Shown piece by piece: positions 1-64,000 of a DNA stretch of 64,000 bases. Source of the DNA: a virus. The notes beneath the pieces are model-generated. The model searched no databases and was not told where the DNA came from. It saw only the letters and a list, made by a program, of their open reading frames with translations. Both the position numbers and the translations under genes were made by a program. Numbering within the stretch: the stretch's first letter is position 1; the number at the start of each line of letters is the position of its first letter. The DNA lies in the IMG/VR virus record IMGVR_UViG_3300025413_000010; one strand, 5' to 3'.

Positions 1-706
1 TGAACGTGCTTAAGAATCTTGTACTAGTTCCTGTAACTGTACTGTTTCCAGTAATTACACTTATTGTTTGCGCAGAAACATATGATCCATTAGTTGCGAA
101 TACATTCTCACCACCAATAAAAGTTCCAGTGATAGACGAATAGTTGAGAGACTCTACACCACTGTCAGCAACGACAACAGTTTGTGTATTGCTAGTAAAC
201 TGTGCAATATTAACAGAGAAACAAATATCTGTAGAACTTACAGGATTCCATGTTCCATCATTTTGAAAGTTGAATTTTTGTCCTTGGAAATTAGAAACAC
301 CAGCAAAAGCTGTAGATCCACCAAGAATAACATCTCCGGTTTTGGCTTCCCATAATTGATAACCTGGATCATCAAAAGCAATCAGAACAGCATAAGTCGC
401 ACCAGTAGAAAGTTGAACTGGTGTTTTAAAATTGAATGTAGTAGGAACATCTGCAGTTGGCGATGGATTGATTGCAGCATATTCTGCTCTTGTTATAGAA
501 TTTAGATATACGCTTGTAGGGTCAGGAACCCCATTGATAGTTTTGGCCAAAGAAACTTGCATACCAGGGGCATACATTCCTGATACCGTTTTGCCCATAG
601 TAGGTTGCGTTTTTACATAAAGAGTTATGCTCGTTACATATATGTTATCAGAGTTAGAAACTGCTTGAGGATCAACATAAAAGGTTTGAGCTAAATTATT
701 AGACAT
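1..706 (-). CDS. Virion structural protein, partial (runs off window); resembles the C-terminal half of DUF4815/VrlC-like proteins
   Basis: ATG at 706, reads MSNNLAQTFYVDPQAV...TTFNFKTPVQLSTGATYAVLI; open to window edge; not in ORF track. Confidence 0.7.
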   Translation of the reverse strand, partial: MSNNLAQTFYVDPQAVSNSDNIYVTSITLYVKTQPTMGKTVSGMYAPGMQVSLAKTINGVPDPTSVYLNSITRAEYAAINPSPTADVPTTFNFKTPVQLSTGATYAVLIAFDDPGYQLWEAKTGDVILGGSTAFAGVSNFQGQKFNFQNDGTWNPVSSTDICFSVNIAQFTSNTQTVVVADSGVESLNYSSITGTFIGGENVFATNGSYVSAQTISVITGNSTVTGTSTRFLSTF

Positions 707-719
707 AATATCTTAATCC

Positions 720-3700
720 TTAACGATAAAATCTGTAATATGGCCACCAGCAATAGTCATAACCAATTGGTACAACATAATTGCTTGCTGGGATGACATT
801 AATTGTTGCTTGTGCTGTAGAACTGTTATCCGCCGTAGCAACAATAGCAACCTTGGATGCTGCTAGTGAGTTAGATAGAGCTTGGGCAGCAGACAATCCG
901 GTTGTTGTGGAATTTATTCCATTTCCGAAGTAGAACGAGAACTCCATTTGACCGTGCTGATCAGATACAAGACCACCACCCAGAGTGCCACCGAATTGCT
1001 TACATAGAGCTGTTTGATCAGTTCCATCAAACGTAAACGTATGTTTAGTAGATGGTCTTAGCCCAGTAACAGCAAAATCAAATTTCTGCTGGTTTGCATA
1101 GTAATATAGACCATTGTACAATCCATAAACACCGTAATACCATGGATATGGAACATATCCAGTCAACAGATACACACCAGAAGCAGCATATGCATACGAA
1201 TATGTATATAGCTGGAAAGTGCTTGGTGACGGAATCAGAGTACCGCTATAAGTCGAAGGAACAACAGCAGAAGTAGTTGTTGATGGATACTGAATTGTAT
1301 CTACAGGATATGAGAATCTGTAATTGTAATATTCAAATTCCCACCATCTATTATATGTATAGATCTTATAGTATTGCCCCTTTGAAGGGTCATGGGTGAA
1401 GTTGTACTGGTACATGCTTCCAATAGGAGCAAAGTTGCCTGGAGAGTTAGACACCGCTGCAACATACTGATTCAATCCTATAGTGTTTGATGATAGCGGA
1501 ATAGAACCATCACCGTTAAATCCAAGAACACCAGTTAATGCATAACTGCTATTGTATCCAGGATATCCTCCAGCATAAAATGGAGGATGATAGATTACAT
1601 CAGATTCTGGATCTGGTGTCTGGAAGATAATATATCCTCTATATCCATACCACCAGTCTCTACTAAACACAAACGAGCACGTATTCGAAGTTGCGCTTGC
1701 CTTAAATGTATCAATAGAAACACCAAATCCTGAATTGAACGCATTCATTGTTTGCTGAACAACAACGGGTGATGGTGGTGGTACTGCTCCGTTAGTAGCG
1801 GCTGTCTGTTTTACAAGACGAGTTTCTACATACGGAAGAACAATAGCGTTACCAATCTTAGAATATGAAGTTGCACCAAAATCATTAACAAAATCAATAG
1901 GAATATTAGTTGCTGCCTGGAACGGAACTAACAGGCCATTATTAACGACAGCGGTATTCTCTGGGTTTGTTGTGTCAGTATATTGTGTGCTGCTGAAATC
2001 ATCAGCAAAAAATCCATATTTGAATCTATTTGTTGTTGCTGTGATAGAAGAAGGAATTTGCACATTTTGTACACTCTGTTCAAGCTGAGACAGAGAAACG
2101 TACTGTTCTAGCTGATAAATTCTTCTTTCAAGATTAGCAATATCTGACATAGTATATCCACTAACCTGAACAGCGTTATTTCCTGTATTGGACACAAAAG
2201 GAGCAACAACAGTTTGGTTTGCAATTCTTTGTAAACTATATGATTGAGAAGCAACTTTAGTATCAAGAATTGACAGATAGTCTGAAGACATATTCTGTGG
2301 GATAGAAGGATAAGCAGGAACCTTAACCAAGCTAATAGTAATACCTGCACTTGGTGTTGGCGGAGGAATTAGAGTTCCTGGAGTTCCAGTAGAATCAAGA
2401 ACTTGTCCGCTTCCAGTCACAACAATAGAATCAACTCTTCCAAGATAGCTGACTTGATCACAAATGTGACTTGATCCAGGAACAGGGAAGTTGAAGGTAA
2501 CTCCACTAAACTTGGTAGTGCTATTTGATGAAGGTGGATTGATTGGTGCACTTGATGTGCTATTTGTGATAGCAACAGTATTTACAACCGAAGGTCTGAA
2601 ATCGATAGTATTGATAAGATCATAATATGCGCCGGTTCCTCCTGTGATTTCAGGAACCTCAACAGCATTAACATATGATGTAGTTAGTGTTGTTGAGTTT
2701 GCAGCATCTGTATTTACGTTAACATTATATGAGCTAACTGTTTTTACTGTGCTCGAAACTGGAATTGTGAAGTTATCATAAACAACCAATAGAGCTGAGT
2801 TGCTTGCTGCAAGCGGAAGCGAAACTCCTGGCTTTCTATATAGCAACGAAAGATCCATGTAATCTGTTTTCTGGTTGCTATCAACATAGAACATGTTGGT
2901 AACATCAGTCAAAGTTTGAGTAGATGGGCCGATATTTTTTAACGGAACACCAGTAAACGTAACATTTCCTGCAACAGCGCTGGAGTTAAAGGTTACGTTA
3001 GATCCACCAGAAGTGGTTGATACAGAAAATCCAGTCGAATTTGCGTAAACAGCAAAATAAGTTGTGCCGTTAGTTAGACCAGATAGACCCGCAGAAACTG
3101 CACTGTTAGAATAAGTAAAGCTATCGCCGTTAGCAAATACGTTATTGGAAATTGTGATTCTTGCCGAAGAAGTAGCACTTCCTGAAACGTTAGCTTGAGC
3201 GTCAATGCTTTGTGTATACGGAGAAGAAAGGAAAACGTTTCTTAATCTGAATACACCAGGAACACCCAGATTCCAAGGACCAGTGTCACCACTCGCATTA
3301 TTAGAAGCAACAATCTTGATCAGGTTGTTTCTATTAATTGTAATGTTATCTGGCGAAGAAGCAACAGTGTTTGCGTTATAACTAATCGATAGAGGATATG
3401 ATGAGATGAAAGTCTGAGCAAATTGAATCGTTAGTGTCTGCGCACTACTGTTTACGTTAACATAACGATTTGGGCGACCATCGATAGGAATAGGAACGTT
3501 ATTTGGGAATACCTGAGTAGCGTTAGCTGTAGAAGTTGTAGCTACAGGAACAGAATCAAGGTTAACAGTTACACTGCTTCCTGCTACAGTAAGAGCAGTA
3601 ATTCTATTAGTTGTTGTTGATGTAGCGTTAGAAATCTGTAAGTAGTCACCAACATATAGATTTGTCGCACCACCACTAGATGCTAATATGATACTATTTG

Positions 3701-5939
3701 CAGTTGAGCTGGTCTGGCCATTTGTTGTTGCCAATAATGTAGTGAATGGAATTGTTGCAGTAGGAACAACGATAATATCTTGTGCGCTATTCAGAGTTGT
3801 GCCTGGAGTATAAGGGAATGTATTAGAACCAGTCAGCGTAATAGACACACTATTTCCGCTGAACGAACCGATTGTAGCAGTTGTTCTGTATTGGAATTTG
3901 TGATTTGCTGTTGACTTCAGCATCGATGCTGTGCCTGAAGGGAACAGTAGTGTTGAATTAGTATTTACGATCTTAGCAACATTTGTTCCAGTTGTTGTAT
4001 CTACGGCTAAGATAACGTCAGCAATAGCTGAGTTTGATGTTCCTACAACAGACTTTACTGATCTAAAGTTAGCGCCATTCGACATAGCAACGTCAAACAG
4101 ATACAGTCTATTTGAGCCAGTAGGTGTTCCTTGAATTCCTCCAGGAAGAACAACCTGAGATCTAATTCTGGCAGTACCAATAATATTTCCTACTGGAGAA
4201 ATTGTTCCAGTAGCATATCCGCCTGCAGCATTTGAAATAAACTGGTTGGCTGTGTCATAGAATGTGACAAGATCACCAGTTGTGAACTTGAACATACCAC
4301 CAATTTCTTGGCAGTCAATATAGTTATTGTAAATTAGAGAAGTAGCAACTGCAGAAACAGAGTTAGTATCAATACCTTTATTTACAGGAAGATAATAATT
4401 GCCATTGGTCTTTACTCTATATCCACCAATATATGCTTCGCCTGGATTTACAACAATGTTGAATGTGCTGTTTGCCTGAGAAGCGGTTGTTGTTGTTTTT
4501 GATGTGACTAGGAAAGGATCAATAACGAAATCGCCGCTAACATCATATGTTCTTTGTGCCATCTCATCTTCGATGACATTATACTGTGTTTGTTGATTTT
4601 GCTGATATGGCTGGCCCTGCGACCAAGTAACCAACGGAAGAAAATCTGTATTAGAAGCTGCAGAAGTTGTAGTAAGAACAGTAAGAGTTGGTGTTAGTTG
4701 TAATCTATCTGCTCCTGGTGACAGATAGCCGTCGGTACCAACAGCGTTGTCATACAACGAAGGATCAACATAAGCAGTTACAATGCTTTCGGCTGTATCA
4801 AACCCAACAGAAACTGCATCAGGAGTAGAACTGTATGGGCTAACTACGATAGTCTGAGAACTTACCTGAGAGAAGTATCCCTTCTGGTAGATAACACCAT
4901 CAGTTACACCAAATGCATATCCATTTCCAACTGGATTTGCTACGCTTGATGGAATAGTAACTTGTGCAATATAGTTTTGAGCAACCAGACTTGCTCCTGA
5001 TCCTGTAGCCGAACGAACGAAAACAGAAGGAGAAATGCTATAGTTGTTTCCTGTGCTGTTAAGAACAACGCTGGTAATAGCTCCTGTATACGTATTCGTA
5101 ATAAGAGAAGCAGAAGCACCAGTGCCGATAGAATTTGCTACGGTTGCGCTTGGTCCAGCAGTTCCTTGTCCACCAAGTTGGCTATATTGTGTTACAGTTG
5201 ATCCTGAAGAGAACGACCATGCTTGAGTGTTTGGACTTCCGCTCGCTTGTAAGTCTGAAGCATTTGGCTGCAGAGTAAGAGCATAGTATCCTGGAGCATT
5301 TGTAGTATAAACACCAGTAATTGTCGCGTTACCGCCACCCGAAGACCAGATATATTGTCCAGTAGTAAACGCTGAACTGTTGCCATAAACGAGAATACTA
5401 TCAACAAAAATTACAGAGTCTGTATTTGCGTATGAAGAACCTGCCCCAATAATATTAACATTGTTAATTGGATAATTATTGTTATATATTTGGAGGGTGT
5501 CACCTACAGAGAACTGCGTTGTGTTATAGTTATATCCAGAATTTATGTATTTTAGATATATCGTATTAAGGTATGGAGCAGTTGACACATATCCTGTGTT
5601 GCCCCCAAGAATATAAGCAGCCAACCCTGTGGTTGTATTGATAATATAATTGTTTACGTAGTTATTTACGTTTGTAGGTGTATTGTCTACCTGAGTGTCA
5701 GCAAGTTTAATGTATGGGTAATTAGGCATAAAGGTGAAGTTACAGCCTTCAACTATTGTGCCTCTTTTTAGAATATTGTCACCGAACTGTTCTACTTGAT
5801 TCTGGAGAACAGTTTGAAGTTGGTTTAATTCTCTCGTCTGAACAGCAATCCCAGGCTTGAACAGAATTTTGCTGTAATTGTTAGTTACATTAAAATCGTC
5901 AAAATATGGGTTTCCACTTAGATTAGTTTGGATTGGCAT
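720..5939 (-). CDS. Large virion structural protein, DUF4815/VrlC-like
   Basis: 1739 aa; PYFDDF...ILFKPG.AVQTRELNQLQ, APGADR-like motif, RFKYGFFADDF; follows gp8. Confidence 0.8.
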   Translation of the reverse strand: MPIQTNLSGNPYFDDFNVTNNYSKILFKPGIAVQTRELNQLQTVLQNQVEQFGDNILKRGTIVEGCNFTFMPNYPYIKLADTQVDNTPTNVNNYVNNYIINTTTGLAAYILGGNTGYVSTAPYLNTIYLKYINSGYNYNTTQFSVGDTLQIYNNNYPINNVNIIGAGSSYANTDSVIFVDSILVYGNSSAFTTGQYIWSSGGGNATITGVYTTNAPGYYALTLQPNASDLQASGSPNTQAWSFSSGSTVTQYSQLGGQGTAGPSATVANSIGTGASASLITNTYTGAITSVVLNSTGNNYSISPSVFVRSATGSGASLVAQNYIAQVTIPSSVANPVGNGYAFGVTDGVIYQKGYFSQVSSQTIVVSPYSSTPDAVSVGFDTAESIVTAYVDPSLYDNAVGTDGYLSPGADRLQLTPTLTVLTTTSAASNTDFLPLVTWSQGQPYQQNQQTQYNVIEDEMAQRTYDVSGDFVIDPFLVTSKTTTTASQANSTFNIVVNPGEAYIGGYRVKTNGNYYLPVNKGIDTNSVSAVATSLIYNNYIDCQEIGGMFKFTTGDLVTFYDTANQFISNAAGGYATGTISPVGNIIGTARIRSQVVLPGGIQGTPTGSNRLYLFDVAMSNGANFRSVKSVVGTSNSAIADVILAVDTTTGTNVAKIVNTNSTLLFPSGTASMLKSTANHKFQYRTTATIGSFSGNSVSITLTGSNTFPYTPGTTLNSAQDIIVVPTATIPFTTLLATTNGQTSSTANSIILASSGGATNLYVGDYLQISNATSTTTNRITALTVAGSSVTVNLDSVPVATTSTANATQVFPNNVPIPIDGRPNRYVNVNSSAQTLTIQFAQTFISSYPLSISYNANTVASSPDNITINRNNLIKIVASNNASGDTGPWNLGVPGVFRLRNVFLSSPYTQSIDAQANVSGSATSSARITISNNVFANGDSFTYSNSAVSAGLSGLTNGTTYFAVYANSTGFSVSTTSGGSNVTFNSSAVAGNVTFTGVPLKNIGPSTQTLTDVTNMFYVDSNQKTDYMDLSLLYRKPGVSLPLAASNSALLVVYDNFTIPVSSTVKTVSSYNVNVNTDAANSTTLTTSYVNAVEVPEITGGTGAYYDLINTIDFRPSVVNTVAITNSTSSAPINPPSSNSTTKFSGVTFNFPVPGSSHICDQVSYLGRVDSIVVTGSGQVLDSTGTPGTLIPPPTPSAGITISLVKVPAYPSIPQNMSSDYLSILDTKVASQSYSLQRIANQTVVAPFVSNTGNNAVQVSGYTMSDIANLERRIYQLEQYVSLSQLEQSVQNVQIPSSITATTNRFKYGFFADDFSSTQYTDTTNPENTAVVNNGLLVPFQAATNIPIDFVNDFGATSYSKIGNAIVLPYVETRLVKQTAATNGAVPPPSPVVVQQTMNAFNSGFGVSIDTFKASATSNTCSFVFSRDWWYGYRGYIIFQTPDPESDVIYHPPFYAGGYPGYNSSYALTGVLGFNGDGSIPLSSNTIGLNQYVAAVSNSPGNFAPIGSMYQYNFTHDPSKGQYYKIYTYNRWWEFEYYNYRFSYPVDTIQYPSTTTSAVVPSTYSGTLIPSPSTFQLYTYSYAYAASGVYLLTGYVPYPWYYGVYGLYNGLYYYANQQKFDFAVTGLRPSTKHTFTFDGTDQTALCKQFGGTLGGGLVSDQHGQMEFSFYFGNGINSTTTGLSAAQALSNSLAASKVAIVATADNSSTAQATINVIPASNYVVPIGYDYCWWPYYRFYR

Positions 5940-5952
5940 TCAATATTCCCTT

Positions 5953-7779
5953 TTAAAACGAAAGAGTCAAATTAATATTTTCGGTTTGCGTGTTTGATCT
6001 TGTGATTGGTGTAATGTTTTCAACATAAAGGATGTCACCACTACCTTGAATAATATCAGGAAGCGTTTCACTATATATGCTGAAATTCGCTTGACTTTTC
6101 GCACCAATTAATGAAGACCCAACTGGAAACAGACCCATTTTGTTTGTAACTACAGCTGTTGTGCTATTAGAAAATAGGCAAACTGCGGTATTTCCTGAAG
6201 AAGAATTTGCTCCAATATAAACAATTTCACCATTTGAGAATCCTTGCGAGAGGAATGCTCCAGTATACGTATATGTTTGGTTGAAGGTAGTAAAGCCTAC
6301 AGAACCTTTATTTCTTCCTGAAATGACAGCGTTTGCTGTCAAATACGTATTTACCCCAGAAGTGCTTCCGTAAATAGAGTTAGAAGTACTGTTTCCTGTT
6401 ACAAATTTTCCATTAACATTCGTTAAATACAGCGCACCATTAATTGTATCAAAAGAAACGATTTTACCGAAAGCTCCAGTTGCTGGCTGGGTTACATTTT
6501 CTCCACGAACAAAATTGCTAATACTTGACACATCGACATAGACGTTTGCAAATTGAGGATCTCTTACGATGCCTACTGTTCTATATGTACCTGATGCGTA
6601 AATTGTATTGCTTATACTATTAGCAAACTTTGCGCTTACTGAAACGTATTTGGCATTAAGCTCTTCAATAGGATTAGCCCCATGGCCTTGTATTGGGCTG
6701 ATTACAGCCGCTACTACAGCAGAATTAGAAATCCCAACAATAGGCGCAGAATAAACAGATGCAACAGCAGAGCTATAACCTTGTCCTTGAGAAAGTATGG
6801 TGATATTGTTAATTGCTGTCGATGAAGAATTTACAACAGCAATAGCATATGCGTTTGATGTTTGATATCCATCACCAGTAATTACAACTTTAGGACCAAC
6901 AACAAATGTATCATTCGGTTGGGCTAAATTCTGTAAAGAATTGACTAGAGTAATTATAACTCCGCCATATGTTGGATTATAAACAGAACTTGCAATTTCA
7001 GCATAACTACCAACAGAAGAGCCACCATTCATGTATAGGTAGCATCCTTGATAGTAGTTTGTTGTTGTGTTTGCAGTGCTAGGTAGCATATACTGGATTG
7101 GATTGCGGCTGTTTGTTCCAGTAAAATAGATTTGATTATACGATAAAGTTCCTGTTAGATAATTATTATATCCGGATCCACCATTCGATATTTTTATTTT
7201 GTTAATTGTTCCAGGAATAGCCGCAGAAACAACTGAAGTGTTAGCGATAACAGGAATGTAGTTTGTTGTGGCAAAGGTACTGAATGCAGTAGAGCTTATG
7301 CTGAACATGTATTTCCAATTATAACCATCGCTTGTGAAATAGAAATTTCCAAGAGAAGCAGCTTGAGATTTAACTGGAGTTACTGTCGATGCTGCGCCGT
7401 TATTATTGTCCAAACATTTGAATACGTCGTAGTATGAACCGTTTTGAACACCAACATAAAATTGAGATGAATACAATGAAGAATTAGTATCATCATATGG
7501 CGTATATACTGTACCCGAGGCCCAGTCATATCTATTCACTGCTAAGTTTACGTTTGTTGAGTTTAATTTGACTCCAAACAACATATCTTGCCAATAATTG
7601 TGTCTTGTTGTTTGAATATTATCAACTGGAGTATCAATTACAGTATCACCCTGAGAAAACGGAGTAGGCTTACCTGCGAAAACATAATACGTTGAATTTG
7701 ATGTAGAAACGCTATTTGCAAATTCCATTGCATTGTGCATTCTATACAAATTCGTAATTGTTTGAATATATGAAGCCAT
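5953..7779 (-). CDS. gp8: Baseplate wedge subunit gp8
   Basis: RYDWASGTVY, VFKCLDN, DGYNWKYMF, GHGANP, SGDILYVEN motifs; synteny. Confidence 0.85.
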   Translation of the reverse strand: MASYIQTITNLYRMHNAMEFANSVSTSNSTYYVFAGKPTPFSQGDTVIDTPVDNIQTTRHNYWQDMLFGVKLNSTNVNLAVNRYDWASGTVYTPYDDTNSSLYSSQFYVGVQNGSYYDVFKCLDNNNGAASTVTPVKSQAASLGNFYFTSDGYNWKYMFSISSTAFSTFATTNYIPVIANTSVVSAAIPGTINKIKISNGGSGYNNYLTGTLSYNQIYFTGTNSRNPIQYMLPSTANTTTNYYQGCYLYMNGGSSVGSYAEIASSVYNPTYGGVIITLVNSLQNLAQPNDTFVVGPKVVITGDGYQTSNAYAIAVVNSSSTAINNITILSQGQGYSSAVASVYSAPIVGISNSAVVAAVISPIQGHGANPIEELNAKYVSVSAKFANSISNTIYASGTYRTVGIVRDPQFANVYVDVSSISNFVRGENVTQPATGAFGKIVSFDTINGALYLTNVNGKFVTGNSTSNSIYGSTSGVNTYLTANAVISGRNKGSVGFTTFNQTYTYTGAFLSQGFSNGEIVYIGANSSSGNTAVCLFSNSTTAVVTNKMGLFPVGSSLIGAKSQANFSIYSETLPDIIQGSGDILYVENITPITRSNTQTENINLTLSF

Positions 7780-7806
7780 TATTAATCCCAGTTTAATTTA
7801 TTATAT

Positions 7807-10629
7807 TTATGATAGTGTAATAGAAGGAACCCCTGCACCCGAGTATTGGCCGATATCGATAGAAGCAGTTTTGTGCACAGAACCAAACATCTGGGTTCCT
7901 GCAATATGCACTACTTTCTTTACAACATCAGAATAAACACTCAAATCCAAAGAACTCTGTATCTCATAAGAAAATGGTTGGTAATAATACCCATCCTGTA
8001 CATATTGATTACTATCCAAAAAGCTATTATTATATTTATAATATCCTAGCGACTTTCCTTGCGTAGATGTTACGACAGAAGCAACCCCAACTGCAGAAGC
8101 ATTAGATTCGCTTACAAAATTGACTAAAGCAGTATTTGTATATCCGAATCCAGAATCAATTAATGTAAGCTGTGTTACTGAGCCGTTTCCTGTTTGTATG
8201 GCAGAAGTGATTACTGCATTAAGACCCGAAATTTGTCTATTTGGATTTGATGCAACCGTATAGATCTGGAAAGAAGATCCCTGTGTGTTATTTGTAAGAG
8301 GTATAGAGCTATTGGCAACAAATGACTGCTGTGCAGATAATCTCTCCACATAGATTGTGTTTCCTGATCCTGCAGTAACAACACCTTTAGCTACAAAAGC
8401 ATAAGCCGTTGAATTTATTGTACTAACTGTCGCAGCATTCTTCGTAGAATTGTCGTATAATATAAACGACGAGTTTGTTGTAAATCCGCCACTAGTTGTC
8501 TTTATTGCAATATGTGTTGTATCAGGAATATCAATAATAACGCCGTTCGCGCATGTGTATGATCCATTACTTTGATACACTGCTCGACTGTATCCAAATC
8601 CAGTTGTTCCATTTACTGCAAGAGTTACAGAGTTTGTGGCCGCCACGTTTTGGTAAAGATAATCACCAACCTTAAATGCAGAAGCTGCAGCATTAACAGA
8701 CATAATATAATCTTTTTCGTATAATTGCGTAACACCAGTATTAGCTTGCGCAAGAACGAAAGGAGGATACGAATATGAATACCCAGGACTTGTTGTTTGT
8801 ATTTGAGTAATAAACCCAACAGAGTTAGAATATTTACCAAAAGCTAAAGCAGTAGAAATACTATAATTTGTTGCATTAGTTGATGCATTTGCAGGGAATG
8901 CATATGCAGCAGCATTCAATTTTGTATTTGCATAGGTTGCTATTGAGTCAGTAGCAACCCAGAAATTAGAATCTGTATTTGTTACGCTAACAATCTTTAC
9001 GTTAGAAGATTGGCCATACATTACAGCATTGACTGTAGCTATGGTCGCTACGTTTGGTGCAAAAGAAACGCTGTTTGATGTAGAGTTTGCATAAAAGGTT
9101 ATGTTTGCTCCACCAGAAGATGAAGACAATGAAAACCCACTAGTATTTACGTATGTTGCATAATATGTGGTGCCGTTAGCTAATCCACCAATTGCAGTAG
9201 CTCCAACACTGTTGGTGTAAAATAATGCTTGACCATTAGAATATGGATTAGCAGCAAGAATTCTAGCACTAGATGTTCCTGAGTTAGAAACTGCTGAATT
9301 CGCATTTATCAATAATGGAGGATTATATCCAACAACTTTTGTAAATTGTGTTGCATTAATCGAATCAGAAAGATTGTTGATACCCACATACATGTTATAA
9401 CTGGCCAGCGTCGCTGTTGCGCCAGAAGAAAGACCTTTCACTGTCTGCCCTGTAATAAACACTCCAGAACGCTTGGTTGTAGTTAATACTTGTGTGGTTG
9501 CATTTGCTGTTGAGGAATAAGAAAGAACCGCTGTTGCGTTTCCACCAACACTCAATGATTCTTGAGCAGAAAATGTTCCGTTTACATTATTTACATACAA
9601 TATAGTGTTAGAAGATACGCCCACAGCATTCGCCGTTATCGTCCCACCTGTAGAATTAGAAAAAGTAAGTTTCTCTAATGGACCATAAGGAGCAATGTTC
9701 AATGTAGTATTATTGACTTGAACATTTGTCAAAAATACAACATTGCTTGATACAATAAGATTAGAAGTAATAGCGTTATAGCCAAATCCTCCATCAGTTA
9801 ATGTATATGTCGTAGTTCCTGATATATTAGAAATATTAGCAACAACAGCTTTACCTCCAGAACCACTAAATGTAGTTTGTTGTGGAATTAAGTCAACGAT
9901 ATTTCCTACGCTGAACCCCGCGCCGCCGCTCACAATCTGTAGGCTTGTTGCAGAACCGACAACAGTAGGAACGTTACTTGTTACAGGATTAGAAGCAAGA
10001 GTAACAAGTTCTCCAGTAACAAAGTTGTTTTTGATATTCGATAGATAAAAAATATTCACATACTTAGAGCTAACACCGCCTGTTACGACACTGTCCACAA
10101 AAGCTGTAGCGCCAGAATTAACACCAACAATTTCTTGTCCGACATACTGATTCAAATTAGGAACATATGTCACTTCTAGATACTGAGGGACCACCCATTT
10201 GTTGTCTGAAGTTTTAAAGACATTTTGTCCAGGATAGTATAATGTAACATCTTCAGCAAATAACAGTTTGAATAGAAGCTGAATAGCTCTCGGCGATCCC
10301 TTTGTTCTATAAAGATCAAGAACTCTTTTTACAACAAGACGCTTATCTGTTTCTGTATTAAACTGCATACCTTGAAGATATGTGTTTTTGAAATATACCA
10401 GAAACTGATCAACAGTATTGTCAATATCAGAGTAATCAAGCAATCTTCTTGAATTATAAAGGGTTTGTCCACCAGTTTGTGTGGTTCCTGTAGAATCTAC
10501 CCACGAATTTAATTCTAGCCATTCATAATATGCTTGAACGAATGCAATAAGCATCGGCCCTTCAGACTTATAGAAAGAAGGGAATTGGTTCTGAATTAAA
10601 TTCGATATGTAAAGTTCTACGTTTTCCAT
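7807..10629 (-). CDS. gp7: Baseplate wedge subunit gp7-like
   Basis: QFPSF...FVQAYYEWLE, LYRTKGS, QDGYYYQPFSYEI, VHIAGT; between gp6 and gp8. Confidence 0.75.
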   Translation of the reverse strand: MENVELYISNLIQNQFPSFYKSEGPMLIAFVQAYYEWLELNSWVDSTGTTQTGGQTLYNSRRLLDYSDIDNTVDQFLVYFKNTYLQGMQFNTETDKRLVVKRVLDLYRTKGSPRAIQLLFKLLFAEDVTLYYPGQNVFKTSDNKWVVPQYLEVTYVPNLNQYVGQEIVGVNSGATAFVDSVVTGGVSSKYVNIFYLSNIKNNFVTGELVTLASNPVTSNVPTVVGSATSLQIVSGGAGFSVGNIVDLIPQQTTFSGSGGKAVVANISNISGTTTYTLTDGGFGYNAITSNLIVSSNVVFLTNVQVNNTTLNIAPYGPLEKLTFSNSTGGTITANAVGVSSNTILYVNNVNGTFSAQESLSVGGNATAVLSYSSTANATTQVLTTTKRSGVFITGQTVKGLSSGATATLASYNMYVGINNLSDSINATQFTKVVGYNPPLLINANSAVSNSGTSSARILAANPYSNGQALFYTNSVGATAIGGLANGTTYYATYVNTSGFSLSSSSGGANITFYANSTSNSVSFAPNVATIATVNAVMYGQSSNVKIVSVTNTDSNFWVATDSIATYANTKLNAAAYAFPANASTNATNYSISTALAFGKYSNSVGFITQIQTTSPGYSYSYPPFVLAQANTGVTQLYEKDYIMSVNAAASAFKVGDYLYQNVAATNSVTLAVNGTTGFGYSRAVYQSNGSYTCANGVIIDIPDTTHIAIKTTSGGFTTNSSFILYDNSTKNAATVSTINSTAYAFVAKGVVTAGSGNTIYVERLSAQQSFVANSSIPLTNNTQGSSFQIYTVASNPNRQISGLNAVITSAIQTGNGSVTQLTLIDSGFGYTNTALVNFVSESNASAVGVASVVTSTQGKSLGYYKYNNSFLDSNQYVQDGYYYQPFSYEIQSSLDLSVYSDVVKKVVHIAGTQMFGSVHKTASIDIGQYSGAGVPSITLS

Positions 10630-12428
10630 TAAATTCTAACTTGATTTACAGTGAGATTAATCTCATCATTAGCGATAGTCAAAATAGTATTTTGTGTTGA
10701 AGCAAAATCTTTATTTCTTGGCGTAGCGTAAATTCTAATACTGTCACCAAAATACGAAGAAACAATCAAATTCGTAATTGTAACAACACCAGTATCATAG
10801 TTCACAGTACCTACATTCTGTAAAGTATAGTGAAGACCGTTAGAAGAAGTAACTAGCCTGATATTGCCCTGAGAGTCATCTTCTAGTTCTACAAACTTGC
10901 CTTCATATAAGAATTTGCTTGAACTTACAGCATGGATTTGTGATGCTCCATGTATTAAAGGGATCGGTGGAACCGTATTTTCTAATTCTGTATTAAAGTT
11001 GACTGTAAAATTCTGAGGTATTCCGTTTGTTGTTGGATTTACCTTAATGAACATGTCAACATCAGTTTCATTGCTTACGATGCTTGAAGTTGTAGCGTCT
11101 ATAGCTTCAACAATTTTACTGTAGTGCAGAGTTGTTTTGAAATCGTTCAAATACGTTGTGTTGTATGTTTGCACTGCTGATGCAACTAGAGTAGAAATGT
11201 CATTTGGAGACAATGCTGTCATATTGATATTGTAATTTACCGTCGATTTAACTCTAACATACAGATAATTTGGTAGAACAAATACTGGAGTTATCGTAGT
11301 CGGAGCTCTTGCTGAAATATAGTTTCCGTATTCAGTCTGTTTTGTATCAGGAATGCCTGCATAATTTTTAATAGCCAGAGATATGAATACTTTGCCGTAT
11401 TGTGGTGGAGTTAGTGTTTCGCCACCATAAACTGAAATAGCAGAAATTTCAGGGAACTTGCTCTTCAATAGAGTTTCATAATCTGTTTGTGTTATTGCTC
11501 TGTCTTGTGTTGCATAAGACAGAGGAGCATAATATTGAATGCTTTCTGTTGATTCACTAATAGAACCGCCTTGCGCTGCTTGGTTAACAGTAACTGTTAC
11601 ATTTTGCTGGCCGTTAATTGGCGCATCAAGGCTGAATGTCGAAACGCCGTTTGGTAGTTCGCCATTTGGTATTCTATATTCTGCAATAATCACAGCACCA
11701 TCAGCAGGCTTTCTGCCGATATTATTATCACCAAAATAGAATTGATATTTGTTGTTTTCAGTTCCTTGCAAGAAGAATACTGGTGATGTATTTTTGACAT
11801 CTAGAAGAGAAGAAGAGAATGTATATGAAATCAGATTCGCGCCATTATTTTCTGCTGAAATCAGAGTCAGAGACGAAATATCAATTTTTGGATCAGAAAG
11901 AACGAATTTCTGAGGCTCAAGCGAATAATTTACGTTGAATGTTTCTGTTACGTATTGACCTTCATAAATCGAAAGATTGTTGGCAAAGAAATTGCCGGTA
12001 ACTGGATCTTGCGTAATTGTGGTCATTTCATCAGTAACAAATGTATAATTGTTTGCACCAAACTTACCTGTAAAAGATGTACCTTTAGGTATAGCCAGAA
12101 CTGCACTTGTATAATTCGATGGCGAAATAGTAAGATTGATATTTGCTACTGCAGATCGGAAAGAACTTGGAAGATAATTTAGTTCTTTAGCTCTAAGAAC
12201 AGCAGAGTCTCTTTGCTGCGCTGTACTCAGGAACATTTCTGAACCGACCATGTTTAGATAGAAATTATTCAGATAGGTGTTATATGCAAGAATGTCTAGA
12301 ATGACACTCATGTTACTTCCATCAAAATCATAATCCTGAAACGTCGACTGCGAACGCAGATACATTTTGAGATTGTTTTTAATATCATCAAAATCCATTG
12401 CAGTCAAATTGATATTTGGTGTAGCCAT
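10629..12428 (-). CDS. gp6: Baseplate wedge subunit gp6
   Basis: DFDDIKNNLK, DYDFDGSNMSVILDILAYNT, QDRAIT.DY, PPQYGKVFIS. Confidence 0.92.
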   Translation of the reverse strand: MATPNINLTAMDFDDIKNNLKMYLRSQSTFQDYDFDGSNMSVILDILAYNTYLNNFYLNMVGSEMFLSTAQQRDSAVLRAKELNYLPSSFRSAVANINLTISPSNYTSAVLAIPKGTSFTGKFGANNYTFVTDEMTTITQDPVTGNFFANNLSIYEGQYVTETFNVNYSLEPQKFVLSDPKIDISSLTLISAENNGANLISYTFSSSLLDVKNTSPVFFLQGTENNKYQFYFGDNNIGRKPADGAVIIAEYRIPNGELPNGVSTFSLDAPINGQQNVTVTVNQAAQGGSISESTESIQYYAPLSYATQDRAITQTDYETLLKSKFPEISAISVYGGETLTPPQYGKVFISLAIKNYAGIPDTKQTEYGNYISARAPTTITPVFVLPNYLYVRVKSTVNYNINMTALSPNDISTLVASAVQTYNTTYLNDFKTTLHYSKIVEAIDATTSSIVSNETDVDMFIKVNPTTNGIPQNFTVNFNTELENTVPPIPLIHGASQIHAVSSSKFLYEGKFVELEDDSQGNIRLVTSSNGLHYTLQNVGTVNYDTGVVTITNLIVSSYFGDSIRIYATPRNKDFASTQNTILTIANDEINLTVNQVRI

Positions 12429-12429
12429 A

Positions 12430-12855
12430 TTATCTTACTCTATACAGGGTTGTCTGAAACGTTACAGGAGCACTATTATTTATTATATAGAATACGATAG
12501 ATATAAAATATGCATTATCATCAGGATATGGAGTGGCCGTAACACTTAATACTTTTGCTCTTGGTTCGTGATTTTTTAATGTTTCTGATATTGCATCTTG
12601 TATAGCATTTGTTGTAATAGCATCAATTGGCTCAAACAGCAGATTATTAATTTTAGATCCTAAAGTCGGATTAAATAATCTTTCATATTTTCCAGTAGAA
12701 AGAAGATTTCTAATAGAACGCTTAACCGCATTTTCGTTTACATATCTGGCCAAATCTTTTTTAAACGGATGTGGATCAAAATTGGTGAGAAAATCACTAT
12801 AATATTCTGATTCTTTATTTACTGTTGAATAGTTGTTTTGGTTGAATTGGGCCAT
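12430..12855 (-). CDS. gp25: Baseplate wedge subunit gp25
   Basis: AVKRSIRNLL.T...ERLFNP.LGS...LFEP, HEPR. Confidence 0.92.
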   Translation of the reverse strand: MAQFNQNNYSTVNKESEYYSDFLTNFDPHPFKKDLARYVNENAVKRSIRNLLSTGKYERLFNPTLGSKINNLLFEPIDAITTNAIQDAISETLKNHEPRAKVLSVTATPYPDDNAYFISIVFYIINNSAPVTFQTTLYRVR

Positions 12856-12876
12856 CTATTCCTCTTTTATCTTTAT

Positions 12877-14889
12877 TTATGTCGTAGGTAGACCTAGTAT
12901 ACCCGCAAGTTCTTGGTTATATGTAGTAGATAACGGTCCTCCAGCTTGACCGAAATCTAACCAGATCATAACACCTAACATACCAAGCGCCAAATAGCTT
13001 CTTATTGTTGTGATATCAGTTGAGCTAAAAGATTCGCCGGTTGAAGTTGACATACTACAGGTCATCAGAAGTTTACTGTAATTAATTTGTTGATCTCCGT
13101 TCGGCCCTTTTAGTAAATTAAATTGATTTGCCAATGATGATGCAAGATTACCTTCAATATTGTTTTGCCAGGCAACCGGGCATAAAAATAGATTTGGAGT
13201 CTGGTGTATTTGATAAAGATTTGTTATGTCAAATCCAGTATTTTTAGCTCCAGAACCATTAAATGGATTTGGGTACACAACAAACTCTGCCGGACGATAT
13301 GGGTTGTTTGCGCAGATATTTGCAAGATTCTGTAGTTGTGTTAGCAGAGTCGCTGGCGTTCTACCATCTTGTGCTTCGCTATCTAAAACAATACCTCCGG
13401 GAGTTTTGGCATCATATAATCTACTATCTGGTAGTATTATTTTGTCTAGACACGAATATGTTTTTTCGTTTAATGATCTTGATTTATAATAGTTAGAAAA
13501 TACAGAAGATCTATTTACATAGGCATACTGCCATGTATACACATCAGTATCAGGAATACCTGCAGCGTTTGCAGCATCTAGATAACCCATTGTCAGATAT
13601 GTTGGAGAAGAAACATGAGCAGGGTATCCGAGAGAATATCTAATAGAAACTTCAACTGCAGCAATTGCCTTTGCTATTGTTGAGTATCTTGCTCTACATG
13701 GAAGTGTTCCGTACCCCGCTGTAGTAGTAATTGCAGCTATCGTTGTACCGTTATGTCTTCCTGGCGGAATTAGATTAGTTCTATCATTAAAAACATGTCC
13801 TGTATTAGTTAAAGTCTCGTATGACCTATAGTGCCAAATCCAATGATGCCCTTTAATTGATGACGAAGTAATACTTGGCTGTAACTGATCTACCGCTTGT
13901 GTCGCAGCATCTGTTACTGGATAAAATCCATAAGAAGTATTTGTTAGTGCATCTGATGTTGGAGGTGGATTTTGCTGATATACTCTAAAATTACTACCGT
14001 TGACACTTTTCACTGTAACGATTGTGTTATTCGTGAAATATCCAGGAAGAACTGATCTTGGAGGACCAGGAGGCGCAGGATTATTATCAATACTTCCTGA
14101 AGAAATTAAATACTCTTTACATATTATGTAGAGAGAAGTCATCTGTCTAACTGTAGGACGAGCGCCAAATCCACACAAGGCTATTAAATTATTAGAATAA
14201 AAATTTCCAGATATTCCGGATCTAAGTATTGCAACATTGCTGTTTGCTGGACTGTAATTTGCTCCTGATCCGTTTAAACTACCAGAACCTAATGGCTGGT
14301 AAAAATATGTCGATCCTGCAAGAGATTTTGACCAGGCTGTAAATCCATTTGCGTTTGCATTAGGTAGAAACCCTTGGTCATAATTTGTATAATAATAAGA
14401 ATCCCCACCATTATCTGCAACAATACCAGATTGGTAAACCCCATCATCAGCTCCAATATCAAAAGCTGGTCCTTGGTTATCAGTTAAAGACCACATAAAC
14501 ATTAAAGAACCATTTGATCCATTTCCATAATGTAATCCCGAAGATGTTCTTAGATTACAATTTGTGTCAATCCAAATACTAGAGCCGTCTCCTTGAATAC
14601 CATAACCTGGATTAAATCCTGCTTGGTTTGTTGTATGTATAGTGCAATCAAAATTTGGTTGTACTAAGTTATAACCAAGAGAGCCATATTCATTAGTGTT
14701 AAAGACATACAAGGCATCTAATAGCGACCAAACACCAACACTTTTTAACGAAGTAATAAAAGTATTTAAGGCTTTTGTTTCATCTAAAGAAGGTTGTTGT
14801 GTGCATCTAGCAAGATAAAGATTCAGTTCTTTGTTTAACCCAGAGCTGTTATTATTGTCTAATTTTGCTAAACCTGCTTGTATTGTCAT
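12877..14889 (-). CDS. Hypothetical protein, possible receptor-binding/glycan-binding or glycosidase protein
   Basis: 670 aa; beta-rich N-half, Pro-rich linker, C-half with GIVLDSE motif; inserted in baseplate operon. Confidence 0.4.
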   Translation of the reverse strand: MTIQAGLAKLDNNNSSGLNKELNLYLARCTQQPSLDETKALNTFITSLKSVGVWSLLDALYVFNTNEYGSLGYNLVQPNFDCTIHTTNQAGFNPGYGIQGDGSSIWIDTNCNLRTSSGLHYGNGSNGSLMFMWSLTDNQGPAFDIGADDGVYQSGIVADNGGDSYYYTNYDQGFLPNANANGFTAWSKSLAGSTYFYQPLGSGSLNGSGANYSPANSNVAILRSGISGNFYSNNLIALCGFGARPTVRQMTSLYIICKEYLISSGSIDNNPAPPGPPRSVLPGYFTNNTIVTVKSVNGSNFRVYQQNPPPTSDALTNTSYGFYPVTDAATQAVDQLQPSITSSSIKGHHWIWHYRSYETLTNTGHVFNDRTNLIPPGRHNGTTIAAITTTAGYGTLPCRARYSTIAKAIAAVEVSIRYSLGYPAHVSSPTYLTMGYLDAANAAGIPDTDVYTWQYAYVNRSSVFSNYYKSRSLNEKTYSCLDKIILPDSRLYDAKTPGGIVLDSEAQDGRTPATLLTQLQNLANICANNPYRPAEFVVYPNPFNGSGAKNTGFDITNLYQIHQTPNLFLCPVAWQNNIEGNLASSLANQFNLLKGPNGDQQINYSKLLMTCSMSTSTGESFSSTDITTIRSYLALGMLGVMIWLDFGQAGGPLSTTYNQELAGILGLPTT

Positions 14890-14907
14890 TGTACTTCCTT
14901 TAAACTC

Positions 14908-17346
14908 TTATACGCCCCAGAGAAGACCAATATCTTCCCATCCATATGACCAGCAAGAAACTGTACCACCAGTAGCGCTAGAGATATACTGGATTTGTCC
15001 GGATGTATTAGTTAGAATATCTGGTTCAGCAACACCATTTGCGCCGGTTGTATCATACCCGTAATTGCTATTGAATGCTGATGCGCTAGTCGTCACATCA
15101 TCCATTGAACCAATTGATGTGTTTACAGTACCACCATTCCATTTTGTTCTTGGTTTGACGCGAACACCAGTAGGAACGCTTGATAGTGTTTTTGTTGTGG
15201 CGCTAGTAGCAGAAGCTACAGCGTTTAATTCGTGGACTGGAGTACCAAGAATGAAACGATTAAATCTCTGAGTAAACATTACCCAATTTGATGATGCATC
15301 TGTGTACAGAGATGCTATTCTTACATAATATCCTGAAGAATATCCAGAAGGCATAGATGGCGAGGATGCGCTTAAAGAACATATAAAATCGCCCCCAGAT
15401 AGATCACTTTTGCATATTGCATAGATATGATATGTTGTGCTGGCAGAAACAGAACCTGTATCAAGCAGGCCTCCAATTGCGCCAGCAGACCAGTTAGAAG
15501 CGATGGTTTTGCTGGACATAGCAGCCACAGAAATAACCACTGCCGCAGTACTATCTGGCATTTTATATGTAGTAAAATCTAGAAGTTTTGATGCTGATGC
15601 GTGGTTAGAAACAACACCTAGTCTTGGAGCACCTCCTCCTCCTGTCCCAGCAGGACCCTGCGCTCCCGTAGCCCCAGTCGCTCCAGAGAACGTGACTACT
15701 GCGCCAGATGACAAGGTCGTGCCGTTGGAACTAACAGCATTGAGCGTGATGCTACCAAAAGAAGAAGAAGTTACCTTTCCTTGAGCCCAATTTGTTCCGT
15801 CTGTAGCATAAGCGTAAGAGCCAACAGGAAACGCAGTACTGTCGTTGACGGAAATCGACATAGAAGTGGAAATTGTTGAGTTCGTTGTACTCGTTGTAGA
15901 TCCGCGCCCGTCATTACCAGAGGGTCCAGTTGCTCCTTGCGGCCCTGAGAATGTTACGATAGCATTTGAACTAAGTGTTGTTCCAACTGAAATATATCTA
16001 TTTACTGTAACAGAATTAAAACCACTAATACTAGTGACCTTACCTTGAAGAGAATCTGTTCCGTCGGTTGCATATACAAAGGTACCAACAGGAAAGGCTG
16101 TGTTATCTAAAACAGGTAATGTTGTATTCTGAACAAGACTAACAGATGCTGTGGTTGTAGTTGTTCCGTGGCCGGTCGCTCCTGTAGTACCTTGCGGTCC
16201 CATATTTCCTTGAGGCCCGATTCCACCACATGGTTGTAATACTATGCTTCCGCTACTATAATTAATAGTGCCACATGATATATTTGTTACTGTCAATATT
16301 CCTGCAGGATAATTACCACTAAAAATAACATTAGTAATTAAAATATACCCAACTACATATGGAGAAGACCCAGTAGCATCAATAAACTGTGCATACGATC
16401 CAGTATTAAAACTTCTCACATCATCAACAGAAATAGTAGTTGTTGCTCCGTTTCCTGAAAACGCCACAGGAAATCCTGTCACGTTACCAAAACAGTCAGC
16501 GCCTTTGGTGCCATTAGTCCCAGGATAACCAGAGAACCCTACAACCGTGCCTGATGGTATTGTGTTTCCTGAGCTTGATGATCCTGAATATATTCTTGTA
16601 ACAACTAAGCTATTTGTCCCGCCACCAGAAATGATAACACCATACATTGATGGTGAACCAGGTATATAAACATAAGCACCATTTGAATAAGAAGTACCAT
16701 TAGCAACATCTATTACAACTGATGAATTAATAGCAGGAACTACAAACGAAGCAGTAGTATAAGTGACACCAACAGGAGCAGGAATCATTCCATTACTTAT
16801 ACGGACTTGGAATTGTCCTGCAAGAGTAACAGAAATAGAAACAATATCTGTTACTCCAGGTGTTACGCTCAAAGCATCACCAATACGAGTTACGAAGTTT
16901 GTTGGGTTTCCGCCTGTACCGAAAGATATAGCATGACTGCCTACACTATCTTGTGTGACAAATATATCAATTTGTGTTCCAGGATTAAACGTAAGAGGGT
17001 CAGGAAAATTTATATCACCTGTTGCTGTTAATTCATAAATTTGATTTTGTGTGTACGATATACTGGTTAATGGAATAACACCAGATACACTACCTAAAGA
17101 GATCGGAGTGCCGCCAGAAGATCCTGATACAGAAGACCAGTATACGTTTCCAGCTCCATTTGATGTAAGTACTTGCCCTGAAGATCCTATGCTACCTTTA
17201 GAATCGTATATTACAGAATTTTTGGGCAAACTTATTGCTGAAAATGTTGAATTTCCTGTAACTGCCATATTTCCATTGACATACAGTTTTAAATTACTCT
17301 GTAAAAGATAATTGTATTTATTAAGAAATTCTGAAATACCTGCCAT
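14908..17346 (-). CDS. Tail fibre-like protein with collagen-like repeats
   Basis: 812 aa; GSSGQVLTSNG...VYW motif, G-X-Y stretches, about 90-aa repeated modules. Confidence 0.65.
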   Translation of the reverse strand: MAGISEFLNKYNYLLQSNLKLYVNGNMAVTGNSTFSAISLPKNSVIYDSKGSIGSSGQVLTSNGAGNVYWSSVSGSSGGTPISLGSVSGVIPLTSISYTQNQIYELTATGDINFPDPLTFNPGTQIDIFVTQDSVGSHAISFGTGGNPTNFVTRIGDALSVTPGVTDIVSISVTLAGQFQVRISNGMIPAPVGVTYTTASFVVPAINSSVVIDVANGTSYSNGAYVYIPGSPSMYGVIISGGGTNSLVVTRIYSGSSSSGNTIPSGTVVGFSGYPGTNGTKGADCFGNVTGFPVAFSGNGATTTISVDDVRSFNTGSYAQFIDATGSSPYVVGYILITNVIFSGNYPAGILTVTNISCGTINYSSGSIVLQPCGGIGPQGNMGPQGTTGATGHGTTTTTASVSLVQNTTLPVLDNTAFPVGTFVYATDGTDSLQGKVTSISGFNSVTVNRYISVGTTLSSNAIVTFSGPQGATGPSGNDGRGSTTSTTNSTISTSMSISVNDSTAFPVGSYAYATDGTNWAQGKVTSSSFGSITLNAVSSNGTTLSSGAVVTFSGATGATGAQGPAGTGGGGAPRLGVVSNHASASKLLDFTTYKMPDSTAAVVISVAAMSSKTIASNWSAGAIGGLLDTGSVSASTTYHIYAICKSDLSGGDFICSLSASSPSMPSGYSSGYYVRIASLYTDASSNWVMFTQRFNRFILGTPVHELNAVASATSATTKTLSSVPTGVRVKPRTKWNGGTVNTSIGSMDDVTTSASAFNSNYGYDTTGANGVAEPDILTNTSGQIQYISSATGGTVSCWSYGWEDIGLLWGV

Positions 17347-17349
17347 CTA

Positions 17350-18417
17350 TTAATTCCCCAAATACATATATCCTGATGCTACATCATATTGTGTATTGCT
17401 TGTTCTAAATTGATCAACTTGTTCCATATATATATCGTAATTTGAAGTAACGCTATTGAAAAAATTGGTCGGAGAAGATGTATCAAATGAAACACTCAAA
17501 GATGGCCCCATGATACTTTGTAGAGTATCATGCGTTGTCTGTATTTGTGTTAATGCGCTAGAAACAGTATTACTCGATCTATCAAATACATCTTGAAACG
17601 ATGATGTTAAGATTCTTTGGACTTCTGCAACAACAGGATCATGAAATGTTGTCAGATAGTTAACAGAAGGACTAAAATTAGGATCAGTTGGACTTGTTAT
17701 TGTAGAATCGCCATTTGCGCTTACTGTTGATGCAATGGCAAGACTACCAGATAACGAAGGGTTTCCTTGAGAATCTTTAGCTAGTCCAGTAGCGATAACA
17801 GTTGGCGGAAGCTGTCCTGCTTTTATTGCATTAACTGCAGCTTGGCCTTGATCTGCTGGAATACCTAGAGCTCCAGAAATGGCAGAAGATTCTATAGCAG
17901 AAAGAAGGGTTGATGTGTTACCTAGAGCTTTAATGCTATATTCTACTTGAGCAATATATGATGTTATAGAATTTAGAGCATTTTCTATTTGCCCAAGAGT
18001 AGATTTTTCAATTCTATTAACATATTTCTTTTCAAGTGCAATTGCGCAAGCAGAGATTTTAGGAGCAGCACTAGAAATAGCAGCAATTAAATCTTGCATA
18101 GCTTGTATATACATGATAATCATCATAGCGTACATGATATACGCTTTGTACTGAGGAAGAGCAGTTCCAAATACTAATTTCGATATCCATTTAACAATGG
18201 AAAATGGATCAGGAGAAGGAATAGTCATAATCGGTATAATTTTTTGCAATTGATCTTTCATCTCATCACCGATCCCGTCTATATGGTCGATAAGAGATTT
18301 AAGATGTTCTTTAACTAAAAGTTCTAAAGCAGCGCAATCAGTAGTTTTTTGTATCTGTTTTGTGATATCTTTTATGTGGTCTAAATTAGCAACCACAGAT
18401 CCCATCGCAATACTCAT
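17350..18417 (-). CDS. Hypothetical protein downstream of gp5
   Basis: 355 aa ORF, operon-coupled. Confidence 0.6.
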   Translation of the reverse strand: MSIAMGSVVANLDHIKDITKQIQKTTDCAALELLVKEHLKSLIDHIDGIGDEMKDQLQKIIPIMTIPSPDPFSIVKWISKLVFGTALPQYKAYIMYAMMIIMYIQAMQDLIAAISSAAPKISACAIALEKKYVNRIEKSTLGQIENALNSITSYIAQVEYSIKALGNTSTLLSAIESSAISGALGIPADQGQAAVNAIKAGQLPPTVIATGLAKDSQGNPSLSGSLAIASTVSANGDSTITSPTDPNFSPSVNYLTTFHDPVVAEVQRILTSSFQDVFDRSSNTVSSALTQIQTTHDTLQSIMGPSLSVSFDTSSPTNFFNSVTSNYDIYMEQVDQFRTSNTQYDVASGYMYLGN

Positions 18418-18427
18418 TTATATTCCT

Positions 18428-19243
18428 TTATGATTTTGCTATATTGGTTATTATACCATCATGGACGCTTATCATTTTTCCTGTAATATCGGTAAAGGTG
18501 CCTGAAGCACCAACAGTAGTAGCAAGAGAGCCAACAGCAGTTAATCCTCCATGAGGAAGAGTAACCCCTCCTGGAGCATTCAAAGTTATACCTTCTGCCG
18601 CAGTCATTACGATACTTTTGCCAGAAGTTATACTTACATTACCTTGAACATAAACAGTATGGTCTTTGACCATAACTTCAATATTGTCACCAACAGTTTT
18701 TTTAACAAATTGTCCATCTTTATTTATTTCAATATAAGTACCACTTTTGTGATATATTCTTATTCTTTCGTTGTCTTTGGTGTCATCAAGTTCGATAACA
18801 TGACCGGACAATGTCTGAGTTACATTATTATAAGGGTATTTTGCGGCAAATGAAGAGGCAGGTTCAGGACCAACCAGATTATCTTGGATGGTGTTCTTGC
18901 CTCTAGATAATCCTGAAAGCTCATTACCAGTATCTTTACCGCCAACAAGTTTAGCGTAAGTTCCCCAGATAAAGGGCATGTTTTTTTCATTGCCATCAGC
19001 AAAGAAGCCAAATACTACAGCGCCATTTTTTAATGCCGGAGTTTGATTTGTTCCTGCTACACCACCTGATGTTGTTGGTAGAAGTGGAATAGCCCAACGC
19101 AATTCTTCAGTGCTTACGTCATTTCTTGAGTGTTCGTTAATTACTCTTACTTTAACACGCCCAAGTTGCTTAGGATCATTAAAATCTTCAACAGTACCAA
19201 TAAACCATCTTAAGCCTTCTTCGCCTAAATGCTGAGTAGTCAT
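18428..19243 (-). CDS. gp5: Baseplate hub/spike gp5, lacking the lysozyme domain
   Basis: WFIGTVEDFNDP.QLGRVKVR OB-fold; YPYN.V..T.SGHVIELDDT...ERI..YHKSG; only 271 aa. Confidence 0.88.
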   Translation of the reverse strand: MTTQHLGEEGLRWFIGTVEDFNDPKQLGRVKVRVINEHSRNDVSTEELRWAIPLLPTTSGGVAGTNQTPALKNGAVVFGFFADGNEKNMPFIWGTYAKLVGGKDTGNELSGLSRGKNTIQDNLVGPEPASSFAAKYPYNNVTQTLSGHVIELDDTKDNERIRIYHKSGTYIEINKDGQFVKKTVGDNIEVMVKDHTVYVQGNVSITSGKSIVMTAAEGITLNAPGGVTLPHGGLTAVGSLATTVGASGTFTDITGKMISVHDGIITNIAKS

Positions 19244-20517
19244 TATATCGCCTCCTGATATTCGCCTTTAATCAATTCCATACTGCACGTATACAATCTC
19301 TGCTTATCAAAGGTTATAATGTGTCTCAGTTTAGACACTAGATAATTGCCGGAAATAAGTCTGTTATATTGTGTTTGATCTGTTGTACCAGTCATTCTCG
19401 GTAGGTTGACTTTAATAACATCACCTACTGTTATCTCAGAATCGCCATACACATGAATCTGAAACAGATTTTGAATAATCTTATTGACAAAAGCTCTTTT
19501 TGGACCTAAAGCATCAGCAATATAATTTTCAGGAAACTCACTACTTGTTGGCACTAGCATCGAAAGACCTTCTTTATCGTCTCCGTATTGCTTTTCAAAA
19601 CTTGTGCTATTTAATCCAGCAGAACTATTTTTATCAGAAATAGATTTAAACTTGTCTTGCTGATCAATATTTACATAATGATTTTCTGTTATAGCGCCTG
19701 TAAGAATATCAAACTTTCTGACTGTATTTTGTATACCACCAGAGTTTAACTTAGAAGCTGTATCGAATGTGCTAACATTCTTCATACCGAGAATATTTCT
19801 ATATCTTATAGCGGCAGTTTCTGTTACTGGTTTAGAGTCATAATAGAAAACCTTATCGCCGATTTTATCTTTACCTTGGTCGAAAAGATACTCTACTGTA
19901 CAGAAATTATATCCTCTTTTATTTTCAAAAAACACATAAGATGATGAGTAGTATTTTTGAGAAGCAGCTCTTCTTCTGACAAAGTCAACAACCTGAAACG
20001 GAGCAAGTCTAGAAGGAAACACATCTTGTGGTCCCTTTGATGGCTCAGAGTGGTAGTTTTTCTTTGATCCGATATACTTTGTGTTTCTAAGCATATCAGA
20101 AACAATACCTTCGCATGTACCTTGAAGTTTGGTCGTCACCACTCTTGATGCGTTTCTTAGATACTCTTCGCTACAGCATTTAAGAGTATAGGTTTTGTAT
20201 TTGCCTGTAAGATTTGTTGTCGCTTGAGTTGCTGACTGAAGATAGAGTTTATATGTGTTGAATTGTAGAGAGTCAAAACCTGCAGTTCTAAATGAAATCT
20301 CTACAAACTCTTCACCAATTAAAGGAAATTGTGACTGTAGATCAGCAGAATCTTGAATTTGAATTTCTGCGTAAATTACAGGAGAAAGAAGATCTTCATA
20401 GATGTTTATAGAAGTTGTTGTAGCGATTAAAGAAATAGAACGCTTACCATCAGCAGAACTTAACTGTAGCTTTTGTATTTCTACTGAACCGTCTCTTGGG
20501 CTTGTATCTGATGCCAT
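19243..20517 (-). CDS. Baseplate hub protein (gp27-like position)
   Basis: 424 aa; YVFFEN..GYNF, VYGD...TVGDVI, SGNYLV..LRH; between gp53 and gp5. Confidence 0.6.
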   Translation of the reverse strand: MASDTSPRDGSVEIQKLQLSSADGKRSISLIATTTSINIYEDLLSPVIYAEIQIQDSADLQSQFPLIGEEFVEISFRTAGFDSLQFNTYKLYLQSATQATTNLTGKYKTYTLKCCSEEYLRNASRVVTTKLQGTCEGIVSDMLRNTKYIGSKKNYHSEPSKGPQDVFPSRLAPFQVVDFVRRRAASQKYYSSSYVFFENKRGYNFCTVEYLFDQGKDKIGDKVFYYDSKPVTETAAIRYRNILGMKNVSTFDTASKLNSGGIQNTVRKFDILTGAITENHYVNIDQQDKFKSISDKNSSAGLNSTSFEKQYGDDKEGLSMLVPTSSEFPENYIADALGPKRAFVNKIIQNLFQIHVYGDSEITVGDVIKVNLPRMTGTTDQTQYNRLISGNYLVSKLRHIITFDKQRLYTCSMELIKGEYQEAI

Positions 20518-20520
20518 AGT

Positions 20521-21438
20521 TTATTTGCTCAACAGTAATGTAAGTTGATTCGAAATATCATTTCTTCTTGTTTTATCAATCAAGAACATCTTTCTTTTGT
20601 TTTCATTCTTACTGAATTCATAGTCATAGAAACTTTGAGGTGCCCAATAGATATCTTCATTAGCTGTAATATTTCTTTGAATATTATTACCACCGTTAGC
20701 AATAGTGTCATCCACAACTGGCTGTATTGTTGCAGTTGCTCCGCTAATACTACCTTGAATTTCGCTATAAGCAAAGTTGCCAAAAACATCTTGAACAGTC
20801 AAAACAGAATTGGTTGAGTCAATTGTTTTGATAACAGCTGATATACCCGAAGATGCTGACGAAATGATATTTGTGCTGTTATAATATGCTATCTGATTTA
20901 TGGTTTCTCCAACAACAAAGGTATTAGATCCGTTGTTATAAGAAAACGGAACTGTGCATACTCTATTTGTTGTTATGTAGTCGTCCACCCTTTTGCGCGC
21001 GTACGAAAAGGTTCTATTGGTATTATCGCTGATAGGATTCCAGTATTTCTTTACTTCTCCAGGAAGAGAATCGTATCCGACTTGGTCTAATACTCTAAAA
21101 TCATTTTCCCAATTAGTTTTCCACGAATGGATATTAGATTGAGCATTCTCAATCGATCCATACTTTTTGATGATAAATTCATTGAAGTCTTCAGGCGATA
21201 ATAGAAACCCATAATACGGATCCAGAGTTTGGTTTGTATGATAGATTAGCCAAGAAAAGTCAGGATCATTATAGTAGTCATACGAAAGATTGTCGATTCT
21301 TTCATAATCTTTCATCGTATATGGATAATAAACCAAAATGTTCTTTTTAGAAACATCGTTGAAGTTCACTCTTGCCATTATGTTTCTGGCAATTTGTCCA
21401 TTATATGTTATCGTTGGGAATTTTGTAAAATACTGCAT
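20521..21438 (-). CDS. gp53: Baseplate wedge subunit gp53
   Basis: MQYFTKFPTITY, ERIDNLSYDYY.DP..SWLI...N...DPYY, YDYE...NE.KR. Confidence 0.85.
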   Translation of the reverse strand: MQYFTKFPTITYNGQIARNIMARVNFNDVSKKNILVYYPYTMKDYERIDNLSYDYYNDPDFSWLIYHTNQTLDPYYGFLLSPEDFNEFIIKKYGSIENAQSNIHSWKTNWENDFRVLDQVGYDSLPGEVKKYWNPISDNTNRTFSYARKRVDDYITTNRVCTVPFSYNNGSNTFVVGETINQIAYYNSTNIISSASSGISAVIKTIDSTNSVLTVQDVFGNFAYSEIQGSISGATATIQPVVDDTIANGGNNIQRNITANEDIYWAPQSFYDYEFSKNENKRKMFLIDKTRRNDISNQLTLLLSK

Positions 21439-21440
21439 GA

Positions 21441-22631
21441 TTAGGTGTTTACACCTCCGCTTACAAAGGTTCTAAGATCACTGAGAGCATTTACCAATCC
21501 TTTTTCAGATTGCGCAAAATTAGTTCCAGAAGTTGCTCCATATGCTTCAGCAGTAAAGTATTCAATTTCTTGAAGAGACATACTTAATTGAATAGCAAAA
21601 GGACTAGCATCTTTGTAGAATGCAGGAGAACCTAGCGGAGAATAGTTCACAGTAAATCTATTACACACACAAAGTTTAAATTTGTACAGAGGTTTTCCAT
21701 TTGTGATAATTTGTGGTTGTATCATAAAAGGATAATCTAGCAGATTTGCCACTTGACTACTATCAGCTGTTGGTAGAGTTTTCTTTCTAATTTCATTGAT
21801 AATAGTAGCTAATTGAGCACCTTCAGCTTGATTAGAAGGAACAAATGTCCAGTTAAAGCTATGTTCTCTGAGAGAAATTCCCTGAAAGAAAACTGACGGA
21901 TGTGGATTGGGTACTACTCCAGTAAACTGACCTAACGTACCTGCAGCACCGTCATCTAAACTATTAAGAGTAGCTGCACCGAAAGCATATATGTCTGCTG
22001 TTGCCTTCTGACCACCATTCGTTTTATCACCATAAAAACGTTTATATGTTTGTTTTATGTTGCCTTTATCCTTAATTGTCTGGGCAATCTGCTCAGCAAG
22101 AATACCTTCTGCACCAAGCTCCTTTGTTGTATAGTTTATAGACTGGCCTTCTACCAACTCATTCGGAATAGGAAGAATGATAGTTGACGCAACATCAAAC
22201 TTCGTAGGAGATAGCGGAGAAGGTCTTGAGTATTTTGAAAAAGCCAGCTGGAAGAAGTATTTGTCAGGCAAATCAAGAGGATATCTAAGAACTTTACTTC
22301 CTGCAGTATCGCTTTTAGAATTTTCAACGGCAGATTGCGGCGCGATAGAACTCAGATAAGTTTCTGTGTCTGGGAGATTTCTTAAAGAAGAAATGGCATC
22401 AAGAGAAGCTCTAGCAGCAGAACCTGAGAAAAATTGCTGATCGCCGCCAGCAGTTAAGTTATCGACTTGAGATGCCCCTTGACTAGTCATAGTGCTAGTA
22501 GATGCTCCCGCAGAAGCGAAGCCACCAAATAACCCATTCAACACCGAAGTAATCCCGCTACTAACTCCAGTAGCTATTTGCCCAATAGGTGTTTTATTTG
22601 TGATAAAATTTAATGGGTCTATGGCCATCAA
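21441..22631 (-). CDS. gp48: Baseplate tail-tube cap gp48
   Basis: LRYPLDL, IILPIP, NPH...FQG..LREHSFNWTFVP.N..E, VNYSP.G, LQEIE. Confidence 0.8.
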   Translation of the reverse strand: MMAIDPLNFITNKTPIGQIATGVSSGITSVLNGLFGGFASAGASTSTMTSQGASQVDNLTAGGDQQFFSGSAARASLDAISSLRNLPDTETYLSSIAPQSAVENSKSDTAGSKVLRYPLDLPDKYFFQLAFSKYSRPSPLSPTKFDVASTIILPIPNELVEGQSINYTTKELGAEGILAEQIAQTIKDKGNIKQTYKRFYGDKTNGGQKATADIYAFGAATLNSLDDGAAGTLGQFTGVVPNPHPSVFFQGISLREHSFNWTFVPSNQAEGAQLATIINEIRKKTLPTADSSQVANLLDYPFMIQPQIITNGKPLYKFKLCVCNRFTVNYSPLGSPAFYKDASPFAIQLSMSLQEIEYFTAEAYGATSGTNFAQSEKGLVNALSDLRTFVSGGVNT

Positions 22632-22638
22632 AAATCCT

Positions 22639-22646
22639 TATAAATA
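22639..22646 (+). promoter_or_regulatory. T4-type late promoter TATAAATA (gp4 operon)
   Basis: Exact TATAAATA upstream of gp4. Confidence 0.7.
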
Positions 22647-22666
22647 TCGTATAATCGTCGGTATCT

Positions 22667-22674
22667 TATTTATA
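22667..22674 (-). promoter_or_regulatory. T4-type late promoter TATAAATA (gp48 operon)
   Basis: TATTTATA on + strand upstream of gp48. Confidence 0.7.
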
Positions 22675-22688
22675 TCAAAGATCTAAGG

Positions 22689-23144
22689 ATGTGTATGGCA
22701 ACGACTTACAAAGGAAGATTTACGCCGAAGAATATTGAAAAATACAAAGGCGATCCTACGAATATCGTGTATAGAAGTCTTTGGGAAGTCAAATTTATGC
22801 AATTCTTAGACGCTAATCCTGATATAATTGCTTGGGCTTCTGAAGAATTCTCGTTGGTATATTTAAGTCCTGTTGATGGAAGGCTGCATAAGTATTTCCC
22901 TGATTTTTGGATAAGAAAAATAAACAAAGAAACAGGCAGAGAAGAATGTGCAGTTATTGAAATTAAGCCAAAGAAACAAACAAAACCGCCTGTGATGCCA
23001 AAAAGAATTGGTCGCAGATACATTAATGAAGTACAAACGTATGCTGTAAATCAAGCCAAGTTTGAAGCGGCAGATAAATTTTGTAGCGAAAGAAACTGGA
23101 AATTTATGGTGTTAACCGAAGACGAGTTAGGAATCAAATACTAA
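22689..23144 (+). CDS. gp4: Head completion nuclease gp4
   Basis: YKGRF.PKN..KYKGDP..IVYRS.WE, W.SEE, YFPDF, EIKP..QT, N.AK. Confidence 0.93.
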   Translation: MCMATTYKGRFTPKNIEKYKGDPTNIVYRSLWEVKFMQFLDANPDIIAWASEEFSLVYLSPVDGRLHKYFPDFWIRKINKETGREECAVIEIKPKKQTKPPVMPKRIGRRYINEVQTYAVNQAKFEAADKFCSERNWKFMVLTEDELGIKY

Positions 23145-23740
23145 TGTCTGTACCTCATTTTGACTTTATCCTTGCGCAAGGATTAAGAAAAGGTCATATC
23201 CCAAACAAAACCAAAGCTGCTAGAGATTGGTACAGAGAACGCGCAGCCAAAGTTCCTCGTGTAAGCGAACAAAATTTAATCAGAGGTAAAGTTGACGATT
23301 GGACCAAAAAGCCTCTCATCGGCAACATGTACATGTTTAAATATGATCCAAAATTAAAGAATGAACTGCCATATTATGATGTGTTTCCACTAATCTTTCC
23401 TATTGGGCCAGCAGATGGTGGGTTTCTTGGGTTAAATATGCACTATCTTCCTCTAAACTATAGAGCCAAACTTATGGATGCTCTATATCAGACGACGAAC
23501 AACAAAACGTTTGACGAGACAACTAAACTAAAAATAAATTACAGTATACTGAAAAAAGCAACAGTAATGAACTACTATAAGCCATGTATCAAACATTATT
23601 TGTTTGGTCATGTAAGATCTAATTTTATCTACATGAAGCCTGAAGAATGGGATATTGCTTTATTCTTACCAACCGCAAGATTCATGAAGGCCACAGAAAA
23701 ACAAGTCTGGGCTGACAGCAGAAAACTCATAAGAGGATAA
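23144..23740 (+). CDS. gp2: DNA end protector gp2
   Basis: YDPK.K..LPYYD.FPL, GLNMHYLP, PCIKHYL, LPTARF, VWADS. Confidence 0.93.
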   Translation: MSVPHFDFILAQGLRKGHIPNKTKAARDWYRERAAKVPRVSEQNLIRGKVDDWTKKPLIGNMYMFKYDPKLKNELPYYDVFPLIFPIGPADGGFLGLNMHYLPLNYRAKLMDALYQTTNNKTFDETTKLKINYSILKKATVMNYYKPCIKHYLFGHVRSNFIYMKPEEWDIALFLPTARFMKATEKQVWADSRKLIRG

Positions 23741-23741
23741 A

Positions 23742-24644
23742 ATGGCAGACACTCCTTCTACTTTACTAACAATACCTCCAGGTCAAATTACCACACAAAA
23801 TGGATTTGACATAAATGGGTTTTATTCAACTGTCAGCGGATATTCTGGTGTTCTTAAGAATAACCTGTTTTTGACTACATTTAGAATACCAACTGGAACA
23901 TTATCTGCTGCGATACCAACAGATCCTAATAATGTAAAACTATTATCTTATTATATTCAAGCAACAGAACTTCCTGGAGTTGCTATGGCGTCAGCAGATG
24001 CTGTAAGAAGATATGGATATGGACCAACAGAAAAGTATGCGTTTTTGCCTGTGTTCAATGACATAACATTGAATTTTATCGTTGATGGATCGGGGTATAA
24101 TAAGAGATTTTTTGACTCTTGGTTAAATCTTGTTGTAAACTTTGACAGTAGTCGTGGATTTAATAACAAAGCGGAAAATGGCGCTTCTGTATATGAAATT
24201 GAATATAAAGACAATTACATAACTGAACTTGACATATTTGTCTACAATGAGTTAAATCAGACTATTTTGGTATACACACTACTTGACGCTTTCCCAATAG
24301 CAACAGCAGGAACTCCAGTTAATTGGGGATCGCAAAACGAATTAATGTCTCTTGGTGTAACCTTTACTTACAGAGACTGGTTTGTAAATGAAACAAAAAT
24401 GGATAGAGATGCCGCGCTGTATCAGGCCAACAAATCTTTAAATGAACAACTGAACAAACAAATATCACAAATAAATAATTTTAACCCAATAGCACAATTG
24501 TCTACACCGCCTACCACTGAGCAAATAAAGAGTTTGCTTAATAATAATTTTTCATCACCACCAAGTGGCGGACAGTTTAATTTATTAAACAGCCAAACAT
24601 TTGATGGTATAGTTTCTTTACCTGAACTTCCATTTACCACATAA
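23742..24644 (+). CDS. gp54: Baseplate tail-tube initiator gp54 / tail-tube-like protein
   Basis: ELPG, RRYGYGP, FFDSW, YKDNY, AFPI, VTFTYRDW; synteny. Confidence 0.65.
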   Translation: MADTPSTLLTIPPGQITTQNGFDINGFYSTVSGYSGVLKNNLFLTTFRIPTGTLSAAIPTDPNNVKLLSYYIQATELPGVAMASADAVRRYGYGPTEKYAFLPVFNDITLNFIVDGSGYNKRFFDSWLNLVVNFDSSRGFNNKAENGASVYEIEYKDNYITELDIFVYNELNQTILVYTLLDAFPIATAGTPVNWGSQNELMSLGVTFTYRDWFVNETKMDRDAALYQANKSLNEQLNKQISQINNFNPIAQLSTPPTTEQIKSLLNNNFSSPPSGGQFNLLNSQTFDGIVSLPELPFTT

Positions 24645-24662
24645 TATATCAGGAGATTTGAT

Positions 24663-25364
24663 ATGGCTTTACCAAAAATATCGTTACCCACCTTTGATTT
24701 GACTATTCCTTCAACAAAAGAAGAAGTTAAAGCAAGACCTTTCCTTGTTAAAGAGGAAAAGATTCTTCTCATGGCCCAGCAGTCGGGAGAAGAAAAAGAT
24801 GTTATCAACGCAGTAAATCAAGTAATTCATAATTGCATTGTTACAGAAGGCGTTGATGTTACTAAATTCTCAACTTTTGATGTAGAATACGTTTTCTTAA
24901 AATTGAGATCTAAATCAGTGAATAATATTGTTGAACTTAGCTATAGAGACAATGAAGACGATAAAGTTTACGATTTTAAAGTGAATTTAGACGAAATCGA
25001 AGTAAAATTTGACCCAAATAACAATACTAAAATTGAAATCAATGATACTACTGGATTGGTAATGAAATATCCCAATTCATTTACATCACAAAAAGTTGCT
25101 AAATCTGATAATCCGGAATTTAAGCTAATTCAACTGTGCGTTGATAAGATTTATGACGCTGATAACGTGTATAGCTCTACAGACGTAACTGAAAAAGAAC
25201 TTGAAGAGTTCCTCGACAATCTTGACATGAAAACTTTTACGAAAATTAAAGAGTTTTTTGAAACGATGCCAAAATTGTATCACAAAATTGAATACAAGAA
25301 TTCTCTAGATCACGATAGATCAATTGAACTCACCTCGTTACAAGATTTTTTTACGTTGGGATGA
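24663..25364 (+). CDS. gp26: Baseplate hub assembly protein gp26
   Basis: MALPKI..P, RPFLVKEEKILLMA, FDVEYVFLKLRSKSV, FFETMPKL, LQDFF. Confidence 0.9.
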   Translation: MALPKISLPTFDLTIPSTKEEVKARPFLVKEEKILLMAQQSGEEKDVINAVNQVIHNCIVTEGVDVTKFSTFDVEYVFLKLRSKSVNNIVELSYRDNEDDKVYDFKVNLDEIEVKFDPNNNTKIEINDTTGLVMKYPNSFTSQKVAKSDNPEFKLIQLCVDKIYDADNVYSSTDVTEKELEEFLDNLDMKTFTKIKEFFETMPKLYHKIEYKNSLDHDRSIELTSLQDFFTLG

Positions 25365-25519
25365 GCCATAATACGTTAGCTAACTACTATAACGTAATCT
25401 TTGGTTTAGTCCAACACCATAAATACTCTATTACTGACATTGAAAATCTTTTTCCCTATGAAAGAGACTTATATCTTGATATGTTAACATCTTTCATAGA
25501 TAATCAAAAAGAAGCATAA
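25361..25519 (+). CDS. gp51: Baseplate hub assembly catalyst gp51-like (52 aa; not in ORF track)
   Basis: MSHNTLANYYNVIFGLVQHHKYSITDIENLFPYERDLYLDML; ATGA overlap with gp26 stop. Confidence 0.85.
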   Translation: MSHNTLANYYNVIFGLVQHHKYSITDIENLFPYERDLYLDMLTSFIDNQKEA

Positions 25520-25522
25520 TAG

Positions 25523-27925
25523 ATGGTAGGATTAATAGCAGGATTGTTTGAAGGTGGGGCGGCGGAAGCTGGTGCAGCTGAAGCCGCCGCATCTGCAGCT
25601 ATGAAAAAAGCTGATACAGGCAAGCCTGAAGACGCAAAAGCTGAGAAAAAAGAAAAGCCTACAGCTACTAGATCTACAGGATTGGGCGAAATTCCTGTGC
25701 CTTCTGACAAATACAATGATTCTCCAAAACCAGTAAGACAAGCCGAAACAGTAGGCAATCAGGCTGAACGCATTAGAGGCAAACAGTTCAATGAACTGAT
25801 AACAGTAAATACGCAAACATTAAACGTATTGAAGAATATGCACAACTTTCAACAAGAAAAGTTGGAAGAAGAAAATGAAGCCAGAAGAATAGCAGAACTA
25901 GAGAAAAAAGGCGGTGGCGGCGACGGAGGAGGCTTCTTTGGAGAAATAGGGGTTGCTGCACAAAAAACAACTGGAATACTGTCAGCCCTAACACCATTCG
26001 CTAGTTTGTTATTGCCTTTAACTAAAGAGTTAGACGATTTTAGGAAATTCTTACAAGGAACTGGAGATAAAACTCCTGAACCCGGAACAAAATCGTTCAC
26101 ACGACATGTTACAGAAAACGTTTCTACAATCAGAACTCTCAGCAAAGCATATGGTGCTGCAGGATCAAAGCAAGCTGCAAATATAGCTGAAAGAATTCCA
26201 AAATTAATAGAAAAAAGAAATGTAGAAAAAATAATAAGAAATTCTCCTAATGTTGTTGCAGGAAATTTCCCTAATCACTTCAGAGGCGGAAAGCCTATAG
26301 AAGCGATAAACCCAAAGGCAACAAACAAGATAACAGGAGCTATTGTAAGAATAATAGAACCTATTGCAGCAAGAGCAACTATAACCGTACTAAAAGCCAT
26401 ATCTTGGGCTGCTAAAAAGATAGCCAATAGCAAATTGCTTAAATTTGCATACTTCATTGATTTTATCATAGCAATATTTCAGTCTGAAGGAAAAATAGAC
26501 AGAAATGTAATAGGTGAGCTCATTAAAGCATTTATTATGTTGCTGTCAGATAAAATAGCTGCTGGATTAATTGGTGCAATATTAGGTTCTGAAGTTCCTC
26601 TTTTTGGCAACATTGCTGGATTTGCTCTTGGGATTATAGCATCTTATGGTATAGAATATTTCGGATCAGTTATTATTGAAAGTGTAGCAACACACTTAGC
26701 GTATATGCTAGTCAAAATAGAAACTCCAGGAACAGCTGCACAGAAAATAGCAGAAGAAGTATCAAAATTCTATAGCGATAAATTTAAAGGATGGTTTGGA
26801 GGAAATCAAGACACCAAACAAGCAACTCCAACAGCAAAGCCAGCTGCAGGAGGAACCACAACAACAGCACTTCCACCTTTACCTTCAGCATCGCCAAATC
26901 CTCCAACAAATGGAGGTACTGGAAGAGCTGGAAAGCCAGGAGCATCTCCAAAGGGAGAAGAGCTGAAAGGCGATTCTTCAGTTTTCGGTACAGTAATAGC
27001 AAGCGAAACAAGAATGTTAGCAACTATGTTTCCTACAGCCACAGTAGCTGCGCTTGGAGCAGCATATATGAATGATGCTCTACACCCATCAACAAAGATT
27101 AAAGATAGACGTGATGCCAACCCAACAAACAACAATATAGATCCAAAATCTGTATTAGAATTTGGTAGAGGAGATGCGGATGAAGCACACTTCAACCAAA
27201 TGAAGCCTGAAATGAAAAAAGCTGTTCTTGATGCAGCTAAAGAATATATGACAAAATATAACAAAAAACTTAAAGTAAACAGTTCAGTTAGAAGTGATGC
27301 AGAGCAAAAAGTATTATATGATAGATCTGTGGCCCAGGGACATCCAGGTATATTAGATTGGCCGAGTGGAAAGAGAACTCCTGTTGCACAAGTAGGAAGT
27401 AGTACACACAAACAAGGTTATGCTATAGACATACACAATGGACAAGACCCAAGAATTGTTGAAATTCTACAAAAGTACAATCTTGTTCATGCATCAAATG
27501 ATGATCCACACTACACATTAAAAGGTCACGAAAGCCATGGCGGCGGCGGATCAGGTGGCGGTTATGGTGGGTCTCATGGAGGCCATGGACACGCAAAATT
27601 AGGTTCTGGACCATCACCACAAGATTATGCAGCAAGACAGGCAAATCCTGGGTATATTTACGGACAGTCGGAACAAAAATCAGCTGAGCCTGTAGCAACA
27701 GAACCAAAAAGAACAGTCAAAACAGGCAAAAGAGCGAAAAAGGCCAAAGCAAACGACAACACAGTATCAAACTATATGGATAAACAATCAAATCCTGGAT
27801 ATATCTACGGACAATCTACTTCAGGATTTCCAGGACAAGGTGATGTTCCTGATCCTGAAGCGAATAGAGGATCTATTGATGATAAACTCTATTTCCATTC
27901 GCATTCGCACAGAAACTACGGATAA
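25523..27925 (+). CDS. Tape-measure/hub-like protein with C-terminal M15-type (D-Ala-D-Ala) peptidase domain
   Basis: 800 aa, helical/hydrophobic N-part; SSVRS..EQ..LY, SxHxxGxAxD (STHKQGYAID), DPHY. Confidence 0.65.
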   Translation: MVGLIAGLFEGGAAEAGAAEAAASAAMKKADTGKPEDAKAEKKEKPTATRSTGLGEIPVPSDKYNDSPKPVRQAETVGNQAERIRGKQFNELITVNTQTLNVLKNMHNFQQEKLEEENEARRIAELEKKGGGGDGGGFFGEIGVAAQKTTGILSALTPFASLLLPLTKELDDFRKFLQGTGDKTPEPGTKSFTRHVTENVSTIRTLSKAYGAAGSKQAANIAERIPKLIEKRNVEKIIRNSPNVVAGNFPNHFRGGKPIEAINPKATNKITGAIVRIIEPIAARATITVLKAISWAAKKIANSKLLKFAYFIDFIIAIFQSEGKIDRNVIGELIKAFIMLLSDKIAAGLIGAILGSEVPLFGNIAGFALGIIASYGIEYFGSVIIESVATHLAYMLVKIETPGTAAQKIAEEVSKFYSDKFKGWFGGNQDTKQATPTAKPAAGGTTTTALPPLPSASPNPPTNGGTGRAGKPGASPKGEELKGDSSVFGTVIASETRMLATMFPTATVAALGAAYMNDALHPSTKIKDRRDANPTNNNIDPKSVLEFGRGDADEAHFNQMKPEMKKAVLDAAKEYMTKYNKKLKVNSSVRSDAEQKVLYDRSVAQGHPGILDWPSGKRTPVAQVGSSTHKQGYAIDIHNGQDPRIVEILQKYNLVHASNDDPHYTLKGHESHGGGGSGGGYGGSHGGHGHAKLGSGPSPQDYAARQANPGYIYGQSEQKSAEPVATEPKRTVKTGKRAKKAKANDNTVSNYMDKQSNPGYIYGQSTSGFPGQGDVPDPEANRGSIDDKLYFHSHSHRNYG

Positions 27926-27928
27926 AAT

Positions 27929-29431
27929 ATGGCTGCTTCTATAAACTCAACGAGAATTTATCCTACAGGAAGCGGAGATGCAACTCCAGTAAGATCGTCT
28001 GGTGAATCAGAAAAATCATTCGTACAGCAAATTACTGAAATAATAAGAATCAGCACAGAATCATTCAAATCTTTAAAAAAGGTTCATGATGCTGAGAAAA
28101 TATCATTAGAAAAACAAAATGCAGCTGCTCGTATTGAAAGATTAGAAGCTAAAGAAGAAGCCGTAGCCGAACACGCTAAACCAATAGAAAAGCCCAGCCT
28201 TCTTGTTACAATATTGTTTATTTTGGGAATTGTGTTATCACCGTTGCTAAAATTTATCAAAAACTTGAAAGAAACGATAGAGACATTCATAGTATCAATA
28301 AAGAATATAATAACAGGACTAGTACAAAAAGTTTCTGATATGGCAGATCTTGTAAACCATATAGGAGCATTAGTATTAGGGTTTGTTGAAGGTAAAAATT
28401 CTTTTGCAGATATAGAAGGTGCACTAAGTCAATCTGATGGATTTTTAGATAACAAACATAAAGAACAAAAAGCAGCTGAGGATGCAGCAAAAACAAACGA
28501 TAGCGCTCCTATACCTGCAGCTAAATCTAACAGTACAAACAGCAATACAAATCAAGCAACACGTATAGCCAAAGATGCAACAAAGGGTTATGTAAAACCT
28601 AAAAGCACTTCTTGGTGGGATTATTTGTTTGGAACTTCAAATGCAACAAATAATGAAGAAAATAATACAAATTCAAGTGGAGCTATAGATAATAAAAAGT
28701 TTGATATTAACAAATATATGGAACTTGTTGCTATACACGAGTCTGGAAACAACTGGAATAGCAAACCAGATTTTGGATTTGTGGGTCGATATGCGTTAGG
28801 TTCTCAGGCATTAGAAGATGCTGGATATCTTAAAAAAGGAGCTTCCAAAGGAAGAACTAAAGGAAGAAATGCAGCAATATATGATCCTAGTGCTTGGGTA
28901 AACGGATGGGATGTTGATAAATTTTTAAGTTCACATGAAGCGCAAAATGATGCGTATAAGAAAATTACTACAGAAAATTATAATCGCCTAAAAGCTAGAG
29001 GCATCATAACTGACAGTATGTCTGGTGCAAAAGTAGCATCAATATTGTTTGGAGCTGCAGAAGGCGGTCTTGGTGGAGCAACAAAATATTTTAAACAGGG
29101 CAGAGACACTTATGATTTCTATTTCGGATCAAAAGCCTCTGTAGGTAAATCTGCAACATGGATGGAAAACAAATATGAAAAGGGCGATCCAGTAGATCCA
29201 AAAAGATTTGCGCATACTATAGAACCTGCTCCACAATCTTCATTTGTTTTAGAAGAAGAGGAAAATTATGAAATTGAAGAAAGATCTTCTCCTGCTCCGT
29301 ACAAAGGGTATCAAAGAATGCTTGGAAATACAGCAGATAAACCATCAAGATCTTCTCCTTTTCCAAAAGGATCAGCGCCAAATAGTAATAACTCAGAGCA
29401 GTATCTTTGGTATTTTGGCGTAACGGCATAA
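27929..29431 (+). CDS. Virion protein with TM segment and lysozyme-like domain
   Basis: 500 aa; HESGNN...GFVGRYALG...AL.D.GY, FL.S..AQ.DA. Confidence 0.55.
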   Translation: MAASINSTRIYPTGSGDATPVRSSGESEKSFVQQITEIIRISTESFKSLKKVHDAEKISLEKQNAAARIERLEAKEEAVAEHAKPIEKPSLLVTILFILGIVLSPLLKFIKNLKETIETFIVSIKNIITGLVQKVSDMADLVNHIGALVLGFVEGKNSFADIEGALSQSDGFLDNKHKEQKAAEDAAKTNDSAPIPAAKSNSTNSNTNQATRIAKDATKGYVKPKSTSWWDYLFGTSNATNNEENNTNSSGAIDNKKFDINKYMELVAIHESGNNWNSKPDFGFVGRYALGSQALEDAGYLKKGASKGRTKGRNAAIYDPSAWVNGWDVDKFLSSHEAQNDAYKKITTENYNRLKARGIITDSMSGAKVASILFGAAEGGLGGATKYFKQGRDTYDFYFGSKASVGKSATWMENKYEKGDPVDPKRFAHTIEPAPQSSFVLEEEENYEIEERSSPAPYKGYQRMLGNTADKPSRSSPFPKGSAPNSNNSEQYLWYFGVTA

Positions 29432-29458
29432 AAAAAGGGGGGAATTTCTTCCCCCCTC
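29429..29458. terminator. Rho-independent terminator between convergent genes
   Basis: A-tract + GGGGGGAA-TTTC-TTCCCCCC hairpin; U-tail on minus strand after gp32. Confidence 0.75.
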
Positions 29459-29462
29459 ATCA

Positions 29463-30374
29463 TCAATCTTCTTCTTCAGCGATTCGCTTAAAGAACGATA
29501 GATCTTCATCATCCTCATCAGTGTTCCAAAGAGTTGCATCCTCTTCAGCTTCATGAGCTGCAGGCTTTGCGCGAGCAGCAGGAGCAGAAGCAACTGGACC
29601 AGCGTCAGTATTACCACGCGAGTCAATACCAAGAACTTGATGGAGACGACGCTTCAGTTCGTCATAGCTCTTGAATGTCGAAGGATCAATGATTTCCTGC
29701 AATGAGTACTCAGACTTCCAGATCTTTTCAAGTTCCGAGTCCTTGTCAAGAAGAGGAGCGATATCATCAAACTCCGACTTATCGTAGTTACGATAACCGT
29801 CGACCTTACGGATCTTGAGCTTGAAGTTAGCGCCTTCCCAGAGATCAAAAGGATTCATAGGAGTTTCATCTTCGAACTGAGGATGCATAGCTGCATTCAG
29901 CTTTTCGAAAATCTTCTTACCGTACTTGAACAGGAAAACCTTACCGTCGTTTTCGGGATTAGCTGGATCTTTAACAACATAGATGTTAGAGATATAACCT
30001 AGACGGCGCTTCTGGTCGCGAGCTTGCTTACGTTCAGGCGACTTATCGTCGTCCGAAGCGTTCCAAAGCTGGCTGTTGAATTCAGCGCAAGGATCTTTCT
30101 GATTGATAGTTGTCAGAGACTTTTCGATGTACCAACCATTGGGTCCCTTGAAACCATGATCCCAAAGACGGACGAAAGGTACAGTTTCATCGCCAGGCGA
30201 AGGAAGGAAACGGATAATGGCATAACCATTACCAGCCTTATCTACGGTTGGCGACCAATATCGATTATCTTCTGCGTTGTTTTCAGTCTTGTTTGCGAGC
30301 TTATTGATCTCGGCGGTCAGACTTTCAAGCGATGCGAGACCGCTCTTCTTCTTAAGGTTTGCAAATGTTGACAT
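29463..30374 (-). CDS. gp32: Single-stranded DNA-binding protein gp32
   Basis: DKAGNGYAIIRFLP, HGFKGP.GWYIE, FKYGKKIF, PFDLWEGANF, NYDKSEF, acidic tail. Confidence 0.95.
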   Translation of the reverse strand: MSTFANLKKKSGLASLESLTAEINKLANKTENNAEDNRYWSPTVDKAGNGYAIIRFLPSPGDETVPFVRLWDHGFKGPNGWYIEKSLTTINQKDPCAEFNSQLWNASDDDKSPERKQARDQKRRLGYISNIYVVKDPANPENDGKVFLFKYGKKIFEKLNAAMHPQFEDETPMNPFDLWEGANFKLKIRKVDGYRNYDKSEFDDIAPLLDKDSELEKIWKSEYSLQEIIDPSTFKSYDELKRRLHQVLGIDSRGNTDAGPVASAPAARAKPAAHEAEEDATLWNTDEDDEDLSFFKRIAEEED

Positions 30375-30450
30375 ATGTATCTCCTTTGTATGTCGGTGTA
30401 TAACGTTGTATCCACAATATCATAATATATACTATATATGCTCACTGAAA

Positions 30451-31029
30451 TCAAGCAAAAACTTTCAAGATAATTTTTTTCATTTTAAAAATATCATATG
30501 GCACAAAAGGTGCATATTTCTTGCATTTCAGTCGCACTTCTTCCCAAACAAGATCACCATCAAGTTTACTGTCCCAGTAGCGAAAAATCCCACAGGCTTT
30601 GTCTAGGATAATAAGAGTCTCGATATTGATTTTGTTTTGGAGGAACAGCTTTAGCAGTTTAGGGTATTGTCCATCTATAACTTTGATAGAGTCATCAAAA
30701 GATGGTAACAGCTTATCTAAATCTTGTTCGAAAATGTAGCTGATAGATTCATTTCTACGCTTCCATTCAAGATATGTGTCAGTATATTTGGATTCAGCAA
30801 CCAAATCACCAACCCATATATTATACCCGTATTTGACAAAATTAGCAACTATAAAATTGACAGGATCATCTTTTTTTGCTAACTTGTGATACATGTACTT
30901 GTCTTTACGGGTTTCGAAAGAAGTTTTGCTCGCCCGTGTTTTTCCATTGTACAGAAAGTAATCGTATTTCGGTTTAGAAAAATGATTCTTTAAGGCAATG
31001 AAAAGTTTATATGCCTCAACAGCTTCCAT
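30451..31029 (-). CDS. gp59: Helicase loader gp59
   Basis: ALKNHF....YDYF.YNGK, F..RKD, IETL.IL, KY.PF. Confidence 0.9.
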   Translation of the reverse strand: MEAVEAYKLFIALKNHFSKPKYDYFLYNGKTRASKTSFETRKDKYMYHKLAKKDDPVNFIVANFVKYGYNIWVGDLVAESKYTDTYLEWKRRNESISYIFEQDLDKLLPSFDDSIKVIDGQYPKLLKLFLQNKINIETLIILDKACGIFRYWDSKLDGDLVWEEVRLKCKKYAPFVPYDIFKMKKIILKVFA

Positions 31030-31268
31030 TAGATCGGCAGCTTTGATGACTTAGGTAAGAAATTTAAAGATTCTGCTTCTTCTTGAATCTTGCTTCTCAT
31101 AATCGCATTATTCTTAACCATTGACGCCACAGATTCTACTTCGATATTTCTTTTTTCGCAGTAGAAAACTATGGCGTCAAGGTAATCAAGATTATGTTTC
31201 TTCACAAGATCGTCGATTTCCCTCACAAAATCAGTAGAATTCTTAATAAACGGGACGACGTCTTTCAT
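31029..31268 (-). CDS. gp33: Late transcription coactivator gp33
   Basis: YLDAIVFYCE..NIEVES, EAESLNFL.K..KLPI. Confidence 0.9.
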   Translation of the reverse strand: MKDVVPFIKNSTDFVREIDDLVKKHNLDYLDAIVFYCEKRNIEVESVASMVKNNAIMRSKIQEEAESLNFLPKSSKLPI

Positions 31269-31271
31269 ACT

Positions 31272-31820
31272 TTATCCTTTGTTTACATAAAAATAGTGTT
31301 GTCCAATTTGGGCAATTCTAACATAGCCCAATAGATGCCAGTGCGGGTGAATATAGTTAGCATGATAGAATTGAGCGCCGCGTGTAATGTCAGCACAGAT
31401 ACCGTGATATACTTGATATGCAACAGTTTTACTGTCCTGATATGTAGTACTCGCATACATGATAGGTCTATTTCTCATACAAACCCAAGAGAACTGACAA
31501 ACTCTACCACGCTTCTGTCTTACGACTTTACATGGAGTATTACCAAATCTCTTATCGCCAACTCGATTCATAACAACCTGAGTTACGGCAATTTTACCCT
31601 TAATAGACTGATTTCCTGCTTCATAATAAGCATTTTGTGCAAGACAATCAATCTGTTGTTTATCGTAGTTAGATTCATTAACGACTGGCTTTCCGAAAAC
31701 TTCAGCTTTTGGTGTATTTGCTCGAGCTGTTTCTGAAAAACTCATTATTACAACACTCAAACAAACCAGTGCAATTATAACAATATGACCAAAAGACTTA
31801 ATTTTATCGAATAGTAACAT
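31272..31820 (-). CDS. SleB/CwlJ-type cell wall hydrolase (Hydrolase_2)
   Basis: CLAQNAYYEA, AVTQVVMNRV, CQFSW, GAQFYHANY, IGQHYFY; start placed at ATG 31820 behind RBS AAGAGGA. Confidence 0.88.
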   Translation of the reverse strand: MLLFDKIKSFGHIVIIALVCLSVVIMSFSETARANTPKAEVFGKPVVNESNYDKQQIDCLAQNAYYEAGNQSIKGKIAVTQVVMNRVGDKRFGNTPCKVVRQKRGRVCQFSWVCMRNRPIMYASTTYQDSKTVAYQVYHGICADITRGAQFYHANYIHPHWHLLGYVRIAQIGQHYFYVNKG

Positions 31821-31829
31821 TCGTTCCTC

Positions 31830-32061
31830 TTTTAAATTAACGATTCTGGCGATTGCATGTGTCCTTATAGAGCGTCTCATCTCGTGACAGTGATACAATG
31901 CTAAAAGAAGATACAAATAATGGATACTCTCGGGTATCTTCTAGTCCATCTCCCTCTTACTGGAGTTGCAAAATCATTATGCTTTTATGGCGGTAATCCG
32001 CTGCTTTCTTCTGAAAGCTATGTAAGAGCTCATGGAGGCCATGCCTCCGATTATATTTATA
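31830..32061 (-). promoter_or_regulatory. Late promoter (32054-32061) and about 220-nt structured 5' leader of the hydrolase gene
   Basis: TATAAATA; hairpins GGAGGC/GCCTCC, GCTTTC-AGAA-GAAAGC, GCGG-ATTA-CCGC, stems CTCTTAC/GTAAGAG and AGAAGATAC/GTATCTTCT. Confidence 0.5.
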
Positions 32062-32110
32062 TAAGTCTTAGAAATTATTTTATCGGTTGGACTTATTTTT
32101 GTAACGTTTG

Positions 32111-32218
32111 AACTTAGAAGAACACTGACTGATACCTGCACTTCTCACCGTGTGCTTTTCGAGTCGCGATCCCTAGATATCCGCGTGGCGTTATTCGTTG
32201 TCAGTGTTCATCAAAGTT
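32111..32218 (-). ncRNA. Candidate structured ncRNA module A
   Basis: Closing stem AACUUUGAUGAACACUGAC / GUCAGUGUUCUUCUAAGUU; no ORF. Confidence 0.55.
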
Positions 32219-32386
32219 TGCTGGGTACTATCGCTCCGTTTAAGGGCAATCGCTATACGTAGCCCCCCTAGAATAAATCTTTCATCGGTTGCGCCGAACA
32301 TCCCACATAGTGGCGGTTATCAGCTAGGGTGATGATCTTCCTCGATAGTTAGGATCTTGCGTTCTTTTGCTCGGACCCAACAAAAC
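32216..32386 (-). ncRNA. Candidate structured ncRNA module B
   Basis: Begins right after late promoter; closing stem UUUGUUGGGU / ACCCAGCAAA; inner CCCUAG/CUAGGG stem and hairpins. Confidence 0.55.
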
Positions 32387-32387
32387 T

Positions 32388-32395
32388 TATTTATA
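32388..32395 (-). promoter_or_regulatory. T4-type late promoter with no ORF downstream
   Basis: TATTTATA on + strand. Confidence 0.65.
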
Positions 32396-32630
32396 CCACG
32401 GTTTACCGCGTGACAGGAAAACTTACCACTAGGGCGGGATACTTGCTCTGAATCTTTGACTCGGGAACTTCTTCCTCTGTCCCACATTCTCGGTTTTCTC
32501 TCTTATTACGACCAGGCTTAATGTTGTTTAAGCCCTTTGCTAGTACCTGATTTCAACAAAGCAGTATCAGTCAAGTTAACTGTCTTACTATGCATTCACC
32601 AGGCTTTTCCTGCCCCTCGATAAACCGTGG
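32396..32630 (-). ncRNA. Candidate structured ncRNA module C (about 235 nt)
   Basis: Closing helix CCACGGUUUAUCG/CGGUAAACCGUGG then GGCAGGAAAA/UUUUCCUGUC; inner hairpins GGCUUAA/UUAAGCC, GGGAC/GUUCCC, stem UUGACU/AGUCAA. Confidence 0.6.
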
Positions 32631-32637
32631 AGCTAAA

Positions 32638-32744
32638 CTTAGAAGAACCTACGATATGGAGCGCCCTCTCCACGGCAGCCACCAACGTCTTCGTCAAGAC
32701 TTATTCCGGTGGTAGAACCCGTCGGCAAAGTAGGTTCATCTAAG
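32638..32744 (-). ncRNA. Candidate structured ncRNA module D
   Basis: Closing stem CUUAGAUGAACCUAC / GUAGGUUCUUCUAAG enclosing three hairpins. Confidence 0.6.
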
Positions 32745-33040
32745 TGGTGGGATTCTGTTGCTAGGTTCCCACCAAACCCCGAAAGATCATGCTGCTAGAG
32801 CAAGATTTCCATATGCGCTGTTATCGTTTGCATCTACGTTTATTTAGCCACTCGGCCAGCGAATCAGTCTCGAATCTTCCTATTCCGCCCAAGTCGATCC
32901 TAGTTCACCCCCATCAACTACTACGGTAACAATCCCTGACTTTGCGCGAAGTACTCGACACGAGTATCGTAGTAGATGGTGGAGGTGACGGGTACTGCCC
33001 CCGTGTCCTCTAGACCTTTATTGTTGATTGTCAACAACTG
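32743..33040 (-). ncRNA. ssrA: Circularly permuted (two-piece) tmRNA
   Basis: Acceptor piece ends ...GGGGGCAGUACCCGUCACCUCCACCA (3' end 32977); spacer 32913-32976; coding piece starts GGGGGUGAACUAGGAUCGAC (32912); G3:U70 pair; tag ANDNSAYGNLALAA-stop at 32787-32831; outer ends approximate. Confidence 0.93.
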
Positions 33041-33050
33041 ATAAAATTAT

Positions 33051-34001
33051 TTATGCTGCTTCAGCGTATTCCACAGCAAGATTAAGAGCCTTAACCTTAC
33101 GTTCCTTGTTAGCGCCAAACCAGCTGTTATACAGACGAGTATCAGCAGTACGACCAAGTTCGTGATCAGTCAGATACGTAACAGCATTAAATGCCTGCCA
33201 CCAACTACCTTCAGCATAACGAGCGCCAGGCTGTTCATGAACAATAGCCAAAGCCAATTCAGCAGCACGAGACAGATCATTAGATTCTTTATTAGACGAA
33301 GGAAATACCTGATTAAAATACTCAGTCATTGTTTCGCCAGTATAACGCTTTGACCCAAGAAATGCAGCCATTTCCTTATAGGTGTTCAGCTTATCCTTAG
33401 CAATACCCAGAGTTTCCTTCACAGTATCGCCATCAAAAGCACGACGATGATCAACACGAAGCATCTTATCAGCCTTAGTCGAAAGCGACAGCGAAAGAGT
33501 GTTCATACAAACAACACGGATGGGAGTAAACTGAACAGTAATCGACTTACCAAACTGATGAGGATTACTGAACAATAGATAAGATTCAACCTTATCTCCA
33601 CCGAAAAGATCAAACCCTTCATTTACCTTAGCCAAAGCCCAAACATACTGACCGTTACGCAGAGAACCAGCAGTATGCATCTGCATGTCACCATTACCGA
33701 TAAAGTCATTGAAGAATTCGAAGGCTTCGCTATTCTGACAAGGAACCCAATTCTGAGTAACAACGTCAAGAATACGATCATCGCTCGAACGAACTAGAGC
33801 TTCACGCCCAGTATATACGTTCCGACCATTCAGCTCAACATGAAGAGGAACCTTACGAACTTCCCAGTTAAGACCAGCTTCCTTCATCATTTGCTCGGGA
33901 GTAAGATCGCCGTGAACAGCCTTACCAAGACCATGCCAAGGGGTATCCCCAACATAAGCCATCTGAGCTTCACCATTAACAAACTCAAGTTCATGTGCCA
34001 T
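33051..34001 (-). CDS. DUF932-family protein
   Basis: MAHELE, PWHGLG, QN.EAF.FF, TAGSL, TPIRVVC.NTL, W.AFNAVT. Confidence 0.85.
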   Translation of the reverse strand: MAHELEFVNGEAQMAYVGDTPWHGLGKAVHGDLTPEQMMKEAGLNWEVRKVPLHVELNGRNVYTGREALVRSSDDRILDVVTQNWVPCQNSEAFEFFNDFIGNGDMQMHTAGSLRNGQYVWALAKVNEGFDLFGGDKVESYLLFSNPHQFGKSITVQFTPIRVVCMNTLSLSLSTKADKMLRVDHRRAFDGDTVKETLGIAKDKLNTYKEMAAFLGSKRYTGETMTEYFNQVFPSSNKESNDLSRAAELALAIVHEQPGARYAEGSWWQAFNAVTYLTDHELGRTADTRLYNSWFGANKERKVKALNLAVEYAEAA

Positions 34002-34070
34002 GATATAACATCCTTTAGATTATTGCCAACTCACTTAGCACAACCCTTATACCTCTATCAATGATATAGG

Positions 34071-34514
34071 TCAAGCTATTTTTTCAATAAAATCGCTACA
34101 AATACCATAACACGAGCGATTCACGTCTTTAAGATCAGGATCAAGCCACTCAGGCATCACATTAATACTAATTGTTGTAAGAGACTTTCCTGGATAAGTC
34201 CAGATATATCCGTGGCTAGTAATAACGAAATCATCTTTTTGATGCCAAAAAAAGTTGTAGCTCGTGTCACTTAACCAACGAAGAGCGCCAAGATTTTTTG
34301 CATGAATCCACAACTTAAACACACGATCATCAAGCCAGTTTTTTGAGATTGGGTAAGTAGGATTGTCGTGACCCAACCACAATTCACCATTTGTATACCA
34401 AAGATCAATTTCAGCATCAAATTCGTTACTTAATGCTTTGTCAATTTGTTCTGGAGAATTTTCTACTGCTTCATCGGGACCAAGAAATAGACCTCTATGC
34501 GCAATTAGCTTCAT
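34071..34514 (-). CDS. GDPD-like small phosphodiesterase-family protein
   Basis: LIAHRG, EN, EIDLW, LGHD, WIHAKN, GICSD. Confidence 0.65.
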   Translation of the reverse strand: MKLIAHRGLFLGPDEAVENSPEQIDKALSNEFDAEIDLWYTNGELWLGHDNPTYPISKNWLDDRVFKLWIHAKNLGALRWLSDTSYNFFWHQKDDFVITSHGYIWTYPGKSLTTISINVMPEWLDPDLKDVNRSCYGICSDFIEKIA

Positions 34515-35119
34515 TATGGTCTCCGGAAATAGATATTGGCTTCTGTCTTAAATTCAGGATGATCATAAGTTACATCAAACACAAAGCCTTTATCAGTTAG
34601 CCAAGCAGAAACGCTATCGTAAGAATTATCCACACCTTTATACAGCGGAACATTATAAGAAACTTCTACTACACCAGCATGTACAATATCAATATAATCA
34701 CCAAGACTCTTAAGAACATTGAAATCGCTGCCCTGCGCATCAACATGGAGGTAGTCAATCTGAGTGATATTGTGCATACGGCAGAAGTCATCAAGACGAA
34801 TAGTCATAACAGACTGTTTGCCCGTATAGTGAAAGTCAAATCCACTCCACCTTTCGGAAACATTGTCAGTAAAATCATTAAGAGAACTGCAACCCCAATC
34901 TTGCCAACCAGCAACATTAAACGTAGTAAATCTGTTCTCAATATCAACAGCAAGAGGGATAATCTTTACTCTGCTGTCATTTCCATACTTTTCATTGAGC
35001 AACTTGACCAATTCTACAGTGGGCTCAAAGCCGTATAGAACCATATCATTTTGAGTAAGATAATTAGGAGTATCCGTTCCTTGATTCATACCAACTTCAA
35101 TAACAGTTCTCATATACAA
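34514..35119 (-). CDS. FkbM-family methyltransferase
   Basis: IEVG.N.G, YGFEP, RLDDF, IDYLHVDAQGSD..VL. Confidence 0.85.
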   Translation of the reverse strand: MYMRTVIEVGMNQGTDTPNYLTQNDMVLYGFEPTVELVKLLNEKYGNDSRVKIIPLAVDIENRFTTFNVAGWQDWGCSSLNDFTDNVSERWSGFDFHYTGKQSVMTIRLDDFCRMHNITQIDYLHVDAQGSDFNVLKSLGDYIDIVHAGVVEVSYNVPLYKGVDNSYDSVSAWLTDKGFVFDVTYDHPEFKTEANIYFRRP

Positions 35120-35123
35120 TTCC

Positions 35124-35810
35124 TTAATAATAATCTTTTTTATCGCCTCTACGTAATACGTATTGGACTATCTTTTCTTGGTTGATAGGCAAATTAAAGT
35201 TTTTCATAGAATTTAGAAGCAGTCTATGCGGAGGAGTTTCGTGACTATCTTCGAATTTCGGATTATAAAATTCTTGCATAATAAATTCAGACATATTGAC
35301 GATATTATCTCTCTTAGATAAGAATATCCAGTCATTAGGAAATGTATTAGCAGAATCAATAGTAACAACATTTGGATCAAAATTAACTGGATAGTCCACA
35401 TAAACTAGATCGCATCTAGATTTGACAACAATATCATACTGCCAGCCCTGTTCTTTTTCTTGCTGAATCATCATTTCAACAGCTTGTCTGAACTTTAAAT
35501 ACTGATAGTAGGTACTTTCATGATCTTTGTGTCTAGGATCAACAGCGTCAGGAACCTTATAGTTTTCAGAGTTATCGTCAATAAGCACCTTTTTAAGATT
35601 AAGACCGCTAAACAATTCAAAAATACGCTGATTGTCTAGAATCTCATCATCTTGATATCCGAACTTGCCTTGAATATAAGGATGATAGTTATAACGACGG
35701 TTATACGTAGCTAGAAAGATATCAGCAGTATTACCAAAAACATTAATAAAACTATCTTTAGTTTGGTCCCATGTTCTTACATTTCCAGACAGTAATATAG
35801 CTATTTTCAT
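35124..35810 (-). CDS. Putative glycosyltransferase-like protein
   Basis: MKIAILLSG.VR, YDIVVKSRCDL, ND motifs. Confidence 0.55.
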   Translation of the reverse strand: MKIAILLSGNVRTWDQTKDSFINVFGNTADIFLATYNRRYNYHPYIQGKFGYQDDEILDNQRIFELFSGLNLKKVLIDDNSENYKVPDAVDPRHKDHESTYYQYLKFRQAVEMMIQQEKEQGWQYDIVVKSRCDLVYVDYPVNFDPNVVTIDSANTFPNDWIFLSKRDNIVNMSEFIMQEFYNPKFEDSHETPPHRLLLNSMKNFNLPINQEKIVQYVLRRGDKKDYY

Positions 35811-37189
35811 TCATGATTCTCCGATAGAAAATAATTAAGATCTTCAGGGGTGCCGATACCCCACATCTTATCAATAGTTTTCACACGAATCTTTTTGCCG
35901 TCTTCAATAGCCTGGTTAAACACAGGACAGACATAAAATTCGTTATTAACACGAATATTTTTTTCGATCATCTGTTCAGCATACTTAACGTAATCTGATC
36001 CTTTAGACCAATAATAAACACCAACAGTAGCAAGATCAGAGATTACTTTCTTTTCAGCAACTTCAGAAACGAAACCTTCCTCGTTTAGTTTGGCGTAAGA
36101 CCATTTAGGATGAGTAGCATTAAATGTAAGAATACCACCGTCTATAGAATCAGCATTGAATGCATACATGACTTCATTTGAGTTCCATTCAATAAATTGA
36201 TCAGAGTTTGCCATAACCAGAGGCTGATCGTTGTCAATAAACTCTTTGGCAAGAAGAGTAGTGCAAGCAGCGCCTTCGGTTACACCATCAACTAGAACAA
36301 TCTTGCAGTTAGGTGCAATCAGGTTTAGAAGATATTTCAGATTGTATTTTTCGTAATGCTCTTGCTGACAGATAAAGATATAATTGGCTTCAATATTCAG
36401 ATTCTCAACAACAACCTGAATCATAGGCTTTCCGCGAACTTCAATTAAAGGCTTTGGGAAAGTATAACCAGCCTGAGCAAACCGACTACCAGCACCAGCC
36501 ATAGGAATAAGAACATTCAGCTTATTATCTCTCCAAGGAAGAGATTTGTTTCCTTTACCTTCAATTGTATTCATAAGATCTTTAATCCTTTGTTGCATAA
36601 ATTCAGAATTAACTTCTTTGGCATTTTCTACAGCCAGAAGATGCGCGCCTGAATCAAGAGCGCCTTGTCTGCCAATATGACTATCTTCGATAATGATTGT
36701 ATCTTTTGGAAGAGCATTAAGCGCAATCATACATTTCCAATACATTTCAGGATACGGCTTTGATCTAGTTACATCCTCATTAGAAACATAATAATCAACA
36801 TACTCTAAAACACCAATAGCCATAAGAGCGAGCTTCACAGTTTCTCTAATAGAATTAGAAGCTACAGCAATCTTATATCCTTGATGCTTAATCCAGAGGA
36901 ACATATTTCTAAGAAAATGTTCTTCACCAAATTGCTTAATAAGCTCAAATGTTGCCGTCTGTTTGTGTTCCCAAACATAATCATATTTGTCTACAGGCAA
37001 TCCTTTACGCTCAGTAAGCATTTTCAACTTACGAGTTGTAGACAATCCATCGTATGTACTAAGATGTTCTTCTCGTGAAATTACGTACTTTGGATCAACT
37101 GACGACAACGCCTCATTGAGTGCATGATAATGTAGATCTCTTGATTCAATTAATACACCGTCAAGATCAAAGATAATCAGTTTATGCAT
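35807..37189 (-). CDS. HAD phosphatase fused to sugar-nucleotidyltransferase
   Basis: IFDLDGVL, KP.PE, IEDS; IPMAGAGSRF...PKPLI, GAACT, NSDQ, GIGTPEDL. Confidence 0.88.
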   Translation of the reverse strand: MHKLIIFDLDGVLIESRDLHYHALNEALSSVDPKYVISREEHLSTYDGLSTTRKLKMLTERKGLPVDKYDYVWEHKQTATFELIKQFGEEHFLRNMFLWIKHQGYKIAVASNSIRETVKLALMAIGVLEYVDYYVSNEDVTRSKPYPEMYWKCMIALNALPKDTIIIEDSHIGRQGALDSGAHLLAVENAKEVNSEFMQQRIKDLMNTIEGKGNKSLPWRDNKLNVLIPMAGAGSRFAQAGYTFPKPLIEVRGKPMIQVVVENLNIEANYIFICQQEHYEKYNLKYLLNLIAPNCKIVLVDGVTEGAACTTLLAKEFIDNDQPLVMANSDQFIEWNSNEVMYAFNADSIDGGILTFNATHPKWSYAKLNEEGFVSEVAEKKVISDLATVGVYYWSKGSDYVKYAEQMIEKNIRVNNEFYVCPVFNQAIEDGKKIRVKTIDKMWGIGTPEDLNYFLSENHE

Positions 37190-38156
37190 TACATACCTCT
37201 AAAATATCATCTACAGTATTTGAGATAGAATGATTTTGTACAAGATAATCACGATTAATATTCATTTCTGTATCGTGAACACCTTGGAAATTTATCATAT
37301 AATCTAATAGCTGTTGATCATTATCATAAACAAAACCATAATCAGACAACAGTTTAGCGCCAGCAATATTACGAGCAGCCCAAGGAGTTCTATTCGCCAT
37401 AGATTCTAATATAACCAGACCAAACCCTTCTGAATGCGAATTCATAATATAAAGATCAGCCTCAGAAATAGCAGAAAGAACATCTTCTCTAGAATCTAGC
37501 ATAATAGATTTTACTCTATAGCTGTTTGGTGGCTGCATACCATTTCTGTTATCATATCCTGTAAGTACCAGAGTCACATCATCACGATTAAGACGATTGA
37601 ATACTTCTATAAGCTCTGGCATAGCTTTATTAGGCCAGAACCCGCCGCAAGACAAGAACATATATTTTGTTGTGATATTATACTTTTCTCTAAACCCTGG
37701 AGAACCCATAGAGTTGCGAATATCAATTCCGTGAGAAACCTGAACGCCTTTATATGCAGAATTCTTTGCGTATAAGAAATCCCAATCTTCATGGGTAGAA
37801 CAACCAATATAAGGAATATTCTCTAAAGCAAAATCATGTATTGGGGCTTCTTTAGGGAGAATAATTAGGAACAATATTGGTGAGGGGATTTTAGCGCAGT
37901 TACTAAGAACAAAGTCTTGAACACCTACTGTAGCACCATGAACTACAATAAGGTCCCATTTTTCCAATAATACATTTGCATCGCTGGTTACTCGAACGCC
38001 ATTTAATTCGCCTTGATGCTCTCCAGCAAAAACAGCAGCAATGTGGCCTCGACGAAGGGTTTCTTCAGCCATATCTCGAACATAATTTTCTGAACCACCG
38101 GGAAACGGTGCATAACGGTGTACAACATATAGAATTCTTTTCATTATAATTTCCAA
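37182..38156 (-). CDS. GT4-family glycosyltransferase
   Basis: P.PGGSE, K.M..L, SEGFGLVILESM. Confidence 0.85.
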   Translation of the reverse strand: MEIIMKRILYVVHRYAPFPGGSENYVRDMAEETLRRGHIAAVFAGEHQGELNGVRVTSDANVLLEKWDLIVVHGATVGVQDFVLSNCAKIPSPILFLIILPKEAPIHDFALENIPYIGCSTHEDWDFLYAKNSAYKGVQVSHGIDIRNSMGSPGFREKYNITTKYMFLSCGGFWPNKAMPELIEVFNRLNRDDVTLVLTGYDNRNGMQPPNSYRVKSIMLDSREDVLSAISEADLYIMNSHSEGFGLVILESMANRTPWAARNIAGAKLLSDYGFVYDNDQQLLDYMINFQGVHDTEMNINRDYLVQNHSISNTVDDILEVCNA

Positions 38157-38947
38157 TCCGGCACTCTATCATACTGATGAACTATATAGTATTTTTCTCC
38201 AGAGCTAGTATATACGGCTCCGTCTTTGTATACTGGCTCAGGTCCGAGCAAATTCTCTCTAAAGTAATCAATCTTTCTAGGATCACCAGTAGTTCCTAGC
38301 TGACAAGCCCATCCGGAATCATGACTAACAAAGTCAATAGCATCTTTAAATGGCTGAGTTTGGATCATCACATTATATACGGCTTGATCAACAATAGGAA
38401 TTGGTCTGTTTACGCCATTAACAAAAATGTTAAATACCAAATCCTTGATATATTCAGATTCACCAGCAAGAACACCAACGTTATAGATTTCATTAAACTT
38501 GAAATTTTCGTAGATGTATGGACCATAAGTTTCCATCAAATTTTGATTACCCCATGGTTCATCTTTATATTTCATAGATTCAGAAGCAGCAATTAAAGAC
38601 TTTCTAGGATCCATATAATTGACAATCCACTCAAAGGGATTGCGCTGGAAAATTACATCTCTAACATCAGTGGTAACTACGTACTTGTAGTTTGTATATC
38701 GAGTTTTGAGAAACTCATAAATGCAGATAAACCGAAGAACGTGAACAGGAATATTATCAGCAATTGGCATATCAATCAGAATAAATCCCATAGAGATCAG
38801 CTTATCCTGAGTTTCCTGAGAAGTTTTCCCTATTGCCATTACTTTGTCAGTATTAGAATCAGCAACCGCACAAACTGATTCTACCCACCGTTGCACTTGA
38901 GGATATTCATATCCTGAAAATCCACCAATGATAAGATTCTTTTTCAT
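38144..38947 (-). CDS. Putative GT-A glycosyltransferase
   Basis: TDVRDVIFQ.NPF, N.GV..G, DQA.YN, VHQYDR. Confidence 0.6.
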   Translation of the reverse strand: MKKNLIIGGFSGYEYPQVQRWVESVCAVADSNTDKVMAIGKTSQETQDKLISMGFILIDMPIADNIPVHVLRFICIYEFLKTRYTNYKYVVTTDVRDVIFQRNPFEWIVNYMDPRKSLIAASESMKYKDEPWGNQNLMETYGPYIYENFKFNEIYNVGVLAGESEYIKDLVFNIFVNGVNRPIPIVDQAVYNVMIQTQPFKDAIDFVSHDSGWACQLGTTGDPRKIDYFRENLLGPEPVYKDGAVYTSSGEKYYIVHQYDRVPDWKL

Positions 38948-38964
38948 TTAATTCTCCAGAAAAT

Positions 38965-38997
38965 AATGCCCCCGAAGCCGAAACTCCGAGGGCATTT
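38965..38997 (-). terminator. Terminator after OMP gene
   Basis: AAUGCCCUCGG...UUCGGGGCAUU hairpin followed by AUUUUUC. Confidence 0.55.
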
Positions 38998-39021
38998 ACG
39001 TAGTTCCGATAGTATAACCTA

Positions 39022-39495
39022 TCAGAAGCGGACAGTAACAGTACCAGCTACGCCGTTCTTCTTAGTAGCGCCAAAATCAGTGTGGTTAAACTGAGCGCCA
39101 ACCGAGAAAGGACCAAAAACGTTTACGTCAAGACCAGTGGTAAGACGCAGACCTTCAAGGTTATGCGCTCCAAGAGCGCGAAGATTATCATAACCAGCAC
39201 CAACATAAGCCAGAGCATGATCATTCAGCTTTGCACCAACACGAGCGCCGACATTGATATTAGTACGGTCAAACACATTGTCAAGACCAGCCTCAATTCC
39301 AGCAGTCACAGGACCGAGAACCTTTACGTCGTAACCAGCCTCAATACCGTAGGTGAAAGAACGGTTGGAAGGAATAGCAGTAATGTCCTGATAACCAACC
39401 GAGGCAGTCGCGCGAGGACCAGTAAAAGTATCGGCCATGGCGGGAGTAGCAGCAGCAAGAGCAGCTGCGGTAAGTGCATAGAAAACAGTCTTCAT
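39022..39495 (-). CDS. Small outer-membrane beta-barrel protein
   Basis: Signal peptide (…AATPAMA), FTGPR, alternating beta strands, C-terminal Phe (VRF). Confidence 0.82.
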   Translation of the reverse strand: MKTVFYALTAAALAAATPAMADTFTGPRATASVGYQDITAIPSNRSFTYGIEAGYDVKVLGPVTAGIEAGLDNVFDRTNINVGARVGAKLNDHALAYVGAGYDNLRALGAHNLEGLRLTTGLDVNVFGPFSVGAQFNHTDFGATKKNGVAGTVTVRF

Positions 39496-39627
39496 AGTAT
39501 TTTCACTTTCTTTATTGTTAACAAAAAGTGCTCAGACTTTCACTGGCTGTCCGTTAAGGTCTTTAGGTTCCCAATCAATCTTCGCTCTGCGAATCTTTAC
39601 AGCTATACCTACAACGCTCTAACTTCT

Positions 39628-39999
39628 TTATGCATTCAACCAAGCTAAAATATCTTCTTTTTTGGTTGAATATTTTCCATATTTCTGGACCATTGAAAGA
39701 ATTCTAGGAACTATGTAACAAATAAATTTGCCTTCGTTCTCTGGTTTTCTTTTTTGTTCAACAGATTTATATGGGATTCCCTCTATATATGCTCTAGCAA
39801 GGAAAGTAGCTCGATTTTCGTTTCTCACTTCAAACTTTCTGTGATTAACGATAGAGTTATACTGTTCAGTAACATGAGCAGACGATTGCTGATGTTTCAA
39901 TAACCAGCGTTGCTGCTTTAACAGTTTAGCTTCTTCGAACTTAATAACTTTTGCTTCTAGGCTGAGGTGTTTTGATTTAATCTTAAGTGCAATAGACAT
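39628..39999 (-). CDS. Conserved phage hypothetical protein
   Basis: LKIK.K.L..EA..I, VR.E.RAT.LA.AY. Confidence 0.7.
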   Translation of the reverse strand: MSIALKIKSKHLSLEAKVIKFEEAKLLKQQRWLLKHQQSSAHVTEQYNSIVNHRKFEVRNENRATFLARAYIEGIPYKSVEQKRKPENEGKFICYIVPRILSMVQKYGKYSTKKEDILAWLNA

Positions 40000-40107
40000 A
40001 TGTAATTCCTTTTGTTTAATAGTTGGGTTATTGGTAAACTACAACAAAAGGTGGATCTCTTGATTTAGAGTTCTATACGTTATTACTCATATTACATCTC
40101 CTTAGAA

Positions 40108-49011: not shown

Positions 49012-49248
49012 TTAGAAGCCGAAGGAGTTGGTCCGCGTCAGAAACTCTTGGAGACCTTCGTACAGTCGCTTCGCCTCGTCCAGCCGGAGACCCAGTTCGT
49101 TGCGCAGAAACTTGATGGTGGTGATCTTGTGGTGACCAGCCCTGATGATGGCATCCACGAAGTCTTGGGTGGGCATGCTCATTTCGCGCCACTTCTCACC
49201 CAGAATCTCATCGGTAGCCCGGCTATCGCTCCAAGTAGAATAGTTCAT
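49012..49248 (-). CDS. Small protein with ribosomal L7/L12 C-terminal-like motif
   Basis: KITTIKFLRNELGLRLDEAKRLYE. Confidence 0.55.
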   Translation of the reverse strand: MNYSTWSDSRATDEILGEKWREMSMPTQDFVDAIIRAGHHKITTIKFLRNELGLRLDEAKRLYEGLQEFLTRTNSFGF

Positions 49249-49302
49249 CGTCGTGTCCTTTCGCTTTCAATACAGCCATTGTACTACAGTATTAAGTGGA
49301 AG

Positions 49303-49569
49303 TCAAGCGGTATATATCGTTTCTCTGTTGTTGTCGAACAGTGCTTCATATACCATCGATCCATCGATGCCGTACTGGTAGAATCCCCAGCCAGAATCGT
49401 CGCGGATGATCGTGTAATGAAAGCCACTGCCATCCTCAACATCAGCGATCAGTGGCGATCCAGTAGCACCAGCCCACAAATGCCAGTCCACAGCATTGAA
49501 CATCCGAAACGTAGCAGCAGTATTCGCCAAAATGGATTCCACAACACCGAAGTCCACATTTCTCTCCAT
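49303..49569 (-). CDS. Hypothetical protein
   Basis: ORF in early region. Confidence 0.55.
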   Translation of the reverse strand: MERNVDFGVVESILANTAATFRMFNAVDWHLWAGATGSPLIADVEDGSGFHYTIIRDDSGWGFYQYGIDGSMVYEALFDNNRETIYTA

Positions 49570-49980
49570 TGTCTATAGGCTCAATTGCACCAGTAGCTTT
49601 CCGACTGCACAGAGCAGGACCACGGAGTATCGATCTTTTCCTGGATCCACTTACCGCTCATGAGGTTCTGTACCCAGCGATATCCATCCTTGGGCTTTTC
49701 TGTCGGCATCGGATGATTCACATAAGCCATATCGTTCACTCCTCGCTTTCAATACAGCCAATATACTATAGGCTTATACCGATGTCAAGTTCTTTTTTAT
49801 CTTTTCCACATGCTCCAATATGCTAGACCATTCGCTAGTAGTAAAGACAAATTCTGTATGTACCATATCTGTATCAGGATAGTAGGTTACATTCCTCAAT
49901 TTCTCTGTAGTAGAGATACTGATTGATACATAGCGAATATAGATATCCATCTACTCTGTCCTTAAGATTTAGAATAATCT

Positions 49981-50202
49981 TTAGAATTCTTGGAACATGC
50001 AGTTGATGACGGATGGGTAATAGAGAGGAGAGTAGATGTCGCCGAAGCGGACTTTGCCTGTCTTTCCATCGTTCGGGAACAGACCAGTCAGAGTATGTTC
50101 TTCACCACGGAAGTCGGTGACGATGTCGCCGATCTTCAGTTCTTGCATGGTTTCTTTATCCAGCAGTTTGAACATATCAATTCTCCAGATGAGCAAGACC
50201 AC
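49981..50202 (-). CDS. Hypothetical protein (probable start MFKLLD)
   Basis: GD.VTDFRGE...YYPSVI. Confidence 0.55.
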   Translation of the reverse strand: MVLLIWRIDMFKLLDKETMQELKIGDIVTDFRGEEHTLTGLFPNDGKTGKVRFGDIYSPLYYPSVINCMFQEF

Positions 50203-50365
50203 GATCGGACAGAGTCATACCTCTGATATCGTCTTCGCGGAGGACATCAGTCACACGACATGTGTGATAGTTATTGGACATAGCGAACCATTCTTGTTTG
50301 GTCAGAATGGCATTGTGAATCAGATTACCATCCTCATCGAACATATCGATGGCATAATACCTCAT
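50177..50365 (-). CDS. Hypothetical protein
   Basis: ATGA-coupled ORF. Confidence 0.5.
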   Translation of the reverse strand: MRYYAIDMFDEDGNLIHNAILTKQEWFAMSNNYHTCRVTDVLREDDIRGMTLSDRGLAHLEN

Positions 50366-50538
50366 GCGGCCTCCACCAGTTCGAGATCATGGATATGAAA
50401 CTCAAAGAATTCGCCAGGAGCCATCTCTACCCAGACGGTATCATCGCCCTCGCCGAACGGACCATAGTAGTCATCGACTTCGCTGATGATTCCGACTTTG
50501 TTCGAACCAACAACACGAACGATATCGCCACGCTTCAT
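50362..50538 (-). CDS. Small SH3-like hypothetical protein (58 aa; not in ORF track)
   Basis: MKRGDIVRVVGSNKVGII...LELVEAA; RBS GGAGG. Confidence 0.55.
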   Translation of the reverse strand: MKRGDIVRVVGSNKVGIISEVDDYYGPFGEGDDTVWVEMAPGEFFEFHIHDLELVEAA

Positions 50539-50587
50539 AGTATCCTCCGCTTCAATACAGTAGTTATACTATATGCACATGGGGAAG

Positions 50588-50875
50588 TCAAGCGGCTTTT
50601 TGCTTCAAGAGAAACAGAACACCGCCGAACGTCCGAGAATTATCTCCAACAAGAGAGTCATCGATCGCATCAGGAAGAGAATGACGACCGTATTCATCAT
50701 ACCAGTCCCAGCCACCCACCGATGGATTCTCAGAGTATCCACGATCCTTGAGATACTGAGCAAAGCAGCAGTCCTCATCATCATAGTAGTCATAGCTACC
50801 ATTGGGATCTTGAGTCTCGAGCCAGCCCTTGAAATCAGCGATAAGAGCAGCATCGGTTTCCGGATACGTATTCAT
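50588..50875 (-). CDS. Paralog family member 1 (YPxTD.ALIADF..WL..Q.P...Y.Y....CCFAQYL)
   Basis: Clear similarity to 50931-51221 and 51495-51809. Confidence 0.75.
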   Translation of the reverse strand: MNTYPETDAALIADFKGWLETQDPNGSYDYYDDEDCCFAQYLKDRGYSENPSVGGWDWYDEYGRHSLPDAIDDSLVGDNSRTFGGVLFLLKQKAA

Positions 50876-50930
50876 CGAAGTTCTCCAGCAGCGTTCAATA
50901 TAGTAGTTATACTATATCATTATGCCTACG

Positions 50931-51221
50931 TCAAGCGTTAATCAATCGCTTAAGAGTGAAAAGAACATCACCATACCGCGAGTGAGCATGGACTGCTTCA
51001 TCGATGACGGATGGATAATTGGTGTAGCCATCATCACGATCATCACGATCTCGCCAAGCATCAGGATTCACACTCGGATTCGAGCAATAGCCACGAGACC
51101 TCAGATATCGACAGAAGCAGCAGTCGAGATTGTTCGCGTAGTTGTACGTCTGATCAGGATTCTGATTCTCCAGCCAGTCCATAAAGTCAGCGATAAGTGC
51201 ATCATCAGTCGAAGGATACAT
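50931..51221 (-). CDS. Paralog family member 2
   Basis: MYPSTDDALIADFMDWLENQNP...CCFCRYL. Confidence 0.75.
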   Translation of the reverse strand: MYPSTDDALIADFMDWLENQNPDQTYNYANNLDCCFCRYLRSRGYCSNPSVNPDAWRDRDDRDDGYTNYPSVIDEAVHAHSRYGDVLFTLKRLINA

Positions 51222-51232
51222 GATCTATTTCC

Positions 51233-51430
51233 TCAGTTGCGCAGCGAGAATTGGCTGGCGTAGCCCCACTTGTATTGCTCGAACTCATCGCTCTCGGCCA
51301 GAGCATCGGTGCACTGGATTTCGTATCCAGGCAGGCCATTCTTGATATTCTCATCCGCATCGAGGACAATAGCAGGACGACGACCATGAATGCGATCGCT
51401 ATACCAAACCTTAGTTCCAACAGCAAACAT
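51233..51430 (-). CDS. Hypothetical protein
   Basis: KNGLPG, KWGY; own promoter. Confidence 0.6.
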   Translation of the reverse strand: MFAVGTKVWYSDRIHGRRPAIVLDADENIKNGLPGYEIQCTDALAESDEFEQYKWGYASQFSLRN

Positions 51431-51494
51431 AAAAACACCTTTCCGCTTTCAATACAACACTTATACTATATGCGTATGGGGGAGTCAAGTTCTT

Positions 51495-51809
51495 TTATGC
51501 GGTTAACAGTTCGTTAAGTTTGTTCAGAGCACCGCCGAACGTGCGCGGACGAACAGCCACAGCAACATCGATAAATGCGGGAATCTTGCTCGAAGGAGAA
51601 GCAATGATCTCCCCATGATCATCCTCGCAAAACTCCTGCCAGCTGCACGGCCTGACCAGAGGCCGAATAGCATACTCACGAGCCTTCAGATACTGCGCGA
51701 AGCAGCAATCAAAGACGCTAGTGTAACTATACTCACCGAGCGGATCCTGATCGACCAGCCACAGACGAAAGTCTTCAATCACTGCTTCATCAGTAGTAGG
51801 ATATGCCAT
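51495..51809 (-). CDS. Paralog family member 3
   Basis: MAYPTTDEAVIEDFRLWLVDQDP...CCFAQYL...RTFGG. Confidence 0.75.
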   Translation of the reverse strand: MAYPTTDEAVIEDFRLWLVDQDPLGEYSYTSVFDCCFAQYLKAREYAIRPLVRPCSWQEFCEDDHGEIIASPSSKIPAFIDVAVAVRPRTFGGALNKLNELLTA

Positions 51810-51810
51810 G

Positions 51811-52029
51811 TCACTTCACTCCCGCAATCAGACCATCCTTCATGGTCACTTCGGCAAAGAACTCACGGCCCATACCAGTGATATGCGGACGATTGGCAAC
51901 AACGAACGTACCGTTCTCGCGATACTCGTTACCGAACATCGAAGTTTCCTGATACCTGAGACGCTGGCCGATCTTTTCCTTGAGAACCTTCTTGCTGGGG
52001 TAAAAAGCAATCATAGTCATGTCGTTCAC
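51811..52029 (-). CDS. Conserved phage hypothetical protein
   Basis: YPSKK.LKE.IGQ.L.Y.ETSMFG.EY, REFFA.VTM. Confidence 0.7.
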   Translation of the reverse strand: MNDMTMIAFYPSKKVLKEKIGQRLRYQETSMFGNEYRENGTFVVANRPHITGMGREFFAEVTMKDGLIAGVK

Positions 52030-52074
52030 TCCTCGCTTTCAATACACCACTTGTACCCTATTGCCCAGGCAAAG

Positions 52075-52455
52075 TCAAGCGGTAATATTCGGCATCTCAA
52101 GGTGATAGTTCGTTGCCACAATCTTGGCCAGTTTCAAGAACTCTTTGATGAAGAAGCCTTCTTCATGGAGCTCGCTCGAAGAATCATGACAAGTCTGAAG
52201 AGCACAAAGGAAGCCGATATCTTCTTGATCAGAGGCATCAAGACCAAGAGCCTTGTAGACGGTGGAGTTGGCTACTGTCTTGAATTCCATATCTTCATTG
52301 TAATCGTCATCAGAAATCAGATGACCAATTGCACACTTCAGACCATTGGGAGTTCGATACATACAAGTATCGTGATCATCATTATTAATAGCAGGCAGAC
52401 CCTGCTTAACCATGGCAGCAACAGCGCGATTAAATGCATCCTGACGATCAAACAT
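52075..52455 (-). CDS. Conserved phage hypothetical protein
   Basis: C.YR...GLKCAIG.LI, LQ..HD. Confidence 0.7.
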   Translation of the reverse strand: MFDRQDAFNRAVAAMVKQGLPAINNDDHDTCMYRTPNGLKCAIGHLISDDDYNEDMEFKTVANSTVYKALGLDASDQEDIGFLCALQTCHDSSSELHEEGFFIKEFLKLAKIVATNYHLEMPNITA

Positions 52456-52497
52456 AGCGATTCTTCCTCACAACACAATCAATACAACACTTGTACC

Positions 52498-52836
52498 CTA
52501 TTGACTTTCATTAGTCAACTGGTAATTATACTCCAAAAGTCTTTTTGCTCTGTAATGCATCCATCCTTCTTTCGGAAGATGATATCCTGTTGATGCATCC
52601 CAATCAGCAAATGCTTTATCGTAGAATCCAATCTTTTTCTTTTGTGTCTGTAGCAAGACCAATTCATCTGCCCATTCTTGCCACTTGTGATCGTCCACAA
52701 TAGAATCATCTAATACATAATAGATGTATGAATGGATAAGCATTTGCATTCTTCGTTGTCGAATTTTCTCCGACAGAGTCTGTACTGCATTTACCATCGG
52801 ATCATCTTCTTCTTCGAAGAATTGCTCAAGACTCAC
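52498..52836 (-). CDS. Stand-alone protein resembling NAD-dependent DNA ligase domain Ia
   Basis: RQRR.QMLIHSYIYY..DD.IVDD..W..WA.EL; TAG stop. Confidence 0.55.
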   Translation of the reverse strand: MSLEQFFEEEDDPMVNAVQTLSEKIRQRRMQMLIHSYIYYVLDDSIVDDHKWQEWADELVLLQTQKKKIGFYDKAFADWDASTGYHLPKEGWMHYRAKRLLEYNYQLTNESQ

Positions 52837-53120
52837 TCAAATTCTTTCTTCAATTGCTCATATTGAAGACGACGTCGTTCCTTGTACGACTCTTCTCGAC
52901 GACGCTCCTCTTCCAACTCTGCTTCTGTAAGAGGACGAGCATAATACATCCTGATGTTCGTTCTGCCATCACAATCATCATCAATCGTGATGTATGTTTT
53001 GTCTTTGTACTCATCAGGAACTTCTGCATGGGCTCGCTGAATACTAGCAATAGCCTCAGTAACAGATCCTTCGAGATCCCACTTATCGAAAGTGCCCAGA
53101 TACACGTTTTTAGTGCTCAT
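52833..53120 (-). CDS. Hypothetical protein
   Basis: C-terminal coiled coil YEQLKKEFE. Confidence 0.6.
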   Translation of the reverse strand: MSTKNVYLGTFDKWDLEGSVTEAIASIQRAHAEVPDEYKDKTYITIDDDCDGRTNIRMYYARPLTEAELEEERRREESYKERRRLQYEQLKKEFE

Positions 53121-53289
53121 TTTTTATTCCTTCTCTTGAAAGAATCAACCATTTCTTGAATAGTTGCTCCCCATCCACATTTCATAGAAGTATTAAATGG
53201 ATCAAGTATATACCCATGCTCATCTGCCATGAGCCGATATGCTCCAACAGGCATTCCTGTGTTGATGTGGATATACTTCGAAGCCAGCA

Positions 53290-53637
53290 TTAACCAACTT
53301 CATCGAATCCGAAGGTGGCCACACAATATGTCTTCCCATTGATGACCATTCGATCACCGATCATTGAAGAACGATGACCAATCTTGCGGCCACCGATATC
53401 CATCAGAGGAGCAAGCACTTCGACATTCTCGGAATAGTCTTCATTACGATCACCCTCCTCAAACTGAGGACCCTTGGACCAAGAGCCGAAGATATTCTGA
53501 GTACGCGCATAAGCATACTCAAGAGCATCTGTATTACCAGAATTAAATCCAAGCTGGTAAGCAGGAACAGTAACTCTGGCCACAGGATAGAAGTCGTTGC
53601 TCGAATCTTCCTTGGGATAAAGAACTTCAACGATCAT
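53290..53637 (-). CDS. Hypothetical protein (YodL-like)
   Basis: LEYAY..TQN..GSW, RSS.IGD, Y.V..FGF. Confidence 0.55.
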   Translation of the reverse strand: MIVEVLYPKEDSSNDFYPVARVTVPAYQLGFNSGNTDALEYAYARTQNIFGSWSKGPQFEEGDRNEDYSENVEVLAPLMDIGGRKIGHRSSMIGDRMVINGKTYCVATFGFDEVG

Positions 53638-53701
53638 GACAGTTTCCTCTCAAGTTACAACTGGTATATACCTCAAGATGATAGCAAAGTCAAGGTTTAT
53701 T

Positions 53702-54133
53702 TTACTTAATCTTTTCGAACCATGATTGTCCCCTTGATCCTTCCAGATACGTGTAGCTTTCGCCGTTATCAGCAACAGCCAAGAATTCAGTATCGGGGAA
53801 GAGATCCAGTTCTTGAAATCCTTCGAACACAGCTTTGGCAGCATCAATATCATGGCTACGAACAACGAATGTGCGATTGCCAGAATGTGCCTCAACCACA
53901 TACAAATTGTAGAACTTGACGGGACGAGGCATAGCAGCTATGCTGGCCAACAGCTCAAGAAGTTGATTAGGATTCAGATTGTTAACAATATTCTTTTCAT
54001 CAGTAAGAGGAAGAAAGATGTCTTCTTCGTCCCAAGCATTAACAGATGCCAATCCTTCGGAGTTGATTCTGACCGATGCTGTGTATCCATTTTCGAATTT
54101 GAGAACGAACAGATTACTAACAATCTTAAGCAT
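53702..54133 (-). CDS. Hypothetical protein
   Basis: FENGYTASV; start placed at MLKIVS. Confidence 0.5.
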   Translation of the reverse strand: MLKIVSNLFVLKFENGYTASVRINSEGLASVNAWDEEDIFLPLTDEKNIVNNLNPNQLLELLASIAAMPRPVKFYNLYVVEAHSGNRTFVVRSHDIDAAKAVFEGFQELDLFPDTEFLAVADNGESYTYLEGSRGQSWFEKIK

Positions 54134-54298
54134 GCTGAATACCTTTCCGGCAAGCAAGGCGGCGAGCCTGTTTTTTCTTATCAACAACGATGCGCTGGCG
54201 GAAGGTCCTAGTCCTTACAACGCCAGCCATCGGATTCCTCTTCTTCATCTTAGCCTCCTAAACAATATACATACTTATACCCTAGGAGGCTGCAGAAG

Positions 54299-54499
54299 TC
54301 AAGCAGTAATTTCAACCACTTCCATCTTTTGCGGAATCATATAGAAGTCAGGAGCCACAGAGCGACCGCCATATTCTTTCATCAGGTCATCCCAGAACTT
54401 CTGGGCTTCTGCTTCGGTGTCGAAGTCGCGATGCCAACGATCGCTACCCCAACCACGCTCAGATTCGAACACATGAACGCGATGTACAGTCTTAGTCAT
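54299..54499 (-). CDS. Hypothetical protein
   Basis: ESERGWG...FDT.AEA...PD.Y. Confidence 0.65.
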   Translation of the reverse strand: MTKTVHRVHVFESERGWGSDRWHRDFDTEAEAQKFWDDLMKEYGGRSVAPDFYMIPQKMEVVEITA

Positions 54500-54506
54500 A
54501 ATTATC

Positions 54507-54824
54507 TCACTTCAGCTTCTTGGGATCAAAATCATCATAAGTAATCTTGGCGGGGCATTGCTGCTTCTTACCATTATAGTAATATGTTTTCCAGATATCA
54601 CCAGCCTCTTCACCTTCGCCATAAAGCATCAAAATATGCTCAGGGAAGTTCTTAGATACTTCGATCATGTGTTCATCGTGTTCATACCACTTGCATTCTT
54701 CAACGAATGGAGTGTATCCTTCACAAAGATGAATGATCTGTTCAGCAACAGCCTTAGTGGTTTTGGCTGCCGAAGAACTGTCAATTCCAATTACTTCCAA
54801 TTCGTAGCGAGTATAATACCCCAT
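54507..54824 (-). CDS. Hypothetical protein
   Basis: MGYYT, KWY, GEGEE.GD.W..Y..NGK. Confidence 0.7.
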   Translation of the reverse strand: MGYYTRYELEVIGIDSSSAAKTTKAVAEQIIHLCEGYTPFVEECKWYEHDEHMIEVSKNFPEHILMLYGEGEEAGDIWKTYYYNGKKQQCPAKITYDDFDPKKLK

Positions 54825-54826
54825 AA

Positions 54827-55039
54827 TTACGCCTCCGTCAACAAGAGATTGTTATCTTCGAGTTCATCGCAGTATTGAATGAAGTCTTCACACATCGTTC
54901 GCATATTGCGGAGAGCACGCATTTCATGGCTAGAGAGAGTCAGAGGCTCATCGTTATCGAGAGCCTCACCAAGAACATTGGTGCAGTCACGGAAGTCGAT
55001 GTAGGTATTTTCGAATCGACAGTAGCTCATGTTACCCAT
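54827..55039 (-). CDS. Hypothetical protein
   Basis: NMSYCRFENT..D. Confidence 0.65.
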   Translation of the reverse strand: MGNMSYCRFENTYIDFRDCTNVLGEALDNDEPLTLSSHEMRALRNMRTMCEDFIQYCDELEDNNLLLTEA

Positions 55040-55049
55040 GACTATATCC

Positions 55050-55403
55050 TCAAGCAGCGAACAGAAAGCGAGCATGCTGCTCAGAAGTCTTGTACATCTT
55101 GCCATTAAGTTCATAGATGAACGGCATCTTGTACTTCTTCGAATCATAACGGACCAGCTTGTATCCGTTCTTTTCCTTGACCAGACCAAGAGCCTTGATC
55201 TTAGCTTCAAGAACAGTATCCTGGATGGTTACAGCACCCTTGATCTTTGCATTGATCTTGATCTCGACTTCGTTGGCCGAGAAGCGCATGTTGCCAACCT
55301 CGATGTCAAGATTGGAATCGATGCCGTACTTATTCAGAACAGCAGCCAACTCATTACGAAGCGACTTCAGATTGTCGCGAGTAAAAGTCGAAAAAGTAGT
55401 CAT
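55050..55403 (-). CDS. Hypothetical protein
   Basis: Start placed at MTTFSTF behind RBS GGAG; KYKMP, GKMYK. Confidence 0.6.
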   Translation of the reverse strand: MTTFSTFTRDNLKSLRNELAAVLNKYGIDSNLDIEVGNMRFSANEVEIKINAKIKGAVTIQDTVLEAKIKALGLVKEKNGYKLVRYDSKKYKMPFIYELNGKMYKTSEQHARFLFAA

Positions 55404-55561
55404 CTCAATTCTCCATTTCGCGGTCATAGAAGTGACGGTCGGCTTGTTCATCAAGCCAAGCCTCATAACCATCCCAAAGTTCTTGCTCTTCAGTCATAGC
55501 AGGCTCCTAAGCAACTACCCCACTCTTATACTATAAGAGCAGGGCAGAGTCAAGCCTTATT

Positions 55562-55807
55562 TTAACCGATCTTGTACAGCTTCACGCTCAGAGCATCACG
55601 ACGCATAGTATTCGTGCGCTTGAACCCTTCGTTATTGATGCGAGCACCACGATACTGAACGCGACTGAATCCCAGTTCCGACTTCATAGCAGCACGGATG
55701 GCAGATTCATTACGATCAAAGTAGTCCATCGGAATATTACCAGTCTCAGCAATGTTATTACCCTCACGAGGAAACTTACGACGCAGATCATTCATAGTAA
55801 GAGACAT
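55562..55807 (-). CDS. Hypothetical protein
   Basis: Own promoter and RBS AAGGA. Confidence 0.55.
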   Translation of the reverse strand: MSLTMNDLRRKFPREGNNIAETGNIPMDYFDRNESAIRAAMKSELGFSRVQYRGARINNEGFKRTNTMRRDALSVKLYKIG

Positions 55808-55874
55808 AATCTTTTCCTTTCACAGCAAACCAGAAACCCAGTATAATATAAAGGCAATGAGAAGTCAAATTCTT

Positions 55875-56141
55875 TTAGCTGTATCGATCACCAAAAATGT
55901 TCCTGAGAGTAGAGGCATCACCGAACGCGCTGAAGCTGCCGTACTCATGACTGCCTTTGTAGTCCCAGATCGCGCAGATATGGTCACCAGCGCGGAACTG
56001 CCAACTGTTGACTACCTTGTATGGATCATCATCGACATTGGGAGTGAATCCCAAGATCTGATTGATCTCATCAACAGTAATATTGTTGAGAGTTCCGGTA
56101 CGATGGCTACCGATGCTGCTGTTGTCTGCTTCAATCTTCAT
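55875..56141 (-). CDS. Hypothetical protein
   Basis: LGF.PN..DD..KV..SW, IWDYKG. Confidence 0.6.
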   Translation of the reverse strand: MKIEADNSSIGSHRTGTLNNITVDEINQILGFTPNVDDDPYKVVNSWQFRAGDHICAIWDYKGSHEYGSFSAFGDASTLRNIFGDRYS

Positions 56142-56256
56142 GATAGTCCTCACCAAAACTTGGCAACAAAGTGCCAGATAACACCGATAATGAGACCCCA
56201 CAATGCAATATTCGCAAGAATAGTGAACAAAACCATTTTAAAATAGGTATTCATAA

Positions 56257-56568
56257 TCAATCTCCTGAATCAATTGTGTAATGATGGCCACAGTGCTTAC
56301 ACGTATACCCTCTGTAGCAGTTACCCAGCTGACGACCTTCGTACTCATGTACACATGGCTCGCCGTTGTCTTTACGAGGAAGTACCTGTCCTGTGGGATA
56401 GCCAGGGAATTGAGTTTGTCCGCCACAGTTATCGCAAGGAACAGTATCGGTTTCTTTATCGTAACCGTACCAGCCATACTTGATTCCATAATCACGAATA
56501 GAATCACTAGTGCATGGGATACGAAGAGAACCATTACACACAGGACAAACGCAAAGACCTTCAATCAT
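56257..56568 (-). CDS. Zn-finger hypothetical protein
   Basis: CPVC, CDNCG, CVH, CKHCG, IDSGD. Confidence 0.7.
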   Translation of the reverse strand: MIEGLCVCPVCNGSLRIPCTSDSIRDYGIKYGWYGYDKETDTVPCDNCGGQTQFPGYPTGQVLPRKDNGEPCVHEYEGRQLGNCYRGYTCKHCGHHYTIDSGD

Positions 56569-56713
56569 TTGACTTGCTCCCTAATTACAAATCACTTATA
56601 CGCCTTACCCGAGGCAAAGTCAAGTGTTTATTTTCTTTTGTCGCAAAAGATTAGGACAATCAACAAAATGAATCCAATAATCAAAGAAAGCAAGAACATT
56701 ACATCTATTTCAA

Positions 56714-56950
56714 TCATGACTGTTCCTTAATCTTTCTTAATTCTTTTTCAGATTTGATATAGTATGCAGAAGATGGAGAATACTCGTAGTTTGATATCTT
56801 TAGTACTTCTCGGAGTCTATCAAGAAGTCGTGTATCCCGCTCAGGAATACGTGTCATAAAAAGCAGTCTTTCCACAACATCAATAGCTGCTTCTAAAATT
56901 TCGTAGTCCGAAAAATCATCTATATCTACTTCTACATTGATATATGCCAT
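56714..56950 (-). CDS. Hypothetical protein
   Basis: VEVDIDDFSD. Confidence 0.5.
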   Translation of the reverse strand: MAYINVEVDIDDFSDYEILEAAIDVVERLLFMTRIPERDTRLLDRLREVLKISNYEYSPSSAYYIKSEKELRKIKEQS

Positions 56951-56953
56951 TGT

Positions 56954-57226
56954 TCAATTCTTCTCGAAAACGTGCCAAACAAACGAGAGAGACTGAACAC
57001 TATCGATGTATGTCAAGTTAGAAATATCATCAGGAATATCGTGTCCAGTTCCATAGATATGGAGACAAATATCCGTAGTGAGATAGTCATCAGTGTTTAT
57101 CATAATCCAAAGACACAATTGATCGCCTTGAAATGCTGCCTTCATAATCTTATAGTTCGAAGGAACATTTTTAATCAATTGCTCATCGGTAATCATTACC
57201 GGATATTTGTAAATCCTATGCATCAC
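56954..57226 (-). CDS. Conserved phage hypothetical protein
   Basis: IYKYP, GTGH, VWHVFE. Confidence 0.65.
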   Translation of the reverse strand: MMHRIYKYPVMITDEQLIKNVPSNYKIMKAAFQGDQLCLWIMINTDDYLTTDICLHIYGTGHDIPDDISNLTYIDSVQSLSFVWHVFEKN

Positions 57227-57912
57227 GCAGCCTCTCTGATAACAAAGCCAGTCGTATCCTTACGACCGAGAGCCTTTGCCTTCAGGCCAACGATAACACC
57301 GCTGGGATAGGTAAAGGTAAGATCGGTCTCATCACCATTGATAACAGCAACACCCATATATGTCTCAGGCAAGTCGTTCTCAAAAACAACAGCGACATTG
57401 GCACCATAGCTAATAGCCACAGCAACATCATTGTCGTTAGACTCTTTGCGAGAGAATGTCAAGTGATAGTTTGGAATATGCTGAATCAGACGCTTGGTGA
57501 CTGCAGTATAGTCATAGAACTGCACATCAGGAAAAGCCTCGAAGATATTCTTGAAGCCAGCCACAGGATAAGCAGACCACTGGAGATCGCTGGTGCCATT
57601 AAGTCGAAAGACAGGAACAAGTCCCTTCTTCTCAGACAACTTAATAGCATTAGCAATTTCTTTATGAAGCTGTTGCATGAAGGCGGCACGATCTTCAAAG
57701 AAGAAACGAGTCTTGCGCTTGCGGGCTTCTTGGACACGATTAGAGTATCCATGACCCGATACATTCAAACAAGCAGCAGTACAGCCAGCAGTACGCTTGG
57801 GGCATACTTCATAGCCAGAAAGATTGGCAGGAGACAGATGAAGAACGTAGGTCTTGTACCCCTTCTTCTCGCCTTTCACAGTCTTTGTGTTACTTTCTGA
57901 CAACAGCTTCAT
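57223..57912 (-). CDS. GP88-family protein
   Basis: CP....GC..ACL..SG.G, RLNGTSD, QFYDYT, NYHLTFSR.E, GD..DL. Confidence 0.8.
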   Translation of the reverse strand: MKLLSESNTKTVKGEKKGYKTYVLHLSPANLSGYEVCPKRTAGCTAACLNVSGHGYSNRVQEARKRKTRFFFEDRAAFMQQLHKEIANAIKLSEKKGLVPVFRLNGTSDLQWSAYPVAGFKNIFEAFPDVQFYDYTAVTKRLIQHIPNYHLTFSRKESNDNDVAVAISYGANVAVVFENDLPETYMGVAVINGDETDLTFTYPSGVIVGLKAKALGRKDTTGFVIREAA

Positions 57913-57979
57913 AAAAACAACTTTCCTTTCACAATACAGTCAAACTATACTATATGTGCAGTGATAAGTCAAGCGGCAA

Positions 57980-58909
57980 TTACCAGCTTGAGCGGTATTC
58001 AAAAGACCACTTATTATCGAAAGAAAGAGCACGATCGATCATATCGACAGTGGACTTAACATCAGCAAAATACCAGTCATCATAAGCAGTGCCACCGAAG
58101 AAGAACCCACTCTGAGTAGGAAGCAGCTGAGCAGCAAGAGAATGATCTTCCAGAATTTTCAGGCAAGTTTCCTTGAGATTGGTAAGATCGTCGCGGCTGA
58201 CATAATAGTTTCCGCAATCATCTTTACCTTCCTGGACATTATCCACGAACCACTTGTGAATGTGGTTAGACTTGCGCCAGTAAGCAGCTTCAACAGCTTC
58301 CGTGATTTCGATCATTTTGTTCTGAGCGATTTCAGGAAAGTTGAAGTCAATGTCGATTTCGTAGGTAGGAAAAGTATCGATGTTATAGATGTGATATTCA
58401 GGATAATGAATATCAAACTCACCGACAGGAAGCCAGCGAGTAGTTTCATCAGCAAAGACGACCTTCACTGCAAACACAACAAACATCTTGTCCAGACCAG
58501 TAAGAGCAACACCCTTTTGGATATTACCACCGCACCATTCTCCAAACACTGCAACTTTGGTAATAATCTGATCAGGTAAAAAGATTTCAATCATAGCTTG
58601 ATCGACAACATCACGAATAACTTCTTCATGCTTCATCATAGCAAGCATGAAGCCAGCGTTATCAGAAGTCAAAGACAGTTCACGTTCACGCGACTGGTAG
58701 CTAATAGTGTCGGTGGCAACGTCATACACGATACCAGCATTGGTACCATGCAGCTTGACAGTACCATAAAACTTCAGCGTAGGAAGCGGGCGAGAATGAT
58801 CATACACAGCATTGCCATCAGCATCCTTGCCAGCATACCGCGTATGGTTCTTGACATGATGAATCGTGGAACGGAACTGTTCGATAGAAGGAAACTTAAA
58901 CAAGTGCAA
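57980..58909 (-). CDS. Chimeric ORF: RNA ligase 2 N-terminal part fused to an unrelated YWRK-motif protein
   Basis: Rnl2 motifs VKLHGTN, DNAGF, FGEWCGGNIQKGVA; switches at EAVEA to AYWRKSNHIHKWFV...GFFFG; no ligase motifs IV/V. Confidence 0.7.
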   Translation of the reverse strand: MHLFKFPSIEQFRSTIHHVKNHTRYAGKDADGNAVYDHSRPLPTLKFYGTVKLHGTNAGIVYDVATDTISYQSRERELSLTSDNAGFMLAMMKHEEVIRDVVDQAMIEIFLPDQIITKVAVFGEWCGGNIQKGVALTGLDKMFVVFAVKVVFADETTRWLPVGEFDIHYPEYHIYNIDTFPTYEIDIDFNFPEIAQNKMIEITEAVEAAYWRKSNHIHKWFVDNVQEGKDDCGNYYVSRDDLTNLKETCLKILEDHSLAAQLLPTQSGFFFGGTAYDDWYFADVKSTVDMIDRALSFDNKWSFEYRSSW

Positions 58910-59087
58910 TCTCCTTTTCTTTGCATGGCATATTATGCCCCGTATTAAAATCTACGATATATGGAAAGGGCTGCCATTCTTCTAGAACATCAATAACTTT
59001 GCCTACTTGAAGTTCATCAACTTCAGCACCAATGTTTTGAACAGCATATACACTATCACCAATCTTAAACATAATCTTCATCCTCAA
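58896..59087 (-). CDS. Small hypothetical protein
   Basis: FKIGD.V ... PY.VDF. Confidence 0.45.
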   Translation of the reverse strand: MRMKIMFKIGDSVYAVQNIGAEVDELQVGKVIDVLEEWQPFPYIVDFNTGHNMPCKEKEIALV

Positions 59088-59219
59088 TCAGGAAGCCTTC
59101 ACCACCACAAGTGATGCAGGTTTCGCCATATTCTACACCAATGCCACCACAGACCATACAGTCGACGGGATTATACCCTCGCCGACCATATGCGTCTTCA
59201 TAGATGTCAGGATCAATCG

Positions 59220-60029
59220 TCATTGTTTGCAACAAGTCACGCGGGCCATACGTTCCCAGTTGTTGGGATTGGTACGACGAAGAGCAGCCAGCTTGATAAC
59301 CATACGCAGTGAAAGCTCACGAAGAGTATCAGAATTCTCAAGGATGAAGTCCATGATATCATCTTCCTCTTCCTGACTATAGCCATTCTTAGAAAGCATA
59401 CCAGCATCAAGAACCATCTGAATACGAATGAGATAGTCGCGACGAGTCTTCATAGCCAAGTCAATATAATGACTACGCGAAATCAGAGCAGAGAAATGCG
59501 GAGCCAGCTTAGAGCCGCGAGCAATCTCACCATCAAGGTCCATGTTGGTAATGAAGATGATGGAACCGTCAAACGCAAAGCTCTTAGGGATGATGCCACC
59601 ATCCCCGTCTTCCATCTCATTCTCAGTGCGATACGAGATGACTCGCTTGTCAAGAGTGTCGCAAGCAGCTTTGAGCAGGTTAAGAGAAACCTCATCAAAG
59701 AATACCGAGTCAGCATCATCAAACACTAGAACATTACCGGGGTGACGATACTCATAGAGCAAACGAATGATACCCGTGGGCCGCAGATAACCGCGAACAA
59801 TAGTATAAACAGACTCAGTATCATCGTAGTCGTTCAGTACTTCTTCGACCATGTAGGACTTGCCGAGGCCAGCAGGACCAGAAACAACAAGTGCTCGGCA
59901 ATCGCCCATAGTAGTAGCAACAGCCAGATCATTGAGTACGCTGAATCGATCAGCCAGCTTTGCGCGGATCTGATCATCAGTTTCGGTAATGTTATCAATC
60001 GGCATTCGTGCAAGTTTACGGCGAGCCAT
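59220..60029 (-). CDS. AAA+ ATPase
   Basis: Walker A GPAGLGKS, Walker B VFDDAD, FITN, ALISR. Confidence 0.85.
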   Translation of the reverse strand: MARRKLARMPIDNITETDDQIRAKLADRFSVLNDLAVATTMGDCRALVVSGPAGLGKSYMVEEVLNDYDDTESVYTIVRGYLRPTGIIRLLYEYRHPGNVLVFDDADSVFFDEVSLNLLKAACDTLDKRVISYRTENEMEDGDGGIIPKSFAFDGSIIFITNMDLDGEIARGSKLAPHFSALISRSHYIDLAMKTRRDYLIRIQMVLDAGMLSKNGYSQEEEDDIMDFILENSDTLRELSLRMVIKLAALRRTNPNNWERMARVTCCKQ

Positions 60030-60079
60030 AGTTTCCCTTTCAAGCTATAATTGCATACTACCTTAACCGGACTGAGAAG

Positions 60080-60547
60080 TCAAGTGATATATTTGATGTT
60101 CGTAAACCCTTCGCCATTGCTCGGAGGAACATAAGAATCTCGCATCCTATCGATAGCATCTTGAGGAATATTCTTTCCTGGCCGAGAATTCAGTCGGCGC
60201 TGCCATTCATCCCAACTTGGAGTAGCGAACACAACAGCATCGATCTGATAATCATATGGCTTTAGGAAATTGATATACTTCGCTCGACTCTTTTGGCTGA
60301 GGTTTGTACGATCGATGACGAAATCAACACCTTCATCAACAGACCACTGAATGTGTTTCCACATAACAGTCTCGGCAAACTTAATAAGATCTTTGAATCC
60401 CTCATTGTATGTCATGTTGTATATGTTAGAGACATACTCAATAACAGTATCAGTAGACATGACATTAGCCATGGGATCGTGGTGTTTAATCCATGTTGAC
60501 TTCCCAGAAGCAGGTACACCGATAAGGATAGTACAGGTCTTAGTCAT
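60080..60547 (-). CDS. Polynucleotide kinase domain (PseT/AAA_33-like)
   Basis: GVPASGKST, STD, IDRTNL...R, R...R lid; next to RNA ligase. Confidence 0.8.
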   Translation of the reverse strand: MTKTCTILIGVPASGKSTWIKHHDPMANVMSTDTVIEYVSNIYNMTYNEGFKDLIKFAETVMWKHIQWSVDEGVDFVIDRTNLSQKSRAKYINFLKPYDYQIDAVVFATPSWDEWQRRLNSRPGKNIPQDAIDRMRDSYVPPSNGEGFTNIKYIT

Positions 60548-60707
60548 CTTCTTTTTCCTTCAATAGATTGCGAGTTCGTTCCACAATACAGTTGCCTTTG
60601 TCTTCCAAAAAATGTGCCTGACAATAGCCATGATGATCATGATGACACGGTTCATCATGAATGTCAAGCCATTCTTGCAAGAGTGCAGACATTTCCTTTT
60701 TAGACAT
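60540..60707 (-). CDS. Small hypothetical protein
   Basis: PCHHDHHGYCQAH. Confidence 0.55.
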   Translation of the reverse strand: MSKKEMSALLQEWLDIHDEPCHHDHHGYCQAHFLEDKGNCIVERTRNLLKEKEDD

Positions 60708-60846
60708 CTTTGTTCTCCAACCGCTGCTTGATGATAGCAATCGTTTCATCAAGAAACTCGTGAGAAGAGGTGCCATCCATCTTAATCATAAACTTTGCAA
60801 GTTCAAGACGATCAAGTGCAAGTTTTAAAAGTTCTCTATCAGTCAT
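60700..60846 (-). CDS. Small hypothetical protein
   Basis: MTDRELLKLALD. Confidence 0.5.
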   Translation of the reverse strand: MTDRELLKLALDRLELAKFMIKMDGTSSHEFLDETIAIIKQRLENKDV

Positions 60847-61408
60847 TATAAGCCAATCCCGGAAACCAAGCATCACGAATGGCTTCATACTTTGCCGTGC
60901 GACCAAGGTTATTACGGATCGTATTGCGAACAGTATCATAGACCTTAGACTTATCTTCCCAACAACTAAACACCGTAGAACGAGTGTACTGATCAAAGTT
61001 AGGAGCAATATCTAGAGCAAAAGTTTTACGATCTATACCCTCATCTTCAATCCGTTCTAGGATATGTTCAATAGAAAGACATTTAAATGCAACTTCAATG
61101 TTGTAATAATGCTCAAACTCAGACAGCCGATCACGATCTTCGGCAGGCAGATGAGCCTTGATGTCATCCAGCTTTTCATCCAGAATGATTTCAACGATGT
61201 TGCGATCTTGTAGAATTGCTTCCTTTGCACGATGAATCTGGAGATACCACTGACACTTCAATTTCAACATATGTCCATCATCAAAGCGAACCACGAATCC
61301 TTCAAGGTCTTCCAGATCACGAACGTATTCAAGGAAAGCCTTCATATCATTCTGAGGTTCGAATGCACGAACTACAGGGATATTATATCGAGAAATAAGA
61401 TTAAACAT
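60839..61408 (-). CDS. rnlA: RNA ligase 1 C-terminal half
   Basis: YNIPVV, motif IV EGFVVRF, motif V KLK..WY..IH, LDD; ATG 61408 overlaps stop of upstream small gene. Confidence 0.85.
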   Translation of the reverse strand: MFNLISRYNIPVVRAFEPQNDMKAFLEYVRDLEDLEGFVVRFDDGHMLKLKCQWYLQIHRAKEAILQDRNIVEIILDEKLDDIKAHLPAEDRDRLSEFEHYYNIEVAFKCLSIEHILERIEDEGIDRKTFALDIAPNFDQYTRSTVFSCWEDKSKVYDTVRNTIRNNLGRTAKYEAIRDAWFPGLAYND

Positions 61409-61628
61409 TATGAAATTCCGATTCTTCAATATGGAACTGAGGTACCCAGTCACCTACATTTTCTCCGACATCGCGCATCACGTCAATCCAATCTTGGGAC
61501 TTCTCACGCTCCCAATCACCTGCAGCTTTCGCGGCATCATAGGTTTCATACACTCCAAACACATACCGATCGCCGTTATAATCAGTTTCGTCCTTGATAA
61601 GTACAAAAACTTTCATGTCAATCTCCAT
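61401..61628 (-). CDS. Small hypothetical protein lying between the two rnlA halves
   Basis: VFGVY.T...A; own promoter TTGACA-N17-TATACT at 61641-61669. Confidence 0.65.
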   Translation of the reverse strand: MEIDMKVFVLIKDETDYNGDRYVFGVYETYDAAKAAGDWEREKSQDWIDVMRDVGENVGDWVPQFHIEESEFHNV

Positions 61629-61676
61629 TCCTTATAGTTTAGTATACCACGGTTTTGGAAAAATGTCAACTATTTT

Positions 61677-61744
61677 TATAAATAAGATGGCTGTCGCGGT
61701 ATCCCCATACCCACAGCCTCTAACGCTAAACAGGAGCATCAGCT
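61677..61744 (+). promoter_or_regulatory. Late promoter and structured leader of homing endonuclease
   Basis: TATAAATA; GGCTGT-CGC-GGTA-TCCCCA-TACC-C-ACAGCC hairpin; RBS AGGAG. Confidence 0.6.
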
Positions 61745-62371
61745 ATGGGTATTTATTGTACGTATCTTATCACATATAAAGGCAACAAACTGCCGCCATT
61801 CTATATCGGATCGTCTAATATTAATAGATTAGAAGAAGGATACAGAGGAAGTGTATCTTCTGTTAGATATGGTAAGATATGGAAACAAGAATTAAAAGAA
61901 AATCCTCATCTATTTAAATATCATATAATCACTACTCATGATACTAGAAAAGAAGCAACAGAAAAAGAACTTCAACTACAAATAACCTTTAAGGTCATGC
62001 ACAACCCAATGTATATTAATGAATCATATGCTAGAATTAATGGAGTTCATGGGTTATCTTTATCTGGTAAGAATCATTGGTCTAAACAACCAGGAAAACT
62101 TCATAATGCTAAGATAAACCATCCTAGAGGAATGCTTGGTAAGAAACATACAGATGAATTTAAGCAATTTATTTCAGAAGTTCAAATTGGTGAAAAGAAT
62201 CACTTTTATGGAAAGAAACATTCACCCAAAGCTTTAGAGAAAATGAGAATAGCGGCATCAAATACCATATGGATTACCAATGGTATAGATTCAACTCGAC
62301 ATCCTAAAGATGCCGCTATTCCAGAAGGTTGGTTTAGAGGTCGTCGCTTAAAGAAGCATATTGACCAGTAA
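61745..62371 (+). mobile_element. Free-standing GIY-YIG (Seg-like) homing endonuclease with NUMOD3 motifs
   Basis: GIYCTY...FYIGS, Y.GS, A.EKE, YIN; GKKHT, N.FYGKKHS, WITNG, GW.RGR. Confidence 0.88.
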
Positions 62372-62966
62372 CCATATGACGAATAGCAGTTAATGTTAGA
62401 GTAGGTTCTTTACCATAATCAATTACAATACGCTTTTGAGGATGCATCCATTCAAAAATTGGAGTGTGTCCGTTATTAATTACATCCCAGCAAAATGCTT
62501 CATAATCAATATCTGACAACTTTACAAATTGTTTAATCATTTCATGAAAATCTTGAGCAACCATTTTGGTGCCCCAGATAAGTTTACCTTCATGAGCAAA
62601 AACTGAGCACATTGATCCGTCTAGCTTCTCAAGGATAGCATGAGGGCGCGAAAGATCAATGACATGCTCCTGCGTCTCCTCACGCTCATTCACATTGAAG
62701 AACTTGTGGAAAGGACGACGGATGATGTCACCAGTCTTGGAGTCGAAGATGATACCACGAAGTTCGCGACGAATCTTAGCATTAAAGTTCGTAATTGGTA
62801 TCCCAGAGATAGTAGTAGAGTTTACATCAGGAAACGTATCAGCCATCATCACGTTGTAGTTGATGACGGTATATGACCCTTTATCGGCGACTACAAACTC
62901 ATCGCGACCTTCAATGGCAGGCAGCACATCAGCGATGTTGGTGATGTGGGGAAATTCATAATTCAT
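62334..62966 (-). CDS. rnlA: RNA ligase 1 N-terminal half
   Basis: RELRGIIF, RPFHKFFN.NE, motif I EKLDGS, TK, TPIFEW, RIVIDY, LTAIR; ends TAA inside endonuclease gene. Confidence 0.88.
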   Translation of the reverse strand: MNYEFPHITNIADVLPAIEGRDEFVVADKGSYTVINYNVMMADTFPDVNSTTISGIPITNFNAKIRRELRGIIFDSKTGDIIRRPFHKFFNVNEREETQEHVIDLSRPHAILEKLDGSMCSVFAHEGKLIWGTKMVAQDFHEMIKQFVKLSDIDYEAFCWDVINNGHTPIFEWMHPQKRIVIDYGKEPTLTLTAIRHMVTGQYASLSDDL

Positions 62967-63024
62967 TATATATCCTTTCAATTACGCTTATTATACCCCC
63001 ACATCACACTAATGTCAAGCGGTA

Positions 63025-63609
63025 TTAATCGTGGCTGTAATCCTCAATGATAACCTTTTCTGGCGTGAGGTAGACAGCAACGTGATCGCCGTAGACTTCC
63101 TGTAGCACATCTTCATTATCGTTCAGCAACTTAACAAACGCAGAAATCTTCTTGTCATAACCAGGAAACTCTTCAAACTGGTTTTCAAGTCGCGCAATAT
63201 ATTTGAGATAGTATCCTTTAGCCCAATCGCTTACATTTGGTTGATTAAGCTTTTTCTTGTACTTAAGAAGTTGATCTTCAAGAGACATATGACCAAAACC
63301 TACACATTCCAAAGTCTTGTATTCATCATCTTCTTCGTATTCATATGGATCCTTCAGATCATCTACATCAAATCCATCAACAATAAAATGCGGATCATTG
63401 ATACGGAATACACATTCTTCACCATCGTTGAAGTATGGAGTGTACTGCGACCAAACAACAGCCTGAACCTTGGGGCATTCCTCAAAGAACAACTTGATGA
63501 TCTCGTTAAACGACGACTGAAGTTCCTTCATATGCGCCTTCTTAAGAGCATCGATTTCGGCATTCTTTTCAGCAATCTTCTTGGTAATATTATCAAAAGC
63601 ACTCATCAC
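63025..63609 (-). CDS. Conserved phage hypothetical protein
   Basis: W.QYTPYFNDG.EC.F, GDH..V, Y.HD. Confidence 0.75.
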   Translation of the reverse strand: MMSAFDNITKKIAEKNAEIDALKKAHMKELQSSFNEIIKLFFEECPKVQAVVWSQYTPYFNDGEECVFRINDPHFIVDGFDVDDLKDPYEYEEDDEYKTLECVGFGHMSLEDQLLKYKKKLNQPNVSDWAKGYYLKYIARLENQFEEFPGYDKKISAFVKLLNDNEDVLQEVYGDHVAVYLTPEKVIIEDYSHD

Positions 63610-63654
63610 TTCACCCTTTCATAAACAGTTTTGGTAATCACATATCTTCATCAG

Positions 63655-63867
63655 TCAATTCTTCGTCGGTCGTTGAAATTTGCCCTTTCTCGCTTTTTGT
63701 TCTAATCTGGAAAGAACAACTCTCTCTAATTTTTCTACAGTGTCCACTCCAAAAACAGTATCGGGATCGGCGGCTGTACCATCATTGCCACCGGTTCTAA
63801 AGATTATCAGCGGCAAATCAAGATCCTCTGCCAGTTTCCGGGCGAGATCAATAGCATTACTTGTCAT
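63655..63867 (-). CDS. Small hypothetical protein between repeat copies
   Basis: MTSNAIDLARK...; ATGA overlap with truncated copy. Confidence 0.45.
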   Translation of the reverse strand: MTSNAIDLARKLAEDLDLPLIIFRTGGNDGTAADPDTVFGVDTVEKLERVVLSRLEQKARKGKFQRPTKN

Positions 63868-63980
63868 TTTTGTTGGCAACAAAACGACGACTGAAGTTCC
63901 TTCATATGCGCCTTCTTAAGAGCATCGATTTCGGCATTCTTTTCAGCAATCTTCTTGGTAATATTATCAAAAGCACTCAT
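63864..63980 (-). pseudogene. Truncated duplicate of the 63025-63609 gene (38 aa)
   Basis: MSAFDNITKKIAEKNAEIDALKKAHMKELQSSFCCQQK-stop. Confidence 0.65.
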
Positions 63981-64000
63981 CACTTCACCCTTTCATAAAC

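Follow-up and report, generated by a model that had tools for sequence, protein, structure and literature searches.

GOLLD and ROOL are large ornate RNAs that are associated with phages and located near tRNA genes. Smaller stable non-coding RNAs, species 1 and species 2, are encoded by phage T4 (genes rnaC and rnaD) in the same orientation as its tRNA genes and contiguous with them, the product of rnaC having a tRNA-like T-arm and acceptor end. To our knowledge, no function has been assigned to the small stable RNAs accompanying phage tRNA regions since these two were discovered. Both T4 genes adjoin segB, whose product, a GIY-YIG homing endonuclease of the Seg type, causes the T4 tRNA region to be inherited preferentially (PMC2330249). 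Such regions matter against host defences that cleave tRNA, and endonucleases of the SegB type spread or amplify them (PMC13096335, PMC2330249). Furthermore, a folded RNA can lie inside a tmRNA gene: in one permuted tmRNA an intact tRNA-Ala is embedded in the intervening sequence (PMC11915505). A passenger RNA at this place is preceded by the acceptor piece with its CCA end and followed by the 5′ end of the coding piece, so that tmRNA maturation would free it.

Here we describe a locus of a large T4-like freshwater phage present in bog-lake samples (IMG/VR record IMGVR_UViG_3300025413_000010; the whole 64,000-nt stretch analysed is referred to as the window) whose closest known analogue, in layout and not by homology, is the pair of T4 RNAs beside segB. 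It is a gene-free stretch of 632 nt, hereafter the island, adjoining a two-piece tmRNA gene, with the stop of a DUF932 gene (33051) and the start of a gene for a SleB-like hydrolase (31820) on its two flanks (Table 1). On balance, we read the island as probably being a set of separable stable-RNA cassettes that ride on expression and processing of the tmRNA/tRNA type and have been exchanged as a block between lineages.

Table 1. Features of the island and its surroundings (positions in the window)
Feature	Position	Strand	Remarks
Two-piece (circularly permuted) alpha-type tmRNA gene	32743..33089	minus	Rfam RF01849 118 bits, RF04321 105 bits; ARAGORN permuted tmRNA
tmRNA acceptor piece	CCA end at 32977	minus	read from sequence
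tmRNA intervening segment	32976-32914	minus	
tmRNA coding piece	start 32913	minus	
tmRNA tag frame	32837-32787	minus	VDANDNSAYGNLALAA, then stop
tmRNA terminal hairpin	32773-32746	minus	GGUGGGA...UCCCACC
Island	32744-32111	minus	four hairpin-closed RNA modules in the order D, C, B, A
Module D	32638..32744	minus	107-nt hairpin-closed element directly past the tmRNA terminal hairpin
Module C	32396..32633	minus	238-nt insertion, TA duplicated at flanks
T4-type late promoter	32385..32396	minus	GTATAAATAAGT, directly 5′ of module B; TATAAATA match at 32388-32395
Module B	32213..32388	minus	pseudoknotted RNA, ~170 nt
Module A	32111..32218	minus	outer stem of intervening-segment type, UUUGAUGAACACUGAC / GUCAGUGUUCUUCUAAG, bearing the ~75-nt A-core
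Second late promoter with the structured, conserved 5′ leader of the gene for the SleB-like hydrolase	31821..32062	minus	promoter 32061-32054
gp33-like late co-activator gene	31029-31268		

The island is a confirmed observation. No conserved ORF was found on the minus strand of 32744-32111, which bears out the initial annotation: the longest ORF there, of 55 amino acids, is not credible as conserved because it spans the border of modules C and B while C is an indel, and the indels between B homologues have lengths that are not multiples of three. The same annotation had recognised no signatures of RNase P, SRP, 6S or tRNA, and this held when the window and seven relatives (L101, L103, L108, L099, L213, L214 and L162) were searched against Rfam 15 by Infernal cmscan, at the gathering threshold and at E<=10. 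There was no match to 31830-32742 at E<10; the wider interval 31700-33200 gave, at E<=10, the models of the two-piece tmRNA and two chance matches outside the island, and the relatives gave tmRNA and tRNA only. Membership in any Rfam 15 family was rejected on this ground, RNase P, SRP, 6S, tRNA, group I introns, riboswitches, self-cleaving ribozymes and GOLLD/ROOL among them, while resemblances seen by eye to hammerhead and HDV-like ribozymes, to ykkC and c-di-GMP-I riboswitches and to RNase P RNA were dropped, there being no model match or a wrong order of motifs. A blastn search of the INPHARED phage collection with 31800-33100 gave no match, and a literature search found no published description of the island RNAs.

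Unconstrained minimum free energy (MFE) folding of 32100-32745 (minus strand) gave four successive hairpin-closed domains (z=-3.0), in the same places where the initial annotation had drawn four modules with long terminal helices. Natural variants match these borders: module C (32633-32396) is precisely missing from L097, L103, L107 and L110, the covariance models of B and A match 32213-32388 and 32105-32222, respectively, and the block common to the window and a second phage lineage extends between about 32745 and 32111. The module borders are thus confirmed by natural variation. On the sense strand, z amounted to -3.7 for D, -5.2 for C, -2.3 for A and -1.1 for B. The negative values of D and A are mostly due to their closing stems, the interiors alone being no better than shuffles; taken together with those of 25 further modules of the intervening-segment type, these interiors had a mean z of -0.15, on par with shuffled sequences. 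As there is no excess over shuffles even for the interior of the covariation-supported A-core, the z-score is uninformative for module interiors. No intrinsic terminator was found on the minus strand of the island.

The A-core of module A, a compact junction RNA, is composed of the helix P2 (GAUAUCU/AGGUAUC), the hairpins P3 and P4 (the latter GCAC/GUGC) and a small hairpin, with a predicted loop-loop contact CGCC:GGUG. The same A-core was found inside the tmRNA intervening segment in three lineages (L096/L100/L160, L099/L106/L158 and L105); L108 carries it in a hairpin, about 150 nt upstream of its tmRNA. Its alignment holds 33 pairs, with 99% of the cells paired, and eight pairs (15 cells) changed on both sides, as compared with 0-2 pairs in slid controls; the compensatory changes have G.U intermediates on the sense strand. 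A covariance model of module A (R2) recovered no further members over about 1.4 Mb of related loci.

In module B, helix P1 (UUUGUUGGGU/ACCCAGCAAA) is accompanied by a pseudoknot, in which the loop ACUAYCG of a hairpin YCCU/AGGR pairs with CGRUAGU beside P1, and by a CCCUAG/CUAGGG helix with a variable arm and a GGGC/GCCC hairpin. Homologues are present in two other lineages, at L162:7685-7855, 4 nt before a tRNA-Ser gene, and at L213:215-391. The alignment contains 38 pairs, 96% paired, and changes on both sides affect six pairs (8 cells) distributed over six of the seven helices (slid controls 0-1), although the MFE z of B is only -1.1. The covariance model of B (R1) scored 162-216 bits on the members and found nothing more in about 1.4 Mb, and a pattern for B had no match in 185,579 prokaryote genomes. 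In its strict form the pattern recovered L205 alone, which is the same as L162. Four other loci from pattern scans were rejected, L112, L113 and L114 as chance matches in coding DNA and L218 as a chance match to a terminator hairpin. With homologues in three to four independent lineages per family, and eight and six compensatory pairs, respectively, both the A-core and B appear to be new conserved structured RNA families; the support for either structure is moderate, since each comes from only three to four lineages.

The initial annotation had also placed an internal late promoter at 32388-32395. The motif TATAAATA is indeed present there, as part of a 12-mer, GTATAAATAAGT, that also precedes the tRNA cluster, at 40538-40549, and the tmRNA of L101. 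As TATAAATA is about as frequent in the window as chance predicts (7 occurrences versus 5.9), the promoter call rests on position and on the common 12-mer. B was found in three independent contexts, each directly after such a promoter, preceded by CATAAATA in L162 and TATAAGTA in L213; its start is always 5-7 nt past a T4-type late promoter, as are those of the tmRNA and the tRNA cluster, and a tRNA, a tRNA-like module or module A always follows closely.

Module D is closed by the stem CUUAGAUGAACCUAC / GUAGGUUCUUCUAAG with one U.U mismatch, and has an MFE of -41.4 (z -3.7; interior alone +0.2). It is confined to phages of the window type and the L101 type, between which two of three substitutions turn G.U into A-U in an alternative fold. 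The closing stems of D and A belong to the sequence family of the tmRNA intervening-segment stems. Furthermore, the leader UUGAU of the modules recurs just upstream of the mature 5′ end of the tmRNA, and their trailer UUCUAAG recurs behind the CUA-tRNA, both likenesses being short and the UAAGGAG part mere ribosome-binding context. The same type of stem occurs in module X of L213, together with a canonical T-arm in a tRNA-like position.

The intervening segments themselves are very varied: in this phage group 33 distinct ones, of at least 24 unrelated classes, lie within near-identical tmRNA genes, between which they have been swapped wholesale. The A-core in L096, L099 and L105 occupies the place of the published tRNA-Ala passenger (PMC11915505), past the CCA of the acceptor piece and ahead of the point where the coding piece begins. 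It differs from that passenger in being a non-tRNA junction RNA without an Rfam match, in lying, in the window, outside the tmRNA within a copy of the same stem type, and in belonging to a phage group with at least 24 unrelated segment interiors.

In a second lineage (L101) the island is 98.4% identical, with 10 substitutions in 632 nt, whereas the tmRNA hairpin beside it is about 84% and DUF932/gp32 66-71% identical. Judged by these identities, the island is a horizontally exchanged unit that moved as a block. The L101 island is flanked by a gene for a SegB-like GIY-YIG homing endonuclease (34% identity to T4 SegB over 73 aa, E 6e-7 in pairwise BLASTP; no match in Pfam, PHROGs or PDB sequences), an 840-nt opposite-strand gene located between the tmRNA tag frame and the hairpin plus island; its product is encoded by L101:8432-9202 (minus strand). 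Downstream are different genes and no SleB. As the window copy of the island has no endonuclease gene alongside, transfer driven by the endonuclease is an analogy only. In other relatives the island is mostly absent: loci anchored on SleB (33-45% amino acid identity) have ORFs and no island between tmRNA and SleB, and loci anchored on DUF932 (IMG/VR and JGI metagenomes; identity <=65%) mostly lack it.

Module C behaves as an insertion element with clean presence and absence, as the comparison of loci indicates: the empty site (L103) reads AAGTT-TA-TAAATAAG, the filled one AAGTT-TA-(C)-TA-TAAATAAG. The 2-nt duplication could instead be deletion microhomology. Its ends, CCACGGUUUA...UAAACCGUGG, are imperfectly inverted over about 25 nt and make a long interrupted closing helix, in which CCACGGTTTA...TAAACCGTGG extend imperfectly to about 25 bp; z is -5.15 on the sense strand versus -2.5 antisense, with nine G.U pairs. 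All copies of C and D are at least 98% identical, with few substitutions, compatible with the helices, and nhmmer found no diverged homologues of either. A group I intron was considered, because a U stands before the 5′ border and a G is the last nucleotide (AAGUU/UAGCUCC...CCGUGG/UAUAAAUA, slashes marking the borders), the TA duplication permitting other placements as well. It was rejected, as there is no RF00028 match at E<=10, C is flanked by the trailer of a hairpin and by a promoter and not by an RNA or protein gene, and the ends pair together in a helix of about 26 bp.

Inverted ends, TA duplication and an empty site are features of miniature inverted-repeat elements. Among these, the Correia/NEMIS elements duplicate TA and form co-transcribed hairpins that are cut by RNase III, and C resembles them in its size of 238 nt, its imperfect inverted ends, its duplicated TA and its long transcript hairpin. 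Unlike them, it is single-copy wherever searched: no second copy was found in the 64-kb window or in the 68-kb and 128-kb contigs of relatives, and no further copy of its 18-nt end in IMG/VR. Moreover, it has no known sequence similarity to them and resides in the genome of a lytic-type phage, in which no transposase was seen.

Such observations raise the alternative that the modules are mobile or recombination cassettes at the level of DNA, with RNA that has no function of its own and hairpins that are terminal inverted repeats; they would be miniature inverted-repeat elements, or else cassettes with stems at their borders that are shuffled by recombination and by homing-endonuclease repair. 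For the island as a whole this alternative is possible but not likely; it is most plausible for modules C and D, which it fits best. In addition to the structure of C and its clean empty site, it would account for the termini of D and A (ACTTAGATGAAC...GTTC(T/A)TCTAAGT), which also bound the whole transferred block, for a near-identical island in diverged phages beside a GIY-YIG gene, for the wholesale swaps of intervening segments and for module interiors that fold like shuffles. However, every module, and not only C, is single-copy in the window and in the two contigs, no transposase gene was seen nearby, and the sense strand of C gives a much better fold than the antisense strand. Pairing in the A-core and B, furthermore, is kept through compensatory and G.U-mediated changes of the sense strand, which a DNA repeat would not need.

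An improbable alternative regards the island as a 3′ extension of the tmRNA coding piece, or as having arisen incidentally when the tmRNA gene was rearranged, and as acting only in cis on tmRNA stability, folding or 3′-end formation. D begins right where the tmRNA model ends, the ARAGORN call runs on to 32696, no terminator separates the two, the hairpin ahead of D looks like an acceptor stem with ACU after it, and the stems of D and A resemble that of the intervening segment. Nevertheless, the alignment to the tmRNA models (RF01849/RF04321) stops at 32743, and 29 relatives have only 100-240 nt beyond the tmRNA, up to the SleB leader in most, and no island, for which reasons the island was rejected as a part of the tmRNA. 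Likewise, the endonuclease gene of L101 stands between the tag frame and the hairpin with the island, B has a promoter of its own and is located at a distance from any tmRNA or in loci that lack one (L162, L213), and the identities of 98.4% and about 84% speak for different histories of island and tmRNA. On the other side, the structured leader of the SleB-like gene, which in most relatives starts 100-240 nt past the tmRNA, adjoins the mobile island and is outside it; 16 of its 50 predicted pairs show compensatory change among 16 non-redundant sequences. That the island is a long cis-regulatory 5′ leader of this downstream lysis gene, as its position upstream on the same strand and the presence of a covarying leader at 31821-32062 might suggest, is highly improbable and largely refuted by synteny, as that leader has its own late promoter and, in at least 62 loci, homologues that stand without the island, the island in L101 precedes other genes, and the A-core and B are also present in places where no protein gene follows.

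Under the reading of the island as separable stable-RNA cassettes, D and C would be transcribed by read-through from the tmRNA promoter, and B and A from the internal late promoter. Host enzymes that mature the tmRNA pieces (RNase P between UUGAU and G, 3′ trimming) and/or RNase III may then cut the long leader/trailer stems, which would release small RNAs of about 100-240 nt. Spread could occur by homologous recombination or co-conversion during co-infection, aided by the neighbouring homing endonuclease. The RNAs might act in trans, with proteins of the host or the phage as targets, which is the weakest step. The initial proposal of a phage ncRNA operon is partly supported, on account of the composition of the island and the near-identical block in the second lineage: the region is non-coding and modular, lies on the tmRNA strand, has its own late promoter and no terminator, and the A-core and B are structured. 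C, which behaves as an insertion element, and D, whose interior gives no signal outside the stem, are no more than candidates for functional RNAs, and the proposed decoy or anti-defence role is conjectural.

The proposal had also drawn an analogy with T4 RNA C and D, which holds for the layout beside tRNA-type genes and a Seg GIY-YIG gene and fails for homology. The T4 species are small stable non-coding RNA genes of a T4-type phage, and the island would be of the same kind; it directly adjoins the tmRNA, in L162 B is the immediate neighbour of tRNA-Ser, the GIY-YIG neighbour is present in L101, and the T-arm of rnaC has its counterpart in module X of L213. In contrast, R1 and R2 have no match on L206, which carries rnaC and rnaD, and no homology is visible by eye; the island neighbours a two-piece tmRNA, consists of four modules, one an insertion, has one core that also occurs inside tmRNA intervening segments, and is demonstrably exchanged between lineages. 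With GOLLD and ROOL it shares being structured non-coding RNA of several hundred nt beside tRNA-type genes in phage DNA, but it lacks an Rfam match at E<10 and is not one RNA, as C is dispensable and A and B are found separately elsewhere.

A broader, tentative and rather unlikely proposal is a cassette system of these T4-like freshwater phages, in which the intervening segment and the hairpins with the same stem (D, A, X) would express rapidly exchangeable small structured RNAs through host tRNA/tmRNA maturation, with the A-core and B as the first families; these would be shuffled with Seg-type endonucleases in co-infection and selected as decoys or inhibitors of RNA-directed host defences. 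The locus offers two new RNA families with covariation support, defined borders and a defined promoter, and a natural demonstration of such RNAs moving as cassettes between phages. In two-piece tmRNAs the excised intervening segment serves to accommodate passengers of great sequence diversity and, if these passengers are functional, tmRNA maturation would double as a production line for small RNAs.

Our analysis established that the gene-free island beside the tmRNA gene (32744-32111, minus strand) is modular non-coding DNA containing two structured RNA families, the promoter-proximal module B and the core of module A (A-core, a junction RNA of ~75 nt inside the module's outer stem), that the A-core also occurs in an excised tmRNA segment, and that the block has been transferred between phage lineages. 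The window derives from a T4-type phage, the exact hydrolase protein also being present on contigs as long as 286,645 bp, and no cultured phage matched the island region. As the initial annotation had claimed for the island itself, no credible ORF is present in the ~1,230 nt separating the DUF932 and hydrolase genes, where GC is 0.44-0.52 compared with ~0.35 in the flanks, and no known RNA signature was recovered, with no Rfam family at E<=10 in the island. The four helix-closed modules it had described (D, C, B and A, in order from the tmRNA) reappear at the coordinates it gave as four consecutive domains in the unconstrained fold of 32100-32745 on the minus strand (z against shuffles, -3.0). 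The same borders are drawn by natural variation, which is stronger evidence than the fold: module C (32633-32396) is exactly absent from four related contigs, homologues of modules B and A cover 32213-32388 and 32105-32222, respectively, and a near-identical block in a second phage lineage extends from the first base of D through the last base of A.

Coordinates of features in the window and in related phage loci (L-numbers)
Feature	Location	Strand	Basis or remark
gp32	29463-30374	minus	
gp59	30451-31029	minus	
gp33-like late co-activator	31029-31268	minus	
SleB-like cell-wall hydrolase	31272-31820	minus	
SleB-like hydrolase 5' leader	31821-32062	minus	conserved in at least 62 loci
tmRNA, circularly permuted, alpha-type, two-piece	32743-33089	minus	Rfam and ARAGORN concordant
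tmRNA acceptor piece	CCA end at 32977	minus	sequence
tmRNA intervening segment	32976-32914	minus	sequence
tmRNA coding piece	start 32913	minus	sequence
tmRNA tag frame	32837-32787	minus	sequence
tmRNA terminal hairpin GGUGGGA...UCCCACC	end at 32746	minus	sequence
DUF932 protein	33051-34001	minus	
B homologue	L162:7685-7855		preceded by CATAAATA; tRNA-Ser 4 nt after; ~750 nt upstream of L162 tmRNA
B homologue	L213:215-391		preceded by TATAAGTA
SegB-like GIY-YIG homing endonuclease gene	L101:8432-9202, also L103:11253-12023	minus (L101)	inserted in tmRNA gene
Intervening-segment examples	window 32914-32976; L086:6068-6094; L096:6513-6599; L156:8473-8559; L066:3726-3814		

The island is a unit transferred between phage lineages. 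Five loci (L098, L101, L104, L109 and L111) match the window at 97.6% identity over 32779-32111, while DNA identity of their DUF932 and gp32 genes is only 66-71%. Between the window and the second lineage, 10 of the 632 nt in the block from D to A are substituted (98.4% identity); immediately left of it, the tmRNA hairpin is ~84% identical, with compensatory substitutions, and the right flank is not alignable. The shared block is bordered by the inverted sequence ACTTAGATGAAC ... GTTC(T/A)TCTAAGT, which corresponds to the outer half-stem of each of D and A. Contigs with the exact hydrolase gene end 34-161 nt into the island, as assemblies do where genomes present together share a sequence. The conserved hydrolase leader follows the tmRNA after only 100-240 nt in 29 other relatives, longer gaps containing ORFs; compared with this common layout, the island is thus an insertion.

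In the second lineage (L101 type), a 256-aa ORF with its own promoter (TATAAATA) lies on the opposite strand, after the stop codon of the tmRNA tag and before the tmRNA terminal hairpin. A similar leader sequence occurs in L058, beside an ORF of 144 aa in the gap that separates the tmRNA from the hydrolase leader. Pfam, PHROG and PDB searches with it gave no match; it aligns to the GIY-YIG domain of T4 SegB (34% over 73 aa, E 6e-7). T4 segB is located in the tRNA cluster, adjoining rnaC and rnaD, and drives preferred inheritance of the T4 tRNA region (PMC2330249). By analogy, co-conversion of the SegB kind would be a reasonable cause of the near-identity of the islands, an origin which we infer, as the window's copy has no Seg-like gene beside it.

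Module B has full-length diverged homologues at two places, L162 and L213. Across four sequences its structure comprises 38 pairs in 7 helices (96% paired), and both sides have changed in 6 pairs, which are distributed over 6 of the helices, compared with 0-1 in controls. The loop ACUAYCG of hairpin YCCU/AGGR pairs with CGRUAGU adjoining P1, and since these two supported helices cross, B is pseudoknotted; its minimum free energy alone is ordinary (z -1.1). B always starts 5-7 nt after a late-type promoter, and the internal late promoter proposed initially is indeed present before it as GTATAAATAAGT, the same 12-mer preceding the tRNA cluster (40538-40549) and the L101 tmRNA. Its 3' side always holds a tRNA-processing substrate or look-alike, namely A in the window, tRNA-Ser in L162, and a hairpin with the tRNA-like module X in L213. 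The covariance model of B (R1) matched only the window-type, L162 and L213 lineages over ~1.4 Mb of related loci and gave no match on T4, and a B pattern was absent across 185,579 prokaryote genomes. The L213 hairpin (GGGUGGA...UUCCACC-ACU, followed by X, at L213:392-560) resembles the tmRNA terminal hairpin; neither Rfam nor ARAGORN found a tmRNA in this 10-kb locus. Right after the L162 tRNA-Ser, at L162:7950-8030, lies a tRNA-like sequence (GGGGGCAGG...CUGGUUCAAAUCCAGGACCCCCG) called by neither ARAGORN nor Rfam, followed by a related repeat, GGGGCAGACCGCAUGG.

A 23-nt A-core pattern was found on 15 IMG/VR contigs in three contexts: in the island; inside the intervening segment of the tmRNA, after the CCA and before the coding piece begins (L096/L100/L160, L099/L106/L158 and L105); and in a long hairpin ~150 nt upstream of the tmRNA of L108. 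The tested structure of module A includes the outer stem, a two-pair hairpin, P2, hairpins P3 and P4, and a predicted loop-loop contact C(G/A)CC:GGUG. In six distinct sequences, 99% of cells are in standard pairs, and 8 pairs changed on both sides compared with 0-2 in position-shifted controls, several passing through G.U on the sense strand; as these sequences represent only ~three independent lineages, the support is real but moderate. The covariance model of A (R2) found no further members over ~1.4 Mb, and in prokaryote genomes the A-core gave a chance match only. The A-core and B are likely to be genuine structured RNAs.

The outer stems of D, A, X and the L108 copy of A have a common form, 5' U(A/U)GAU(G/A/U)(A/C)AC... 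with ...GU(G/U)U(A/C/U)(A/U)UCUA(A/U)G 3', which the intervening-segment stems of tmRNAs in this phage group share as well. Its leader UUGAU| also stands ahead of the tmRNA coding piece, at the mature 5' end, and its trailer UUCUAAG also lies 3' of the CCA end of a CUA-anticodon tRNA. X has an extended acceptor-type stem and, directly before the 3' strand of the stem as in tRNA, a canonical T-arm (GUUGG UUCGAGU CCAAC); ARAGORN made no tRNA call on it. The CUA-anticodon (amber-reading) tRNA, at 40108-40181(-), is the last of a five-tRNA cluster, is labelled tRNA-Pyl by ARAGORN (Rfam tRNA, 54.7 bits) and has a TATAAGTA box just upstream. Intervening segments are hypervariable, although the tmRNA pieces can be 95-100% identical: 65 loci hold 33 distinct segments of 27-149 nt, with interiors of at least 24 unrelated classes, GC ~0.5 (above the genome) and folds no better than shuffles. 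L096 and L156, for example, have a 100% identical acceptor piece and a 95% identical coding piece, while the former carries a 94-nt segment with the A-core and the latter an 87-nt segment with a T-loop; that of L086 is a minimal 27-nt hairpin. The T-loops in two interiors, L156 and L066, are canonical. An intact tRNA-Ala has been published in this position of a permuted tmRNA (PMC11915505), which shows that the slot is able to carry a passenger RNA. In L052, a second partial match to the coding piece (6825-6914), ~350 nt after the first, may represent a partial tmRNA duplication in that phage.

That all four modules are functional RNAs is doubtful. According to the main alternative, which we consider unlikely, the modules, C and D in particular, are DNA-level cassettes without an RNA role. 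The empty site of C reads AAGTT-TA-TAAATAAG and the filled site AAGTT-TA-[GCTCCACGGTTTA...TAAACCGTGG]-TA-TAAATAAG. A duplication of 2 nt and inverted ends that match imperfectly over ~25 bp make it resemble small inverted-repeat elements, but C is single-copy everywhere searched, and the 2-nt repeat can also have originated by deletion. The sense strand of C (z -5.15, with 9 G.U pairs) folds much better than its antisense strand (z -2.5), an asymmetry that favours RNA-level structure. With one border placement, a U precedes C and G is its last base, as in group I introns; this candidate was rejected because RF00028 gave no match, C is not flanked by gene sequence and its ends pair with one another. 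Module D was found only with the island, and it owes its low energy to the closing stem, since z is +0.2 for the interior by itself. D can also adopt an alternative fold (CCACCGG/UUGGUGG around GUCUU/AAGAC, then GUGGAG/CUCCAU), in which two of its three substitutions between the lineages convert G.U to A-U and one is in a loop; this is compatible with RNA structure and proves nothing.

A second alternative, in which the island is a cis-acting extension of the tmRNA, is improbable, and its interpretation as a leader for the lysis gene, very improbable, is largely excluded by synteny. The hydrolase has its own leader, where compensatory change affects 16 of the 50 pairs predicted (16 non-redundant sequences). 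In it, AAUGAUUUUG pairs with CAAAGUCAUU immediately 5' of the ribosome-binding site, which suggests that the lysis enzyme is controlled at translation.

T4-type phages are already known to carry small stable RNAs of this kind alongside tRNA-type genes. Neither the A-core nor the B family is described in Rfam or the literature searched, which likewise hold no description of the intervening segment as a variable slot, or of mobility of the RNA cluster, here evident. The overall picture, which joins these results with steps proposed below, is on balance probable. With no terminator on the island's strand, read-through from the tmRNA promoter would produce D and C, while B and A would be transcribed late. 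The modules could be released by RNase P-type and 3'-end processing and/or by RNase III at the 17-26-bp stems, and spread through recombination in co-infection, aided by the Seg-like endonuclease; their RNAs would then act in trans on proteins.

Follow-up and report, generated by a model that had tools for sequence, protein, structure and literature searches.

Two small RNA modules of a freshwater T4-like phage, here named D and A, are closed by the same terminal helix and enclose unrelated interiors. They belong to a family of constant-handle RNAs. About 17 independent contigs, all of them fragments, carry the handle, with six unrelated cargoes (A, D, E, F, H and I). Different cargoes can replace one another, and modules are gained or lost at fixed slots between RNA genes. 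Coordinates refer to the window, the whole 64,000-nucleotide stretch of DNA that was analysed (IMG/VR record IMGVR_UViG_3300025413_000010), unless a contig is named.

Phage operons for tRNAs and tmRNA have been known to contain small stable RNAs since T4 species 1 and 2, and these RNAs are still unexplained. The modules offer a natural internal control in the form of an invariant helix with six unrelated structured interiors, swapped at the same slots in near-identical phages. The handle is therefore separable from the cargo, and each can be tested directly. If the handle is a processing or docking site, the modules would define an RNA family not seen before, and phages would have a modular means of diversifying their non-coding effectors. 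The handle could then also be used as a natural scaffold from which to express structured RNAs.

The Stable-RNA Island and Its Two Modules

The window is part of the genome of a T4-like phage. Baseplate and tail genes lie to the left of the island, and a five-tRNA cluster with many small early genes lies to its right. Among the nearby minus-strand genes, the gene for a DUF932 protein is upstream of the island, and those for endolysin, gp59 and gp32 are downstream. The order on the minus strand is permuted tmRNA, D, RNA B, a late-promoter box, RNA C and A. An ORF check of 31917-33050 found no ORF of at least 80 aa spanning the island, and no intrinsic terminator was found on the island's minus strand.

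The tmRNA (32743..33089, minus strand) is permuted (two-piece) and of the alpha type, as identified by Rfam (RF01849, 118 bits; RF04321, 105 bits) and ARAGORN, and its tag is ANDNSAYGNLALAA. The 3' hairpin of the tmRNA passes straight into the 5' arm of module D. A near-consensus late-promoter box for the tmRNA, CATAAATA, lies at about 33040-33070 (minus strand) inside the 3' end of the DUF932 ORF, and relatives have TATAAATAAGTTATCAGTTG at this position.

Module D (32637..32745, minus strand) begins at the final bases of the tmRNA. Its 16-bp closing helix pairs 32745-32730 with 32652-32637 and encloses 77 nt, for which three inner helices are proposed. The constant arms are ACUUAGAUGAAC (32745-32734) and GUUCUUCUAAGU (32648-32637), with a U.U mismatch at 32738/32644 and the helix extension CUAC/GUAG. 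The module folds with z = -3.3 relative to shuffles. Module A (32111..32218, minus strand) begins at the final base of RNA C. Its 19-bp closing helix pairs 32218-32200 with 32129-32111 and encloses 70 nt, for which two hairpins, one enclosing helix and a pseudoknot are proposed. The arms of A are AACUUUGAUGAAC / GUUCUUCUAAGUU, extended by ACUGAC/GUCAGU. A has the same U.U mismatch as D (32210/32119) and a second one at 32213/32116.

The closing helix common to D and A reads AACUU(A/U)GAUGAAC / GUUCUUCUAAGUU. The pattern GATGAAC-N(70-100)-GTTCTTCTAAG matched twice in the window versus 0.00 times in 100 shuffles, and the interiors of A and D are dissimilar (local-alignment z = -0.5). The first-pass annotation had described two modules of about 107 nt with the same closing stem, the same U-U mismatch, different interiors, and different but complementary helix extensions. 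Mapping on the minus strand bore out this description, with measured lengths of 108-109 nt. The mismatch is present in both modules but is not invariant, as A has U-A there in two groups of relatives. Each module had also been said to follow a larger RNA. This holds for D after the tmRNA and for A after RNA C, but the RNA before A proved to be two separate closed RNAs, B and C.

RNA B (32396..32635, minus strand) is 240 nt long, has no Rfam match, and is closed by CCACGGUUUAUCG / CGCGGUAAACCGUGG in a stem of 13 bp (26-nt imperfect). It is present in the window and in one group of relatives and is cleanly missing from another group, in which D is joined directly to the TATAAATA box and the box is kept. 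This box (32388..32395, minus strand) corresponds to the T4 late-promoter consensus, lies directly upstream of RNA C, and is inferred from that established consensus to be a candidate late promoter. RNA C (32218..32383, minus strand) is a structured RNA of 166 nt, closed by UGUUGGGU / ACCCAGCA and without an Rfam match. When four homologues were folded together with RNAalifold, 6 of the 42 pairs carried compensatory changes, which indicate that RNA C is a true structured RNA. Homologues of RNA C are found in several T4-like freshwater phages (L042:3182-3346, L277, L278, L279), where they are preceded by TATAAATA or a near-consensus box and followed by tRNA genes. A by-eye likeness of B and C to conserved regions of RNase P RNA was dropped, as Rfam did not support it and B is dispensable in relatives.

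Elsewhere in the window, a TATAAATA box (40541-40548, minus strand) stands immediately upstream of the five-tRNA cluster, which ends with a tRNA carrying a CUA (amber) anticodon (40108-40181, minus strand). The small early genes to the right of the island include RNA-repair genes, which encode an Rnl2-like ligase, an Rnl1 ligase and a PNK-like kinase. The T4-type RNA ligase 1 gene seems to be split (60839-62981), with its N-terminal domain in an ORF at 62334-62981 (minus strand) and its C-terminal domain in an ORF at 60839-61453 (minus strand). Between the two halves is an ORF with a NUMOD3 motif (61745-62371, plus strand), probably a homing endonuclease. In several T4-like contigs, gp32 is preceded at a distance of about 450 nt by a conserved 84-nt hairpin with the arms TAAGACATGGATT / AGTCCATGTCTTA (L046:947-1030, L049:6544-6627, L074:6540-6623 and others).

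One Handle With Unrelated Cargoes

Relatives were collected by exact-arm scans of IMG/VR, JGI metagenomes and GTDB genomes, and matches were kept only where the helix continued. Relatives do have the motif, and its arms pair in them, contrary to what would have refuted the earlier annotation. Scans with shorter and longer gaps added only module H. The descriptive core of the earlier annotation, a constant handle with a variable cargo, was thereby strengthened, with four more unrelated interiors and with cargo swapped or absent at orthologous slots.

All six types fold with a closing helix of 16-22 bp and a single mismatch at a fixed position. The common terminal helix consists of an outer 8 bp (AACUUAGA / UCUAAGUU), a pyrimidine-pyrimidine mismatch, and an inner helix of at least 8 bp that usually starts GAAC/GUUC. 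Modules measure about 90-113 nt and their cargoes 55-77 nt. Every module lies on the strand of the adjoining tmRNA or tRNA genes, and to at least one side of it another RNA structure follows at a distance of 0-8 nt.

The slots are defined by their neighbours. Directly after the tmRNA, either D or F is found. D occurs in 11 further contigs at 97-99% identity, while the adjoining tmRNA is only about 79-85% identical; in L207, F occupies the slot held by D elsewhere. A second slot lies between a small closed RNA, "G", and tRNA-Lys(CUU), and it is empty in L274 or holds E (L204), H (L222) or I (L275). Module I keeps only the outer 8-bp helix, AACUUAGA / UCUAAAUU, and a C.U mismatch. The third slot follows RNA C and holds A or a tRNA. 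A is present in most of the 11 D-bearing contigs, with four variants among relatives, and RNA C is followed by a tRNA without A in L040-L042 and L277-L279.

The region around the second slot has the form of a small stable-RNA operon in L204 (minus orientation, about 1596-2100) and in L222:2290-2670. A sigma-70-like promoter (TTGACA..TATAGT) is followed by RNA G, the handle module and tRNA-Lys(CUU). RNA G is closed, is about 90 nt long, and shows a G.U to G-C change in its stem. Downstream of tRNA-Lys(CUU), L204 has an odd 92-nt tRNA-like gene without a normal anticodon loop and a complete RtcB, which is two tRNA genes from module E. L222 has a PTH2 peptidyl-tRNA hydrolase downstream of the same tRNA.

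When five of the cargoes were compared pairwise, local alignment gave z < 1, and within one cargo type the interior is 94-99% conserved. These values bear on the possibility that the modules are ordinary paralogues produced by duplication, with a closing helix that is simply the slowest-evolving part, interiors that have drifted, and no special function for the handle. Such an origin would fit the similar size and overall architecture of the modules, and also the two further common pairs (AC/GU) that several modules have past the constant core. It is very unlikely all the same. Residual interior similarity is zero while 11-13 bp of the arms are identical, and drift sufficient to erase the interiors should have given covarying arms. 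Conservation within a type shows that the interior does not drift freely, and near-identical genomes carry different cargo.

The handle was not found in 80 more distant T4-like loci at up to two mismatches per arm, and no other system of constant stem and variable interior was found there. The tmRNA of such phages either terminates with a hairpin and U-run or runs into a gene. INPHARED phage genomes gave no match. An exact-arm scan of 185,579 bacterial species-representative genomes returned only chance matches, the best of them inside a 476-aa ORF, and BLAST of the island against 401 Alphaproteobacteria returned only noise matches of 25-39 nt; a bacterial origin was rejected on these two results. 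Rfam, searched at gathering thresholds and at E values up to 10, recognised only the tmRNA and tRNAs, with no ribozyme, riboswitch, Y RNA or RNase P family.

Evidence for Pairing at the RNA Level

The sequence evidence favours pairing at the level of RNA, because the modules occur on one strand only, wobble pairs are tolerated, mismatches change to pairs, and helix extensions are specific to the cargo. In the handle of E, a U.G pair replaces C-G and a G.U pair is found in the extension; the opposite strand would have mismatches at these positions. In some variants of A in relatives, both mismatch positions of the handle have become Watson-Crick pairs (A-U or U-A). Each cargo brings its own complementary extension, which stacks on the handle.

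Within the cargoes, three of three substitutions in the proposed helices of D keep pairing, and changes in the cargo helices of A keep pairing, with one adding a pair. The changes in D and A are from G.U to A-U or G-C and from C-G to U.G. This covariation consists of one-sided wobble changes among 3-4 variants, with no double changes, in helices that were derived from the same sequences, and so it lends the proposed inner helices of D and A weak support.

Exchange of the Island and of the Cargoes

The block from the 3' hairpin of the tmRNA through A (32779-32111) is 97.6% identical to that of one group of relatives, whereas the flanking genes are 66-74% identical. In those relatives, an opposite-strand ORF is located between the stop of the tmRNA tag and the 3' terminal hairpin, exactly where the conserved block starts; the block extends to A's last base. 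The flanks of L222 and L275 are near-identical but their cargoes differ, with divergence starting inside the arms. Judging from this mosaic identity, the presence or absence of RNA B, and the cargo swap between L222 and L275, the island is swapped between phages as modules. The high island identity among diverged phages is best explained by recent recombinational transfer, and exchange of this kind accounts for it without extreme constraint.

This opposite-strand ORF, of 256 aa, is inserted in the tmRNA gene at L009:8432-9202 (minus strand) and in other relatives of groups 1 and 2. A GIY-YIG-like motif can be made out by eye near its N-terminus, and the Atlas clusters nearest to it (score 0.94) are of the GIY-YIG/Seg-like kind; Pfam, NCBIfam and PDB searches did not confirm the assignment. 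The ORF looks like a putative Seg-type homing endonuclease that interrupts the tmRNA gene.

The pattern of exchange raises the possibility that the arms act as linkers in DNA. They would be short conserved sites for cassette exchange between co-infecting T4-like phages, kept identical by recombination or gene conversion. The swapped or missing cargo at orthologous slots, the divergence of L222 and L275 from within the arms, and the limits of the D-B-C-A block, which starts at the site of the GIY-YIG-like ORF and ends at the last base of A, all agree with such sites. Shuffling mediated by PeSLs has also been documented in T4-type phages (PMC2839356). Linker sites would have no need to be mutual inverted repeats, to carry stacking helix extensions specific to each cargo, or to tolerate U.G and G.U on the sense strand only. 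Arms of 8-13 bp are very short for homologous exchange, and divergence would start at the arms anyway if they were functionally conserved. As the sole account of the arms, DNA linkers are thus considered unlikely. They are compatible with an RNA handle and may explain how the cargo gets exchanged.

It is highly improbable that the modules are non-autonomous mobile DNA with terminal inverted repeats, either MITE-like, palindrome-associated or attC-like. Inverted terminal repeats, variable interiors, and presence or absence at a site (L274 empty versus L204 filled) are shared with such elements, and each module follows a gene, as attC sites end integron cassettes. No consistent target-site duplications were found, no copy was found outside RNA operons, and all modules point in one direction with respect to the RNA genes. 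The neighbouring genes that were examined included no transposase or integrase. Agreement of the arms with the attC R boxes RYYYAAC/GTTRRRY is confined to AAC/GTT, and the interiors have multiple helices rather than forming one imperfect hairpin.

A Possible Processing Handle

The explanation preferred here, with confidence somewhat short of even, places A and D in a family of small phage RNAs that has not been described before. The constant helix would act as a handle for processing or stabilisation, recognised by a protein and possibly the site of an RNase III-type cut, and the cargo would be the working part. Modules would be transcribed as parts of operons for stable RNAs (tmRNA, RNA C, tRNAs) in a clade of T4-like phages from fresh water, and it would be the constant helix to which the protein binds. 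The likeliest binder would be an RNase III-type double-strand-specific endoribonuclease or another helix-binding factor. Cutting would free the module from its polycistronic precursor and leave a stable stem. A cut at the handle could also set the 3' end of the upstream RNA and trim the neighbours. The cargo may carry a module-specific activity, for example as a protein decoy or aptamer.

An RNase III-type cut is proposed because of the length of the helix, the fixed mismatch, the spacing of 0-8 nt, and the lack of terminators found in the island. The T4 species 1 RNA is reportedly a substrate of RNase III in vitro. The preferred explanation is also favoured by the RNA-repair genes in the vicinity, which are those of the window and the RtcB gene next to E. 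The tmRNA, RNA C and RNA G are each found without a module in relatives, and a module is therefore not needed for maturation of its neighbour. Module I retains only the outer 8 bp, and the mismatch is paired in some copies of A; the recognised feature is therefore not sharply defined. Recombination, rather than recognition by a protein, could be the cause of arm identity.

The position of some modules at the ends of transcription units raises the possibility of another role. They may be cis-acting 3'-end elements of stable-RNA units, such as exonuclease blocks, terminator-like structures or insulators, with an incidental cargo. D ends the tmRNA unit, and in L019 it directly adjoins the stop codon of a convergent gene. 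D or F lies just before the late-promoter box of RNA C, and A closes the RNA C unit, with the next TATAAATA box 50 nt further on. In more distant relatives, the 3' end of the tmRNA has a hairpin and U-run instead. The handle is not followed by a U-tract, and E, H and I are located in mid-operon, upstream of tRNA-Lys. A simple block would need no conserved, structured cargo of 55-77 nt. A role of this kind is decidedly unlikely.

Returning to the processing handle, the cargo had earlier been suggested to act in a guide-like manner. This suggestion was not supported. The cargoes have structure of their own, and for A and D complementarity to the remainder of the 64-kb window does not exceed chance; the longest perfect complements elsewhere in the window, 12 nt for A and 11 nt for D, are typical of shuffled cargo. 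A bolder and rather unlikely proposal is that T4-like phages of freshwater bacteria run modular RNA cassettes. One universal helix would serve both as a protein docking or processing site and as a swap junction for unrelated structured RNA domains. Effector RNAs, as decoys or aptamers against host translation, RNA-repair or defence factors, would be exchanged as integrons exchange genes.

Comparison With Known Systems

RNase III processing stems, such as those in the spacers of rRNA operons and in phage T7 early mRNA, are long helices between functional RNAs and often contain an internal mismatch. The helix of a module differs from these stems in that it encloses a conserved structured cargo and not a neighbouring large RNA. 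RNase III substrates comprise about two turns of double-stranded RNA. Module helices of 16-22 bp with one mismatch are borderline for an enzyme of the E. coli type.

Two RNA motifs suggested by GAUGA were rejected. In a box C/D kink-turn, the C box RUGAUGA faces the D box CUGA, with tandem sheared G.A pairs and a 3-nt bulge. In the modules, the (U/A)GAUGA of the 5' arm faces CUUC in Watson-Crick G-C and A-U pairs, with no CUGA and no bulge. A hammerhead reading was also rejected, as the facing strand and the core motifs did not fit.

The attC sites of integrons have the consensus R'' RYYYAAC and R' GTTRRRY and fold as an imperfect single hairpin with extrahelical bases. They work as single-stranded DNA and need the integron integrase, a tyrosine recombinase. 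The modules resemble them in logic, as in both cases conserved outer inverted repeats that include a mismatch flank a variable centre, and each cassette gene is followed by one element. The attC assignment was rejected because the fit of GATGAAC / GTTCTTC is limited to AAC/GTT, the module interiors are multi-helix, and the phage is of the lytic T4 type. No recombinase was found among the neighbouring ORFs and about 30 window ORFs scanned. MITEs were rejected for want of consistent duplications and because modules keep one orientation, occur in RNA operons only, and number one or two per genome fragment.

The logic of the modules had been compared with that of Y RNAs. Y RNAs and YrlA are 80-130 nt long, with a long stem formed by the ends as the protein-binding site and the remainder as a separate module (PMC4201824). 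The size (92-113 nt) and closing helices (16-22 bp) of the handle modules agree with this plan, and the comparison holds as logic but not as relationship. Covariance models for Y_RNA and YrlA gave no match over 31800-33200 at E values up to 10, and the sole YrlA match in L204, at 22 bits versus a gathering score of 69, was located on a tRNA gene. Bacterial Y RNAs have a GNCGAAN(0-1)G motif near the 5' end and stem-loops like the T arm and D arm (PMC4201824). Reading of A, D, E, F and H, rather than a formal scan, revealed no GNCGAA in the handle or towards the 5' end, and no tRNA-like D or T arms were recognised in these modules. A Y RNA or YrlA would also be expected to have a TROVE (Ro60/Rsr) gene within about 4 kb on the same strand. 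The TROVE domain, PF05731, was not among the nearest genes of the window, and neither it nor an RNase III domain was found in five related records, which are fragments 4-40% complete. Several papers on YrlA also treat the RtcB RNA-repair operon, and RtcB is likewise near module E in L204.

In T4 itself, species 1 and 2 (rnaC and rnaD) are annotated as small stable RNAs of unknown function encoded in line with the tRNA genes, and are therefore processed from a stable-RNA precursor. They have only this genomic setting in common with the modules and no relation in sequence. No shared handle was found in rnaC and rnaD; rnaC has a tRNA-like T arm and an acceptor-like stem, whereas rnaD is weakly structured.

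The PeSL cassettes, like the modules, involve short conserved repeats in T4-type genomes, at which modules are gained, lost and exchanged (PMC2839356, PMC4122927). PeSLs are units of an early sigma-70-like promoter and a terminator stem-loop between protein-coding ORFs (PMC2839356, PMC4122927). They were rejected as an identity for the modules, which lie between RNA genes and have no promoter-like site inside them and no terminator-like site on the minus strand. The arms of the modules, in contrast to PeSLs, are promoterless inverted repeats that close a structured RNA within stable-RNA operons.
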